A stretch of 59,057 bases of DNA, taken from the NCBI GenBank assembly GCA_036867785.1, contig CP145425.1, positions 682,001 to 741,057 of the forward strand. Direction: 5' to 3'. Below the pieces are notes generated by a model. The model searched no databases. It was not told the origin of the DNA and was given only the letters and a program-made list of their open reading frames with translations. Each line of letters opens with the position of its first letter. Within the stretch, counting starts at the first letter, position 1. A program made the position numbers and the translations under genes. The stretch is from Plasmodiophora brassicae (taxonomy: Eukaryota). Positions 1-59,057 of the stretch are shown here, in pieces.

Positions 1-490
1 CTTGGTCGCATAGGGAGTCGGCGCTTTTGTTTCATGTGCTGGAGTCGGGGCCTTGGTCGCATACGTAGGGGGCGCCTTCGTCGCATGGGGAGTCGGCGCT
101 TTGGTCGCATGGGGAGTCGGCGCCTTGGTCGCATGAGGAGTCGGCGATTTGGTCGCATGGGGAGTCGGCGCCTTGGTCGCATAGGTAGGTGGCGCATTGG
201 TCGCATGGGGGGTCGGCGCCTTGGTCGGATGGGGAGTCGGCGTTTTCGTCGCATGGGGAGTCGGCGCCTTGGTCGCATACGTAGGCGGCGCCTTGGTCGC
301 ATGGGGAGTCGGCGCTTTTGTTTCATGTGCTGGAGTCGGGGCCTTGGTCGCATACGTAGGCGGCGCCTTGGTCGCATGGGGAGTCGGCGCCTTGGTCGCA
401 TGGGGAGTCGGCGCCTTGGTCGCATAGGTAGGTGGCGCCTTGGTCGCATGGGGGGTCGGCGCCTTGGTCGGATGGGGAGTCGGCGCATGA
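1..490 (-). repeat. Coding minisatellite, ~24-bp unit (cttggtcgcatggggagtcggcgc on +) encoding ATKAPTPH/ATKAPPTY
   Basis: Directly visible tandem repeats with variant units. Confidence 0.9.
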
Positions 491-1924
491 TGTGGGGTCG
501 GCGCGTGACCCTGCTGCGGCGTGGGTGCCGGCCTTGGACCGGGACCTGGGTGATGTTCACGACCCGTATAATCCGAACCGTCACCGCTGCGCGACGATTC
601 GTCACCCGTCCCCTGATGATCACTGCTCGTCGATTCGTCCCCTTTCCGACTCGACCACGATTCACCATCATCGGTTCCCCCGCTGGTCGGCTCGTCGCTG
701 ATTCGAGTGCCCGACGAATGACCGGATGACGTCGTGCCGGTCTCGTGGCCCGATCCGTCTCGCCGGCTGTCGCCGCCACCACTCGACGTTCCTTGATCTC
801 CAGGACCGCATAACGGCCGCCCTCCCGTATGATAGGAACCCGTCCTGAACGTGATCGGTGGCGGCCGGGGGCAACGGCTCAGCTTGTGCATGCCCGTGTC
901 CAGGTCCCTACGTACATGCAGGCATGCGACGTTGGCGTACGTTTGGCACGACACCGGCCGGCGAGGGCGTTGGGCTCGCTTACAGGTCCTTATCGGGGCA
1001 GTACGACGTCAGGTGCGCGAACAGTGCATCGTCCAGGTCGCCCAGGTTTGGCATGCCGTGCATCTCGCTACAGTCAGGGCGCACGACATCAGTCATGATC
1101 AGCGGCCGGCCGTCAAGCCCGGCCTCAGCCGCTCACGTGTACGTACAGGTATTCGAGACGTGTGAGACTGTGGAACAGGGTCGGCGGGATCGTCCGCAGC
1201 GGCGTGTCGTTCATGAGCAGCGTCTTCAGCTGTGTCAGGTGCAGGAACGCGTCCTTGTCGATCGTCGTACACGGGTTCGTCTGAATGTTCCTGTTTGCGT
1301 GGCATGCCCGCGACGTCAGAGGTCGGCCTGGGCGCGTCGACCGGCGTTCCGGGGACGTACAGGAACGTCAACGACGTCAACTTGTCGAACATGTGGCCGT
1401 CGATCGCGGTGACCTTGTTGCAGTCCAGGCGGCTGACCAGGACAGGTGATCAGTCCCCTGCGCCCACTGCATATACTGCCGCCAGCCAGGCCTTACAGCT
1501 CGTGTAGCGACGTCAGGCACGCGAACGCGTCGACGGTGACGCTCGTGATGCCGTTCTCCGACAGGCAGCTACGTACATCCCCGGGTCAGCGAAACGTTTG
1601 CCATCCGATGAGCACGCGACACGGGCGCCGGTACATGTTCTCAATACTGTGGGCGTTCGGCAGCGTGCAGAACCAGGTGGAGTCGATCCGCCCGGTCAGC
1701 CCATGGTCCCGTAGTTGTCTGTTGCAAGGCGTGCCGTTAGGTGCATGCACGAGCGGCGAACGGTCGACGGCAGCCGGTGCGCCTTACACGTCAATGCTGT
1801 CGCCACAACCGCGCCCGTACCAGGTGCAGACGGAGGCCAGCGCCGAGCCAAGCAGCAGGGCAGGCGCCGCAACGACGATACACAGCGCACCAGCTGGCGT
1901 GTTCGCACGGATCATACGCATCAT
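1..1924 (-). CDS. Secreted/surface leucine-rich-repeat protein with Pro/Thr-rich (ATKAPTPH)n stalk; multi-exon; 3' end runs off the window
   Basis: Manual minus-strand translation: hydrophobic leader (MMRMIRANTPAGALCIVVAAPALLLGSALASVC), then LRR exons separated by GT-AG introns (CLSENGITSVTVDAFACLTSLHEL; LDCNKVTAIDGHMFDKLTSLTFL; NIQTNPCTTIDKDAFLHLTQLKTLLMNDTPLRTIPPTLFHSLTRLEYL), a Ser/Gly/Asp linker and TKAPTPH repeats. Confidence 0.75.
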
Positions 1925-2309
1925 CACCGCTCTTTAGGTCGACGTTACGATCGGTCGCGCGAATGCAGAATGACAAGCCCGGCGATCCGCGTGTGCACAG
2001 AGCCAGGCCTGCGTTCCAGGGCGCGTGCCCCAGCAGATCGAGGTGTCGTCGAGGCACAGATCCATCGCGGTGGCTCGTGCCTGCGGTGCAAGCGCGCGCT
2101 GGCGACGTCGCGAATCTGCATCGTCGCTGGGGGGATGCCACGCGCCTGTCTCCTAGATTCCACAAGGCGAGCGTCGAGCGCACGCGACGCGCCAGCTGGG
2201 CGAACCAGGGTGTCAAACGAACGTTGTTTATTGTTCGTGGACAACAACACGGGAGAGCGTGCGCGTATGCGAATGAGTGTGGGGGCGGCCCCCGGGTGCG
2301 ACGCGACGG

Positions 2310-4062
2310 TCACTTCTTGCTGCTGCCCGGCGCCAGCAGCGTCTGGTAGTGGTTCTTGAACATGGTCGTCCCGATCATGACGAGGAACAGGGCCAGCACG
2401 GATTCGATCAGACGCAGGGACGTGCAGGCGTTGACAGCGCTGACGAGCTGTGCGGCGACCTGGTTGGCGACCGCATCGCTGGCCGCGTTCGAGAAGTCGA
2501 TCCACCAGAGCGGCAGGTACGCCGCCGGGGCCGCCCCGCGCACCAGCGTCGACCCGGCGGCCTGTCCCGCCTCCACCTTGACGTTGACCTGGAAGCGGAC
2601 CGACCCGCGGAACGCCAGGCCCGTGTTGGGCTCGATGTCGACCCTGGATTCGTGCAGGTCGGCGACGGGCGCCAGGCCGGCCAGGCCGCTGGACAGCGAT
2701 GCGTCCCCGTCGAGGAAGTGCGGCATCGACAGGTGCACGGGCGCGCCCGTCTCCTGCGGGTTCCCATTGAATATACCACGCGGACCGTACATCAGGTACT
2801 TGGCGTTGCCCGGGTTGGCGAGCGCGTTCGCGTACGTGCTCGGGTCGCGCTTGTACCTGTCCCGACCACCAGCAAGTCAGCCCGCTCGTCGGCACGTCGA
2901 CACTGGGAGGGCGCGGCGGCTCATGACGAGACCCGTACCGGTTCAGGGGCAGCGCCGCCAGCGTCGTCGGCGTCGTGTAGACCCAGGTGTCGACCCGGGA
3001 GATGGTGGCGTCGAAGACGCGCAGGCGCAGGTTCGTCTTGGGGCGGAACGGGTCGGCGGCGAAGTCGCGCGCCCCCTGGATGACCTCGGGGGACGCCCAC
3101 TGATGGTCGGTCACGACCGGGCTGCCTTCGTACAGGTTGTACCGGTTCAGGTTCAGGATGCTGTCGGCGCCCGTGAACTTCTCCGTGTACTGGTTCTCCT
3201 TGTACGCCGCCGCCTCCGACGTCTGGTTCGCGAAGAACAGGTGGAACAGGGACGCCGGCGTCGTCGTCACGGTCGAGGACCCGGGCGGCGAGCCCATGGC
3301 GATGCGGGCGCATTCGTTCAGGAACGACATGACGGCGACGTGATTGTCGGACGAGACGCCGGCACCGGTGTACGACGCGCCCTGGTAGGTGGCATCGGTG
3401 CGCGCCTCGCCCCGTATATAGGAGAGCAGCAGGTCGTGGTCCTGGAACGTGGACAGGAACGCGGAGTGCTTGGACGCGTCGATGTTGAGCTGGGTGGTCA
3501 GCGTCGACAAGGGCGGGTACCCGGCGGTGCCGTTCGCGATGTGGGACAGGGCCACCGGGATCAGCTGCGTACGCTGCATGGAGAGCATCGTGAAGTGCAG
3601 GAACGATGGCTGGACGATGACGTCGTTGGCGAACTGCGCTGCGCTGCCGGGCGCGACATGGTACACGTTACGGGTCCAGTACCGTACCAGCGTGTCGCCG
3701 TCGCGGAACGATATGTTGTACCGGTACTGGTTCATCGTCACCTGGTACGGGATCTGCTGGATCGTGGTCGCATCCGGGCCGAACGACGTGTAGTTCCAGA
3801 CGTACCAGGTCGCCGATTGCGGGGCGGGCGTCGCGAGCCCGGCGATGCCGGTCGGCGTGTTGGCGATGACCAGCGTCGGCAGGACCGCCTTCTTGATGAG
3901 CAGCAGCGGGAAGTCCAGCATGGCCAGGATGAACAGGACCAGGGCAATCGCGTTGAGGACGATGCCGACAGCGGCCCGGCACGGGCGCCAGCGCAACGGT
4001 GTGGCGCCTGGTTTCGCGCCGCCCAGCGGAGGCGGTGCGGACGCCGACGACCCCGCTGCCAT
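2310..4062 (-). CDS. CD36/LIMP-2 (scavenger receptor class B) family membrane protein; one intron ~2870-2933
   Basis: N-terminal TM; C-terminal CD36 signature APVHLSMPHFLDGD...LHESRVDIEPNTGLAFRGSVRFQVNV...YLPLWWI followed by a TM helix. Confidence 0.8.
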
Positions 4063-4281
4063 GATGGGCAATGCCGAATACTATGCTGCCTGCGTGCTGG
4101 ATCGATGTACAGTCCCAGGCGGACGAACGATGGGTTACGCAGCGTCTGGGCCTCACGTGATCGTCGGTCGCGTGATCGGCCCGATAATATTAGGGCACGG
4201 CGCCCTATATCGCCGCGTACGGACTCCGTGGACGGCGTTTCCCGCGGCAGCGACCGCCAGTTGTAGACAGCAGCAGCAGCC

Positions 4282-4896
4282 ATGGGCGCCTACAAGTACG
4301 TCGAGGAGCTGTGGCGCCGCAAGCAATGCGACGCCATGCGCTACCTGCAGCGTCTGCGCTGCTGGGAGTACCGCCAGCAGCCCGCCATGGTTCGCTGCCG
4401 CCGCCCGTCCCGTGTCGAGAAGGCGCGCCGCGTCGGCTACAAATGCAAACAGGGCTACGTCGTGTTCCGCATGCGCGTGCGCCGCGGCGGGCGTAAGCGC
4501 CCGAACCCGAAGGGCATCGTCTACGGGAAGCCCAAGCACCAGGGTATCAACCAGCTCAAGGCGCAGCGCAACCTGCGAACGATCGCCGAGCAGCGCGTCG
4601 GTCGTCGCGCGACCAACCTGCGCGTCCTGAACTCGTACTGGGTCGCCCAGGACGCCACCTTCAAGTTCTACGAGGTCGTCTGCGTCGACCCGTCTCACGC
4701 CGCCATCCGGAAGGACCCGCGCATCCAGTGGATCGTGCCGTCCAAGCACAAGCACCGCGAGGCGCGCGGCCTGACGTCGGCCGGGCGCAAGGCGCGCGGC
4801 ATCCAGGACAAGTCGGGCAAGACGGACAAGCTCCGCGGGTCGGTCTACGCCAACTGGAAGCGCCGGAACACGACCGTCTTCCGTCGGTACCGTTAG
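4282..4896 (+). CDS. RPL15: 60S ribosomal protein L15 (eL15)
   Basis: [15 protein letters not shown]...[10 protein letters not shown]...[13 protein letters not shown]...[13 protein letters not shown]; 204 aa, intronless. Confidence 0.98.
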
Positions 4897-5069
4897 GGCC
4901 CGACTCGGCGCGTCCGCGTCCCCGCATCTGGGGGGCACAAACATACACACGCTACTCTACCCGTCGTCCATCATCCCGTTTCCTGTTGTCTGGAATAGTA
5001 GCCCGTTCTTCGTTATTGTGTAGAACATGATGTGTACAGGCGGCGGGGGGACCGGGGGCACCCTACAGG

Positions 5070-6619
5070 TCAACGTGTCGTCTTGGTCGCGGCAGGGGAG
5101 TCGACCACGACCTCCCGGCCAATGTCGACGATGCGGTTCGGGCCGTCGATCAGGACGAGGGCCTCCGAGTACGGGTGCAACCAGGTCGCGTATTCGAACG
5201 ACAGCAACGGCAGCGGCATGCCTGGCGTCCAGATCGCGGCGGCACCCATGGCGTGCTCGACGTCTTCGGTGGGGACCGGCGTGAACGCGAACCCCGGGTG
5301 GAACGGGCGCATGCGGAACAGGACGCAGAACGAGACGACAAAGACGACGTCGAGGAACGAGTCGATCAGGTCGGCCACCCATGGCAGGTCTTGCAGGAAG
5401 ATGTTGTTCCACAGCATGAACACGACCTTCATCGCGATGTACGACAGGAAGACGAGCTGGAACTGGTGGTACAGCCGCCGCTTGACGAACAGCGGGAACG
5501 CCTGCGGCTCCATGCTCATGGACCGCACCAGCTGCATCTGCGAGTCGATCGAGATCATGATGTGGACCACGCCGTTGAACATGGTCTTCAGGACCAGCGC
5601 ATAGATCAGGATCATGGTGAACAACCCCATCCCGCCCAGGATGGTGTAGCACGACACGGCAATCAGGACGCCGACCGTCAGCGTGCCGACCTGGCGCTGG
5701 TCGTCCTTCGAGAGCGTCTTCTTCACGATGGACCACCCGCGGGACACGGCCACCAGCAGCGCGAACAGGGACGCCTTCAGGACCAGCAGCGCGGCGAACG
5801 CCGACCATTGCGCCCAGGCGGGCTTGACGCCATAGACGGAACAGTAATTCCAATAATATATCTAGGAGCAGAACGGTTCAGCGCTGGGGCACGAGTCGAC
5901 CGGGGCGGCCGGTACGGCGCACCGACCTGCAGCGAGTTAAATACAATAAACAGGGCCATGACGGCGTTGATCCGCGCCTGGACTTGGACATTGAAGTGGC
6001 GGTAGGGGAACCAGGCCAGGAACTGGGCCATCGCCAGCGCCGTCCAGACGACGGCGGACGCGATCGACAGCGGAATGAAGGGCGCCTCGGACAGCGACAG
6101 GAACCCGGAATACAGCGGCCCCGTGTTGCTGGCCATGATGTGGGCGTCGAGCGTGAACGGCTGCCCCGCGCAATTCAATTGCAACAGGTAGTACCAATCC
6201 TGACGCACCGGAGCGAAGTCAGGTGTCTGTGTTGCTGAGGAGCGCGGAGACAACGACACCCTACGAACCTTGGTAGGCGTCGTGATGGACATCTGGATTG
6301 GGTTCCTCTCGTACGCCATGACGTCCTGCCAGACGCAGGCGGCGGCGTTGAACACGGGCGGGGCGCAGACGTCCTCGATCCTCATCGAGCGGACCTGCAC
6401 GAGCGAGGTCGCCGAGCAGACCATCATCTGGACGGTGGCGTTGGGCGCCGGCGACGGGATCCACGTCTGCCCGGACAGGTCCATCTTGCCGCCCTCGCCG
6501 AACTCGAAGCTCCACACGATCTCGAACACGTCGACTTTGCCGAACTCGATATGCACGTCATTGATCATGCCGGCAGCGACCGCCAGCAGGCACGCGACGC
6601 GGACCACGACCGGCGCCAT
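5070..6619 (-). CDS. Signal peptide + luminal domain + multi-pass membrane protein, GOST (GPR107/TMEM87/GPR180)-like; multi-exon
   Basis: Leader MAPVVVRVACLLAVAAG; YYLLQLNC...N...GFLS motif; several TM helices incl. ASLFALLVAVSRGWSIVK...; terminal VLFRMRP. Confidence 0.6.
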
Positions 6620-6787
6620 GGTCGTCGTCACGGGCACGCAACGCCGCCGACCGCCCGAATCCGGCGGGTAGTGACCGCTGGGTGCTGGTACGGATCGCCC
6701 CCCGCCGGGTGACCCCCGACTAATGACGGGCAGATATCAAAACGACAGGGATGGCGTCCCCTGCTGTCCCAAACGCAGATCGAGAGA

Positions 6788-6806
6788 GACACACACACAC
6801 ACACAC
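6788..6806. repeat. (CA)n microsatellite; a second (CA)n tract lies at ~7789-7804
   Basis: acacacacac run visible in intergenic DNA. Confidence 0.8.
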
Positions 6807-7041
6807 GCACAGGCGAGGACCCGCCCACACTCCCCTCTGCCCGTCACTGGCCGAACTGCACCGGCGAGAACGGCGAAGGGCATTTACCTATTTTGGGGCG
6901 GCGCGCGGGTGGCAAAACTGCACCCTGCAGCAGTTGCAGCTCCCACGGCAGCAGCTGCAAGCTGCAGGCGGCAGCAGTCGGCAGGCCGCGTGCGCGCCGC
7001 CGTCATTCGGGGCAAACCGCGGGGTTCGCCGTGTGTCGGGC

Positions 7042-7744
7042 ATGTTGCGCAGGGTGGCCCTGATGCCGGCGCTCCGGCGGACGCTGGCGACGACGTCGGC
7101 GCGGGCGACCTCGCCGACAGACGAGGCGAAGGGGTTTCTGGCCGAGACGCGCGACATGATGGAGAAGAACGTGGTGTACTTCCAGGGCGAGCTCGACAAG
7201 CTGCACTGCGGCCGGGCCCGGCCCGGCATCCTGGACGACGTGTCGGTGGAGGCGTACGGCGCCAGGATGCCGCTGGTGTCGCTGGCGACTGTGACGGCGC
7301 GGTCGGCGAACCTGTTGCATGTCAGCGTGCACGACCAGTCGCTGTGCGGCAGCGTGAAGAAGGCGATTGACAGCGCCGGGCTCGGGTTCAACGCGAACCT
7401 CGACGGCACGACGCTGACGGTCCCCATCCCGAAGGCGTCGAAGGAGACCAGGGAGAACCTCGTCAAAGTCGCCGCCAGCAAAGCCGAGAAGGCCCGCGTC
7501 GACCTACGCCAGTCGCGGAAGGCCGGCCTGGACAAGCTGAAGAAGGTCAGCGACGCGCTCGGCGACGACGACGCCTACCGCCTGGAGAAAGAGGTACGGT
7601 CAGCGTGCACCCGACCGGCGCCTCCCCCCGGTGCTGAACGAACACGGCGTGCCCCAACCACAGATCCAGTCCATCACGGACACCCACATGGACACGGTCA
7701 CGTCCCTGTACGCCAAGAAGGAGAAGGAGTTGCGCAACGAGTGA
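7042..7744 (+). CDS. MRRF: Mitochondrial ribosome recycling factor; one intron ~7594-7663
   Basis: Arg-rich transit peptide; GRARPGILDDVSVEAYG...AIDSAGLGFN...TVPIPKASKETRENLVK...ARVDLRQSRK; last exon IQSITDTHMDTVTSLYAKKEKELRNE*. Confidence 0.9.
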
Positions 7745-7839
7745 TACGCCGGCGTTGGCCGCCGCGCGTTGCAGATGATGGTCGTCACCACACACACACA
7801 CACACCGAATTGCTGCTGCTGTACGTATATACGGGGGCG

Positions 7840-8354
7840 TCAGTGCACGAGGTTGGCCTGGGCGAACTTCTGGACGAGCGGGATGGCGCGGGCGGACAGT
7901 GTCGGGAGCGCGTACGTGAAGACGACGAGGAGCACGCGGCCGCCGCCGCCGCCGTCCGCGCCCCGGACGCGATGCACGCAGACGCCTTCGCCCGAGTTGC
8001 TGTCGCCGCGCCTCCCGTAGACCAGGCCGGCGTCCGGGTAGAACCGGTGCGTGTCGAAGCGGTTCCCGGCGAACGCGATCCCGTTGACCATGGCCTCGTC
8101 GCGGTCCTGGAACTAAGGGGGAGAGGGGCGCGAAACCCGAATCAGCAACTGTCCGCTGCCAACGATGGGGGGCGCGACACGCCGACCAGCGCTAGGATGC
8201 TGTCGACCTCGGCGGGCGACGGCTCGACGGTGCCGGCGACGACCTGGGCGCCGTCGATGACGGCAATGGACGACAGCTCGGCGCGCAGGTCGGCGGCGGC
8301 GTCCAGTGCGCGGCCGACGCGTGTCTCGGCGCCGCACACCACGCCCGGCAACAT
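7840..8354 (-). CDS. Profilin-like small protein; one intron ~8113-8185
   Basis: AVIDGAQVVAG...EVDSILAL/FQDRDEAMVNGIAFAGNRFDTHR...LVYGRRG...GEGVCV...VVFTY...; size and motif spacing match the profilin fold. Confidence 0.55.
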
Positions 8355-8582
8355 GAAGGCGGCGGCGGCGGTGGCGGTGGCACAAAAACAAAGCCCCACG
8401 ACGAAGAACGGGCGAGGCCGCTCACCGCGCTGCTGGACCTGCGCCCTCTGAGCATCGCTCGCCAGGCAGTCGTCGTCGTCGTCGTACCCGAGTCGCAGAC
8501 AGTTGGGTGCCCCTATGGGGGTGCGCGCGTCTGTATTGCCGCACGACGACGGCAGCGGGTAGCATGATGGGTGCCGGGTCGC

Positions 8583-9257
8583 TCAGCGCAGGAGCCGGTC
8601 CATCTTGGCGTTCTGCTCGACGAACTTGCCGTCGACCTGGGTGACGCGGTCGTTCAGGTGGCCGGCCATGGCGTTCTGCTGGTCGAGCGTGCCGTCCATG
8701 TCGTCGGCCAGGCCGCCCAGGCGCTGCAGCGACGCGCCCAGCTCGTTCAGCCCGTCCTGTTCGTCGGGCGCCCCCGCTTCTCCCGTCGGCGTCCCCGTCT
8801 CCGTCTCCTTCGTCGTGGCCATGGCGCCGTCGCGGCGTTGCAGGCGGATCCGCTCCCTGGGCGTTGTCGCCTCCTGCTGCCGGGCGGCGTCGGCCGCCTG
8901 CGCCTTCTTCGGGCTCGGCCGGCAGAACGCGAAGCACCAGCACGACGCCATGCGGTTCAGGATGCCGTCCGTCCTGTCCAGCGTGGCCTCGGTGTCGTCG
9001 AGGTCGTCGGCGATCCCGTTCATCTGCTGCCCCTGCTTGTCCAGCTTCTGCAGCGTCTCCTGCCCGGTCGTCTCGGCCGCCCGCGTCCGCTCCAGCGACT
9101 CCTGGATGATCTTGCGGTTCTCCGCGTCCCGCTGCTCCTTCAGCGCCCGCTCCCGCTCCTCGTTGGCGGCGCGCTGCGCGTCCAGCACGGCGGTCTGCTC
9201 CTGCTGCGCCTGGGCACGTCGCGCCTCCCGCGCCCTCGCTGCTGCACGCGCGTCCAT
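8583..9257 (-). CDS. SNAP-25 family (Qb+Qc) SNARE
   Basis: Two heptad SNARE motifs (ETLQKLDKQGQQMNGI...; MDGTLDQQNAMAGHLNDRV) joined by a Cys cluster MASCWCFAFC (palmitoylation-type). Confidence 0.85.
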   Translation of the reverse strand: MDARAAARAREARRAQAQQEQTAVLDAQRAANEERERALKEQRDAENRKIIQESLERTRAAETTGQETLQKLDKQGQQMNGIADDLDDTEATLDRTDGILNRMASCWCFAFCRPSPKKAQAADAARQQEATTPRERIRLQRRDGAMATTKETETGTPTGEAGAPDEQDGLNELGASLQRLGGLADDMDGTLDQQNAMAGHLNDRVTQVDGKFVEQNAKMDRLLR

Positions 9258-9848
9258 CCTGCTTCTATCTCCACACGATACTACTTGCTGCAACACCACC
9301 ACGACCACCACAACGATCTACTACTATTGTGCGGGGCGACGACCCGTTCCCGATGCGACTGCCGACTTCCGGTCAGACACCATTCCCTGCATTAATCCGC
9401 CTCGCGTGATGTCACCCGACATTGCCCGTGTGCCCGCGACAGGAACGATGCAGTCGATGATGGGCATGCCGTGCCATAGATATCTACTCGGGCGCCGTCG
9501 CTGGTTTCGGGCCTCGTGCCGCGCCCGTCCTCTCCGCGTCCCGCAGGGGTGTCCTGACGACGGTTAACGATCGCCGACTACATAAGCAGATTGCAGGCTC
9601 CATCTATGACTACTGACGCTCTGTCGGGGCTAAACCGCTCAGGCCGAACGCCCAGACGGGGGCCCTGATAATCAGGCTGGGTGTCCGGTTCGGTCGACAC
9701 TGCCGAGAACACGACGACCGACGATGGATGCGGATAAGGCAGATATGGACGACGACATTCAAACCAAGGCAGTTGTGTGTACTGTGACAGTGGCGGGCGC
9801 CTACGCCCGCGCAACGAAAGCGAAGGCGCGGGTAGGAAACGAGTGGGT

Positions 9849-12800
9849 TCACAAACCTGCGCCCACACGGATCGCGTTGACGAGGCGCTGCTGGACGACG
9901 ATGGACTTGGCGGGCACGTAGAACACGTCGAATTGACGTTTCGTTCGACTCGACACGCGTTTGGCCTTCTCACTAAGCCACGGGCGCTTGCCATCCCCTT
10001 TGGTCGTCGGCGTCGTGGTCGTGGCAGTCGCTTCCGCGTCGTCGGCCTCCCGCGGCGCAGCCAAGTACGTCACCAACTTCTTCCTCTGCGACGCCAGACC
10101 TTGGTCGATGGCATCGACGGCGACCACGGTGGCTGCATTCCTCAGGAGCATCTTGGAGAGCGACCGTTTCGTCAGCGCCGACTGGGACGGTTTCTTGCCC
10201 AGGACGACATGCTTGAAGGACTGGTAGGCGATCTCGGCCCCGAACACCCGGCTCCATTTGACGAGGAACGGGTGCATGCGGACGGGGAACCGGTCGAGCA
10301 AGGATCGATGCGCCCAGGCGGTCGCATCACGAATGACGCTGCCGGGGACGGCCGCCAGCTTCTTCGGGTCGCGGCTGATAAGCGCGCGGCCGGCGGCCAG
10401 CAGGCCGCGACGCGCGTCCCGACTGGAAACCAACCGACCCGTCACCACGTCCGCGAACGTGGTCGACTTCAGTGCGACGTCGGGCGTCGCCTGCACGTTG
10501 CCTCCGTTCCAGAACGTGTGCAGCGTCGCCGCCTGCTGCAGCGTGAACTTGCCGACCCAGGCCGATGCATGCTTCCAGACGAACTCGAAGAACGTCGGCA
10601 TGGTGCAGGGGCACGACGGGGCCGCCTGGGCCAGCCGCTTCTCCAGGACGTCGAACGTCTGCCACAGCGAGGCGATCCCGCCCATCCCGATGTTGATGAG
10701 GCGCGCGGCGGCTCGCCCCTGAGAGTGCAAGAACGCCTGTGGGTTGTCGAACGCCTCTGGATTCGACCCTGGTACAACGAACATGTGGGAGATGAGCGTG
10801 GTGAGGATCTCGAATCGTCCGAACCCAATGGCGAACGCTTGGCGAATCGGCTGCACGTCGACGGGGCCGTCATCGGGATGGTGCAACGATTGCACAGCGG
10901 CGATGACCATGTCGAGATTGCCGGCCAGGCACCCGATGACAATGGCGAGGATCTTGGAGGTCACAGCGCGGTTGACGCCGTTCTCCATGACGATGTGCTG
11001 GCCCCAGTCGAGGACGGTCAGGCCCGACTCCCGGTACTGCCTGTCGCCGGGCACGTACTTGTACATGAAGTTCCCGGGATGCAGGTCGCTGTGGACCATC
11101 GTCCGCGCTTCGCTGAAGAGCATGTTCTCGAACCAGCCGCGCGCGAACATCTCGAACGACCCGACCAGGTCGCAGACGTCGCGGCCGCCCTCCGACGGCG
11201 ACGGCGTCCATGTCGCCAGCGTGCCGTCACCCGGCGCCAGCGTCATGACGAGGACGTTCGACGTGTTGAGGAGGACGGTGGGAACCTTGACGCGCGGGGA
11301 CAGTGGTGCGAACACGGCTGCGGCGACCCGGATCGCCGTCGCTTCGTTGGCGAACGACAGGTCGGATGGGACGCGCAGGCAGGTCGGCTGCAGGTAGCCA
11401 GCCATGCCAGCGCGGGATCTGTATCCCTGTGTCTTCATCAAACGCAGCCGGCCCGCTGTCGGATCCGGGTTCCTCGCCTTCTTCATGGCGCCCCAGTAGT
11501 TGCGCTGAAAGTGCCGATTCTCTTCCTCGAACATGTCGTCGACGAACCGCCGTTTGACTTTGGCGAACGCCGGCTTCCCGTCGTACTCTGTCCGGTGGCC
11601 TTCGGCAATGCTGGCGGCGCCGATGGCGTGGTCGCGATCGAAATGGGGCACGATGCGGTCTTCGTCGGCGTTGAAGTCGGCCCGCAACTGGAAGTCGAGG
11701 TCGGCGCGCGGCATGGGACGAATGCCGCTGAAGAAGGTGAAGGCCTTGGCGGCCATGGCAGGGTCGACGAACGAGCTGGCGACCTCCTGAAACGTCTTCA
11801 TGAGGACAGGGCCACCGCCCATGGCCACGTTCGACACAGCCGTGTACACGTCGTCCCGGATGTCGGTTCGCAGCAACGACGCCATCATGCGTACCTTGGT
11901 CCTCGGACCCTTGCTGTTCCTGCCGGCCAGAATGTCGAACATGTGCAGCATGCGACGACTCGACTCCAAGAATATACCGTACAACGCGTTCCATGTGGAG
12001 ACGCGCACGTGCTCCTGAGGGACTGCCAGCAATTGACGAAATGCCGTTCGCAACTGCACGAACGGGTTGATCTTGGGGTCAGAGCGCGCCCAGAGAACCG
12101 CCTCCTGTGACTTGGAGCGCAGTGCCATTTCGTTAATCGACATGTTCTGGATCGTTTCGTACTCAGATGCACCGAAAAGCCCGCTCTGCTTCATCGTGAT
12201 GAGGTCCTCCAGGAGGGCGCGCAGGCCCGGGTGGCCGTCGGCGGCATCCACGAACGCCTGCTCCGATGTCGGCCCCGGGATGTCATCCAGGGCCGAAAGG
12301 CAAGAGGTCAGGTCTCGATCGCCATGTTCGTTTTCAAACGTGAAACATTCGATGATGTCGGCAGCGTGATTGCGGATTCGCATGGCGGCAGAGCGACGAT
12401 CATCGTTGTTGAAGGGTGTTGTGCCCGGGACGTCTTGCTCGCTGCCACCCATGCGCGTCAGAAGTGCGACGAGCGTCTCCCGACCAGCAGGGCACCCGAC
12501 GGCGCATCGACTATGTGGTTGCAATGTTAGTAATCGACCGTCCAGTGACAGGACCTGATCAATGGCTCACCTGACCGCATCGATCACTATCGACCGGGGA
12601 GTGAACCCGTACTTGACGTTCTCAGCGATTGTCCCGTCGGCACCTTTGTCCAGCAGCATGTTGGCAATGTTGACCAGGAACCCAACGCGTCCAGGTCTTG
12701 TCGACGGGAACCTGCCACAGAAGACCGGTTATAGCAAAATGTCTAATGACGACACAAGCAGCGTCCATAGCCAGCACGTACCTGATCTCATTAACGATGC

Positions 12801-13905
12801 TGTGCAGCATGGTGGCACCACGCTTATCCCCATGGTTGACCATGTCGGGAGTGACGACATCATGAGTCAGGAGCGCACGGATGACAGGCAGGCGCTGGTC
12901 GAAGGTCAACACATCGTCCAGGGCCAGGTCGATAACGCTCCAGAGCGTCGTACGGCCGTCCTCGTCGGTGCTCACCAGGTCGTCGCTCCGAACGTGACGC
13001 AGGACCGCGTCAATCATGTGCATCCGATCAGCGATTCCCATTGGATTCAGCCTACCAGCAGCAGGTCCAAGTTAGGACGTGCACAGAAGGTGACCCGAAC
13101 TGACTTACGTCATGCTTTGGATGACGTAGAAGACAGCGTTACGACCGTATGTCCAGCGCAGACCACCGAGTTTCTCACCGGTGGTATCCGCCGGCATGAT
13201 CCTGATGGGATATCACCGGTTAAATGGGTACTGCCTTGTAGCCGCCCGATCATAAAGCCTTACCCGCTATCAGGAATGTACGGAACGCCGGCCATCTGCA
13301 ACGTCGTCTTGTCCATGTCGTTCCTGTCGGTTTCAACGTTCGGAGCTGTTTTCGCGTCAGACACCCATGAAGCGCAAAGCGACCGTCGTCTAACTACCTG
13401 GCTGGAACTCCTCGAGCGCATACAGGCCGGCCATGCCCATGAACAACATGTCGACCGGATCGAATCCCAGGATCGATACGCCCTTCTTCGCAGCCGTCAC
13501 GGCGTTCACCTTCGTCATGTGGGACTTCAGGTTCCTCCAGTGCGACGTCGCGGCCTGCTTGCTGGGCTTGTCGACGACCGCCCGTTCAGGTTCCGGCTTG
13601 CGTTTAAGGTACCGGTTGTAGGCCCACAGGCCGGCAACACCGGCCGCCGCGCCGGCTGCCGTGGCAGGGGTCCACTTGACACGACTCGTCTCTGGCTTTC
13701 CCACACTTGCTCCCGCGCAGTTCACATCGGGGCCGTCTTGCGCCGCGCTGTTTCCAGACATGCAGACCGCAACGATGACGCCTGCGGCGACGACGACCGC
13801 AGCGGACGCAACCATGAGAGCGACCAGCTTCGGGCGCAGGCGCGCCCACTCGATCGATGACCTGGCAGCAGATGCCGTTCGCGCTTGGATCCCTGTAATC
13901 CGCAT
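9849..13905 (-). CDS. TM anchor + ankyrin repeats + ABC1/UbiB atypical kinase; ~6 exons
   Basis: ABC1 motifs GGGPVLMKTFQ, IGAASIAEGHR, AKVKR, VLVM, VHSDLHPGNF, VLDWG; upstream exons give GDKRGATMLH and NMLLDKGADGTI...GFTP (ankyrin-like) and a TM segment; GT-AG introns read by eye. Confidence 0.7.
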
Positions 13906-14583
13906 ATCCGTTGGATCCTTCGTTCCCTCCGTCCCGCGGCCCGTCTCGACGACTTCAACGGTGTCTCCCAATGAATGCTGTCTGCGATTGTGACCCGACT
14001 GGTCGTAGGCCGACCGCAAACATCCGGAAATAGCGCGACGGTCGGTCGCGCCATTTATAGCGCCAGTGACTGGCCGAGGTCCAACCCCGAACGTTCGTTC
14101 GCACAGAGAGCGCCGCGCAGGTGGCAGCCGCAGCAGCAGCAGCAGCCACACGTCGACAGGATGCACCTGCGACGACGTACAGCGCAAGACGTGATCACTG
14201 GCGAACGAATGCGCCCCATGTTCGACAGGCGCACGGATCATTGCAGGTCAAGAGGAGAGCGGGTAACAGGTCACCGCGGGGCGCGAACAGGTCCCGATCA
14301 TTGTGGCAACACCTGGCGATATCTGGACCGTTTTGGCGTTGAATGAGGCGGCCCGACGAGGGCAACGCACGGCCTGAGATGGATATGCAAGCTCGTTTCT
14401 AACCGGAGCTGGGACGTATGCCGGCGTCATCGTTGCAGACTAAAGGCCCGCGCGGATGAAGGACCTTCGTGACGGGCAATACACGACGGAGAATTACGTG
14501 TTTGATTTAGACGATGCGAGGCAGACTGAAGAAGATACGACACTGAAGGTGCAGGAACGAGGGGTTGGACGTCAGGACTCCAT

Positions 14584-16502
14584 TCAGAACATCTCGTCGC
14601 CCATGCCGCCGCGCATGCCGGCGCCGCGCCCGCCGGCGGGCTCCTCCTTGGCGGGGACGTCGGTGATGATGACCTCGCTGGTCGTCATCATGGATGCGAC
14701 GCTGGCCGCGTCGGCCAGGGCCGTGCGCACGACCTTGACAGGGTCGATGATGCCCGCCTTGAGCATGTCGACGTATTCGCCCGTGGACGCGTTCATACCC
14801 TTCGTGCTCTGCGTGTTGCCGTTCGACTCATTCAGCAGGTTGCCGACGACGACGGCGCCCTCGAGGCCGGCATTGTTGCAGATGGCCTTGCAGGGCACCT
14901 TCAGGGCGGCGGCGATGATCTTGACACCGTGGCTCTGGTCGACGTTCGCCGCCGGCAGCTTGTCCAGGCCCTGGGCGGCGTACAGGAGAGCGACACCGCC
15001 ACCCGGGACGATGCCTTCCTCGACGGCGGCGCGGGTCGCGTTCAGCGCATCGTCGATACGGTCCTTGCGCTCGCCGACCTCGACCTCGCTGGCACCGCCG
15101 ACCTTGACGACGGCGACGCCCGACGCCAGCTTCGCCAGGCGCGACTCGAGCTTCTCGGTGACGTACTTGGTCGTCGATTCGGCCAGCTCGGTGCGGATCT
15201 CCTCGCACCGGGCGGCAATGGCCTGCATCACGAGTCAGACGGAGGGACACGCGTGCGTGCGCTCGCACAACGAACGTACCTCTTTCGAGCCAGCGCCGTC
15301 GAGGATGATCGTGTCGTCCTTGGTGATGGTGACGACCTTCGCGGACCCGAGACGGTCGACTGTAACCTCCTCGAGCTTCTCGCCCGTCTCCTCGCTGATG
15401 ACTTCCGTGCCCAGCAGGACGGCGAGGTCCTTCATGGTCGCCTTGCGGTTGTCACCGAAGCCGGGCGCCTTGACGGCGGCGACCTTGACGTTGCCGCGAA
15501 GCTTGTTGAGGATCATGGTGGCCAGGGCCTCGCCGTCGACGTCCTCGGCGATGACGAGCAGCGGGCGCTGCATCTTGACGGCCGACTCGAACACGGGCAG
15601 GATCTTCTGGATCGACGAGATCTTCTTGTCGAACAGGAGGACGAGCGGGTTCTCCAGGATGCACTTGGGCTGCTTGCTCTCCGTGATGAAGTACGGCGAG
15701 ATGAAGCCGCGGTCGAATCGCATGCCCTCGACGACGTCCAGCTCGTCGATCATGGTCTTGCCCTCCTGGACCGTGATGACACCCTCCTTGCCGACGCGCT
15801 CCATCGCCGTCGCGATCATCTCGCCAATGTCCTTGTCGCCGTTCGCAGAGATGGTCGCCACCTATGGACGGGGGCGTTCAATAACGACGAACCGTCGACC
15901 GGACAGCGGGAACGCACCTGTGAGATCTCCTCCTTGGTCGCAATCTGCTTGGCGGCCGCCTTCAGGTTGTCGACGACGTGGGCAACGGCCAGGTTGATAC
16001 CTCGGCGCAGGTCCATCGGGTTCATGCCGCTGGCGACACCCTTGATGCCCTCGGAGAGGATGGCCCGGGCCAGAACGGTCGCGGTCGTCGTACCGTCACC
16101 GGCGACATCGTTCGTCTTCTGGGCGACCGACTTGACGAGCTGGGCGCCCAGGTTCAGCTGTTTGTCAGCGAACGTGATCGCCTTGGCGACCGTGACACCG
16201 TCCTTGGTGATCTTTGGCGACCGGAACGATTCGTCGATGACGACGTTGCGGCCCTTGGGTCCCAGCGTGGTCTGGACGGCATCGGCGACCATGTCGACGC
16301 CCTTCAGCATTGTCTGCCGGGCCTCATTCTACACGAGAGCCGCACGTCAGCGACATAGGGGCGGGCGGGGGTGTACACACCGGCCTAGCCGGCCGGATGA
16401 TCGTGTACGTACGCCGAACTTGAGGTCCTTGCCAGTGGACAGGGCCCTGACGGCCAGCGCGGCACGCTTGGAGGCGGCGACGTTGGAACGCAGTCGCAGC
16501 AT
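14584..16502 (-). CDS. HSP60: Mitochondrial chaperonin HSP60 (cpn60/GroEL); 3 introns
   Basis: [54 protein letters not shown] tail; mitochondrial-type leader. Confidence 0.97.
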
Positions 16503-17030
16503 GTTGGGTCGGTAGCGGTGTGGCGGCGCTGCCGGAGTCAGTCCGCCAGGACCTGCAGGCGACCCTCCACGGACTCCGCAGGCACCGGAATGTTCCACCG
16601 GGCAGCACGACGACCCCCGCCTCCGAGTGCGCCTGTTTTGCCGCCTGAAGTCATCCCGTCGCGACGGAATGTTCCGGCCGTCACCACTGGGCGTGGGCCG
16701 CGGGGCCAGACGAGTTCGCCGCTCACTGCGCCGACGCAACCGGTCAACGCAGGGGCGGCTTGCAGGACCAGGCGATAAACCACGGGGGATCATACAGGAA
16801 CATCTAGACGACTCCGGTTTGCGAAAGGGCGTCGACAGTGTTGGGTGCGGCACACGAACACACACACATCTCCACGCGCCCTCAGCTCAATGACGATGAA
16901 CCGGGGCGTACGTACCGGCAAATACGAACATACGCCTGGCGTTCGCTCAAAGTGCGCAGCGGACATCGCGCCGCCTGCCCGACCGCGGGGGGTTGCCGTG
17001 ACGGTCGCGCGCGCCGCCTCTGCAGCTGCC

Positions 17031-20000
17031 ATGGCGCCCAGCAGCGCCGCCGGACACCCGCGACGGGTCGTCGTCGGCGCTCTCGTCGGGGTGGTTGTCG
17101 TCGCGGCGACCGCCTGCGCTGATGTGATCCGTCAGCCGGGGTGGTGTGTCGCGTACGGGTTCAGTGGCGCGTCCGACGATGACCGGTTCGTCAACGTCGT
17201 CGCCAACGTACGCGCCCAGCCGGTCACTGCGGGTTTCTACGACGGCGACGCCGACCTGCGCACCGTCTGCCCGTCGCTGGCGAACGAGACGAACCTCTGC
17301 TGCGACGTACGCCAGTTCGGTCAGCTGGCGTCGCAGGTGCAGCAGGCGCTCGTCATCCTCGCGCGATGCAACGCCTGCTACCGCAACTTTAGGGAATTCT
17401 TTGTCAGTCCCCCGCCCGCCGTTCCACCACCGCCGGCGTCGTCTGATAATTGTCTGACCACTGTCCGCAGTGCCAGTACACGTGCAGCCCGAACCAGAGC
17501 CTGTTCAAGGAGGTGCGCCGTGTGCCATCTCGTCGGCGTCGCAGTGCATTGACCGCACCCATGCCCGCAGATCACGGCCACGACGACCAGCGCCCTGAAC
17601 GCCACTGTCGTCCGGTCGACGAACTACTACATCGGCGACGGGTACGGGCAGGCGTTCTTCGACTCCTGCAAGGACGTAGAGTTCGGAGCCACCGGCAGAA
17701 AGGTGTGTGTGTGTGTCCCTGTGGTGCTGCTGGAACCGCCCTGCCGAATGACCCTTTAACCCTGTGCCTGCAGATCTTCGACATGTTCTTCGACGGTGCA
17801 AAGACCCCGCGGGAATGGTTCGACTTCCTCGGCCGTGACGAGGAGCACGGCGACGGCAGGTCGCCCGAGTGGATCCGGTTCCCTGCCGCCGATGAGGACG
17901 CCCGCGCCAAGGGCATCGCCCCGCTGGACGCCGTACCGGACCTGATCACCCGCTGCAACACGACGGAGCCGTCGTTGGCCTGCGCCTGCTCTGGTACGAC
18001 GCCGGAGGCCGGCGCTCGTTGCTAAGGGCCTCACGCGTCGCCTCCGCAGATTGCAACGACGCCTGCCCGCCAATGTCGACGCTCGACGTCGCAGCAGCCG
18101 ACCTGCCCAGCCCCGGTCATGACGCGTTCTTCTATGGACTCGCTGTTCCCGTCATCGTGTTCCTCGCCTTCGTCTGGGTCGCCGTGATCAGGTCGGTGTC
18201 GCGGTCATCGCGCGTCCTAATGCGCTTCCCCGAGGACGAGTCGGACGCAGGCGCACGCGCTGACGTGGCCGCCTCGTCGTCACGTATCGGGAACGCGTTC
18301 GGGAGCCTAGGTCGCCGCATTGGCCGACACCCCATCGCCTGGATGGGCACCAGCGTCGCCGTTGTCGCCGTGGTCGCGATCGTCGGCGTCCCTCGTGTCG
18401 TCCTGCTGGAGGACCCCGTGCGCCTGTGGACGAACGCGCACAGCGAGGCGTACCGAGAGAAGGTCGCACACGATGCCGCGTTCGGCCCCCTGTTCCGGGT
18501 CGAGCAGCTCATCGTCAAGTCGGCTGATGGGCGGCCGCTGTTCAGGGTGACCCCGTGTACCATCTGTCGGCACGCTGTCGTCCCAATGACACGGTCGCGC
18601 GCAGGACGGCGTGGCGCTCCCGCTCCTGGTGAACCTGCAAGGGTTGCTTCAGCAGCTGAAGCAGATGACCGTGGCGTCCGATGCGACGCCGGGCAGGAAC
18701 GTGTCGCTCGACTCGGTCTGCTATCGTCAGGGGCCCGGGCAGCCCTGCCTGGTACAGTCGGTGCTCGGGTACTGGGCGGACCCGCTGACCGCCCGGTCCG
18801 ACGAGGGGCGCCTGCTCCAGCACCTGGAGGACTGCACGACGAACAACTTTGCCGACGACTGCATGGGCAGGTCGGGGCTGCCCACGATGAGCAACGTGGC
18901 GCTCGGCGGCTACGACCTCGCCGCTCGTGACTACATGAACGCGACCACCACCATCGTCACCATACTGCTGAACGGGTCGGCGTCGGACGCGGGCGGCCTC
19001 GTGGATGCCCAGCAATGGGAACGGGCCTACATTGCGTTCATTCAGGTGCCTCTGTCGACGTGGATCATCGTTCGCAGCTGACGTGCCGTCGACGCAGGGG
19101 GCGTTACGTGACGGCGTCCTGGGCCCTGGCCTGTCTGCGACGTATTCCTCAGAGCAGTCGCTGCAGACGGAGCTGAACGCGCAGGTCAGTGCGAGCGCGT
19201 CCACCGTCCTCGTGTCCTACCTCTGCATGTTCCTGTACATCACGTTCGCACTGGGCGACTGTTTCCCTCTGCGGTACCTGTTGCGGTCGACGCGGGCCCT
19301 GCTCGCCCTGGTCGCGATCGGCGTCGTGATCCTGTCGATCGTGTCCGCCGTCAGCATTTGCGCTATCGGCGGCGTCGAAATCACGCTCATCATCGGCGAT
19401 GTCATCCCGTTCATCGTCCTCGCCATTGGAGTCGACAATGTGTTCCTCATCTTCAAGGCCTTCTCGACGCAGCCGAAACGCCTGGCGCATGAGGTAGGCG
19501 CCGTCGGCGAACGTCGCAGGTGTTGGCCTCTGACGCCTGTCAACGCCGCTGCTAGGAGCGCCTGGCGAACGCGCTGTCAGCCGTCGGACCCTCCATCTGT
19601 CTGACGTCTGCGTGCGAAGCGCTCGCCTTCCTCCTGGGCATGTTTACCAGCATGCCGGCTGTTCGAGCGTTCGCAGTCTACGCGGCCGTTGCCGTCATCT
19701 GCAATCTCGTCCTGCAGGTTGCGGTACGTCATCGATCTTCCCTCGGATGCTCCCTACTGGGCGTCTGACATGTTGCCGCGATCGCCAGTGCTTTTCAGCG
19801 GCCATCGTGCTGGATGCGCGCCGACGCGACCGGAACCAGACCGGCCGGGGAGCGCCCCTCACCGAGGCAGAGGCCGCCGAGCAGTACGACCCGATCGAAC
19901 TGTTCATGCGGAACGTTCTGTCGCCGTGTCTCGGTACGTGCGGGTGGCGCGTCCGCCTGTCGACAGTGTCCCGCTGACGGTCGTCCGCCCCGTGCAGAGC

Positions 20001-21528
20001 AGACGATCGTCAAGGTGGCCGTGGTGGCCGCGTTCACCGCCCTGGCCGGGTACAGCCTGCACCTGTTCCGGACGAACCTGGACCTGGGCCTGGAGCCCGC
20101 CGTCGCCCTGCCCAGCGACTCGTACCTGCAGGCCTACCTGCGGGACGTGGCCACCGAGCTTCGCGTTGGCCCGCCCATGTTCCTGGTCGTGCCGGGCGGC
20201 GGCGACATGTCGCTGGTGGAGACGCAGAACCGCCTGTGCAGCATCCGCCAGTGCAACCACGACTCGCTGGGGGCGCTGGCGGCGCTCGCGGCCAGCCTGC
20301 CCCATGCGACGTACGTCGACACGGGCGTCTCCAACTGGGTCGACGACTACCTGCAGTGGACGAACGCGCCGTTCGTCCGAGTCGGGCCGAGCGCCTGCTG
20401 CCGCGTCCACCTGCGGACGGGCGCCTACTGCGATCCCGACGACGACGACGACGACGACCAGTGCCGGGAATGCGTCGACGGCGACGGGCGCGACGTGCAC
20501 AACCAGGTGGTGGTGGACCCGGCGACCGGGCGCCTGACACCGGAGGCGTTCCAGCGGTTCCTGCCCGGGTTCCTGCAGTCGACGTGCTCGCAGGCGTGTG
20601 CACACTGTGGCGTCCCGCACCTGAGGAACCTGCAGCGGAGGGCCCTGGGCCAAGGCAACGTACGTGGGCAGGGGGGGTGCCAGCGCCTATCCGGACGTCG
20701 CTGACCCCCGGGGGCGAATGGCAGGTGTCGCTGGGCGCCGTCCAGTTCCAGGCGTACCACACGGTGCTGAAGACGCAGCCGGACTTCATCGCCGCCCTGA
20801 AGGTAGGCGGGGTCGTCGACGACGACGCAGCACTGATGGTGTTGTACTGATCCGGGTGGGGTCGCGCGCAGTCGTCGCGTTCGCTGGTGCACCAGATGTC
20901 GTCGCTCACCGGCCTGCCCGTGTTCGCCTACTCGGTGTTCTACGTCTACTTCGAGCAGTACCTGACGATCGAGGCGGTGGCGTCCCTGTCCCTGACGCTG
21001 GGGCTCTGCGCGGTCATCGTCCTCTGCGTCGTCCTGCTCGGCGACCTGGACGTCGGCCTGGTGGTCGGCGGCGTCATCTGCATGATCGTCGCCGACGTCA
21101 TCGGCCTGATGACGCTGGCGTCCTGCATGCTGAACGCCGTCTCCGTCGTCAACCTGGTCACCGGCCTCGGCCTGGCCGTCGAGTTCTGCGTCCCGGTCGT
21201 GCACCGGTTCGTGGGCATCGGGGGCGGGTCCCGCGACCAGCGCGTCCGGCAGGCCCTGTCCGACACGGGCAGCAGCGTCGTCCGCGGCATCGTCCTGACC
21301 AAGGTCACCGGCCTGGCCGTCCTCTTCCTCAGCAGGACGCCCCTGATCCAGGTGTACTACGCGCGCATGTACATGCTGATCTGCGCCGTCGGCGCCCTGC
21401 ACGGCCTCGTCTTCCTCCCCGTCCTGCTCAGCCTGCTCGCACCGGACGTCGCCGACTCGTCGTCCGGGCAGGGTGACGACGATGCCCGCCACCCGCTCCT
21501 GCAGCACGATCGCGATCGGCACAAGTGA
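17031..21528 (+). CDS. NPC1: Niemann-Pick C1 sterol transporter homolog; many introns
   Basis: Cys-rich NTD (LCCDVRQF, RCNACYRNF, QYTCSPNQSLF, CACS-DC); DPVRLW; CLVQSVLGYW; sterol-sensing domain VIPFIVLAIGVDNVF; FAYSVFYVYFEQY; GLAVEFC; HGLVFLPVLLS. Confidence 0.93.
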
Positions 21529-21742
21529 GTCCCGGGCGCGTCGTATGAACCATTGGCCATAAGGCATAAACTGGCCGCCGCTATAACCCGTCGGTGGCTT
21601 GCGGCGCGGGGGCCGCGGCAAGTCCGTTCGAAGTCGGCGGCGGCGAGTGACGAGTCCGTGGCGCACTCGCCGCTGACCGGTACGGCCTAGGTCCACCAAC
21701 CGTGAGACGTTGTATTCGACGAGGGACGTGGGGCGCTCGACA

Positions 21743-23221
21743 ATGGCGTCGGCCGGGTCGCAGCGCCTGTCGCGCGATGAGTACAAGAAACAGCGCGAGC
21801 TGGACGAGCTGCGCAAGTCGGGGGCGGTGCCGGCCGCCGTCGACGAGGACGGGCGCATGATCAACCCGCACATCCCCAAGTACATCTCGGAGGCGCCCTG
21901 GTACCTGAACGCGTCGCAGCACCCGTCGCTGAAGCACCAGCGCGCGGACGCGCCCGCCCCGCCCTCCGACATCCATCGGTACCAGCGCCGGGGGCTGCTG
22001 GCGTCGGCGACGACGACGACGCGGTTCCGGGCGGGCGCCTGCGACAATTGCGGGGCGATGACGCACGTCGCCCGCGACTGTACGGAGCGGCCGCGGCGGC
22101 GCCAGGCCCGGCACACGGGCCGCGACATCCGCCCCGACGAGGTCTGCGACCAGGTCGACCTGTCGTTCGACGGCAAGCGCGACCGCTGGAACGGGTACGA
22201 CCCGGCCACCTACACGGACGTCATCGAGCACTTCCAGCGGACGGATCGCGCCCGCCAGCACCGCAACGCCGCCGCCCTGGCGTCCGCGTCGGCGTCGTCC
22301 GCCGATCGCCACGCGTCGTCGCCGGGCAACGGCAGCAGCAGCAGCAGCACGTCCGACGACGACGACGACGCTGACGCCGGCGTCGTCGTGCAGAAGCGGG
22401 ACGCGCGCACGCGCACGACGGTGCGCAACCTGCGGATCCGGGAGGACCGCGCCAAGTACCTGATCAACCTGGACGTCGACTCGGCGTACTACGACAGCAA
22501 GTCGCGGTCGATGCGGGACAATCCGTACGCGGGGACGGGCGTCGGCGCCGACCAGGTCGCGTACGCCGGCGACAACTTCGTGCGCGCGTCCGGCGACGTC
22601 CACGACTTTGTCCGCCTGCAGTCGTACGCCTGGGAGGCGGCGGCCGACGCGCCCAACGCACCCGCCGCCGCCGCCCTGCCGCCGGCCGCCGCCCCGTCCC
22701 AGGCCGAGTTCCTGTACAAGCAGCACCTGCAGGAGGCGGGCAAGGCGCGGGCGGCGGCCCGCAGCGCCATCCTCGACAAGTACGGCGGCGGTGGCGATGC
22801 GGATGGCGCCGTGCGACTCGACCCGACCCTGGTCCTGGGGCAGTCCGAGGCCTACACCGAGTACGCGCCCGACGGCAGCGTCCTGCGCGGGGCGGCACCC
22901 GCCGCCCGCCGCAGCAAGTACGTCGAGGACGTCGTCGAGCGCGGCCACGCCGCCGTCTTCGGGTCGCACTTTGACCCGGCGTCCAACCGCTGGGGGTACC
23001 GATGCTGCCGCCAGACGCTCCGCAACGCGTATTGCACGGGGACGCCGGCGCCCGCGCCCGCACCCGTCGCAGGCGCTCGACCCGCGCCGCCAGCAGCGAA
23101 ACGCGCGCTGGCGGCGACGCAGCAGCAGGAGGACGACGACGACGACGACGACGCGTACCTGCGCGACCGGAGGCGCGACGGGGACCCCGTGTCGTCGACG
23201 ACGAAGAAGGTCAAGCGCTAG
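21743..23221 (+). CDS. SLU7: Pre-mRNA splicing factor SLU7
   Basis: INPHIPKYISEAPWY; zinc knuckle CDNCGAMTHVARDC; FDGKRDRWNGY; VRNLRIREDRAKYL; WGYRCC. Confidence 0.95.
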   Translation: MASAGSQRLSRDEYKKQRELDELRKSGAVPAAVDEDGRMINPHIPKYISEAPWYLNASQHPSLKHQRADAPAPPSDIHRYQRRGLLASATTTTRFRAGACDNCGAMTHVARDCTERPRRRQARHTGRDIRPDEVCDQVDLSFDGKRDRWNGYDPATYTDVIEHFQRTDRARQHRNAAALASASASSADRHASSPGNGSSSSSTSDDDDDADAGVVVQKRDARTRTTVRNLRIREDRAKYLINLDVDSAYYDSKSRSMRDNPYAGTGVGADQVAYAGDNFVRASGDVHDFVRLQSYAWEAAADAPNAPAAAALPPAAAPSQAEFLYKQHLQEAGKARAAARSAILDKYGGGGDADGAVRLDPTLVLGQSEAYTEYAPDGSVLRGAAPAARRSKYVEDVVERGHAAVFGSHFDPASNRWGYRCCRQTLRNAYCTGTPAPAPAPVAGARPAPPAAKRALAATQQQEDDDDDDDAYLRDRRRDGDPVSSTTKKVKR

Positions 23222-23323
23222 ACAATACAGACTGCCGCGTCGTACACATTACGTGGAGGTTCGCTCGCGCTCCTCGACAAACGGCCGCCCGGTTTACAGT
23301 GATCAGGTGGTGTGTCGTGGTGG

Positions 23324-26300
23324 TCAGCGCCGCTGCTGCTGCTTCTGCTGCTGCTTCTGCCTGTAGTGGTCGCGCAGGCGCCCGAACAACGCGCGCTGGT
23401 GATCGCCCGTCGTCATCGAGTAGCACAGGTCGGCGAGGTCGCGCGCCTCGTCCAGGGCGCGTTCGTGGGCGACGGGGTCGACGGCGTCCAGGTGGGCGGG
23501 CGCCAGCAGGTACGCGATCGAGTCGGCCAGGCGGGTGCGGTCCGCGCCCGGCCAGTGCCGCCACAGGTGCGCGTACACGCCCAGCAGCGTGCCGACGGGC
23601 ACCTCGCAGTCGTCCAGCAGCAGGGGGACGACGAAGGAGGGGCCGTCGCGCCCGGGCGCCGCCGCCGGGTCGCCGCGGCCCGCGTCGTGCTGCTCGAGGA
23701 GCTCGGCCAGGGCGCCGACCGGGAACAGGAAGGCGGTCTGCGCGTACAGGCGGCCGAGGCGCGCCAGGCAGGCGCGGACGGCGGGGCGCCAGTCGGCGCG
23801 GCGCTCCTCCCCCGACTGGATCAGCGCCGACACGATGTTGGCGTACAGGGCGGCGACCACGTCGCCGTGCGCCCTGCTGTCCTCCACCTGCAGGATGCGC
23901 AGGCACGCCTCGAACAGGCGGTGCCGGCAGGCGCAGGCGTACAGCGCGTTGCTGTCGTGCAGGGCGCCCAGCATGGCGGCCAGGTCCGCCTGGGTGTCGT
24001 CGTTGTCGTCGTCGGCGTCGTCGGCCTGCAGCGCCGTCAGCCGCGCGATGATGTCGGCCTGGACCTCGCCCAGGGCGATCGCCTTGCGCAGGTCGGCGGT
24101 CAGGGCCGCCCGCGCCGGTACGACGGTGCCGGCGCCGCCCACGTCGCCGTCGTCGTACCGGGCGAACTCCAGGGCGACCTCCAGGTGGCGGATGCGATCG
24201 CGGACGCTGGCGCCCGGCCCGCACAGGTCGTCGTCGTAGGGCAGGGCGGCGAAGAAGCGGGCGCCGTCGGCGTAGCGGCGCAGGGCGACCCAGTACTGGC
24301 GCAGGCGGTCGAACAGGCGGTGCCGGACGAGGTACGCCTCGAAGGCCGGGCACGCCTGGTCGTAGTCGGCGGGCAGGTGCCGCAGGTAGAACGGGAACAG
24401 GTAGTCGTTCAGGAAGGCGGGCGACGTCGACGCGAAGCAGTCGGCCAGGGCCGCGCGCAGCGCCGGCGACGACCGCGCCCGCAGCTGGTCGACGGCCGTG
24501 CACGCCGCCTGGTACGCCGCCTTCTGCCGCCCGGCGATCGTCTGCCGCCGCAGACGATCGTCGGCGGCGCTCGTCGTGGTCATCGACGACGCCAGGCGCT
24601 CGAGCTCGCCGGCGCGATGCACGCACAGGCGCACGACGTCGTGGAGGAGGCCGGCGCCCGTCAGCCGGTCGACGACCTGGGCCAGCGGGAAGTCGACGTT
24701 GGCGGCGGCGCGCATCAGCACCTGCAGGGCCTGGCGGCGCGTGCGGGCGCCGGCGCCGCCCCGGTCGTCGGCGCCGGCGGCGGACGATGGCGCCAGCGAC
24801 CGCTCGTACTGGGCCTGGTGCAGCATCTGCAGGCCGTTGAACAGGTCCAGGTCGGCCTGGTCGACGAACGACGGGCACTGGCGGCGCAGCGTGTCGAGCA
24901 GGGCGCCGCCCGACGCCGCCCCGTCCACGTCGATCAGGGCGCGGATCAGCGCCTGGACGCAGCGGGCGCCGGCCCCCGTCACCACCAGGTCCTTCATCGT
25001 GTACGACTCGAGGTGGAAGCGCTCGGCGCCGTCCATGGCGGCCAGGACGGGCGGGACGCCGACGCCGCCGCCGCCGTCGCCGACGACGACCAGGAGGCGC
25101 ATCAGCTCCAGGCAGCGCTGGAGCAGGGCGCGCAGGGCGGCCAGCGCCGTCAGCTGGTCGGCGGCGGCCTGGGGCGCGCCGACCCGCACCCGCGGCACCT
25201 GGTACTCGTCGATGAACTGGACCAGGTGCTGGAGCGCCCGGGCCGTGCCGTCATACGCGCCGCCGCCCGCCAGGCGCAGGCGGGCGGCGCCGGCCCCGGC
25301 CAGGACCGGGCGGCTCCACATGACGCGGACGAGGCGCGCCGCGAACACGTACAGGGCCGACAGCGCCGGGGACGACGACGACGCCTCGTGCTGCTGGTGC
25401 TGGGCGCCACCACCGGGGACCGCGTCGCCGCCGCCGCCCAGCCACAGGAACCGCTGGATGGCCGCCTGGCGTACCTCCTGCGCGTGCAGCAGGGCGCACG
25501 ACGGGTCGGTGCCCGGCGACGGCGACGACGACAGGCGCCGCTTGCCCTTGACGACGTAGACGGGCGGGGCGGCGGCGACCCCGTCGTACTGGGCGGCGGC
25601 CGACGACGGGACGGGCGGGCAGCAGATCAGGGCGAGGAGCATGGCGCAGGTCTCGCCCGGGCCGTACTGGTCGACCAGGGCCTGGAGCGCCGGGGCGCCG
25701 TCCGACGACGACGACGTGATGGCCGACGCCAGGCGGTCGATGGGGCGGGCGACCGTCAGGACGGTCAGGCGGGTGGCCGTCAGCACCAGGAACTGTGTCG
25801 CCGGCAGCACGTGCTGGAGGGCCAGCGCCGACGCGGACGGGTCGATCGCCCAGTGCCGCTGCTGCTGTCCCTGACCCTGACCCTGCTGCCGGTACGGCGA
25901 CACGGCCGCCATGGCGTGAACGCGGGCGTCGGCGGCGTGCGCCTCGACGTTCTCGTCGTAGGCGACGGGCGGGGCCGCCGCTGACGACGCCGGGTTCGGA
26001 TCCTGGAGCGCCTGCTGCTGCTGCTGCTGCTGGCGGGTGACGGGCGTCGTGGTCATGGCGACGAGCGTGTCGTGGAGCGTGTCGCGCAGGTCGGCCACGA
26101 GCAGGCAGTCGTGGGCCTGGGCGGCCCGGCGCACGTTCGACGGCGACTGCCCGGCGACGAAGCACGGCTTGTACTGGCGGCGGGCGGTGCGCGCCGCCGG
26201 CGCCGACACGTACCGGGGGCAGACGCGCACGGCCTGGACGCGCAGCGGGTCGTCGTCGACGAACAGGCGGGTGGCGCGGTTCGTCACCAGGCAGAGGAAG

Positions 26301-27253
26301 CCGGGGCCGGCGTGGTCGGCGCTGATCGACACGACGGCGAAGGCCGGGTCGGCCTGGGCGCCGGCCGCGTCGCGCAGCGCCCCGCCCGACAGGACGCGCG
26401 GCGCCGACACGCTCGCCCCGGCGATGTCGTAGACGTGCAGGGCGGCGCCCGCCGTCAGCGCCACGATCACGCGACGCTCCGGATGGGCCAGCAGGTCGAC
26501 CAGCGGGTCGCGCGACGCGAACAACGGCGCGAACGGCAGCAGCAACGAGGCGGCGCGGTCCAGCAGCGTCGTGTGGTGCACCTGGACAGGGGGGAGCGTT
26601 AGCGCGCGTGCGTTGGACCCGCGGCGCGCGCCGTGCCCGTTTACCTTCCTGCACTTGGCGGCGAACCATCGCTGCCCGGGCCGGTACTCGATCTCGTACA
26701 GGCGCCCGTCCTTGCCGGCGGTGAAGATGCGCCCGTCGTCGGTGCCGGCGACGGCCAGCATGTGGACGCCGTCGGCGGCGGCGGCGTACGACGTCGTGAC
26801 CAGGTCGACGGTGCGGTCGTCGGGTCGGTGGCGCACGCCGACGAGGACGATCTCGCCGGCGGTGCACACGACGAGGACGTGGGCGATGTCGTCGACGAAG
26901 ACGCCGGGGCGGGGGCGCACCAGGCCGACGCAGACGATGACCTGGTCGAGCGCGTCCATCGTGCAGTACTGCCCGGTGCGGTAGTCGAACAGGAACAGGA
27001 CGTTGTCGACGGTGACGTAGGCGCGGTCAATGTCGGGCAGCAGGCCGAGGAACGCCGCGCACTGCATGGCGTCGTAGGCGGCGCAGATCGCGCCCGGCAG
27101 CGGCACGTAGCGGCGCGCCTCCACGACGTCGCCGTCGTACACGTAGTTGGCCAGCTGGGTGGCGGGCCGCACGTCCGCCGACAGGCACGCGTCGATGCGG
27201 TCGGCGGCGGCGGCGTACGCGGGCGACGACGACGCCGACGCGGCGACGGACAT
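23324..27253 (-). CDS. NUP155: Nucleoporin Nup155/Nup170; one intron ~26583-26643
   Basis: LGLLPDIDRAYVTVDNVLFLFDY...LDQVIVCVGLVRPRPGVF...GTDDGRIFTAGKDGRLYEIEY; long helical C-terminus. Confidence 0.9.
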   Translation of the reverse strand: MSVAASASSSPAYAAAADRIDACLSADVRPATQLANYVYDGDVVEARRYVPLPGAICAAYDAMQCAAFLGLLPDIDRAYVTVDNVLFLFDYRTGQYCTMDALDQVIVCVGLVRPRPGVFVDDIAHVLVVCTAGEIVLVGVRHRPDDRTVDLVTTSYAAAADGVHMLAVAGTDDGRIFTAGKDGRLYEIEYRPGQRWFAAKCRKVNGHGARRGSNARALTLPPVQVHHTTLLDRAASLLLPFAPLFASRDPLVDLLAHPERRVIVALTAGAALHVYDIAGASVSAPRVLSGGALRDAAGAQADPAFAVVSISADHAGPGFLCLVTNRATRLFVDDDPLRVQAVRVCPRYVSAPAARTARRQYKPCFVAGQSPSNVRRAAQAHDCLLVADLRDTLHDTLVAMTTTPVTRQQQQQQQALQDPNPASSAAAPPVAYDENVEAHAADARVHAMAAVSPYRQQGQGQGQQQRHWAIDPSASALALQHVLPATQFLVLTATRLTVLTVARPIDRLASAITSSSSDGAPALQALVDQYGPGETCAMLLALICCPPVPSSAAAQYDGVAAAPPVYVVKGKRRLSSSPSPGTDPSCALLHAQEVRQAAIQRFLWLGGGGDAVPGGGAQHQQHEASSSSPALSALYVFAARLVRVMWSRPVLAGAGAARLRLAGGGAYDGTARALQHLVQFIDEYQVPRVRVGAPQAAADQLTALAALRALLQRCLELMRLLVVVGDGGGGVGVPPVLAAMDGAERFHLESYTMKDLVVTGAGARCVQALIRALIDVDGAASGGALLDTLRRQCPSFVDQADLDLFNGLQMLHQAQYERSLAPSSAAGADDRGGAGARTRRQALQVLMRAAANVDFPLAQVVDRLTGAGLLHDVVRLCVHRAGELERLASSMTTTSAADDRLRRQTIAGRQKAAYQAACTAVDQLRARSSPALRAALADCFASTSPAFLNDYLFPFYLRHLPADYDQACPAFEAYLVRHRLFDRLRQYWVALRRYADGARFFAALPYDDDLCGPGASVRDRIRHLEVALEFARYDDGDVGGAGTVVPARAALTADLRKAIALGEVQADIIARLTALQADDADDDNDDTQADLAAMLGALHDSNALYACACRHRLFEACLRILQVEDSRAHGDVVAALYANIVSALIQSGEERRADWRPAVRACLARLGRLYAQTAFLFPVGALAELLEQHDAGRGDPAAAPGRDGPSFVVPLLLDDCEVPVGTLLGVYAHLWRHWPGADRTRLADSIAYLLAPAHLDAVDPVAHERALDEARDLADLCYSMTTGDHQRALFGRLRDHYRQKQQQKQQQRR

Positions 27254-27406
27254 GGGTGGTGGTGGTGGTGGTGCCGGGACGACGCTGGCGGCGGCGGCGG
27301 CAGGCGGCAGGTCAGCGACGACGGCGGCGCGGGCCGGGGCTGTTCGCGGACTCCGCGACTGCAACAGGTCGCCGTCACTGCCAGGCCTCGCGACGTCGCC
27401 CTGCCG

Positions 27407-27988
27407 ATGGACGACGACCACGCCAGGCGAGCCCTGGTCGTGATCGACATGTCGGTCGAGCAGGTCGTCGACGACCTGTACGGGCGCGCGCCCGTCATCG
27501 ACAACATCAACCGGCTGGTCGAGGCGACGGGCGCCGTGTTCGCGGCGTCGTTCGACTGCCGCCTGTGGATCGGTGCGCCCAGCGAGACGTCGCTCTGGGC
27601 CGTGTACCCGGGCGTCGGGTCGGCCGGCAGCGCCGGCGCCCGCCTGCTGCCCGAGATCGACCCGAACGGCCGGCTGGCGTTCGTCGCGAAGCGCAACTAC
27701 TCGTGCTTCTTCGAGACCGACCTGGACGATCGGCTCGGGCGGGCCGGCATCCGGGACGTCTACCTGGCCGGCATCAACACCGACTTCTGCGTGTTCGCCA
27801 CCGCCCTGGACGCCTTCTACCGGCGGTACACGACCCGTGTCGTCCACGACGCCGTCACGTCCGTCCTGGGGCGGGACGCGCACCGGGCCGGCCTGGCCCG
27901 CGTCCAGGCCCACTTTGGCCCGCGCGCCCTCGTCGCCACGGCCGACGTCCTCCAGCTGCCCTCACTACAGGTGCACCGGCGTGGGTAA
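27407..27988 (+). CDS. Isochorismatase/nicotinamidase-family cysteine hydrolase
   Basis: ALVVIDM, KRNYSCFFETDL, LAGINTDFCVFATALDAF, VVHDAV motifs. Confidence 0.85.
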   Translation: MDDDHARRALVVIDMSVEQVVDDLYGRAPVIDNINRLVEATGAVFAASFDCRLWIGAPSETSLWAVYPGVGSAGSAGARLLPEIDPNGRLAFVAKRNYSCFFETDLDDRLGRAGIRDVYLAGINTDFCVFATALDAFYRRYTTRVVHDAVTSVLGRDAHRAGLARVQAHFGPRALVATADVLQLPSLQVHRRG

Positions 27989-28008
27989 CATGGCAGCGGT
28001 GTCTGTGT

Positions 28009-31000
28009 TCATGGCATGTGCAGGCGGACGTAGGCCCGCGGGATGTACCCTCGGCGACCGTCGGCGGCGCAGGCGAAGCCCCAGCCCTCGTCCGTGTCCC
28101 GGTACCGGTCGAACAGGTCGCCGGCCGCGAACGACAGCTCGCCGTTCTTGGCGTCGCCGACGAAGTCGTACAGCGCCTCGTAGACGGGCGATGTGTCGTA
28201 CGATGCCGCCGTGGTGGCACCTGTCGATGTCATCGTCGTCGTCGTCGTCGTCGTCCCGTCCGTGTACCTGTCGGCCTTCTTGGTGAACGTCGTCGCCATG
28301 TCGCTGAGCAGGTCCTCCCAGGGCGACCGGCACGACGTCGTCGTGTCCTGCGGGGCGTCGGCGGCGGCGCTGGACGTCGCCACCGACGACCGGGTGACGA
28401 TGGAGGTCCACCAGGGGTCGTCCGCCGGCACCTTGTAGCCCGAGCGCCCGGACGACGATGACGACAATGATTGTGGCAGGCGCGTCGACGTCACCTGGGA
28501 GGCGGTCCTGTAGGGCGTGCCGGCCCGGCGGGCGTCGCCCCCGCTGCTGCCCTGCATCATGGAGATCATCGACACGGGGATGTCGTTCGCCGGCACCGCC
28601 TCCTCCTGCGCCTTCCGGTACTGCGTCGCGAGGATGTTCAGCTGGTAGACGATCGCCAGCAGCGCCGCCGCCGCGTCCAGCGTCAGGAACGCGGGTTCGG
28701 CGACGGCGACCTGGGCCCTGTACGACGCCGGCCATGCGAGCGACCAGGTCCAGAGCAGCGACGACCCGAGCAGGACCAGGCCCATGGCGGTCGTCAGCCT
28801 GCGGACGAACGCGGCGATCCGCATGTACCTGCAGCAGCAGAACGTCAGCTCGCTGGGTCGACGACGACGATGACGCGCGCGCGCGCTCGTCCGTTACGAG
28901 TTGGCCCTGGTGGACGCCTTCCCGACGGTGGCGAACTGGACGGCGAGGCCCGTGGCGATCGTGCCGCCCGTGACGGGGATGACCAGGGCGACGGCGGCGG
29001 TGGACGCGCAGACGACGGCGGCGGCCAGCGTGTCCAGGGCGGGCAGGCGCAGCGCGTACCCGAGGACGAGCAGCGGGCCGGGCGAGACGGCGACCAGGGC
29101 GACGGTCAGGCGCAGCGTCCAGGCGATGGCCCGCAGGGTCGCCAGGTGCCCCGGCGTGTACCGCCCGGCCATGTCCTCGACGCTGGCCCAGATCGTGGCC
29201 AGCAGGGCGATCAGGTAGGCGAACGCGGCGAACTGGATCGACTGGGTTAGGGCGGCCAGCGCCCTGGCCACGTACGGGCCGACGTCGGGCACGGCCGCCG
29301 CTTGCACCAGCAGCAGCAGCAGGCGCAGGGCCGACCGCCCGACAACCAGCGCGTTCATGACGCGGAACGAGCGCAGGGCGCTGCGGTTGGCGATCAGGCG
29401 CGGGGCGGCGACGGCGCAGGCCAGGGCGGTCGCCAGGGTCGCGCAGGCCACGGCCGAGAACGCGATCGAGACGGGCGCGCCCAGCGTGGCGTCGTCGCCG
29501 GGCGACGGGCGCTCCACCAGGACGAAGTCGGTGAGGTGCGTGCAGGCGCAGGCCAGCGGCGGGCCGGCGACGACGGTGCACCCGGCGCCGCTCATCGTCG
29601 TGCGGTCGGCGCTGAGCCACATGCAGGCGACGTTGCCGGGCGTCATGCGCTCCGACACGACCGGCATCACCATGGTGACCGGGTCGGGCAGGTTGGTCAC
29701 GGCGGCCGGCGACGACGACCCGTTCGCGTACACGCTGACCGACAGGATGCCCGTACCCGCCCACGACGTCGACACGACGCCCAGCGACACGCCCGCGTAC
29801 CGCGCTCGCAGCGCCAGCGGCACGTCCACCCGGCACGAGGTCGCACACGACGCCGACGCCGCCGCCGGCGCGTACGCGTCCACCCGGTACGCCTGGACGA
29901 CGAACGCGCTGGTGCGTATCGGGGCGCGGCACGATCGGGTGCACTGCGACGCCGTGTCGACGTCGTTCAGCGTGTCGACCGCGACCCGCTCCACGACCGC
30001 CTGCAGAGCGCGTCAGTGAGCAACACGCTCGTCATTCGCCCGATGTACCGCACCTGGGCGGCGCGCGGCACCTCGCCCTCCCTGCTCAGGACGCGCAGGC
30101 AGGACGCCGTCGTCAGCGACGTGGCCATGCGGGCCGACGCGCTCAGCGGCGCCGCCCAGCCGCTGATGAACGCGTGGACGGCGTCCAGGGCGGCGCTGGC
30201 CATCGGCCGCGTGATCAGGTCGTCGTCGTCATGATCGTTGTCGTCGTCGTCGTGCGCGATCATGGCCAGGGCCCAGGCGGCCGCCGTGGTCGCGTCCGGC
30301 GTCAGGGTCGTGGTCGTCGTCAGTCGGGGTGCCACCAGGCCCAGCAGGCGCAGGCGCGTCGCCGTCGCCGCCTGCGTCGGCACGGCGTTCATCAGGGACG
30401 CGGCCGCACAGGCCACGTCGACCTCGCTCATGTCGGGCAGGGACAGGCGCTGCGCGACCAGGTCGGCCACGTCGACGGGCGCCGCCGGCGGTCGCACGAC
30501 GACGGTGACGGGGGCGGCGGTCGCGCACGATCGCTGCCCGGCGCCCGGCGTCGTCGTCGCCGCCAGCACGGCCGTGATGTTCAGCGCGTACCCGTTGGAC
30601 GCGTCGCCGACCGGCAGGACGGTCTGCAGGCGCGCCAGGCAGGCGCCGTCGCCCAGGGCGCTCGGGTACGCGCCGCCCCGCATCATCGCGTAGAACACGG
30701 CGCACGACGTCGACGACGACGACGGCACCGACAGGGTCACCGTGTCGACCAGCGCCGTGATCGGCCGGCCGGCGGGCGCCGCCACCACCACCGATGCGGA
30801 CGCGGCCGGCCAGGCCGACGGCGCCGTCGTCACCGACGTCTGCGCCCGGTGCACGGCGCCGCCGAGCGTCAGCGTCACCGTGAACGTGTACGTGCGGGCG
30901 CCGGCGCGCAGGGCGCAGGGTGCCAGGCGCAACTCGGCGTCGGACAGCGACGTCAGGACGGCGATCGATCCGGGGTCGCCCGCCGCCACGTCGTCGTCGT

Positions 31001-34000
31001 CGTCGTGGATCGACCAGCGCAGCGTGTCGCGGTCTAGGTCGAAGGCGGCGGCGGCGGCCGGCGACAGCACCGCCGTCAGGATCAGCGTCTGCGCCACGTC
31101 GATCGGGGCGTGCGGCGCCGCCGGGCCCTGGATCGAGACGGGCGGGGCGACGGTGCTCGGTGCCGCCGGCGACGTGCTCCGACGCGGGCGACCGATCGAC
31201 AACCGGGCCGACGACGAGGTCGGACGCTTGCCGGCCCGTCCCGACGTCGACGGCACCCGCACGGGTCTGCGCAACGTCGTCGTCGTCCTCGTCGGAAGGG
31301 ACCGGGTGCTGGGCGCCGGGACGACCAGCATGGCCCGCACGGCGCTGTGCAACAAGGCGAAGTTGTCGGCGTCGGCGTCGAGGTCGTCGACGGCGAACCC
31401 GCCCAGGGCCATGACCTTGACGAAGGCGGCCTTGGCGGCGATGGACGCCGGGTTCTCGTACGAGACGACAATGCCGCTGCCCGCATTGTAGAGGAAGGCG
31501 GCCTGGCTGACCGGGTCCCACTGGTCGAGCCAGGCGCCCGGCGTCGCCGCCTGCCGCAGGGCGAGCAGGTCGCCGTACCGGTAGTGCTGGGCGACGTCGG
31601 TCGCCCCGGTGGCGTACGCGGACCCGGTCGCCGCGAACACGCCCGGGTAGAACGGGCCGGGGATGGGCGCCGACAGGTTCCAGGCGGCCCCGTACACGGG
31701 CAGGCCCAGGACCAGCTTGCAGTGCGGGACGCCCCAGTTCAGCAGCTGGACGACGTTCGCCTCGATCGAGTAGTACTCGGGCGACGCCGCGTTGAAGTGC
31801 AGCGGGTTCAGGTGCCCCGGCACGGGCGACCAGGTGCCCCTGCAGGCCGCCGTGCGGTCAGCGCGGGGCGCCTTAGCGGCGATGCACGGGGCCGCCGCGA
31901 CGCGACGTACCACATCCACTCGTTGGCGTACTCGATAAAGTCGACGTGCGGGACGATGGCGGGGAGGTCGTAGGCGGCGTACATGGTGTCGGCCTGGACG
32001 GTGACGGTCAGGGACAGGAGGGCGCCCGGGGGCATCTGCGCCCGGAACATCTGCATCAGGACGGGCAGCTGGGTGCGATCCGTCGGCAGGTGCGGGTCGT
32101 TCTGGTAACTGGCGCCCAGCATCGGGCTGTCTGCACCGGGGCGGAGGGGGCACCACGCGCACCGTCAGCGACCGCGGTGCACCCGGCGGCGCCGTACCCC
32201 GACTTACTCCAGTTGACGTTCAGGCCGTCGAACCCGTACTGCTGCATCATGGCGACGCAGGAGGACACGAAGGCGGACCGGCGACCGGCGTCGGAGACCA
32301 GCGAGCTGAACATGACGTTCTGGCCCAGCTGCAGGATCGTCGTCAGGTGCGGGTACTTGAGCTTCAGCCGGCGCAGCTGGTTCACGTCGCCGTGGTACGG
32401 GTCGCCCGTGTCGTTGCCGAGCGTGTTCGCCCCGAACACCCGCACGAGGTCGTTCACGGGCGACGCGAACTGACACTGCCACGACGCGTTCGCCCCCGCC
32501 GACTCGTAGATGACGTGCGTCAGCAGCGAACCGTCGATGGCGGCGACCGGCAGGTACGCGTCCTTGTAGCTCGCGTATCGCCCAATGACGCGCGTTGCTG
32601 TCTGCAGAGCGGGCGTCGCCATGCCTCCCGACGTCGAGCTCGCGCGGACGGGTGCGCACGCACCCGGCGCCTGCCGCGCGTAACTCGGAACGGCGCCGCC
32701 CGACGGTACGTAGGCGGGCTGCCCGAGGCAGGGGGCCGAACCCTTCAACGCCACCTGCATGGCCGTCACGATGTCGAACGCGGACGTGTCGCCGCTCACG
32801 TCGGTGAATATGACGCCGCCCAGGTTGTTGGCCGCGATGTACGCCGCCTTGGCGGCCATGGTCTGTGCCGACTCGACCGGAATCCAGACCAGCGACGACG
32901 GGTCGTACAGCACGCTGGCGTTGCTGCTCGCGTCCCAGACGACCGTGCAGGACGAGGGCGCGCCCGAACAGAGTTGCATGGCGTCCCGGTACCGGAACAG
33001 GCCGTTGTCAGTGGCCCCCGCTGTGTACGTCGTCCCGGGGGCGAACAGCGCCGGGAACGACGCGGGGACGTTCGACGTCAGCTTCCACGCCGGATACGAT
33101 AGCGGCACGCCCAGGATGAACTTGCAGGGCGGGACGCCGGCCGCCAGCGCCTGCACGACCAGGCCGTCGACCGTGTCGGAGCTGGGCGACCCGACCGTGA
33201 AGAACAGGTTGGCGTAATGCGCCGTCGACGTCGACCAGGTGCCGTACAGGCCGAACGTGTCGGCATGGATCCAGTCGACCTGGTTGGCGATGCCGGCCAG
33301 GTCGTACCTGGGGTACAGCGTGCCCGCGTTGAAGTTCACGTTCGCCGTCAGTAGCAGGCCTGGGTCTTCCGTCCGGAACGCCGCCAGCAGCAACGGCAGG
33401 TTGGCCTTATCGGCCGGGCTGTGCACGTTCATCCAGGCGCCGCCCATCACTGGGTACTCTGTGGACAGACAGACAGGCACGTGAGATGGCTGCATCACGT
33501 GCATTACGCGCGCGAACAGGTGAAGGTCAACGTACGCCAGCGGATCTCGACGCCATCGAACCCGTAGTACCGCGCCAGTTGCGTGCACGACGACGCCAGA
33601 AGATGGCGACCGGCATCGCTGGCGGCGATTACACTGACGTTCGTCGAGAAGGAATACCCGCCAATGGAGACGAGCGTCCGTAGTCGTCCGGCATTGCCGG
33701 CCTGCTGCTTCAGGAGGCGCAGCTGGTAGAAGTTGCCCCTGTACGGCGTGGCAGCGTTCGTGTCGTCACCCAGGGCATTCGACCCAAACGTCTGCTGGGT
33801 ATCGAACCAGGCGTTGTCCACGGCGCAGCGCCCTTCGACGATGTCGAACCCTTGGTAGACGATTTCGGTGAACAGGGCGCCGTTGATGCTGGCGATGGGC
33901 AGCACAGACGTCTTGTAGTTGAGGACAAATCCGATAATGTGGCTGGTCGTACCGGGGCCGGTCGCCGAGATCGAACAGTTCATGCACGGTTGCGGTGGTA

Positions 34001-34073
34001 CGGCGGCGGCGTGAGTGTGTGTCACGACGCCGGCAAGGACGTAAGCAAGCAGCGAGCTGTGCCAACGCCACAT
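28009..34073 (-). CDS. Receptor-like protein: signal peptide, 2 GH18 chitinase-like domains (catalytic motif substituted), REJ/PKD-like region, GPS motif, 7TM, C-terminal SH3; ~6 exons
   Basis: GH18 motifs (LVSIGG, GFDG, KFILGVP/KLVLGLP, AAKAAYI..NLGG); GPS C-W...GC...CACTHLTDFVLV; seven hydrophobic helices; SH3 ALYDFVGDAKNGELSFAAGD...EGW...GYIPRAYV; introns at ~33459-33535, 32131-32207, ~31841-31909, ~30002-30051, ~28829-28897. Confidence 0.75.
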
Positions 34074-34855
34074 GATATTACATGGAGTAGGGTAAGCGTA
34101 AGTGATCACATAGGTCGGTACCCTGGGCTTGATCGACACAGACACAGCAGTCCAGTACAGGACAGTCACGTTGAGATGGACAGTCGGCTGCAGGGGCGCG
34201 CGCGCGTACGTGTTGGTCTACGTACAATTATTACGACTAAGCAATAGTACGCTGTAAAACAGAAACAGCATCTTAATTATGTTGGGGTCCGTTCTTCCCG
34301 ACAGGGCGCCCCGGGTTACGGATTAGAGCCTGGGAACCGGCAGCGTGCTACAGGAACGTCGGCCCTGCAATCGATGTGCGTTCCCCCTGCGTACATGCAC
34401 GATCGTGACGTCGGTCGTCTAGGGATCCCGTTTCTGGAACGAGTATAACGTGATGATAATTAGATATCATATCGCACGCGCATCGAAAATCGAGCTGTTG
34501 GACTGCAATGGGCATCAAGCTGTAACCATCCGCACGTCTGGACCGCTTGGCGCTTGAAGCCCGACGATGCGGTTGCCCTAACAATGCACTGTATCGGACT
34601 GAAATGGGGCAGTCAAGGGATCGAAGCGAAGTTCCGCTCATCGAAATCCATTTCAGTCCGATACAGCAGTGCCTGCTCGAGCAGTACACCTCAGCAGAAA
34701 GTGAAGGACAATTCGTCCTACAGAAGCTGGTCAGCAAGAAACGGAGACGACGACCCCTCTAGACTGTGACGATAAATATAGGCCGCCGCCCTCAAGAGTA
34801 CGAATCGGTGCCCGACAGAATGCCAGCGCAGACGTCGCCGTAGTTTGGTTTCAGA

Positions 34856-36097
34856 ATGTTCCCGGTCAAGGGCGGCTATCAGCTGTTCCTGACAATATGT
34901 ATGCCTCTCTGCAGGGCTGAATTGATCGTCTGCTTCGCCGCCGCCCTGGACATTGGTTTCGTTGCCCCGTCCTCCTTCAGGCAGGGCGGTCTGAGCAGTG
35001 TCCAAAATGCCCGGTACCCTGCGAAAGACGACGACTACCGAGCAAATGCGTTCTTGATGCCGCCATCATCCGTGGCGAAACCCACGTACAACTTGTCGAA
35101 AGTCATCTGTGAAGACCTGCGCGCTAGCGCTGACCTAGGCGACATCTCGACCGGCTCTCCTCTCGATATGGTTACCGAACCTGCACTGCATGATGCAATC
35201 GCTGATGCCATCAGCTACTATTGCATCGACATCCACGCTGACGACCGGATCGCGAAGAATGTCTACCTGGAGTGCCTCGATGGCGGTCGGAGTACTGAGG
35301 GTGGATGTGGATATGACTGGTTTGAAGAAGGGGCGTCCCCACGTGCTGATCATGTGAAGGAACAGACGTCATCACCAACGCCAGCTACAGCCGAAACTGC
35401 TCGTAGCCAAGGGCGTTGCTCAACCGGATGCGCCCTGCAGAGCGCTGTCCTGAAGCCGAAGCCATCCCGATGCCTAGACGGTAGCAGCGCGTCAAGGAAA
35501 GTGCAGTGCTTCATTAACGGTATCAGTAGTGACACGGCTAAACAACGTCTCTGGCCGAGGTCGAGGATCCGCAAAGGGCTCTCTACTGTGGAACAAACTT
35601 TGCCAACGGCGCTGCTCGTTATGCGCCTGCGCGAAACAGGATGTGCCATTGCGACGTCTAAGAATCGCCTTGCGCGCTCTCTGTTACGGAAAGCGCTCGA
35701 GTTTACCAAATGGCATCCCATGAAGACCGCTGTCACTGGGGGCTTCTTTGCTGCGACACTTAAGGCTGTTCGGAACTCTCCGGTATCACCAACATCTCAC
35801 ATATCGACCTTCCGGAAAGTCGGCATCATTATCGCTGGGACGATCGGTATCGGTGTCGGTGCAGCAGGCGTTATCCACGGCGCCAAATTTGTTAAGGCGA
35901 AGAACGTGAAGGTGGGCGTCAACAAGGCTATCGCCAAGGCCGTTGCAACCTTGAAGATCCTCTCACGTAAGCAGGGCTTACCGAAGCAGGATACGGTTGC
36001 TTCCTCCAACGAGGCTCTTACAACGACTACCGCGCCCCGCGTTACTGTATCAGCAGCCCTTGCAGTTATCGGTGCTGTCGTAGCGACTTGTTGGTGA
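34856..36097 (+). CDS. Hypothetical protein, 413 aa, hydrophobic N- and C-termini
   Basis: Long ATG-initiated ORF in lower-GC DNA where chance ORFs are less likely; no family recognised. Confidence 0.5.
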   Translation: MFPVKGGYQLFLTICMPLCRAELIVCFAAALDIGFVAPSSFRQGGLSSVQNARYPAKDDDYRANAFLMPPSSVAKPTYNLSKVICEDLRASADLGDISTGSPLDMVTEPALHDAIADAISYYCIDIHADDRIAKNVYLECLDGGRSTEGGCGYDWFEEGASPRADHVKEQTSSPTPATAETARSQGRCSTGCALQSAVLKPKPSRCLDGSSASRKVQCFINGISSDTAKQRLWPRSRIRKGLSTVEQTLPTALLVMRLRETGCAIATSKNRLARSLLRKALEFTKWHPMKTAVTGGFFAATLKAVRNSPVSPTSHISTFRKVGIIIAGTIGIGVGAAGVIHGAKFVKAKNVKVGVNKAIAKAVATLKILSRKQGLPKQDTVASSNEALTTTTAPRVTVSAALAVIGAVVATCW

Positions 36098-36362
36098 GCT
36101 ATGCATGTGCGATGCCAGGCACTAACGACCTGCCAATAATGCATGAACTGTTGACACGTCTTCGTACGAATAAACAAATGTCTAAGCGCAGAAACGGGGG
36201 AAATCGTTGCCCTGACTCGTGCCGCGATCACGTTGTATCCTGATGGTTTTCCGTGGCATGGGGAATTCCATAATTGACGGTTCCGACTCTATCCAAACGG
36301 CAACGTGGCATTCCTGCGTTAAGCAAAGCGAACCCTACCGCTAGTTTCTGCTACTACTACTA

Positions 36363-37143
36363 CTACGACAGGCCAACGACGGCGACCGCATAGCCGCCAA
36401 TCATGGCCAGCACGGTCGCCAGCAACGAGTTGGCGGGCGGGATCCGATCAGCGGCGCCATTATTGCCGCCGCCGCTGCTGCTGCTGCTGGCGGCGACGTC
36501 GACGAGCGGGATGCTCTGCGGCCCGTTGAAGACGTTGGTCGGATCGGACGCGGCCTTGGCGCGCAGCAGGCGCTGGTAATTGTCGCGTCCCCAGTACGCG
36601 ATCGCCCAGGCCGGGGCGGACCCGTCGGCGGGCACGTCCGTGCCCAGGTCCAGGTCGATGTAGTTGACGTAGGCGCCGATCGTGTACGGGCGCAGGTCGG
36701 CGGCGAAGGCCGTCACCCAGGCGCGTGCGCGGGCGCCCCCGTTGTCGTTGGCGCCCGCCCATACGCCCTGGAACTGGACGCCATGCAGGGCGTTGCGATG
36801 GGCGAACGCCGTCGCGTCCGGCGCCACGTCGGCAATGGCGCCGCCGTTCGCGTCGAGCAGGACGTACGACCCGGCGGCGACGGGCGACGCCAGATGCGCC
36901 AGGAACGTCGCCATGCTTGTGGCGCCGGGCGCGAACGCCTCCACGACGTACGTCGATTTCGCCTTGAACGGCGCCTGCGTCGGCGCGTCGCCGGGGCGCG
37001 CCGAGAGCGCCGACAGGGGCGTCGTCGGCCCCAGGCGCGCCATGACGATGGCGCTGCGTGCCCACGACATCTCGCGCAGGTCGACGGGCGCGCCGCCGCC
37101 CGCCAGCAGCAGCGCCGGCATGCCCCGCGCCAGCTCGGCGCCT
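36363..37143 (-). pseudogene. 3' half of a berberine-bridge-enzyme-like FAD oxidase with a GPI-like tail; 5' part replaced by retroelement sequence
   Basis: ATAFAHRN...GAYVNYIDLDL...AYWGRDNYQRLLRAKAASDPTNVFNGPQSIP (BBE domain); no FAD-binding N-terminus; abuts LINE sequence at ~37144. Confidence 0.8.
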
Positions 37144-40100
37144 GCTGGCGATCGCTCAGCCGAAACGTCGGGTCGCGCGGATCCGGCATCCGGCGAGGGT
37201 GCAGGCGAGCGGCTTCGCTGGCGGGCGGCGCCGTCAGACGGGCGTAGTCGTTCAGCTGAATGGCCACGTAGTCGATGGCGATCCCGGTGTCGGCCCTGTT
37301 GAAGTGTAGCGCCCGGATGCGCCAATCGATGATCGGTCTGAGCAGGCGCATTGAGTCAGTACATCGAGCGGCAATGTGGTACCGCGACAGGTTCTTGTCA
37401 TTGCAGGCGCGGCACTGGGCGTTGGTGCCCGGGATGCGGTTTGTGACCCATGACGCCACCGCGTATGCGTCGTTGCCCGAGTGGTACGCGGCCGGGAAGG
37501 GCAGGTTGTACGTCTGCAGCTGCAGGCGCATCAGCTTGCAGAACGCGTTGGCAGCGGTCCATGTGTGCAGCTCGAGCGCCTGCAGCAGTGCGTCTTGCCG
37601 ATCGGGCAGGCGTGGGCGCTTTCGTGTCGGTCGGCTGGCCTCGACGTCGGCGAGTTCATCGTTGTTACGCATCGCGCGTGCCTGTTCGCCGTTCCTGTAG
37701 ATGGCCGTCGCATCCGCGTAGACCTTGCAGCCCTTCAGCATCATGTTGAATCGGCTGCGCGGGTTGCTGAGCGCCCAACGCGTGACGCGGACAAGGAACG
37801 GGACGCGATCGCCATCCTTGATCTGCTCCGACCACGTGACCTACTTGAACGCGAACCGGGCGCGCAGCTTGGCATGGCGGGCGGCGGCGGGCACGAGCCC
37901 AGCGTACCGGAGCATCAGGGACGAGCCGATGCGGCGGCGGTATCCACCGAAGAACAGGACGACGGCCGACTTCTGCAGCTGGTCGAGCTTCTTCAGTAGG
38001 CCGACGTGGCTGTTGCTGATCGCGAGCCTGTACTCGGCGCGCGAGCGGATCCAGGCGCCGACGACGCGCGTCTTTCGAACGATCGACAGGTGCTCCGTCC
38101 TGAACACGCCCGTCTGCATGATGCCAATCATCGCCTTCTCGGCCTTCGAGGTACGCGTCGTGAGCTGGGCACGGTGGTCGAGGCGGCCATTCTTCATGAC
38201 GACGCCCAGGAAGCACACGGGCTTGTCGAGCTCGTCCTCCTCGACGACGCGGTTGCCGGCGATGGTCAGGGTGCGCGGTGCCGGTTGTGCAGCGGACGGC
38301 GACGCCCGCGGTCTGGATACGATCGACTTGGACGCGTTCCATTCGAGGTCGTGGCGCTGCGCGTACTCCTGACAGAGGTCCATCATGGCCTGGGCCATGT
38401 CGTCGGTGAACGTATGCAGGAGCGTGTCATCCGCGTAGAATTGGCACGGGACCGGCATGTGGTCAAACATTGGGCACTCGTCGCCGAAACGCGACACGAT
38501 CTGGTACGGTAGGTCGTCAATCAAAACATTGAACAGGTCGAGGGAGCCAATGGCGCCCTGGAAGAGGCCGACGGGCGCGGCGATCCGCTCGGAAAGCTGC
38601 CCGTCCAGGGCGATAATGAAGTGGCAGCCGTCAAACAAGGCTTGCAGGACGGCGATGAATGGGCCGGCAAACCGCGCCTCTGTAGCTTGTTGTAGACGTG
38701 GATGCGGCGGGCGCTATCGTACGCCTTCCTCATGTCGAGGAGGACCTCGATCAACGGCTTTCGTCGTGCCGCCCAGTGGGTGGTCAGCTCGTCGGCCACC
38801 CATAGAGCTTCGGGGACACCGATGCCTCGCCGAAATCCAACCTGGAGGAAGTGCATCTGCAGCCACCCCTTCAGGTGCATGTGCGTGATCAGACACGTCG
38901 CATATGCCTTCCGGAGGTGGGACTGCAGCGCAATGCCTCGCCAGTTCGACGGGTCTGCGGGTTCGGTGTTCCGTTTGTGCACGGGCACAACGAGCGCCGA
39001 CCGCCATTCAGACGGCACAAGCTGCACAGTGTACAAGCAGGTGAACATGCAAGATATCCAGGGGCCGGCGGCATCCGGATCACACTTCAGGAGGTCCATC
39101 GGTATGTTGTCCGGGCCGACCCCCTTCATCCACTCATGCCGCTTGATGATGGCGGTGACGACAGCGGGACCGAACGCCTGGCGCTCCTCGTCGTCCAGGT
39201 CGGTGGAGAGACGCGGAGAACGCAGGCGCGGGCCGTCGTCCACGCCCGGCTTCTCAAAGACCGCTTTCCAGTGGTCAGTGAACTCCTCCATGGACGGCCG
39301 CTGGCTTGGCTTGAGCTGCGACGTCGCCGAGAAGATACGGCGCATGGAGCTCAGGTAGAAGCGGAGGTCGCACCGCTGCAGTGCTTTCCAGTCGGGGCGC
39401 ATCGACGCTGAGTGGCCCCGCTTCGACGCAGAGCTAGACCAGCAGGCGATGTCCTCGAGGACGGCACGGAGAACGGCAGTACTATGGCGGTACAGGCTGT
39501 CGACGGCTTCCTGTAGGACGGCGACTGGTTGATCGAGCAGGTCGTCGAAGTCCAGCGTGGAGTCCATCCACAGGGATCGGACGTAGTTATAGGCCGGAGC
39601 CAGCAGCATCGACAGGGCAGGACGATCGTCAGGGTCGGCGAACCGATACGACGTGGTCGCTCGCAATAATCAGCATCCGATGCGCGGTGCTGACAGGGGC
39701 ACCCACCACGCTCAAGCTGGAAGCGTCGAGGCCGCGAGTCAGAGCGAGATCGGCGACGGAGCGCCCGTTGCCGTTGGGCACCACGAATGTCCATCGGTTG
39801 GGATCGCCACGGAGCGGATAGTTAAGCAGCGATAGCGAGCAGCGTGCGGCCAGCGCCATCACGTGGGGCTTCCTCGGGCACGACATGCTGTCGCCCGAGA
39901 CGTCACCGAGTCGAGCGTTGAAGTCGCCGACAACGGCAACCCTGTCGCGGGCCGAACAGTGTGTCCCGATGGCGTTCGCCAGGGCACCCAGCGTCATTTC
40001 GTACTCGGAGACAGGCAGTGATCGGCTGGGGCGAATGTACACGCCGACGACGAGCAGATCTTCGCCAACGCGCCAGATTGCCCATCGCGGGGCGGATCGG

Positions 40101-41720
40101 TTGCGCTCGCGGGCGACCTCTTGCAGGGCGACGGTGGCCGGGGCCATGATGCTGATGCCGCCGTGACCGCGAAGTTCGCCGGCGGAGCGCCCACCAGCGA
40201 CGTGTCGGACATTATAATCTGCAAGGGCGTTCGTTAGTAGTGATTCAGGTCGTACATAGATTTCCACAACGGCCGCCGCCGTGAGGCGACGATCTCTGAA
40301 GAAGGCGGCCGTGGCCTGGAGCTTGGCAGCGTCCAGACCATCGGAATTCCACGCAGCGATTAGCATCGCTGCGTGGAGTTCGTCTCAGTCGTCCCTGCCA
40401 GCCCGGCCGAGGCCGGCGCCGGCAGGACAGAGCGCATGGTGCCCTGTTCGTCGGTCTGGGGTACGCTGCGCGCTGCAGCATCGTTGTCAATGGAGGCGGC
40501 TGGGCCGCCGCCAGCTCGTTCGTCCGCCGCGCCAGATGGTTCATCCTCCTCCTCCTCCTCCGGGGTCAGGGATACAGCTGGGCGTTTGGCGATCGGCCTG
40601 CGCCGCATGTTGTACGACTTCTGGCTGTCGAGCTGGGACGCGTTGTCGTCTCGGTCGTCCCCCGGCATTCCCAGCAGGTCGGAAGATGGCGGCGCGAGCT
40701 CGTTGATGATTGAGGCGACTGGGGGGTAGAGCGCGTCCATCGCACATGAGCTGCATGAGTCGGCATTGGTGTAGGCGTCGTCGTCGCTGATGTCAACGCC
40801 TGGGCGGTCGTCCTCGGGCGTGCTTTCGACAGGCGCCACGCTGTCGTCAGTACTTGGGGCAGCCTGCACAGGAACAACAGCAGGCGGCGCGTCAGTGGGC
40901 CTCACAGGCCCCGAGCTCACCGGCGGGCGCGGCTGCTCCTCAGCCGGTGCCCAGGATGCGGCCGAGTGCCATCGACCGCATCTTCATCACGCATATGCAC
41001 GCCGACCACGTCCTCGGTCTGCCCGGCATTCTCCCTCAGACTGTCCGGACAACGCCCTTGCATATCTACGGGCCGCTGGGCCTCAGGGCATACATTCGCA
41101 ACACGTTGCAGTCGGTCTGCACGAACCTGCAGATTCCGTACTACGTTCACGAGATCAAGGTCGACCGTGCGAACCCGGATAAGCCTATCCGAGTGTACGT
41201 TCGCGTGCGTTTCCGTGGACCCTGTGGTCTGAGCTTGGCTTCCGTGTCGATAGTCTAAACGATGGGCGATTCGAGGTACATGCCGCTCCTATTCGTGGCT
41301 CGGCCGGCGCCGCCCTTGACCGCTCCCAGTCAAGCGTGGCTTCGAACTGGCGCTTCGCGGATCGTCGCAGACAGCTGTCAACGCGGCTCGTGATTCGCTC
41401 CAGCCGGTAGATGAAGATGTCGTTCGCGAACGACTCTTGATCTGGCTTGGACAGCTTGCGGAACGCCGCCGAATCGAAAAGGCACGGTTCTGTCGGGCGC
41501 CGGTCGAAGTAGGTCCGGTAGTCGTGGTGGATGAGCCTGTTGACGATGTCGTTGGTCTCGTGCTCATAGGCCCACACGTCGAGCATCGACGTCCCATGCA
41601 GGAACCCGATTTCGACAATCTTGCGAATGTCGAATTAGCCCTTCGTTTTCAGGATTCGACGGATTGCACTGAGCGGCTGGCGTCGGAAACCGCGAACGTA
41701 CATCGGGCGCAGCTTCCAGC
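37144..41720 (-). mobile_element. Decayed non-LTR retrotransposon copy 1 (ORF1 + APE endonuclease-RT-CCHC ORF2), truncated at both ends
   Basis: APE: IAAWNSDGL, VGVYIRP, VVGDFNARLG, RSVADL; RT: WRGIALQSHLRK, QVGFR, LLDMRKAYDS, GLFQGAIGS, FYADD, CFLGV; CRAC..RYHIAARC; frameshifts ~39660 and ~38660, TAG at 37841; ORF1 stop overlaps ORF2 ATG at 40360-40366. Confidence 0.9.
40955..41253 (+). pseudogene. Captured RNase Z (ElaC/tRNase Z) exon plus following intron, inserted antisense inside LINE ORF1
   Basis: IDRIFITHMHADHVLGLPGIL...PLHIYGPLGL (HxHxDH motif); cag acceptor at 40952-40954, gtacgt donor at 41195, tag acceptor at 41251-41253. Confidence 0.8.
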
Positions 41721-41886
41721 AACGATGCTCAGCTGGAAGCTGCGCCCGATGTACGTTCGCGGTTTCCGACGCCAGCCGCTCAGTGCAATTCATCGAATCC
41801 TGAAGACGAAGGGCTTCGACATCCGCAAGATCGTCGAGATCGGGCTCCTGCATGGAACGTCGATGCTCGACGTGTGGGCCTATGAG
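41563..41886. repeat. ~155-bp imperfect inverted repeat of LINE ORF1 sequence with an 11-bp spacer
   Basis: Arms 41563-41720 and 41732-41886 are reverse complements; both encode WKLRPMYVRGFRRQPLSAI...SMLDVWAYE. Confidence 0.9.
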
Positions 41887-44800
41887 TAGACCCGTTTGAC
41901 AGGTGACAACCCGTGAAGCATGAAGAAATCCGCACCAAAAATAGGCGCATGGCTGGATGCCCGATTCCGGGGCGCACGCGTGTCTGCGGATTGCGGAGGC
42001 TGCTTTCCAAGCGTCATCGGCGAACTGCCATTTATGGGACCGTGCCGAGCAGGTGCCATCTCCGTGGTGGGCGTCGTCAGCACGGCAGACGACCCGACGA
42101 CGCTGCCGCCAACGCCGCCTACTGCGATATCATACACTGCCGCCCGGTCGGCACCGTACGGCACAAGTGGTCCAGACCCAGGTGCGCCTGCCTGACCTGT
42201 CCGCTCGCGCCGACGTCGCCGCTGAACAGAGGCCCGGGTCAACGCGACCACTACGACCTCAATACGGCCTGCTGGACGCCAGGCGACGTTTCCGACACGT
42301 CTGCGAGATCGTACTGCACCTTGACGATAGGTACAAGTCATCGCCTGCTGCACAGTCACGCAGGCCTTCTGACACGCTGGACGTCACAGGTCTGCCGTCG
42401 AAGCGGGATGGGTACAACGTCGCGCAGGCCTGGTGACGCACTCGTCGTCCGACAATTGCTACGACTTGGCATGCCGCGCCCCAGCCCTGCACCATGCGCC
42501 GGTGGCTGGCTGTCCAGCCAGGGTCGTCGCCGACCTCCCTGTCTGCGCGTCGAGCGGTGCCTGCCTGCCTGCGCTGTGTCCGGCATCGCATGTCGCAAGT
42601 CCTCGACGTCCCGAGGCGCCTGACGACTGTTGCGACATCGTCGATGCATCCTTCAGGATGTCTGCAGATGCGCCGAACACTTCTGGGCGTACGCCATGCA
42701 CTGGTACGGATTGTCGTCTAATGCAAAGGATCCGGGCCTCACACGTTCTGCACAGGACTCGCACCTCGCGTGTCGCCGACGACCTGTCGCGCCTGCTTGC
42801 CCTGCTTGCGTCCTCGCCGTGGTCGTCGTCGACCGGCGCCACCGGCAAACGCGGCCGCCTACGACCATAACAGGGCGCTGCTGGCCGCCTGTTCACCTCC
42901 TGGTCAGCGGCGTGTCGTCGCCCTGATTGCCCTAGTCACCGACGCCCGGATACGCCTTCCTGCCCCTGTTTGCGTCCATGTCGACGTCGCCGCCGACCAT
43001 ATCTGGACGGGACAACTCATTCACGACGAAGACAACGCCCCTGCGACGCCGCCGCCACCCTAACACCACGGGTCAATAGATCTACCACGACCGCGACACG
43101 TCCTGCAGGACGCCTGCTGACGCACCAGATACATCTGGCCGGACGCCCTGCACCTTCACGACAGGTACGAGTCGACGTCTGACGATGCACGGGGTCCCGG
43201 GACATTTGACATTCTGGACAGGACTCGAGTGCCGTCGCCTATCCAGCATGAGGACATGCAGCGCAGCAGGCATCATGGCGATAACGCTGCTTTTCTGCGA
43301 GGTGAAGGCCCATTAACCTGTTGCCTTTCGAACCGGCTGACATTCGTGTCGTTCCCGGCAGGCGCCAGCATTGCTGCTCAGAATCCAGGCGAGTTCGGAA
43401 CCATCGTTGTTGCCGCGTCGGCCCCTGCTGGTACTGGTTTGACGAATTGTGCATCTCCAGCCTGGCTGACATCCCCGGTATTCTGGCAGACACTGGCGAT
43501 GCTGGTAAGAATCCTGACGAGTGCTGTGTCACCCCTGTTGCCGCCGTGCGCCCTTTCTGATGCTGGTCGGCAGGCGTCACGTAATCGACTTCCTGTTCTG
43601 GTCGACCTTCAGGCGACTGCAAGCTGCTTGAACCACTCCATTCTGGTACGCCGTCCGCTGATTCCCCTTGGTATCGCATCGCTTTTGAACGATTCTGCTT
43701 GTATTGCAGGTACCGCCTTGGACCGGCTCGCCGCCATACGACGCGGTGTCCCTTCGCGTATGTCACATGCCCATTCCATTCGGTGCAAGAATCTGATCCC
43801 GACCACTGAAGAACTGTCGCCCGGTGAGGCCGTCATCGTGCGTCCAGATGCGCCACCTGTCCTGTATCGCCTGGCTGACCCATAGATCAGGCCGTCAGTT
43901 CCATAGCACGTACAGTGACAATCCGCTCAGACATTCTAACCGCTGTCCTACAGGTCGGCCCTAACGCGCCTGCCTGCCCTGCCCGAGCCCACGCTGATGT
44001 CGCCGCCCACCATCATCACTGACGGCCGGATTCACTACGACCAGAACACGTCCTGCTGGACGCCTGCCAGCGAGCCCGATACGTCTGGGCGAACGTGCGG
44101 CGCCTCCTGGACAGGTACGATTCTTTGCGTGATGCATCGAGTCGGGCACTCTAACACGTGGTGGACAGAACAGGCCTGCAGTCAGCGCCGTTTCCCGTCC
44201 AGCGTGAACACCAGCAAGACAGCAGTTGTGCTGCGTCGACGGGGTGGGGACAACGTCGCGCCGACCTGCTCCTCAGCTGAGGTGGCACGCGGGCGGCACG
44301 CCCATCGCTGCAATCGGTCGCGAGCTCACCTGCACTGCACCATGTGTCTACGCCCGGCCGACAAACCAAGGTCATCGTCGAGGCCCCCATCTGCTTGCAC
44401 ATCTGCGCCTGCCTGCCCTGCCTGCCGTCGAGCAGGGCGGCGCCGCCTATCGTCCGTTGCCGCCGGTTGACATGCGAACGCCTACCTGCCATCGACGACC
44501 CGCCGCCATCCCGGCCGGCGTATTGCCACAACCAGACCCGTTCAATACAAGCTCACCGTGTCGTCACACGCGTACAACGACAGTGCACATTCGTCCTGGC
44601 GTCACCGGGCGCCCAACGGTAGCCTTTGCTGCAACCGTTGCCGTGGAGGCGAACTTGGCGCTCATCGGGGTGATCGTCAGCTATGCATGCATTCGTCAGG
44701 CACCAGAATGAGGTCAACGGACGGATTCGAGCACACGTCGTCGATCGCGATGGGATGATGTCGCATTACGGTTCGGACGTCAAGTTCACGAGAGCCTTCG

Positions 44801-44999
44801 CCCACAGATGGTCGGAGATACCATCCACAGTGTCAGGTAGCTGCTGCACGTCCGGCACCGCTCCCGCCAGACTCAGTGGCAATACGTTGTCAGCGCACAC
44901 CATCATCAATCGGTGATCGACGAGGCTGATGAAGGCACCGGCTGACAATAATGCTCATTTGGGTCAAGCTTCTCCAAGTATCGGTGAACAAGCGAAAGT

Positions 45000-45343
45000 T
45001 TCGTTTCCATCGACCACCCGTGGTAGTGTAGAAAACATTCAACTACTCAGCGCCTGCGAGGAACGGTGACAATTCCTATTGCTTAAATACGTAGCTGTTG
45101 CTGTAGAGTGCTCGTATATTCTCTGATTGTCACTATCATCGACAGAACGATCAGCACAGAGAAATGAAAAGATTCGTTTCCATTTTGACCACCCGTGGTA
45201 CTGAAGAAAACATTCAACTACTCAGCGCCTGCGAGGAATGGACTCAATTACTATTGCTAAAATACGTAGCAGTTGCTCTAGACTGCTCGTTTGCTCTATG
45301 ATTGTCACTATCATGTACAGAAAGAGGAGCACAGAGAATTGAA
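45000..45343. repeat. AT-rich tandem duplication, two ~173-175-bp units
   Basis: ttcgtttccat..gaccacccgtggta..gaaaacattcaactactcagcgcctgcgaggaa..tgattgtcactatcat..agcacagagaa occurs twice. Confidence 0.9.
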
Positions 45344-45646
45344 TCCACGCAGGGCCCGCGCGCGGCGACGTTGGGTCCGTCTGCATGCCGACCATTTCAG
45401 ATCTGGCGAGACTAGCAACCGGTAAAGACGCGGTAGCGCAACGCGCACGTAGAACAGTTGGTCCCGCCCAATTCCAGCCAAACGCGTCTTCGCGACCACC
45501 TTAACCATGAGCATACGTGTGGCCACGGGCCAAGTCGAACGTCTCGGATGAGTCGACCTGCCACGACGCTCTTCTGCCAGGTTACGCCATGCAATGCAGA
45601 CCCGTCCATTGCGTTATTGAAATGGAAAGCATCCGGGGCAGGTTTA

Positions 45647-46300
45647 TTATACACGGGCGGCCATGCACCGATAGAACAGCATGCGGTAGACGCGCCTGGT
45701 TAGCAGGCCGGCGACATGCGGGTCTCGATACCGCACGAGGCGACTGGTGTCGCAGAAGGCCCAGCAGCCACTCGCCTGCTTCACCCAGGACACGTAGTGT
45801 CCTTGGTCTTGACCAAGACGCTGGGTGTCACCACCCTGGTAGTCGACGAGACCGACCAACTCGAAGTACGCCGGGCCAACCTGGACAACCGGCATCTGAT
45901 GCAGGCCTGTGTCCGCTGAACTGCCCCTGTTCATCAACGAGTTCCGCGCCCTGTCCATGGTTCGAACAACCACATCTCTGGGGTCAGGTTGCACCTTCAC
46001 ATCCGCCGACCCGTGGCGCGACACTGATATTGTTCGTATCCCAGGCGTTTCGGCACCTCTGTACGCAACCGGCGAATGAAGATGGATGCCGGGCAACGTA
46101 AAGCAGACGCCGATCCCGCGGTGGGTGCAATCTCGGCGCGATCGTCTACGCGACGTCGCTGCAAGTCGCGAAAGCCGTCCTCTGCGTCGTCCTGCATGGC
46201 CGCCCGACATGCCGTTGTGTTCGGCATCACACGGCGCAGGTCGTCCCTGACGTCGCGCCTGCCTGCACCCGGGCCGACGTCGCCGCCGACCAGTGACATT
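45647..46300 (-). pseudogene. Ubiquitin-specific protease (USP/UCH)-like C-terminal fragment
   Basis: His-box-like YFELVGLVDYQGG...GHYVSWVKQASGCWAFCD...YRMLFYR; QDDAEDGF (QxDAxEF-like) upstream in another frame; no Cys box found. Confidence 0.6.
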
Positions 46301-49300
46301 CTCCCAACAGACCCGCTACCACCTCAACACGTCCTGCTGGACGCTTGATGTCTCGCGCGTCATCGAACTCGTTAGCCGCATGCAACACGTCCTGCTGATG
46401 GGGTATCGTCGCGTCCAGCGCGTCTGTGAGAACGCCCTGCACCTCGAGGACAGGTACGAATTGTCGCCTCAGGCACAGACCCAGGCCGTCTAACTCGTGC
46501 TGGACAGGACACGCCTGGCATCGCCTGCCGTCTTTCGTCCAGCATGAGCTGCTGCGGGGCAGTGGTCGTCCTGCCGGGCCGGGCCGGGTCCAGCACCGCG
46601 CCGGCCAGCTCCTCAGCTAAGGCGGCGTTTAGACCGCCCGCAGCAGCTCGCTGCGTTCGGGCTGGCGCGCCCTTGACCTACATCATGCATCGATGGGCGA
46701 CGAACAACCAAGGGCGCATCTGCTGTCCCGTCCGCCTGACGAGCGTCGCTTGCCTGTCCTGCAGATCGTCCAGCAGGCCAGCGGTGTCCAGCACCAGTTG
46801 CCGCCGGTCGACATGCGGGCGCGTACGTACGAAGACCCGCCGCCATCCCGCGGGCCGTCACATCTTCACAAGTTGATCTTCTTCAATACAAGCAGACGAG
46901 GTCTATACGTGCGTGCACCGCACCTGCAGGTCGTCCTGGCGTCAGCTGTCACCGAGCGGCAGCGTTCGAAGAATGCGGTGCAGGGGGGGGCGGCGCCCGT
47001 TCCCGGGCGTGGGCTCCGCCGTCTCGCGCCACCTGCGTGTCGATCATGGCTAAAGGCCGATCACCTCAATCCAGCGACGTAAGCAGGTCTGTCATGGCCG
47101 CGGGCAGGTACAGCAGTACCTGGCACCAGATTCCCAGCAGACGGTGTCGTGTCCGCCGCCGCCTGACAACGACCCGCCATCCTCCCTGTCCGACATACAT
47201 CCACAACCAGAACCGTTGAGAGCAACTACTAGACCAGTTGCATTCGCGCGGATAGCCCCCTGCAGGCCGCCCTGGCGTCCCGTTGCGCCGAACAGCGGTC
47301 CTCGCTGCAGTGGGTGCAAAGCGACGGCGCACATCGCCGATGACGTTCGCCGACATCGCCTCACCTGCGTGTCGATGACTACAAGTCAGGCCAGACGATC
47401 AATACAGGCTTGTCGGCATTGACACACGCATGTAGGGCAGTTGATCGCGTCCGTTTCCCAGCAATGCCTCGCGTTCAGCGCCCGCCACTGTGCGTACGTA
47501 CGCGCCAGGTCCACGTCGAGGTCGACCTGGTGTCGCCGGCATGACATCGGCATGCGACTCTCGTTGCTAAGCCGTTGGATGGCGCCATCCTACATTACCT
47601 TGTGGCCAGGTATCCAGTTCGGATACCAGGTCTGTGCACAGCGATCGATCGCCTGCAGGTAGGCGCCAGTCCAGATTCGTCCACGTGGGCAGCAGGGCGC
47701 CGACTCCATGGGGGCGGGCGACGTCGACGCGACCGACCACCCGACGACGCCGCCGATCGCCTCGCCGTCGCCGCCCATTGCAACGTCCTACAAGGCCGCC
47801 CGATATCCAGTTGTGCTCGGTACTGCGTGGGGCAGGTCGTCGACGCCCTGGCACCTAAGCCTGCCCGCACAGCATCCGCGCCGACATCCCCGCCTAGCGA
47901 CGCCATGGGCCAACGGACCCAGTGCACCACTACACCTCCCGCTGGACGCTTGCCGACACGTACGACGCGTCTGGGCGGAGCATGTGCACCTCCAGGACAG
48001 GTATGGGGTGTTCCTTGATGCACAGCCGCGCGGATTCACTGACATTGTTGGCAGGACCGACCAGCAATCGACCGTTCAGCACGAGCACCTGCAGGGCACT
48101 AATCGTCGTTCCTAGAGGGGCTGGAGCCAACCCCAGGCTAGCCTTCTCGAGGACTGGGGCGGCGTCCTGACTGCCCGCCGATCGTTGCATTTGGTCCGAC
48201 GCGCCCGTGCTCTGCACCATGCATCGCCGACGGGACGGCCAACCAAGGGCGTCGCCAGGCTTCCCGTATGCCAGCGAGCAGCGTGTTCCTGTCCTGCAGG
48301 TCGTCCAGCAGGGCAGTTTCGCCCGTTACTACTGCCCGACATGGAAACGTCTGCCACCGTCGACGACCTGCCACCATCCCTGCCGACATCTGCCTGAACC
48401 AGAACCGTTCGAGTTACAAGCAGACCAGGTCGACACACGCGTACGTCTTGCCCGCAGGTTGTCCTGGCGTTAGCCAGCACCGCGCGACAGCATTCGATGA
48501 AACTGGGAGAGGGAGCAGTGCCCGTCGCCGACATCGGCGCCGCATGTGTGTGAACCATAGTAGATCAGGCAAGACGAGCAACCCCAGTCAGTTTTGTGCC
48601 TCGTCAAACGCACGTGGCACAGCGCTGGTAGCCCATATTTCCTGCGAACGTTTCACGTCCATCGCCGCGACGACTCTCCGACCACCGACACGGGTCATCG
48701 CACCCACTTTGAACGCAACACATATATCGTCCTGGACATCTGCCGTCGCGTTCCCGGTTCCACTATGACCGCAGCGCGCCCTGATGGATGCTTGCCGTCG
48801 CGTTAAGCTCGTCTGGGAGGACGTCCTTCACCTCCAGGAGAAGAATGTTTGTTCGCCTGAAGCACGGAGCTTCATGTTCAAAGGGCACTCGCGCCGTCCT
48901 CCGCCGTCTCAAGTCGACAAACAGTCCCCGCAAGGCAGCCGTCACCCTGCCTAGGCTGGACGGAGCCAGCATCACTTCTGTGGCGGCGTCCTGCCCCCCT
49001 GTCGACCTTGGCAATCGAGGGCGTGCGCCAGTGCCCTGCACCGTGCGCCGATGGGCGGGCCCACCATCCAAGGGCGTCGCTGAGCTCCAAGTCTGCTTCC
49101 ATACAGAGCGCCAGTCTGTCGAGCGTATCATACATCAGGCCCGTCGTTCCCAGCGGCAGTTGTTCGCCCTGCGCACGCCTCCCTGCCACCGACGACGTCC
49201 CGACACCATCCCTGCCGGCATATTGCCACAACCAGAACCGTTCAATACAATCAAATGAGGTCGAAGTCGCGCGCAGCACCGGCACTCAACGGCAGGAGAT

Positions 49301-59057: not shown

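Follow-up and report, generated by a model that had tools for sequence, protein, structure and literature searches.

What kind of protein is encoded by a locus that appears to join two chitinase-type (GH18) domains, neither with a catalytic Glu, to a GPS, seven hydrophobic helices and an SH3 domain, and do these parts belong to a single gene? The locus lies in a 59,057-nt stretch of Plasmodiophora brassicae DNA (the window). We modeled it as a minus-strand gene (34073..28009) of six exons and five GT..AG introns, whose 5718-nt coding sequence runs from the ATG at 34073, the first in-frame ATG downstream of a stop, to the TGA at 28011-28009 and encodes 1905 aa (199.2 kDa, pI 6.27). From N to C terminus, the predicted protein consists of a signal-like N terminus, the two GH18 domains, an S/T/P/R-rich linker, a REJ-like module, the GPS, the helices and the SH3 domain (Table 1).

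Table 1. Coordinates of the gene model and its predicted features within the window.
Feature	Position	Strand	Residues (aa)	Details
CDS exons 1 to 6	34073-33536, 33458-32208, 32130-31911, 31839-30054, 30000-28898, 28828-28009	-		
Intron 1	33535-33459	-		77 nt, GTACGT..CACAG, phase 1; splits Glu-position codon of GH18 domain 1 (Q180)
Intron 2	32207-32131	-		77 nt, GTAAGT..GTGCAG; CTGAC 38 nt before AG; splits Glu-position codon of GH18 domain 2 (N597)
Intron 3	31910-31840	-		71 nt, GTACGT..CTGCAG; CTGAC 22 nt before AG
Intron 4	30053-30001	-		53 nt, GTGCGG..CTGCAG; CTGAC 16 nt before AG; frame shift between two long ORFs
Intron 5	28897-28829	-		69 nt, GTAACG..CTGCAG; CTGAC 20 nt before AG; in frame
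Signal-peptide-like N terminus (putative)	34002..34073	-	1-24	MWRWHSSLLAYVLAGVVTHTHA|A, by inspection
GH18 domain 1	32737..33956	-	~40-420	spans intron 1; two exon pieces match Pfam PF00704 (E 2e-10 and 1.2e-38)
GH18 domain 2	31323..32592	-	~469-842	spans introns 2 and 3; three exon pieces match Pfam PF00704
S/T/P/R-rich linker	31152..31322	-	843-899	S11 R11 T10 P9 of 57 residues
REJ-like module	30474..31151	-	900-1125	transitive, via P0002
Ala-rich stretch between REJ-like module and GPS region	29956..30473	-	1126-1280	includes intron 4; by position only
GAIN subdomain B / GPS	29521..29955	-	1281-1425	profile and motif
Seven hydrophobic helices	28624..29475	-	~1441-1701	includes intron 5; hydropathy and loop charges
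Cytosolic S/T-rich tail	28177..28623	-	1702-1850	
SH3 domain	28024..28176	-	1851-1901	ALYDF, W and GYIPxxYV elements

The proposal of a first-pass annotation that these parts form one gene was borne out by the model. The 596-codon exon 4 alone carries the C-terminal half of GH18 domain 2, the REJ-like module and the helical region in one frame, and the gene model (aa 29-1710) is colinear with aa 24-1693 of a single protein of Spongospora subterranea, P0001 (RepID A0A0H5QTU0, 1846 aa), at 30.8% identity and 707 bits. Given this colinearity, an artificial fusion of two genes is unlikely. The alignment to P0001 is gap-free at four of the five junctions (1, 2, 3 and 5), with NVNW|NSPMLG at intron 2 aligned to NVYWEYPMLG and ..EWMW|GTW.. 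at intron 3 aligned to ..SFWGRW..; intron 4 has the weakest donor of the five, and a 3-residue gap lies nearby in a poorly conserved stretch. Four of the five introns have a CTGAC at 16-38 nt upstream of the acceptor AG, a sequence with a frequency of 0.0013 per position window-wide. Introns 1 and 2, which had been annotated previously, were both kept as GT..AG introns and three more were found, but the listed contigs assembled from putative RNA runs showed none of the five predicted joints.

These contigs came from four runs guessed to be RNA, with 32 of 248 pieces listed, and they covered 27, 26, 28 and 23 of 30 bins at the locus; such contigs lose rare forms and show presence only. None of the five predicted sense-strand joints was among the listed contigs. 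Introns 5 and 4 were each bridged unspliced in three of the four runs, and intron 1 was bridged in one run by one contig (X16 record 15). Intron 5 holds a TAA, and the protein would stop after TM5 if this intron were retained. The sole GT..AG intron-like joint listed was a 60-nt skip at 32164-32223, in a plus-strand reading, in two of the four runs, while four further joints had noncanonical ends and a shorter side of only 20-22 letters. An acceptor-like TGCAG on the plus strand lies exactly at 28021, where two deep contigs start matching. A gene on the opposite strand of this region was considered and set aside, as the plus-strand ORFs look like G+C-driven frames.

The GH18 domains were recognized by Pfam on all four expected exon pieces (E 2e-10, 1.2e-38, 9e-4 and 2.3e-15), far past chance, and 121 PDB sequences matched GH18 at E <= 1e-5. 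By phmmer, domain 1 matched the B. circulans-type chitinase 1itx at 6.8e-12 and 5gzu at 1.3e-34. In place of DxxDxDxE, domain 1 reads FDGVEIRWQYP (aa 172-182, 33560-33451, minus strand) and domain 2 reads FDGLNVNWNSP (aa 589-599, 32232-32123, minus strand); DGVEIRWQ and DGLNVNWN align with DGVDLDW(E) and DGIDLDW(E) of solved chitinases, the latter with FDGIDLDW of 5gzu. The catalytic Glu is thus absent from both domains, as had been reported, with Q180 and N597 in its place, each from an intron-split codon, and if the introns are read through, R or S stands at this position, not E. Alternative splicing that restores the Glu was rejected, since the split codon starts with C in domain 1 and with A in domain 2, and from these donors no acceptor yields GAA or GAG. 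The losses extend beyond the Glu: in the alignments, judged partly by eye, neither domain keeps the DxD aspartates, the MxYD Tyr-Asp or the C-terminal Trp at the -1 subsite. Domain 1 reads DTFG instead of MTYD, carries Thr at the Trp position and keeps SIGGY, and domain 2 has LGQN for SxGGW and has also lost the YD and the Trp (the latter two by eye). The loss of these residues, which bind sugar in active GH18 enzymes, somewhat weakens the first-pass proposal of a chitin lectin, and chitin binding by the pair is not assured. Domain 1 of P0001 likewise lacks the Glu (FDGVEVRWLFP), whereas its domain 2 differs in that the Glu is kept and the two aspartates are gone (FDGINVYWEYP). Conservation is highest in the GH18 domains, which are 43% (domain 1) and 38% (domain 2) identical to P0001, versus 23-33% in other regions of at least 50 residues.

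Beyond the linker, a REJ-like region had been suggested, and this call stood in part: there is a link through the protist protein P0002, but no Pfam REJ match was obtained on the window protein itself. A Smith-Waterman comparison of the module with P0002 aa 100-330 scored 107 versus 49.4 +/- 8.6 for shuffles, with 0 of 500 shuffles reaching 107, and aa 157-300 of P0002 matched Pfam REJ (PF02010) at E 6.3e-6 (25.5 bits, cut-off 25). The score against P0006, a strong REJ protein, was equaled by 5 of 500 shuffles, and composition-adjusted BLASTP with the region gave E 1.5 for P0002 and 0.18 for P0006. The Ala-rich stretch that follows is possibly GAIN subdomain A; the part of it covered by our two fold models had a pLDDT of about 30.

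The GPS motif CACTHLTDF (aa 1416-1424, 29550-29524, minus strand) has a predicted cleavage site between L1421 and T1422. The four Cys, the Trp and HL|T are canonical, in agreement with the GPS consensus first noted, and the residues C, W, G, C, C, C, H, L, T and F are invariant in 5/5 proteins of alignment A2 and 6/6 of alignment A3. Searched against the PDB, the GPS family profile matched the GAIN domain of ADGRG3 at 1.8e-8, ADGRG1 at 7e-6 and ADGRL3 at 1.7e-4, with the match to solved GAIN domains limited to the last ~80 residues before the cut. All 12 PDB matches at E <= 1 were adhesion GPCR ectodomains or receptors, two of which (ADGRL3) ran on into the helices to about TM3. An hhalign comparison with a fish adhesion GPCR gave 94.6% probability with only the GPS aligned, and the window protein alone matched Pfam GPS at E 0.088 only.

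About seven transmembrane helices were found by hydropathy, as expected from the first-pass annotation, with six segments reaching Kyte-Doolittle 1.5 and a weaker seventh (TM6) between them. The fold of the orthologue region showed seven long helices and a short eighth, at low confidence. The helix bundle is not placeable in the adhesion/secretin class by sequence alone: Pfam 7tm_2 gave no match to the window protein even at E 10, the best adhesion GPCR in a 7TM-only phmmer search of the PDB had E 6, and 7TM-only Smith-Waterman comparisons with a bona fide 7tm_2 domain gave z 0.9 (window) and 2.7 (P0001). The same comparison with protist GPS proteins gave z 15.1 (P0005) and 4.2 (P0004). When the GPS was included, aa 129-345 of exon 5 (GPS to TM5) aligned with ADGRD1 at E 1.3e-3 (single-sequence phmmer), and the best 10 language-model neighbors listed for exon 5 were all GPS and/or 7tm_2 clusters at 0.77-0.82, up to 0.85 in a further query, which we treat as leads. 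Two fold models built from 5-6 sequences each were poor (mean pLDDT 52.8 and 54.7); the top Foldseek match of both was full-length CD97 (1.2e-5 and 5.4e-4). Next in rank for the window model came the GAIN domains of CELSR1, GPR56, BAI3 and BAI2, with the GAIN matches spanning 74-92 columns at a model pLDDT of about 55. A wide structural search with a low-confidence model gave a flat plateau at Z 15-17 across many 7TM classes, including rhodopsins and an adiponectin receptor; no adhesion GPCR was among the 50 matches listed, and the class is still compatible.

The K+R content of the odd loops (3, 1 and 3) exceeds that of the even loops (0-1), and because of this excess, the tail and SH3 domain are predicted to lie in the cytosol. 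The SH3 assignment itself was corroborated by Pfam, with matches to SH3_2 at 3.9e-7 (30.1 bits, cut-off 21.8) and SH3_1 at 4.2e-7 (29.9 bits, cut-off 22.9) and a score of 29.5 against a cut-off of 30 for SH3_9. The TM1-TM2 loop has 13 residues, and Pfam scans of exons 5 and 6 detected no PLAT domain or channel family.

P0001 has the same order of parts, namely a signal, two GH18 domains, an S-rich linker, a REJ-like region, a GPS (CQCRHLTDF), seven helices and an SH3-like end, although its G+C content is far lower than that of the window gene. Pfam detected no SH3 in P0001 at E <= 0.1, and the region is 28% identical to the window SH3. A phmmer search with exon 5 against 1.84 billion representatives returned five proteins at E <= 1e-3, the window's own protein not among them. 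Among longer proteins, a word-index search with exon 5 found nothing at E 1e-3, and a search with profile A2 found only P0001 and P0006, and only P0004 among those of near length; the index is weak at 30% identity, so that the spread of the family is hardly gauged by these searches. The GPS and helix bundle of the protist proteins P0004 (692 aa) and P0005 (1191 aa) are homologous to those of the window protein, whereas P0002 and P0006 combine REJ with a GPS, and P0002 has a REJ-like module in common with it. None of these four has a GH18 domain or, by Pfam, an SH3. No second copy of the gene was found within the window by tblastn with the gene model and P0001-P0005 as queries. The combination of GH18, GAIN/GPS and 7TM is so far seen only in plasmodiophorids. 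The suggestion that the architecture is new holds to the extent that no description of it as a receptor was found in the literature searched, but the gene was in part already catalogued: UniRef names the orthologue "GH18 domain-containing protein," and the available part of a P. brassicae chitinase list includes two proteins, 1875 and 1968 aa in length, under the label "GH18_chitinase-like." Neither the UniRef entry nor that part of the list mentions a receptor portion. According to excerpts of two reports, P. brassicae has chitin in its resting-spore walls and 16 GH18 proteins with internal domain duplications (PMC4471660, PMC4815078).

The reading we favor, tentatively and at a little short of even confidence, is that this single gene encodes a type-I-oriented seven-helix GAIN/GPS-7TM (adhesion-GPCR-like) surface receptor with pseudo-chitinase ligand modules. 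The dead GH18 domains would serve as ligand-binding modules, most likely for GlcNAc-type glycans such as chito-oligomers or the chitin in the walls of its own resting spores. After being cut at HL|T, the ectodomain would remain attached, and if the N-terminal fragment were pulled or lost, TDFVLV... could be freed to act on the helix bundle as a tethered agonist. The onward signal might pass through a G protein and/or through partners of the cytosolic SH3, such as actin regulators.

The same protein could instead carry a GH18 pair that no longer binds chitin and recognizes another glycan or a protein, of the host plant or its own, or acts as a rigid scaffold, such that the receptor reports a non-chitin cue. 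We consider this rather unlikely. It would explain the replaced DxD, MxYD and Trp residues of both domains and the missing SxGGW of domain 2, and P0001 has the same losses (HD and TE at the Trp-Asp/Glu site), which are therefore old and tolerated. However, the GH18 domains are better conserved than the rest of the protein, SIGGY persists in domain 1, and Glu-less GH18 proteins that still bind chito-oligomers are well known. Chitin is also described as a main wall component of the plasmodiophorid group in the excerpt of one report (PMC4815078). That the locus is an artifact or a decaying gene, with separate GH18 and GPS-7TM-SH3 messages or a silent sense strand with antisense RNA only, strikes us as very improbable. 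The absence of all five joints from the listed contigs points that way, and the unspliced cover, the plus-strand GT..AG joint and the TGCAG at 28021 fit plus-strand RNA; against this, exon 4 unites regions that would otherwise be separate, the 1905-aa frame is intact, P0001 has the whole order in one protein, CTGAC recurs in four of the five introns, and rare forms drop out of contigs whose RNA label is itself guessed.

A third alternative replaces the GPCR with a polycystin-1-like tether or mechanosensor between wall and membrane, in which REJ and GAIN would form a force-sensitive link from the spore wall to the cortex, the helices would be an anchor, and the SH3 would tie in the cytoskeleton. 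We regard this as unlikely. Polycystin-1 and PKDREJ have REJ directly before the GPS, a PLAT domain in the first cytosolic loop, eleven helices and a channel-like end. The window protein has a REJ-like module ahead of its GPS, and P0006 and P0002 of other protists combine REJ with a GPS; moreover, the 7TM class is not established, and an SH3 suggests scaffolding over a G-protein route. Yet the window protein has no PLAT, a TM1-TM2 loop of 13 residues and seven rather than eleven helices. In 5/5 family members, the residues that follow HL|T retain a tethered agonist's hydrophobic pattern, and GPCR bundles match a low-confidence model of the helix region at Z 15-17.

Taken a step further, the favored receptor could be an as yet undescribed type of mechanosensor for cell-wall glycans, namely a self-cleaving GAIN-7TM protein that grips the organism's own chitin wall or its fragments through dead chitinases, with pull or release triggering the tethered agonist and SH3-mediated cortical remodeling during spore formation or germination. 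We give this specific version a low probability. If true, an adhesion-GPCR-type receptor with a sensor derived from a carbohydrate enzyme and a built-in SH3 would exist in Rhizaria, far from animals. Most work on GAIN/GPS receptors has been done in animals and has identified few of their natural ligands there, and an ectodomain of recognizable sugar-binding folds offers a directly testable ligand hypothesis. Plasmodiophorids are obligate crop parasites that are not culturable, S. subterranea being the potato-scab relative, and to our knowledge almost nothing is known of how they sense spore-wall building and germination; the gene and its orthologue are concrete candidates for this role. In published gene lists, two of the entries classed as "chitinases" may be receptors, which would change how the plasmodiophorid GH18 expansion is read.

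Several known systems share portions of this design. The RsgI anti-sigma factors of bacteria (PMC10328401) offer an analogy only: they combine an outside polysaccharide sensor with an autoproteolytic domain and a signal path across the membrane, but the folds are unrelated, and RsgI has one membrane pass and a sigma-factor output. Chitinase-like lectins such as CHI3L1/YKL-40, which was among the PDB matches of the GH18 query (8.9e-14), have a GH18 fold with the catalytic Glu replaced; the window protein differs in having lost further cleft residues, in its two tandem domains and in that these are part of a membrane receptor, whereas the lectins are secreted. The polycystin-1, PKDREJ and sea urchin REJ family resembles it in a REJ-like module followed by a GPS, although REJ is recognized here via P0002 only; membership was rejected given the lack of PLAT and the seven helices, and the channel-like C-terminal part is also missing. 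The metazoan adhesion GPCRs (class B2, including ADGRG3, ADGRG1, ADGRL3, ADGRE5/CD97 and ADGRD1) share a GPS with four Cys, Trp and HL|T right before TM1, a hydrophobic stretch after the cut, seven helices and a large modular ectodomain. Unlike these receptors, the plasmodiophorid (Rhizaria) protein has a helix bundle without a Pfam 7tm_2 match and joins a GH18/REJ-like ectodomain to an SH3 tail, modules for which we found no description in that class in the literature searched.

The arrangement of two GH18 domains, a linker, a REJ-like module, a GPS, seven helices and an SH3 domain in one protein is real and is kept in two genera. The first-pass annotation had read this order of parts, apart from the linker, from the DNA, an observation that was confirmed by Pfam matches for GH18 and SH3, by a GPS profile, by hydropathy and by colinearity with P0001, the Spongospora subterranea orthologue. 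The DNA of the window is eukaryotic and G+C-rich (55-76% G+C in 2-kb steps), and its minus strand carries a series of five long stop-free frames between 34073 and 28009. Joining these frames at GT..AG sites gave a receptor gene with a coding sequence of 5718 nt in six exons (1905 codons), interrupted by introns of 77, 77, 71, 53 and 69 nt; the splice sites proposed earlier, 33535/33459 and 32207/32131, correspond to introns 1 and 2 of this five-intron model. CTGAC lies 16-38 nt upstream of the AG in four of the five introns, and its window-wide frequency is 0.0013 per position. The first in-frame ATG following a stop is at 34073, and it opens a stretch that, by inspection, resembles a signal peptide. 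The computed mass and pI of the 1905-aa model protein are 199.2 kDa and 6.27.

Exon 4 (596 codons) codes for the second half of GH18-2, the linker and the REJ-like module and reaches into the helical region, so that the enzyme-like and receptor-like halves meet within one exon. An exhaustive search with exon 5 against 1.84 billion representatives returned five proteins at E values up to 1e-3. The best match was P0001 (1846 aa), whose sole name is "GH18 domain-containing protein"; it aligns colinearly to aa 29-1710 of the spliced model (30.8% identity, 707 bits), and the pair alignment is gap-free at four of the five exon junctions. The order of parts in P0001 is that of the window protein, including an SH3-like end that falls below Pfam detection. 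In the receptor gene, the SH3 is carried by the last exon and is found by Pfam (SH3_2, E 3.9e-7; SH3_1, E 4.2e-7). The S. subterranea entries of this accession series presumably derive from a transcriptome, and if so, the whole architecture lies on one message in the sister genus.

Each exon piece expected to carry GH18 had a Pfam GH18 match (E 2e-10, 1.2e-38, 9e-4 and 2.3e-15). The catalytic Glu had been described as lost from both domains, and it is indeed absent, given that the spliced motifs FDGVEIRWQYP (aa 172-182) and FDGLNVNWNSP (aa 589-599) align by HMMER opposite FDGVDLDW and FDGIDLDW of solved chitinases, which places Gln (domain 1) and Asn (domain 2) at the Glu position. Both aspartates before this position are replaced as well, by E and R in domain 1 and by N and N in domain 2. 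The cleft of domain 1 has DTFG where the best PDB match has MTYD, and Thr in place of the Trp in the C-terminal G..W.D motif; domain 2 has LGQN in place of SxGGW, and its YD and Trp positions are lost too in an alignment read by eye. Restoration of the Glu by alternative splicing was ruled out: introns 1 and 2 split the codons at the Glu position, and these codons begin with C (domain 1) and A (domain 2), so that no alternative acceptor can yield Glu. Read-through of the introns would put Arg or Ser there. Domain 2 of P0001 (aa 559-570, FDGINVYWEYP) keeps the Glu with both aspartates missing; the window protein has thus lost the Glu of domain 2 only in its own lineage, after DxD had been lost. 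Identity between the two proteins is highest in the GH18 domains (43% and 38%, versus 23-33% in other regions of at least 50 residues), and this conservation argues that the domains still do something specific.

The motif CACTHLTDF occupies aa 1416-1424, 17 residues ahead of the first helix, and the GPS residues C, W, G, C, C, C, H, L, T and F show no variation in alignments with four or five relatives. The window protein alone reached E 0.088 against Pfam GPS, which is under threshold. When the family profile was compared with the PDB, all 12 matches up to E 1 were adhesion-GPCR chains, the best being ADGRG3 (1.8e-8), ADGRG1 (7e-6) and ADGRL3 (1.7e-4), and hhalign against a fish adhesion GPCR gave 94.6% probability over 63 columns. 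We take these profile matches to establish a GPS, i.e., the end of a GAIN domain. The REJ-like region proposed earlier had no direct match to Pfam REJ in the window protein, but it can be reached transitively through the protist relative P0002: window aa 900-1130 align with P0002 aa 100-330 at a Smith-Waterman score of 107 versus 49.4 +/- 8.6 for shuffles (0 of 500 reached it), and P0002 aa 157-300 match Pfam REJ at E 6.3e-6, barely above the cut-off. The score of the window protein against P0006, a strong REJ protein (Pfam E 3.1e-45), was weak and was reached by 5 of 500 shuffles. On these alignments, "REJ-like" appears a fair label for the module, not a proven one. P0002, P0004, P0005 and P0006 are related REJ-GPS or GPS-7TM proteins of other protists that have no GH18. 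P0002 (700 aa, G+C-rich) is Ala-rich, as is the window protein, and is 37% identical around the GPS; possibly it is a paralogue encoded in this genome or in a close one.

Hydropathy gave six clear membrane segments and a weaker TM6, with loop charges compatible with an N terminus outside and the tail and SH3 inside. In Smith-Waterman shuffle tests, the helix bundle was clearly related to the bundles of P0005 (z 15.1) and P0004 (z 4.2), both protist GPS proteins; versus a genuine 7tm_2 domain, its similarity was not measurable (z 0.9), and that of P0001 gave z 2.7. Pfam 7tm_2 had no match on the receptor protein, and a 7TM-only query of the PDB returned nothing significant. Leads to the adhesion/secretin class came from phmmer, which aligned the stretch spanning GPS to TM5 with ADGRD1 (E 1.3e-3), and from family-profile matches to ADGRL3 that extend into the helices. 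Language-model neighbours offered further leads: those of exon 5 were all GPS/7tm_2 clusters (0.77-0.82), and those of the orthologue's helices were mixed class-B-like clusters (0.80-0.85). Full-length CD97 was the best Foldseek match for both fold models, of P0001 and of the window protein, which are poor (pLDDT 52.8 and 54.7). A wide structural search with a poor fold model (Z 15-17 over about 250 residues, rmsd about 4.2 Å) shows no more than that a generic GPCR-like bundle is possible for the predicted helices. The earlier interpretation is supported in part.

None of the listed runs that contain this DNA is recorded as RNA. Among the contigs of four sequencing runs presumed to be RNA (X15 to X18), which reveal neither strand nor rare forms, 32 of 248 pieces were examined. 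Contigs span most of the receptor gene, and none of the five sense joints found support in these pieces. Introns 4 and 5 were each bridged unspliced in three of the four runs and intron 1 in one; introns 2 and 3 were not bridged as predicted among the pieces listed. The sole intron-like joint with GT..AG ends among those pieces is a 60-nt skip at 32164-32223 on the plus strand (GTCAGC...TTGACGTTCAG), seen in X15 (record 5) and X18 (record 30), which come from different studies. This skip is antisense to the receptor gene, overlaps intron 2 and suggests a spliced antisense RNA; four further joints among the pieces listed have non-canonical ends and a shorter side of 20-22 letters. In two deeper contigs (X16 record 8, depth 40.6; X17 record 16, depth 89.8), matching starts at 28021 after 558-600 foreign letters, at a point where the plus strand reads TGCAG|G, and a plus-strand exon located elsewhere may be spliced here to sequence antisense to exons 6 and 5. 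Read most simply, the four runs contain mostly RNA of the plus strand (antisense or read-through), or DNA, at this locus. Because of what such contigs reveal and the share of pieces examined, the sense transcript is unconfirmed rather than refuted. The convergent Isochorismatase-domain gene ends 20 nt from the receptor gene stop, so the 3' message ends must overlap or abut; contigs across its end have a depth of 274-367. The nucleoporin ORF lies downstream of the receptor gene, and G+C falls to 55% in the upstream region (34074-36100).

Features at and beside the receptor locus, in window positions
Feature	Position	Strand	Evidence
Nup155/Nup170-type nucleoporin, long ORF	23324-~27100	-	Nucleoporin_N E 3.4e-39, Nucleoporin_C E 3.6e-21
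Isochorismatase-domain gene	~27430-27988	+	Pfam E 2.1e-26
Matched stretch of two deeper contigs	28021-29506		acceptor-like site 28019-28024 (+)
417-aa ORF	34844-36097	+	without Pfam family

We consider the protein most likely to be an adhesion-GPCR-like receptor. The two dead GH18 domains would form a ligand-binding head atop a glycosylated stalk, followed by the REJ-like module and the GAIN end with HL|T, and the TDFVLV stretch ahead of the bundle would act as a tethered agonist once cleaved and pulled. The long tail would be phosphorylatable, and the terminal SH3 would recruit partners with proline motifs. Given that the organism has chitin spore walls, chitin or chito-oligomers are the obvious guess for the ligand; binding of some other ligand by the GH18 pair is almost as likely, because several -1 subsite residues have been replaced. 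The main mechanistic rival to an adhesion-GPCR-like receptor is a polycystin-like tether that acts with no G protein. The 2019 study of GPCR signalling in P. brassicae by Bi et al. may include the receptor gene.

The species of the orthologue, the shortness of the introns and the occurrence of this DNA in runs labelled "plant metagenome" suggest a plasmodiophorid source, probably P. brassicae. PMC4471660 describes 16 GH18 "chitinases" in P. brassicae, with internal domain duplications and one subgroup expressed at spore formation and germination, and PMC4815078 puts chitin at 25% of the resting-spore wall. Two "GH18_chitinase-like" entries appear in PMC10337504 (Table S1), one of 1875 aa, 195.9 kDa and pI 6.14 and one of 1968 aa, 209.5 kDa and pI 5.27; one of them may be the receptor gene and the other a paralogue. 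Membrane helices, GPS and SH3 go unmentioned in the accessible text of these three papers. Our literature search for adhesion-GPCR/GAIN or 7tm_2 combined with chitinase/GH18 found no related description among the papers listed, and a recent catalogue of GPCRs in animal relatives mentions neither chitin, REJ, SH3 nor glycosyl hydrolase. The architecture, which we did not find described as a receptor, belongs among the GAIN/GPS-7TM proteins and is not a separate kind.
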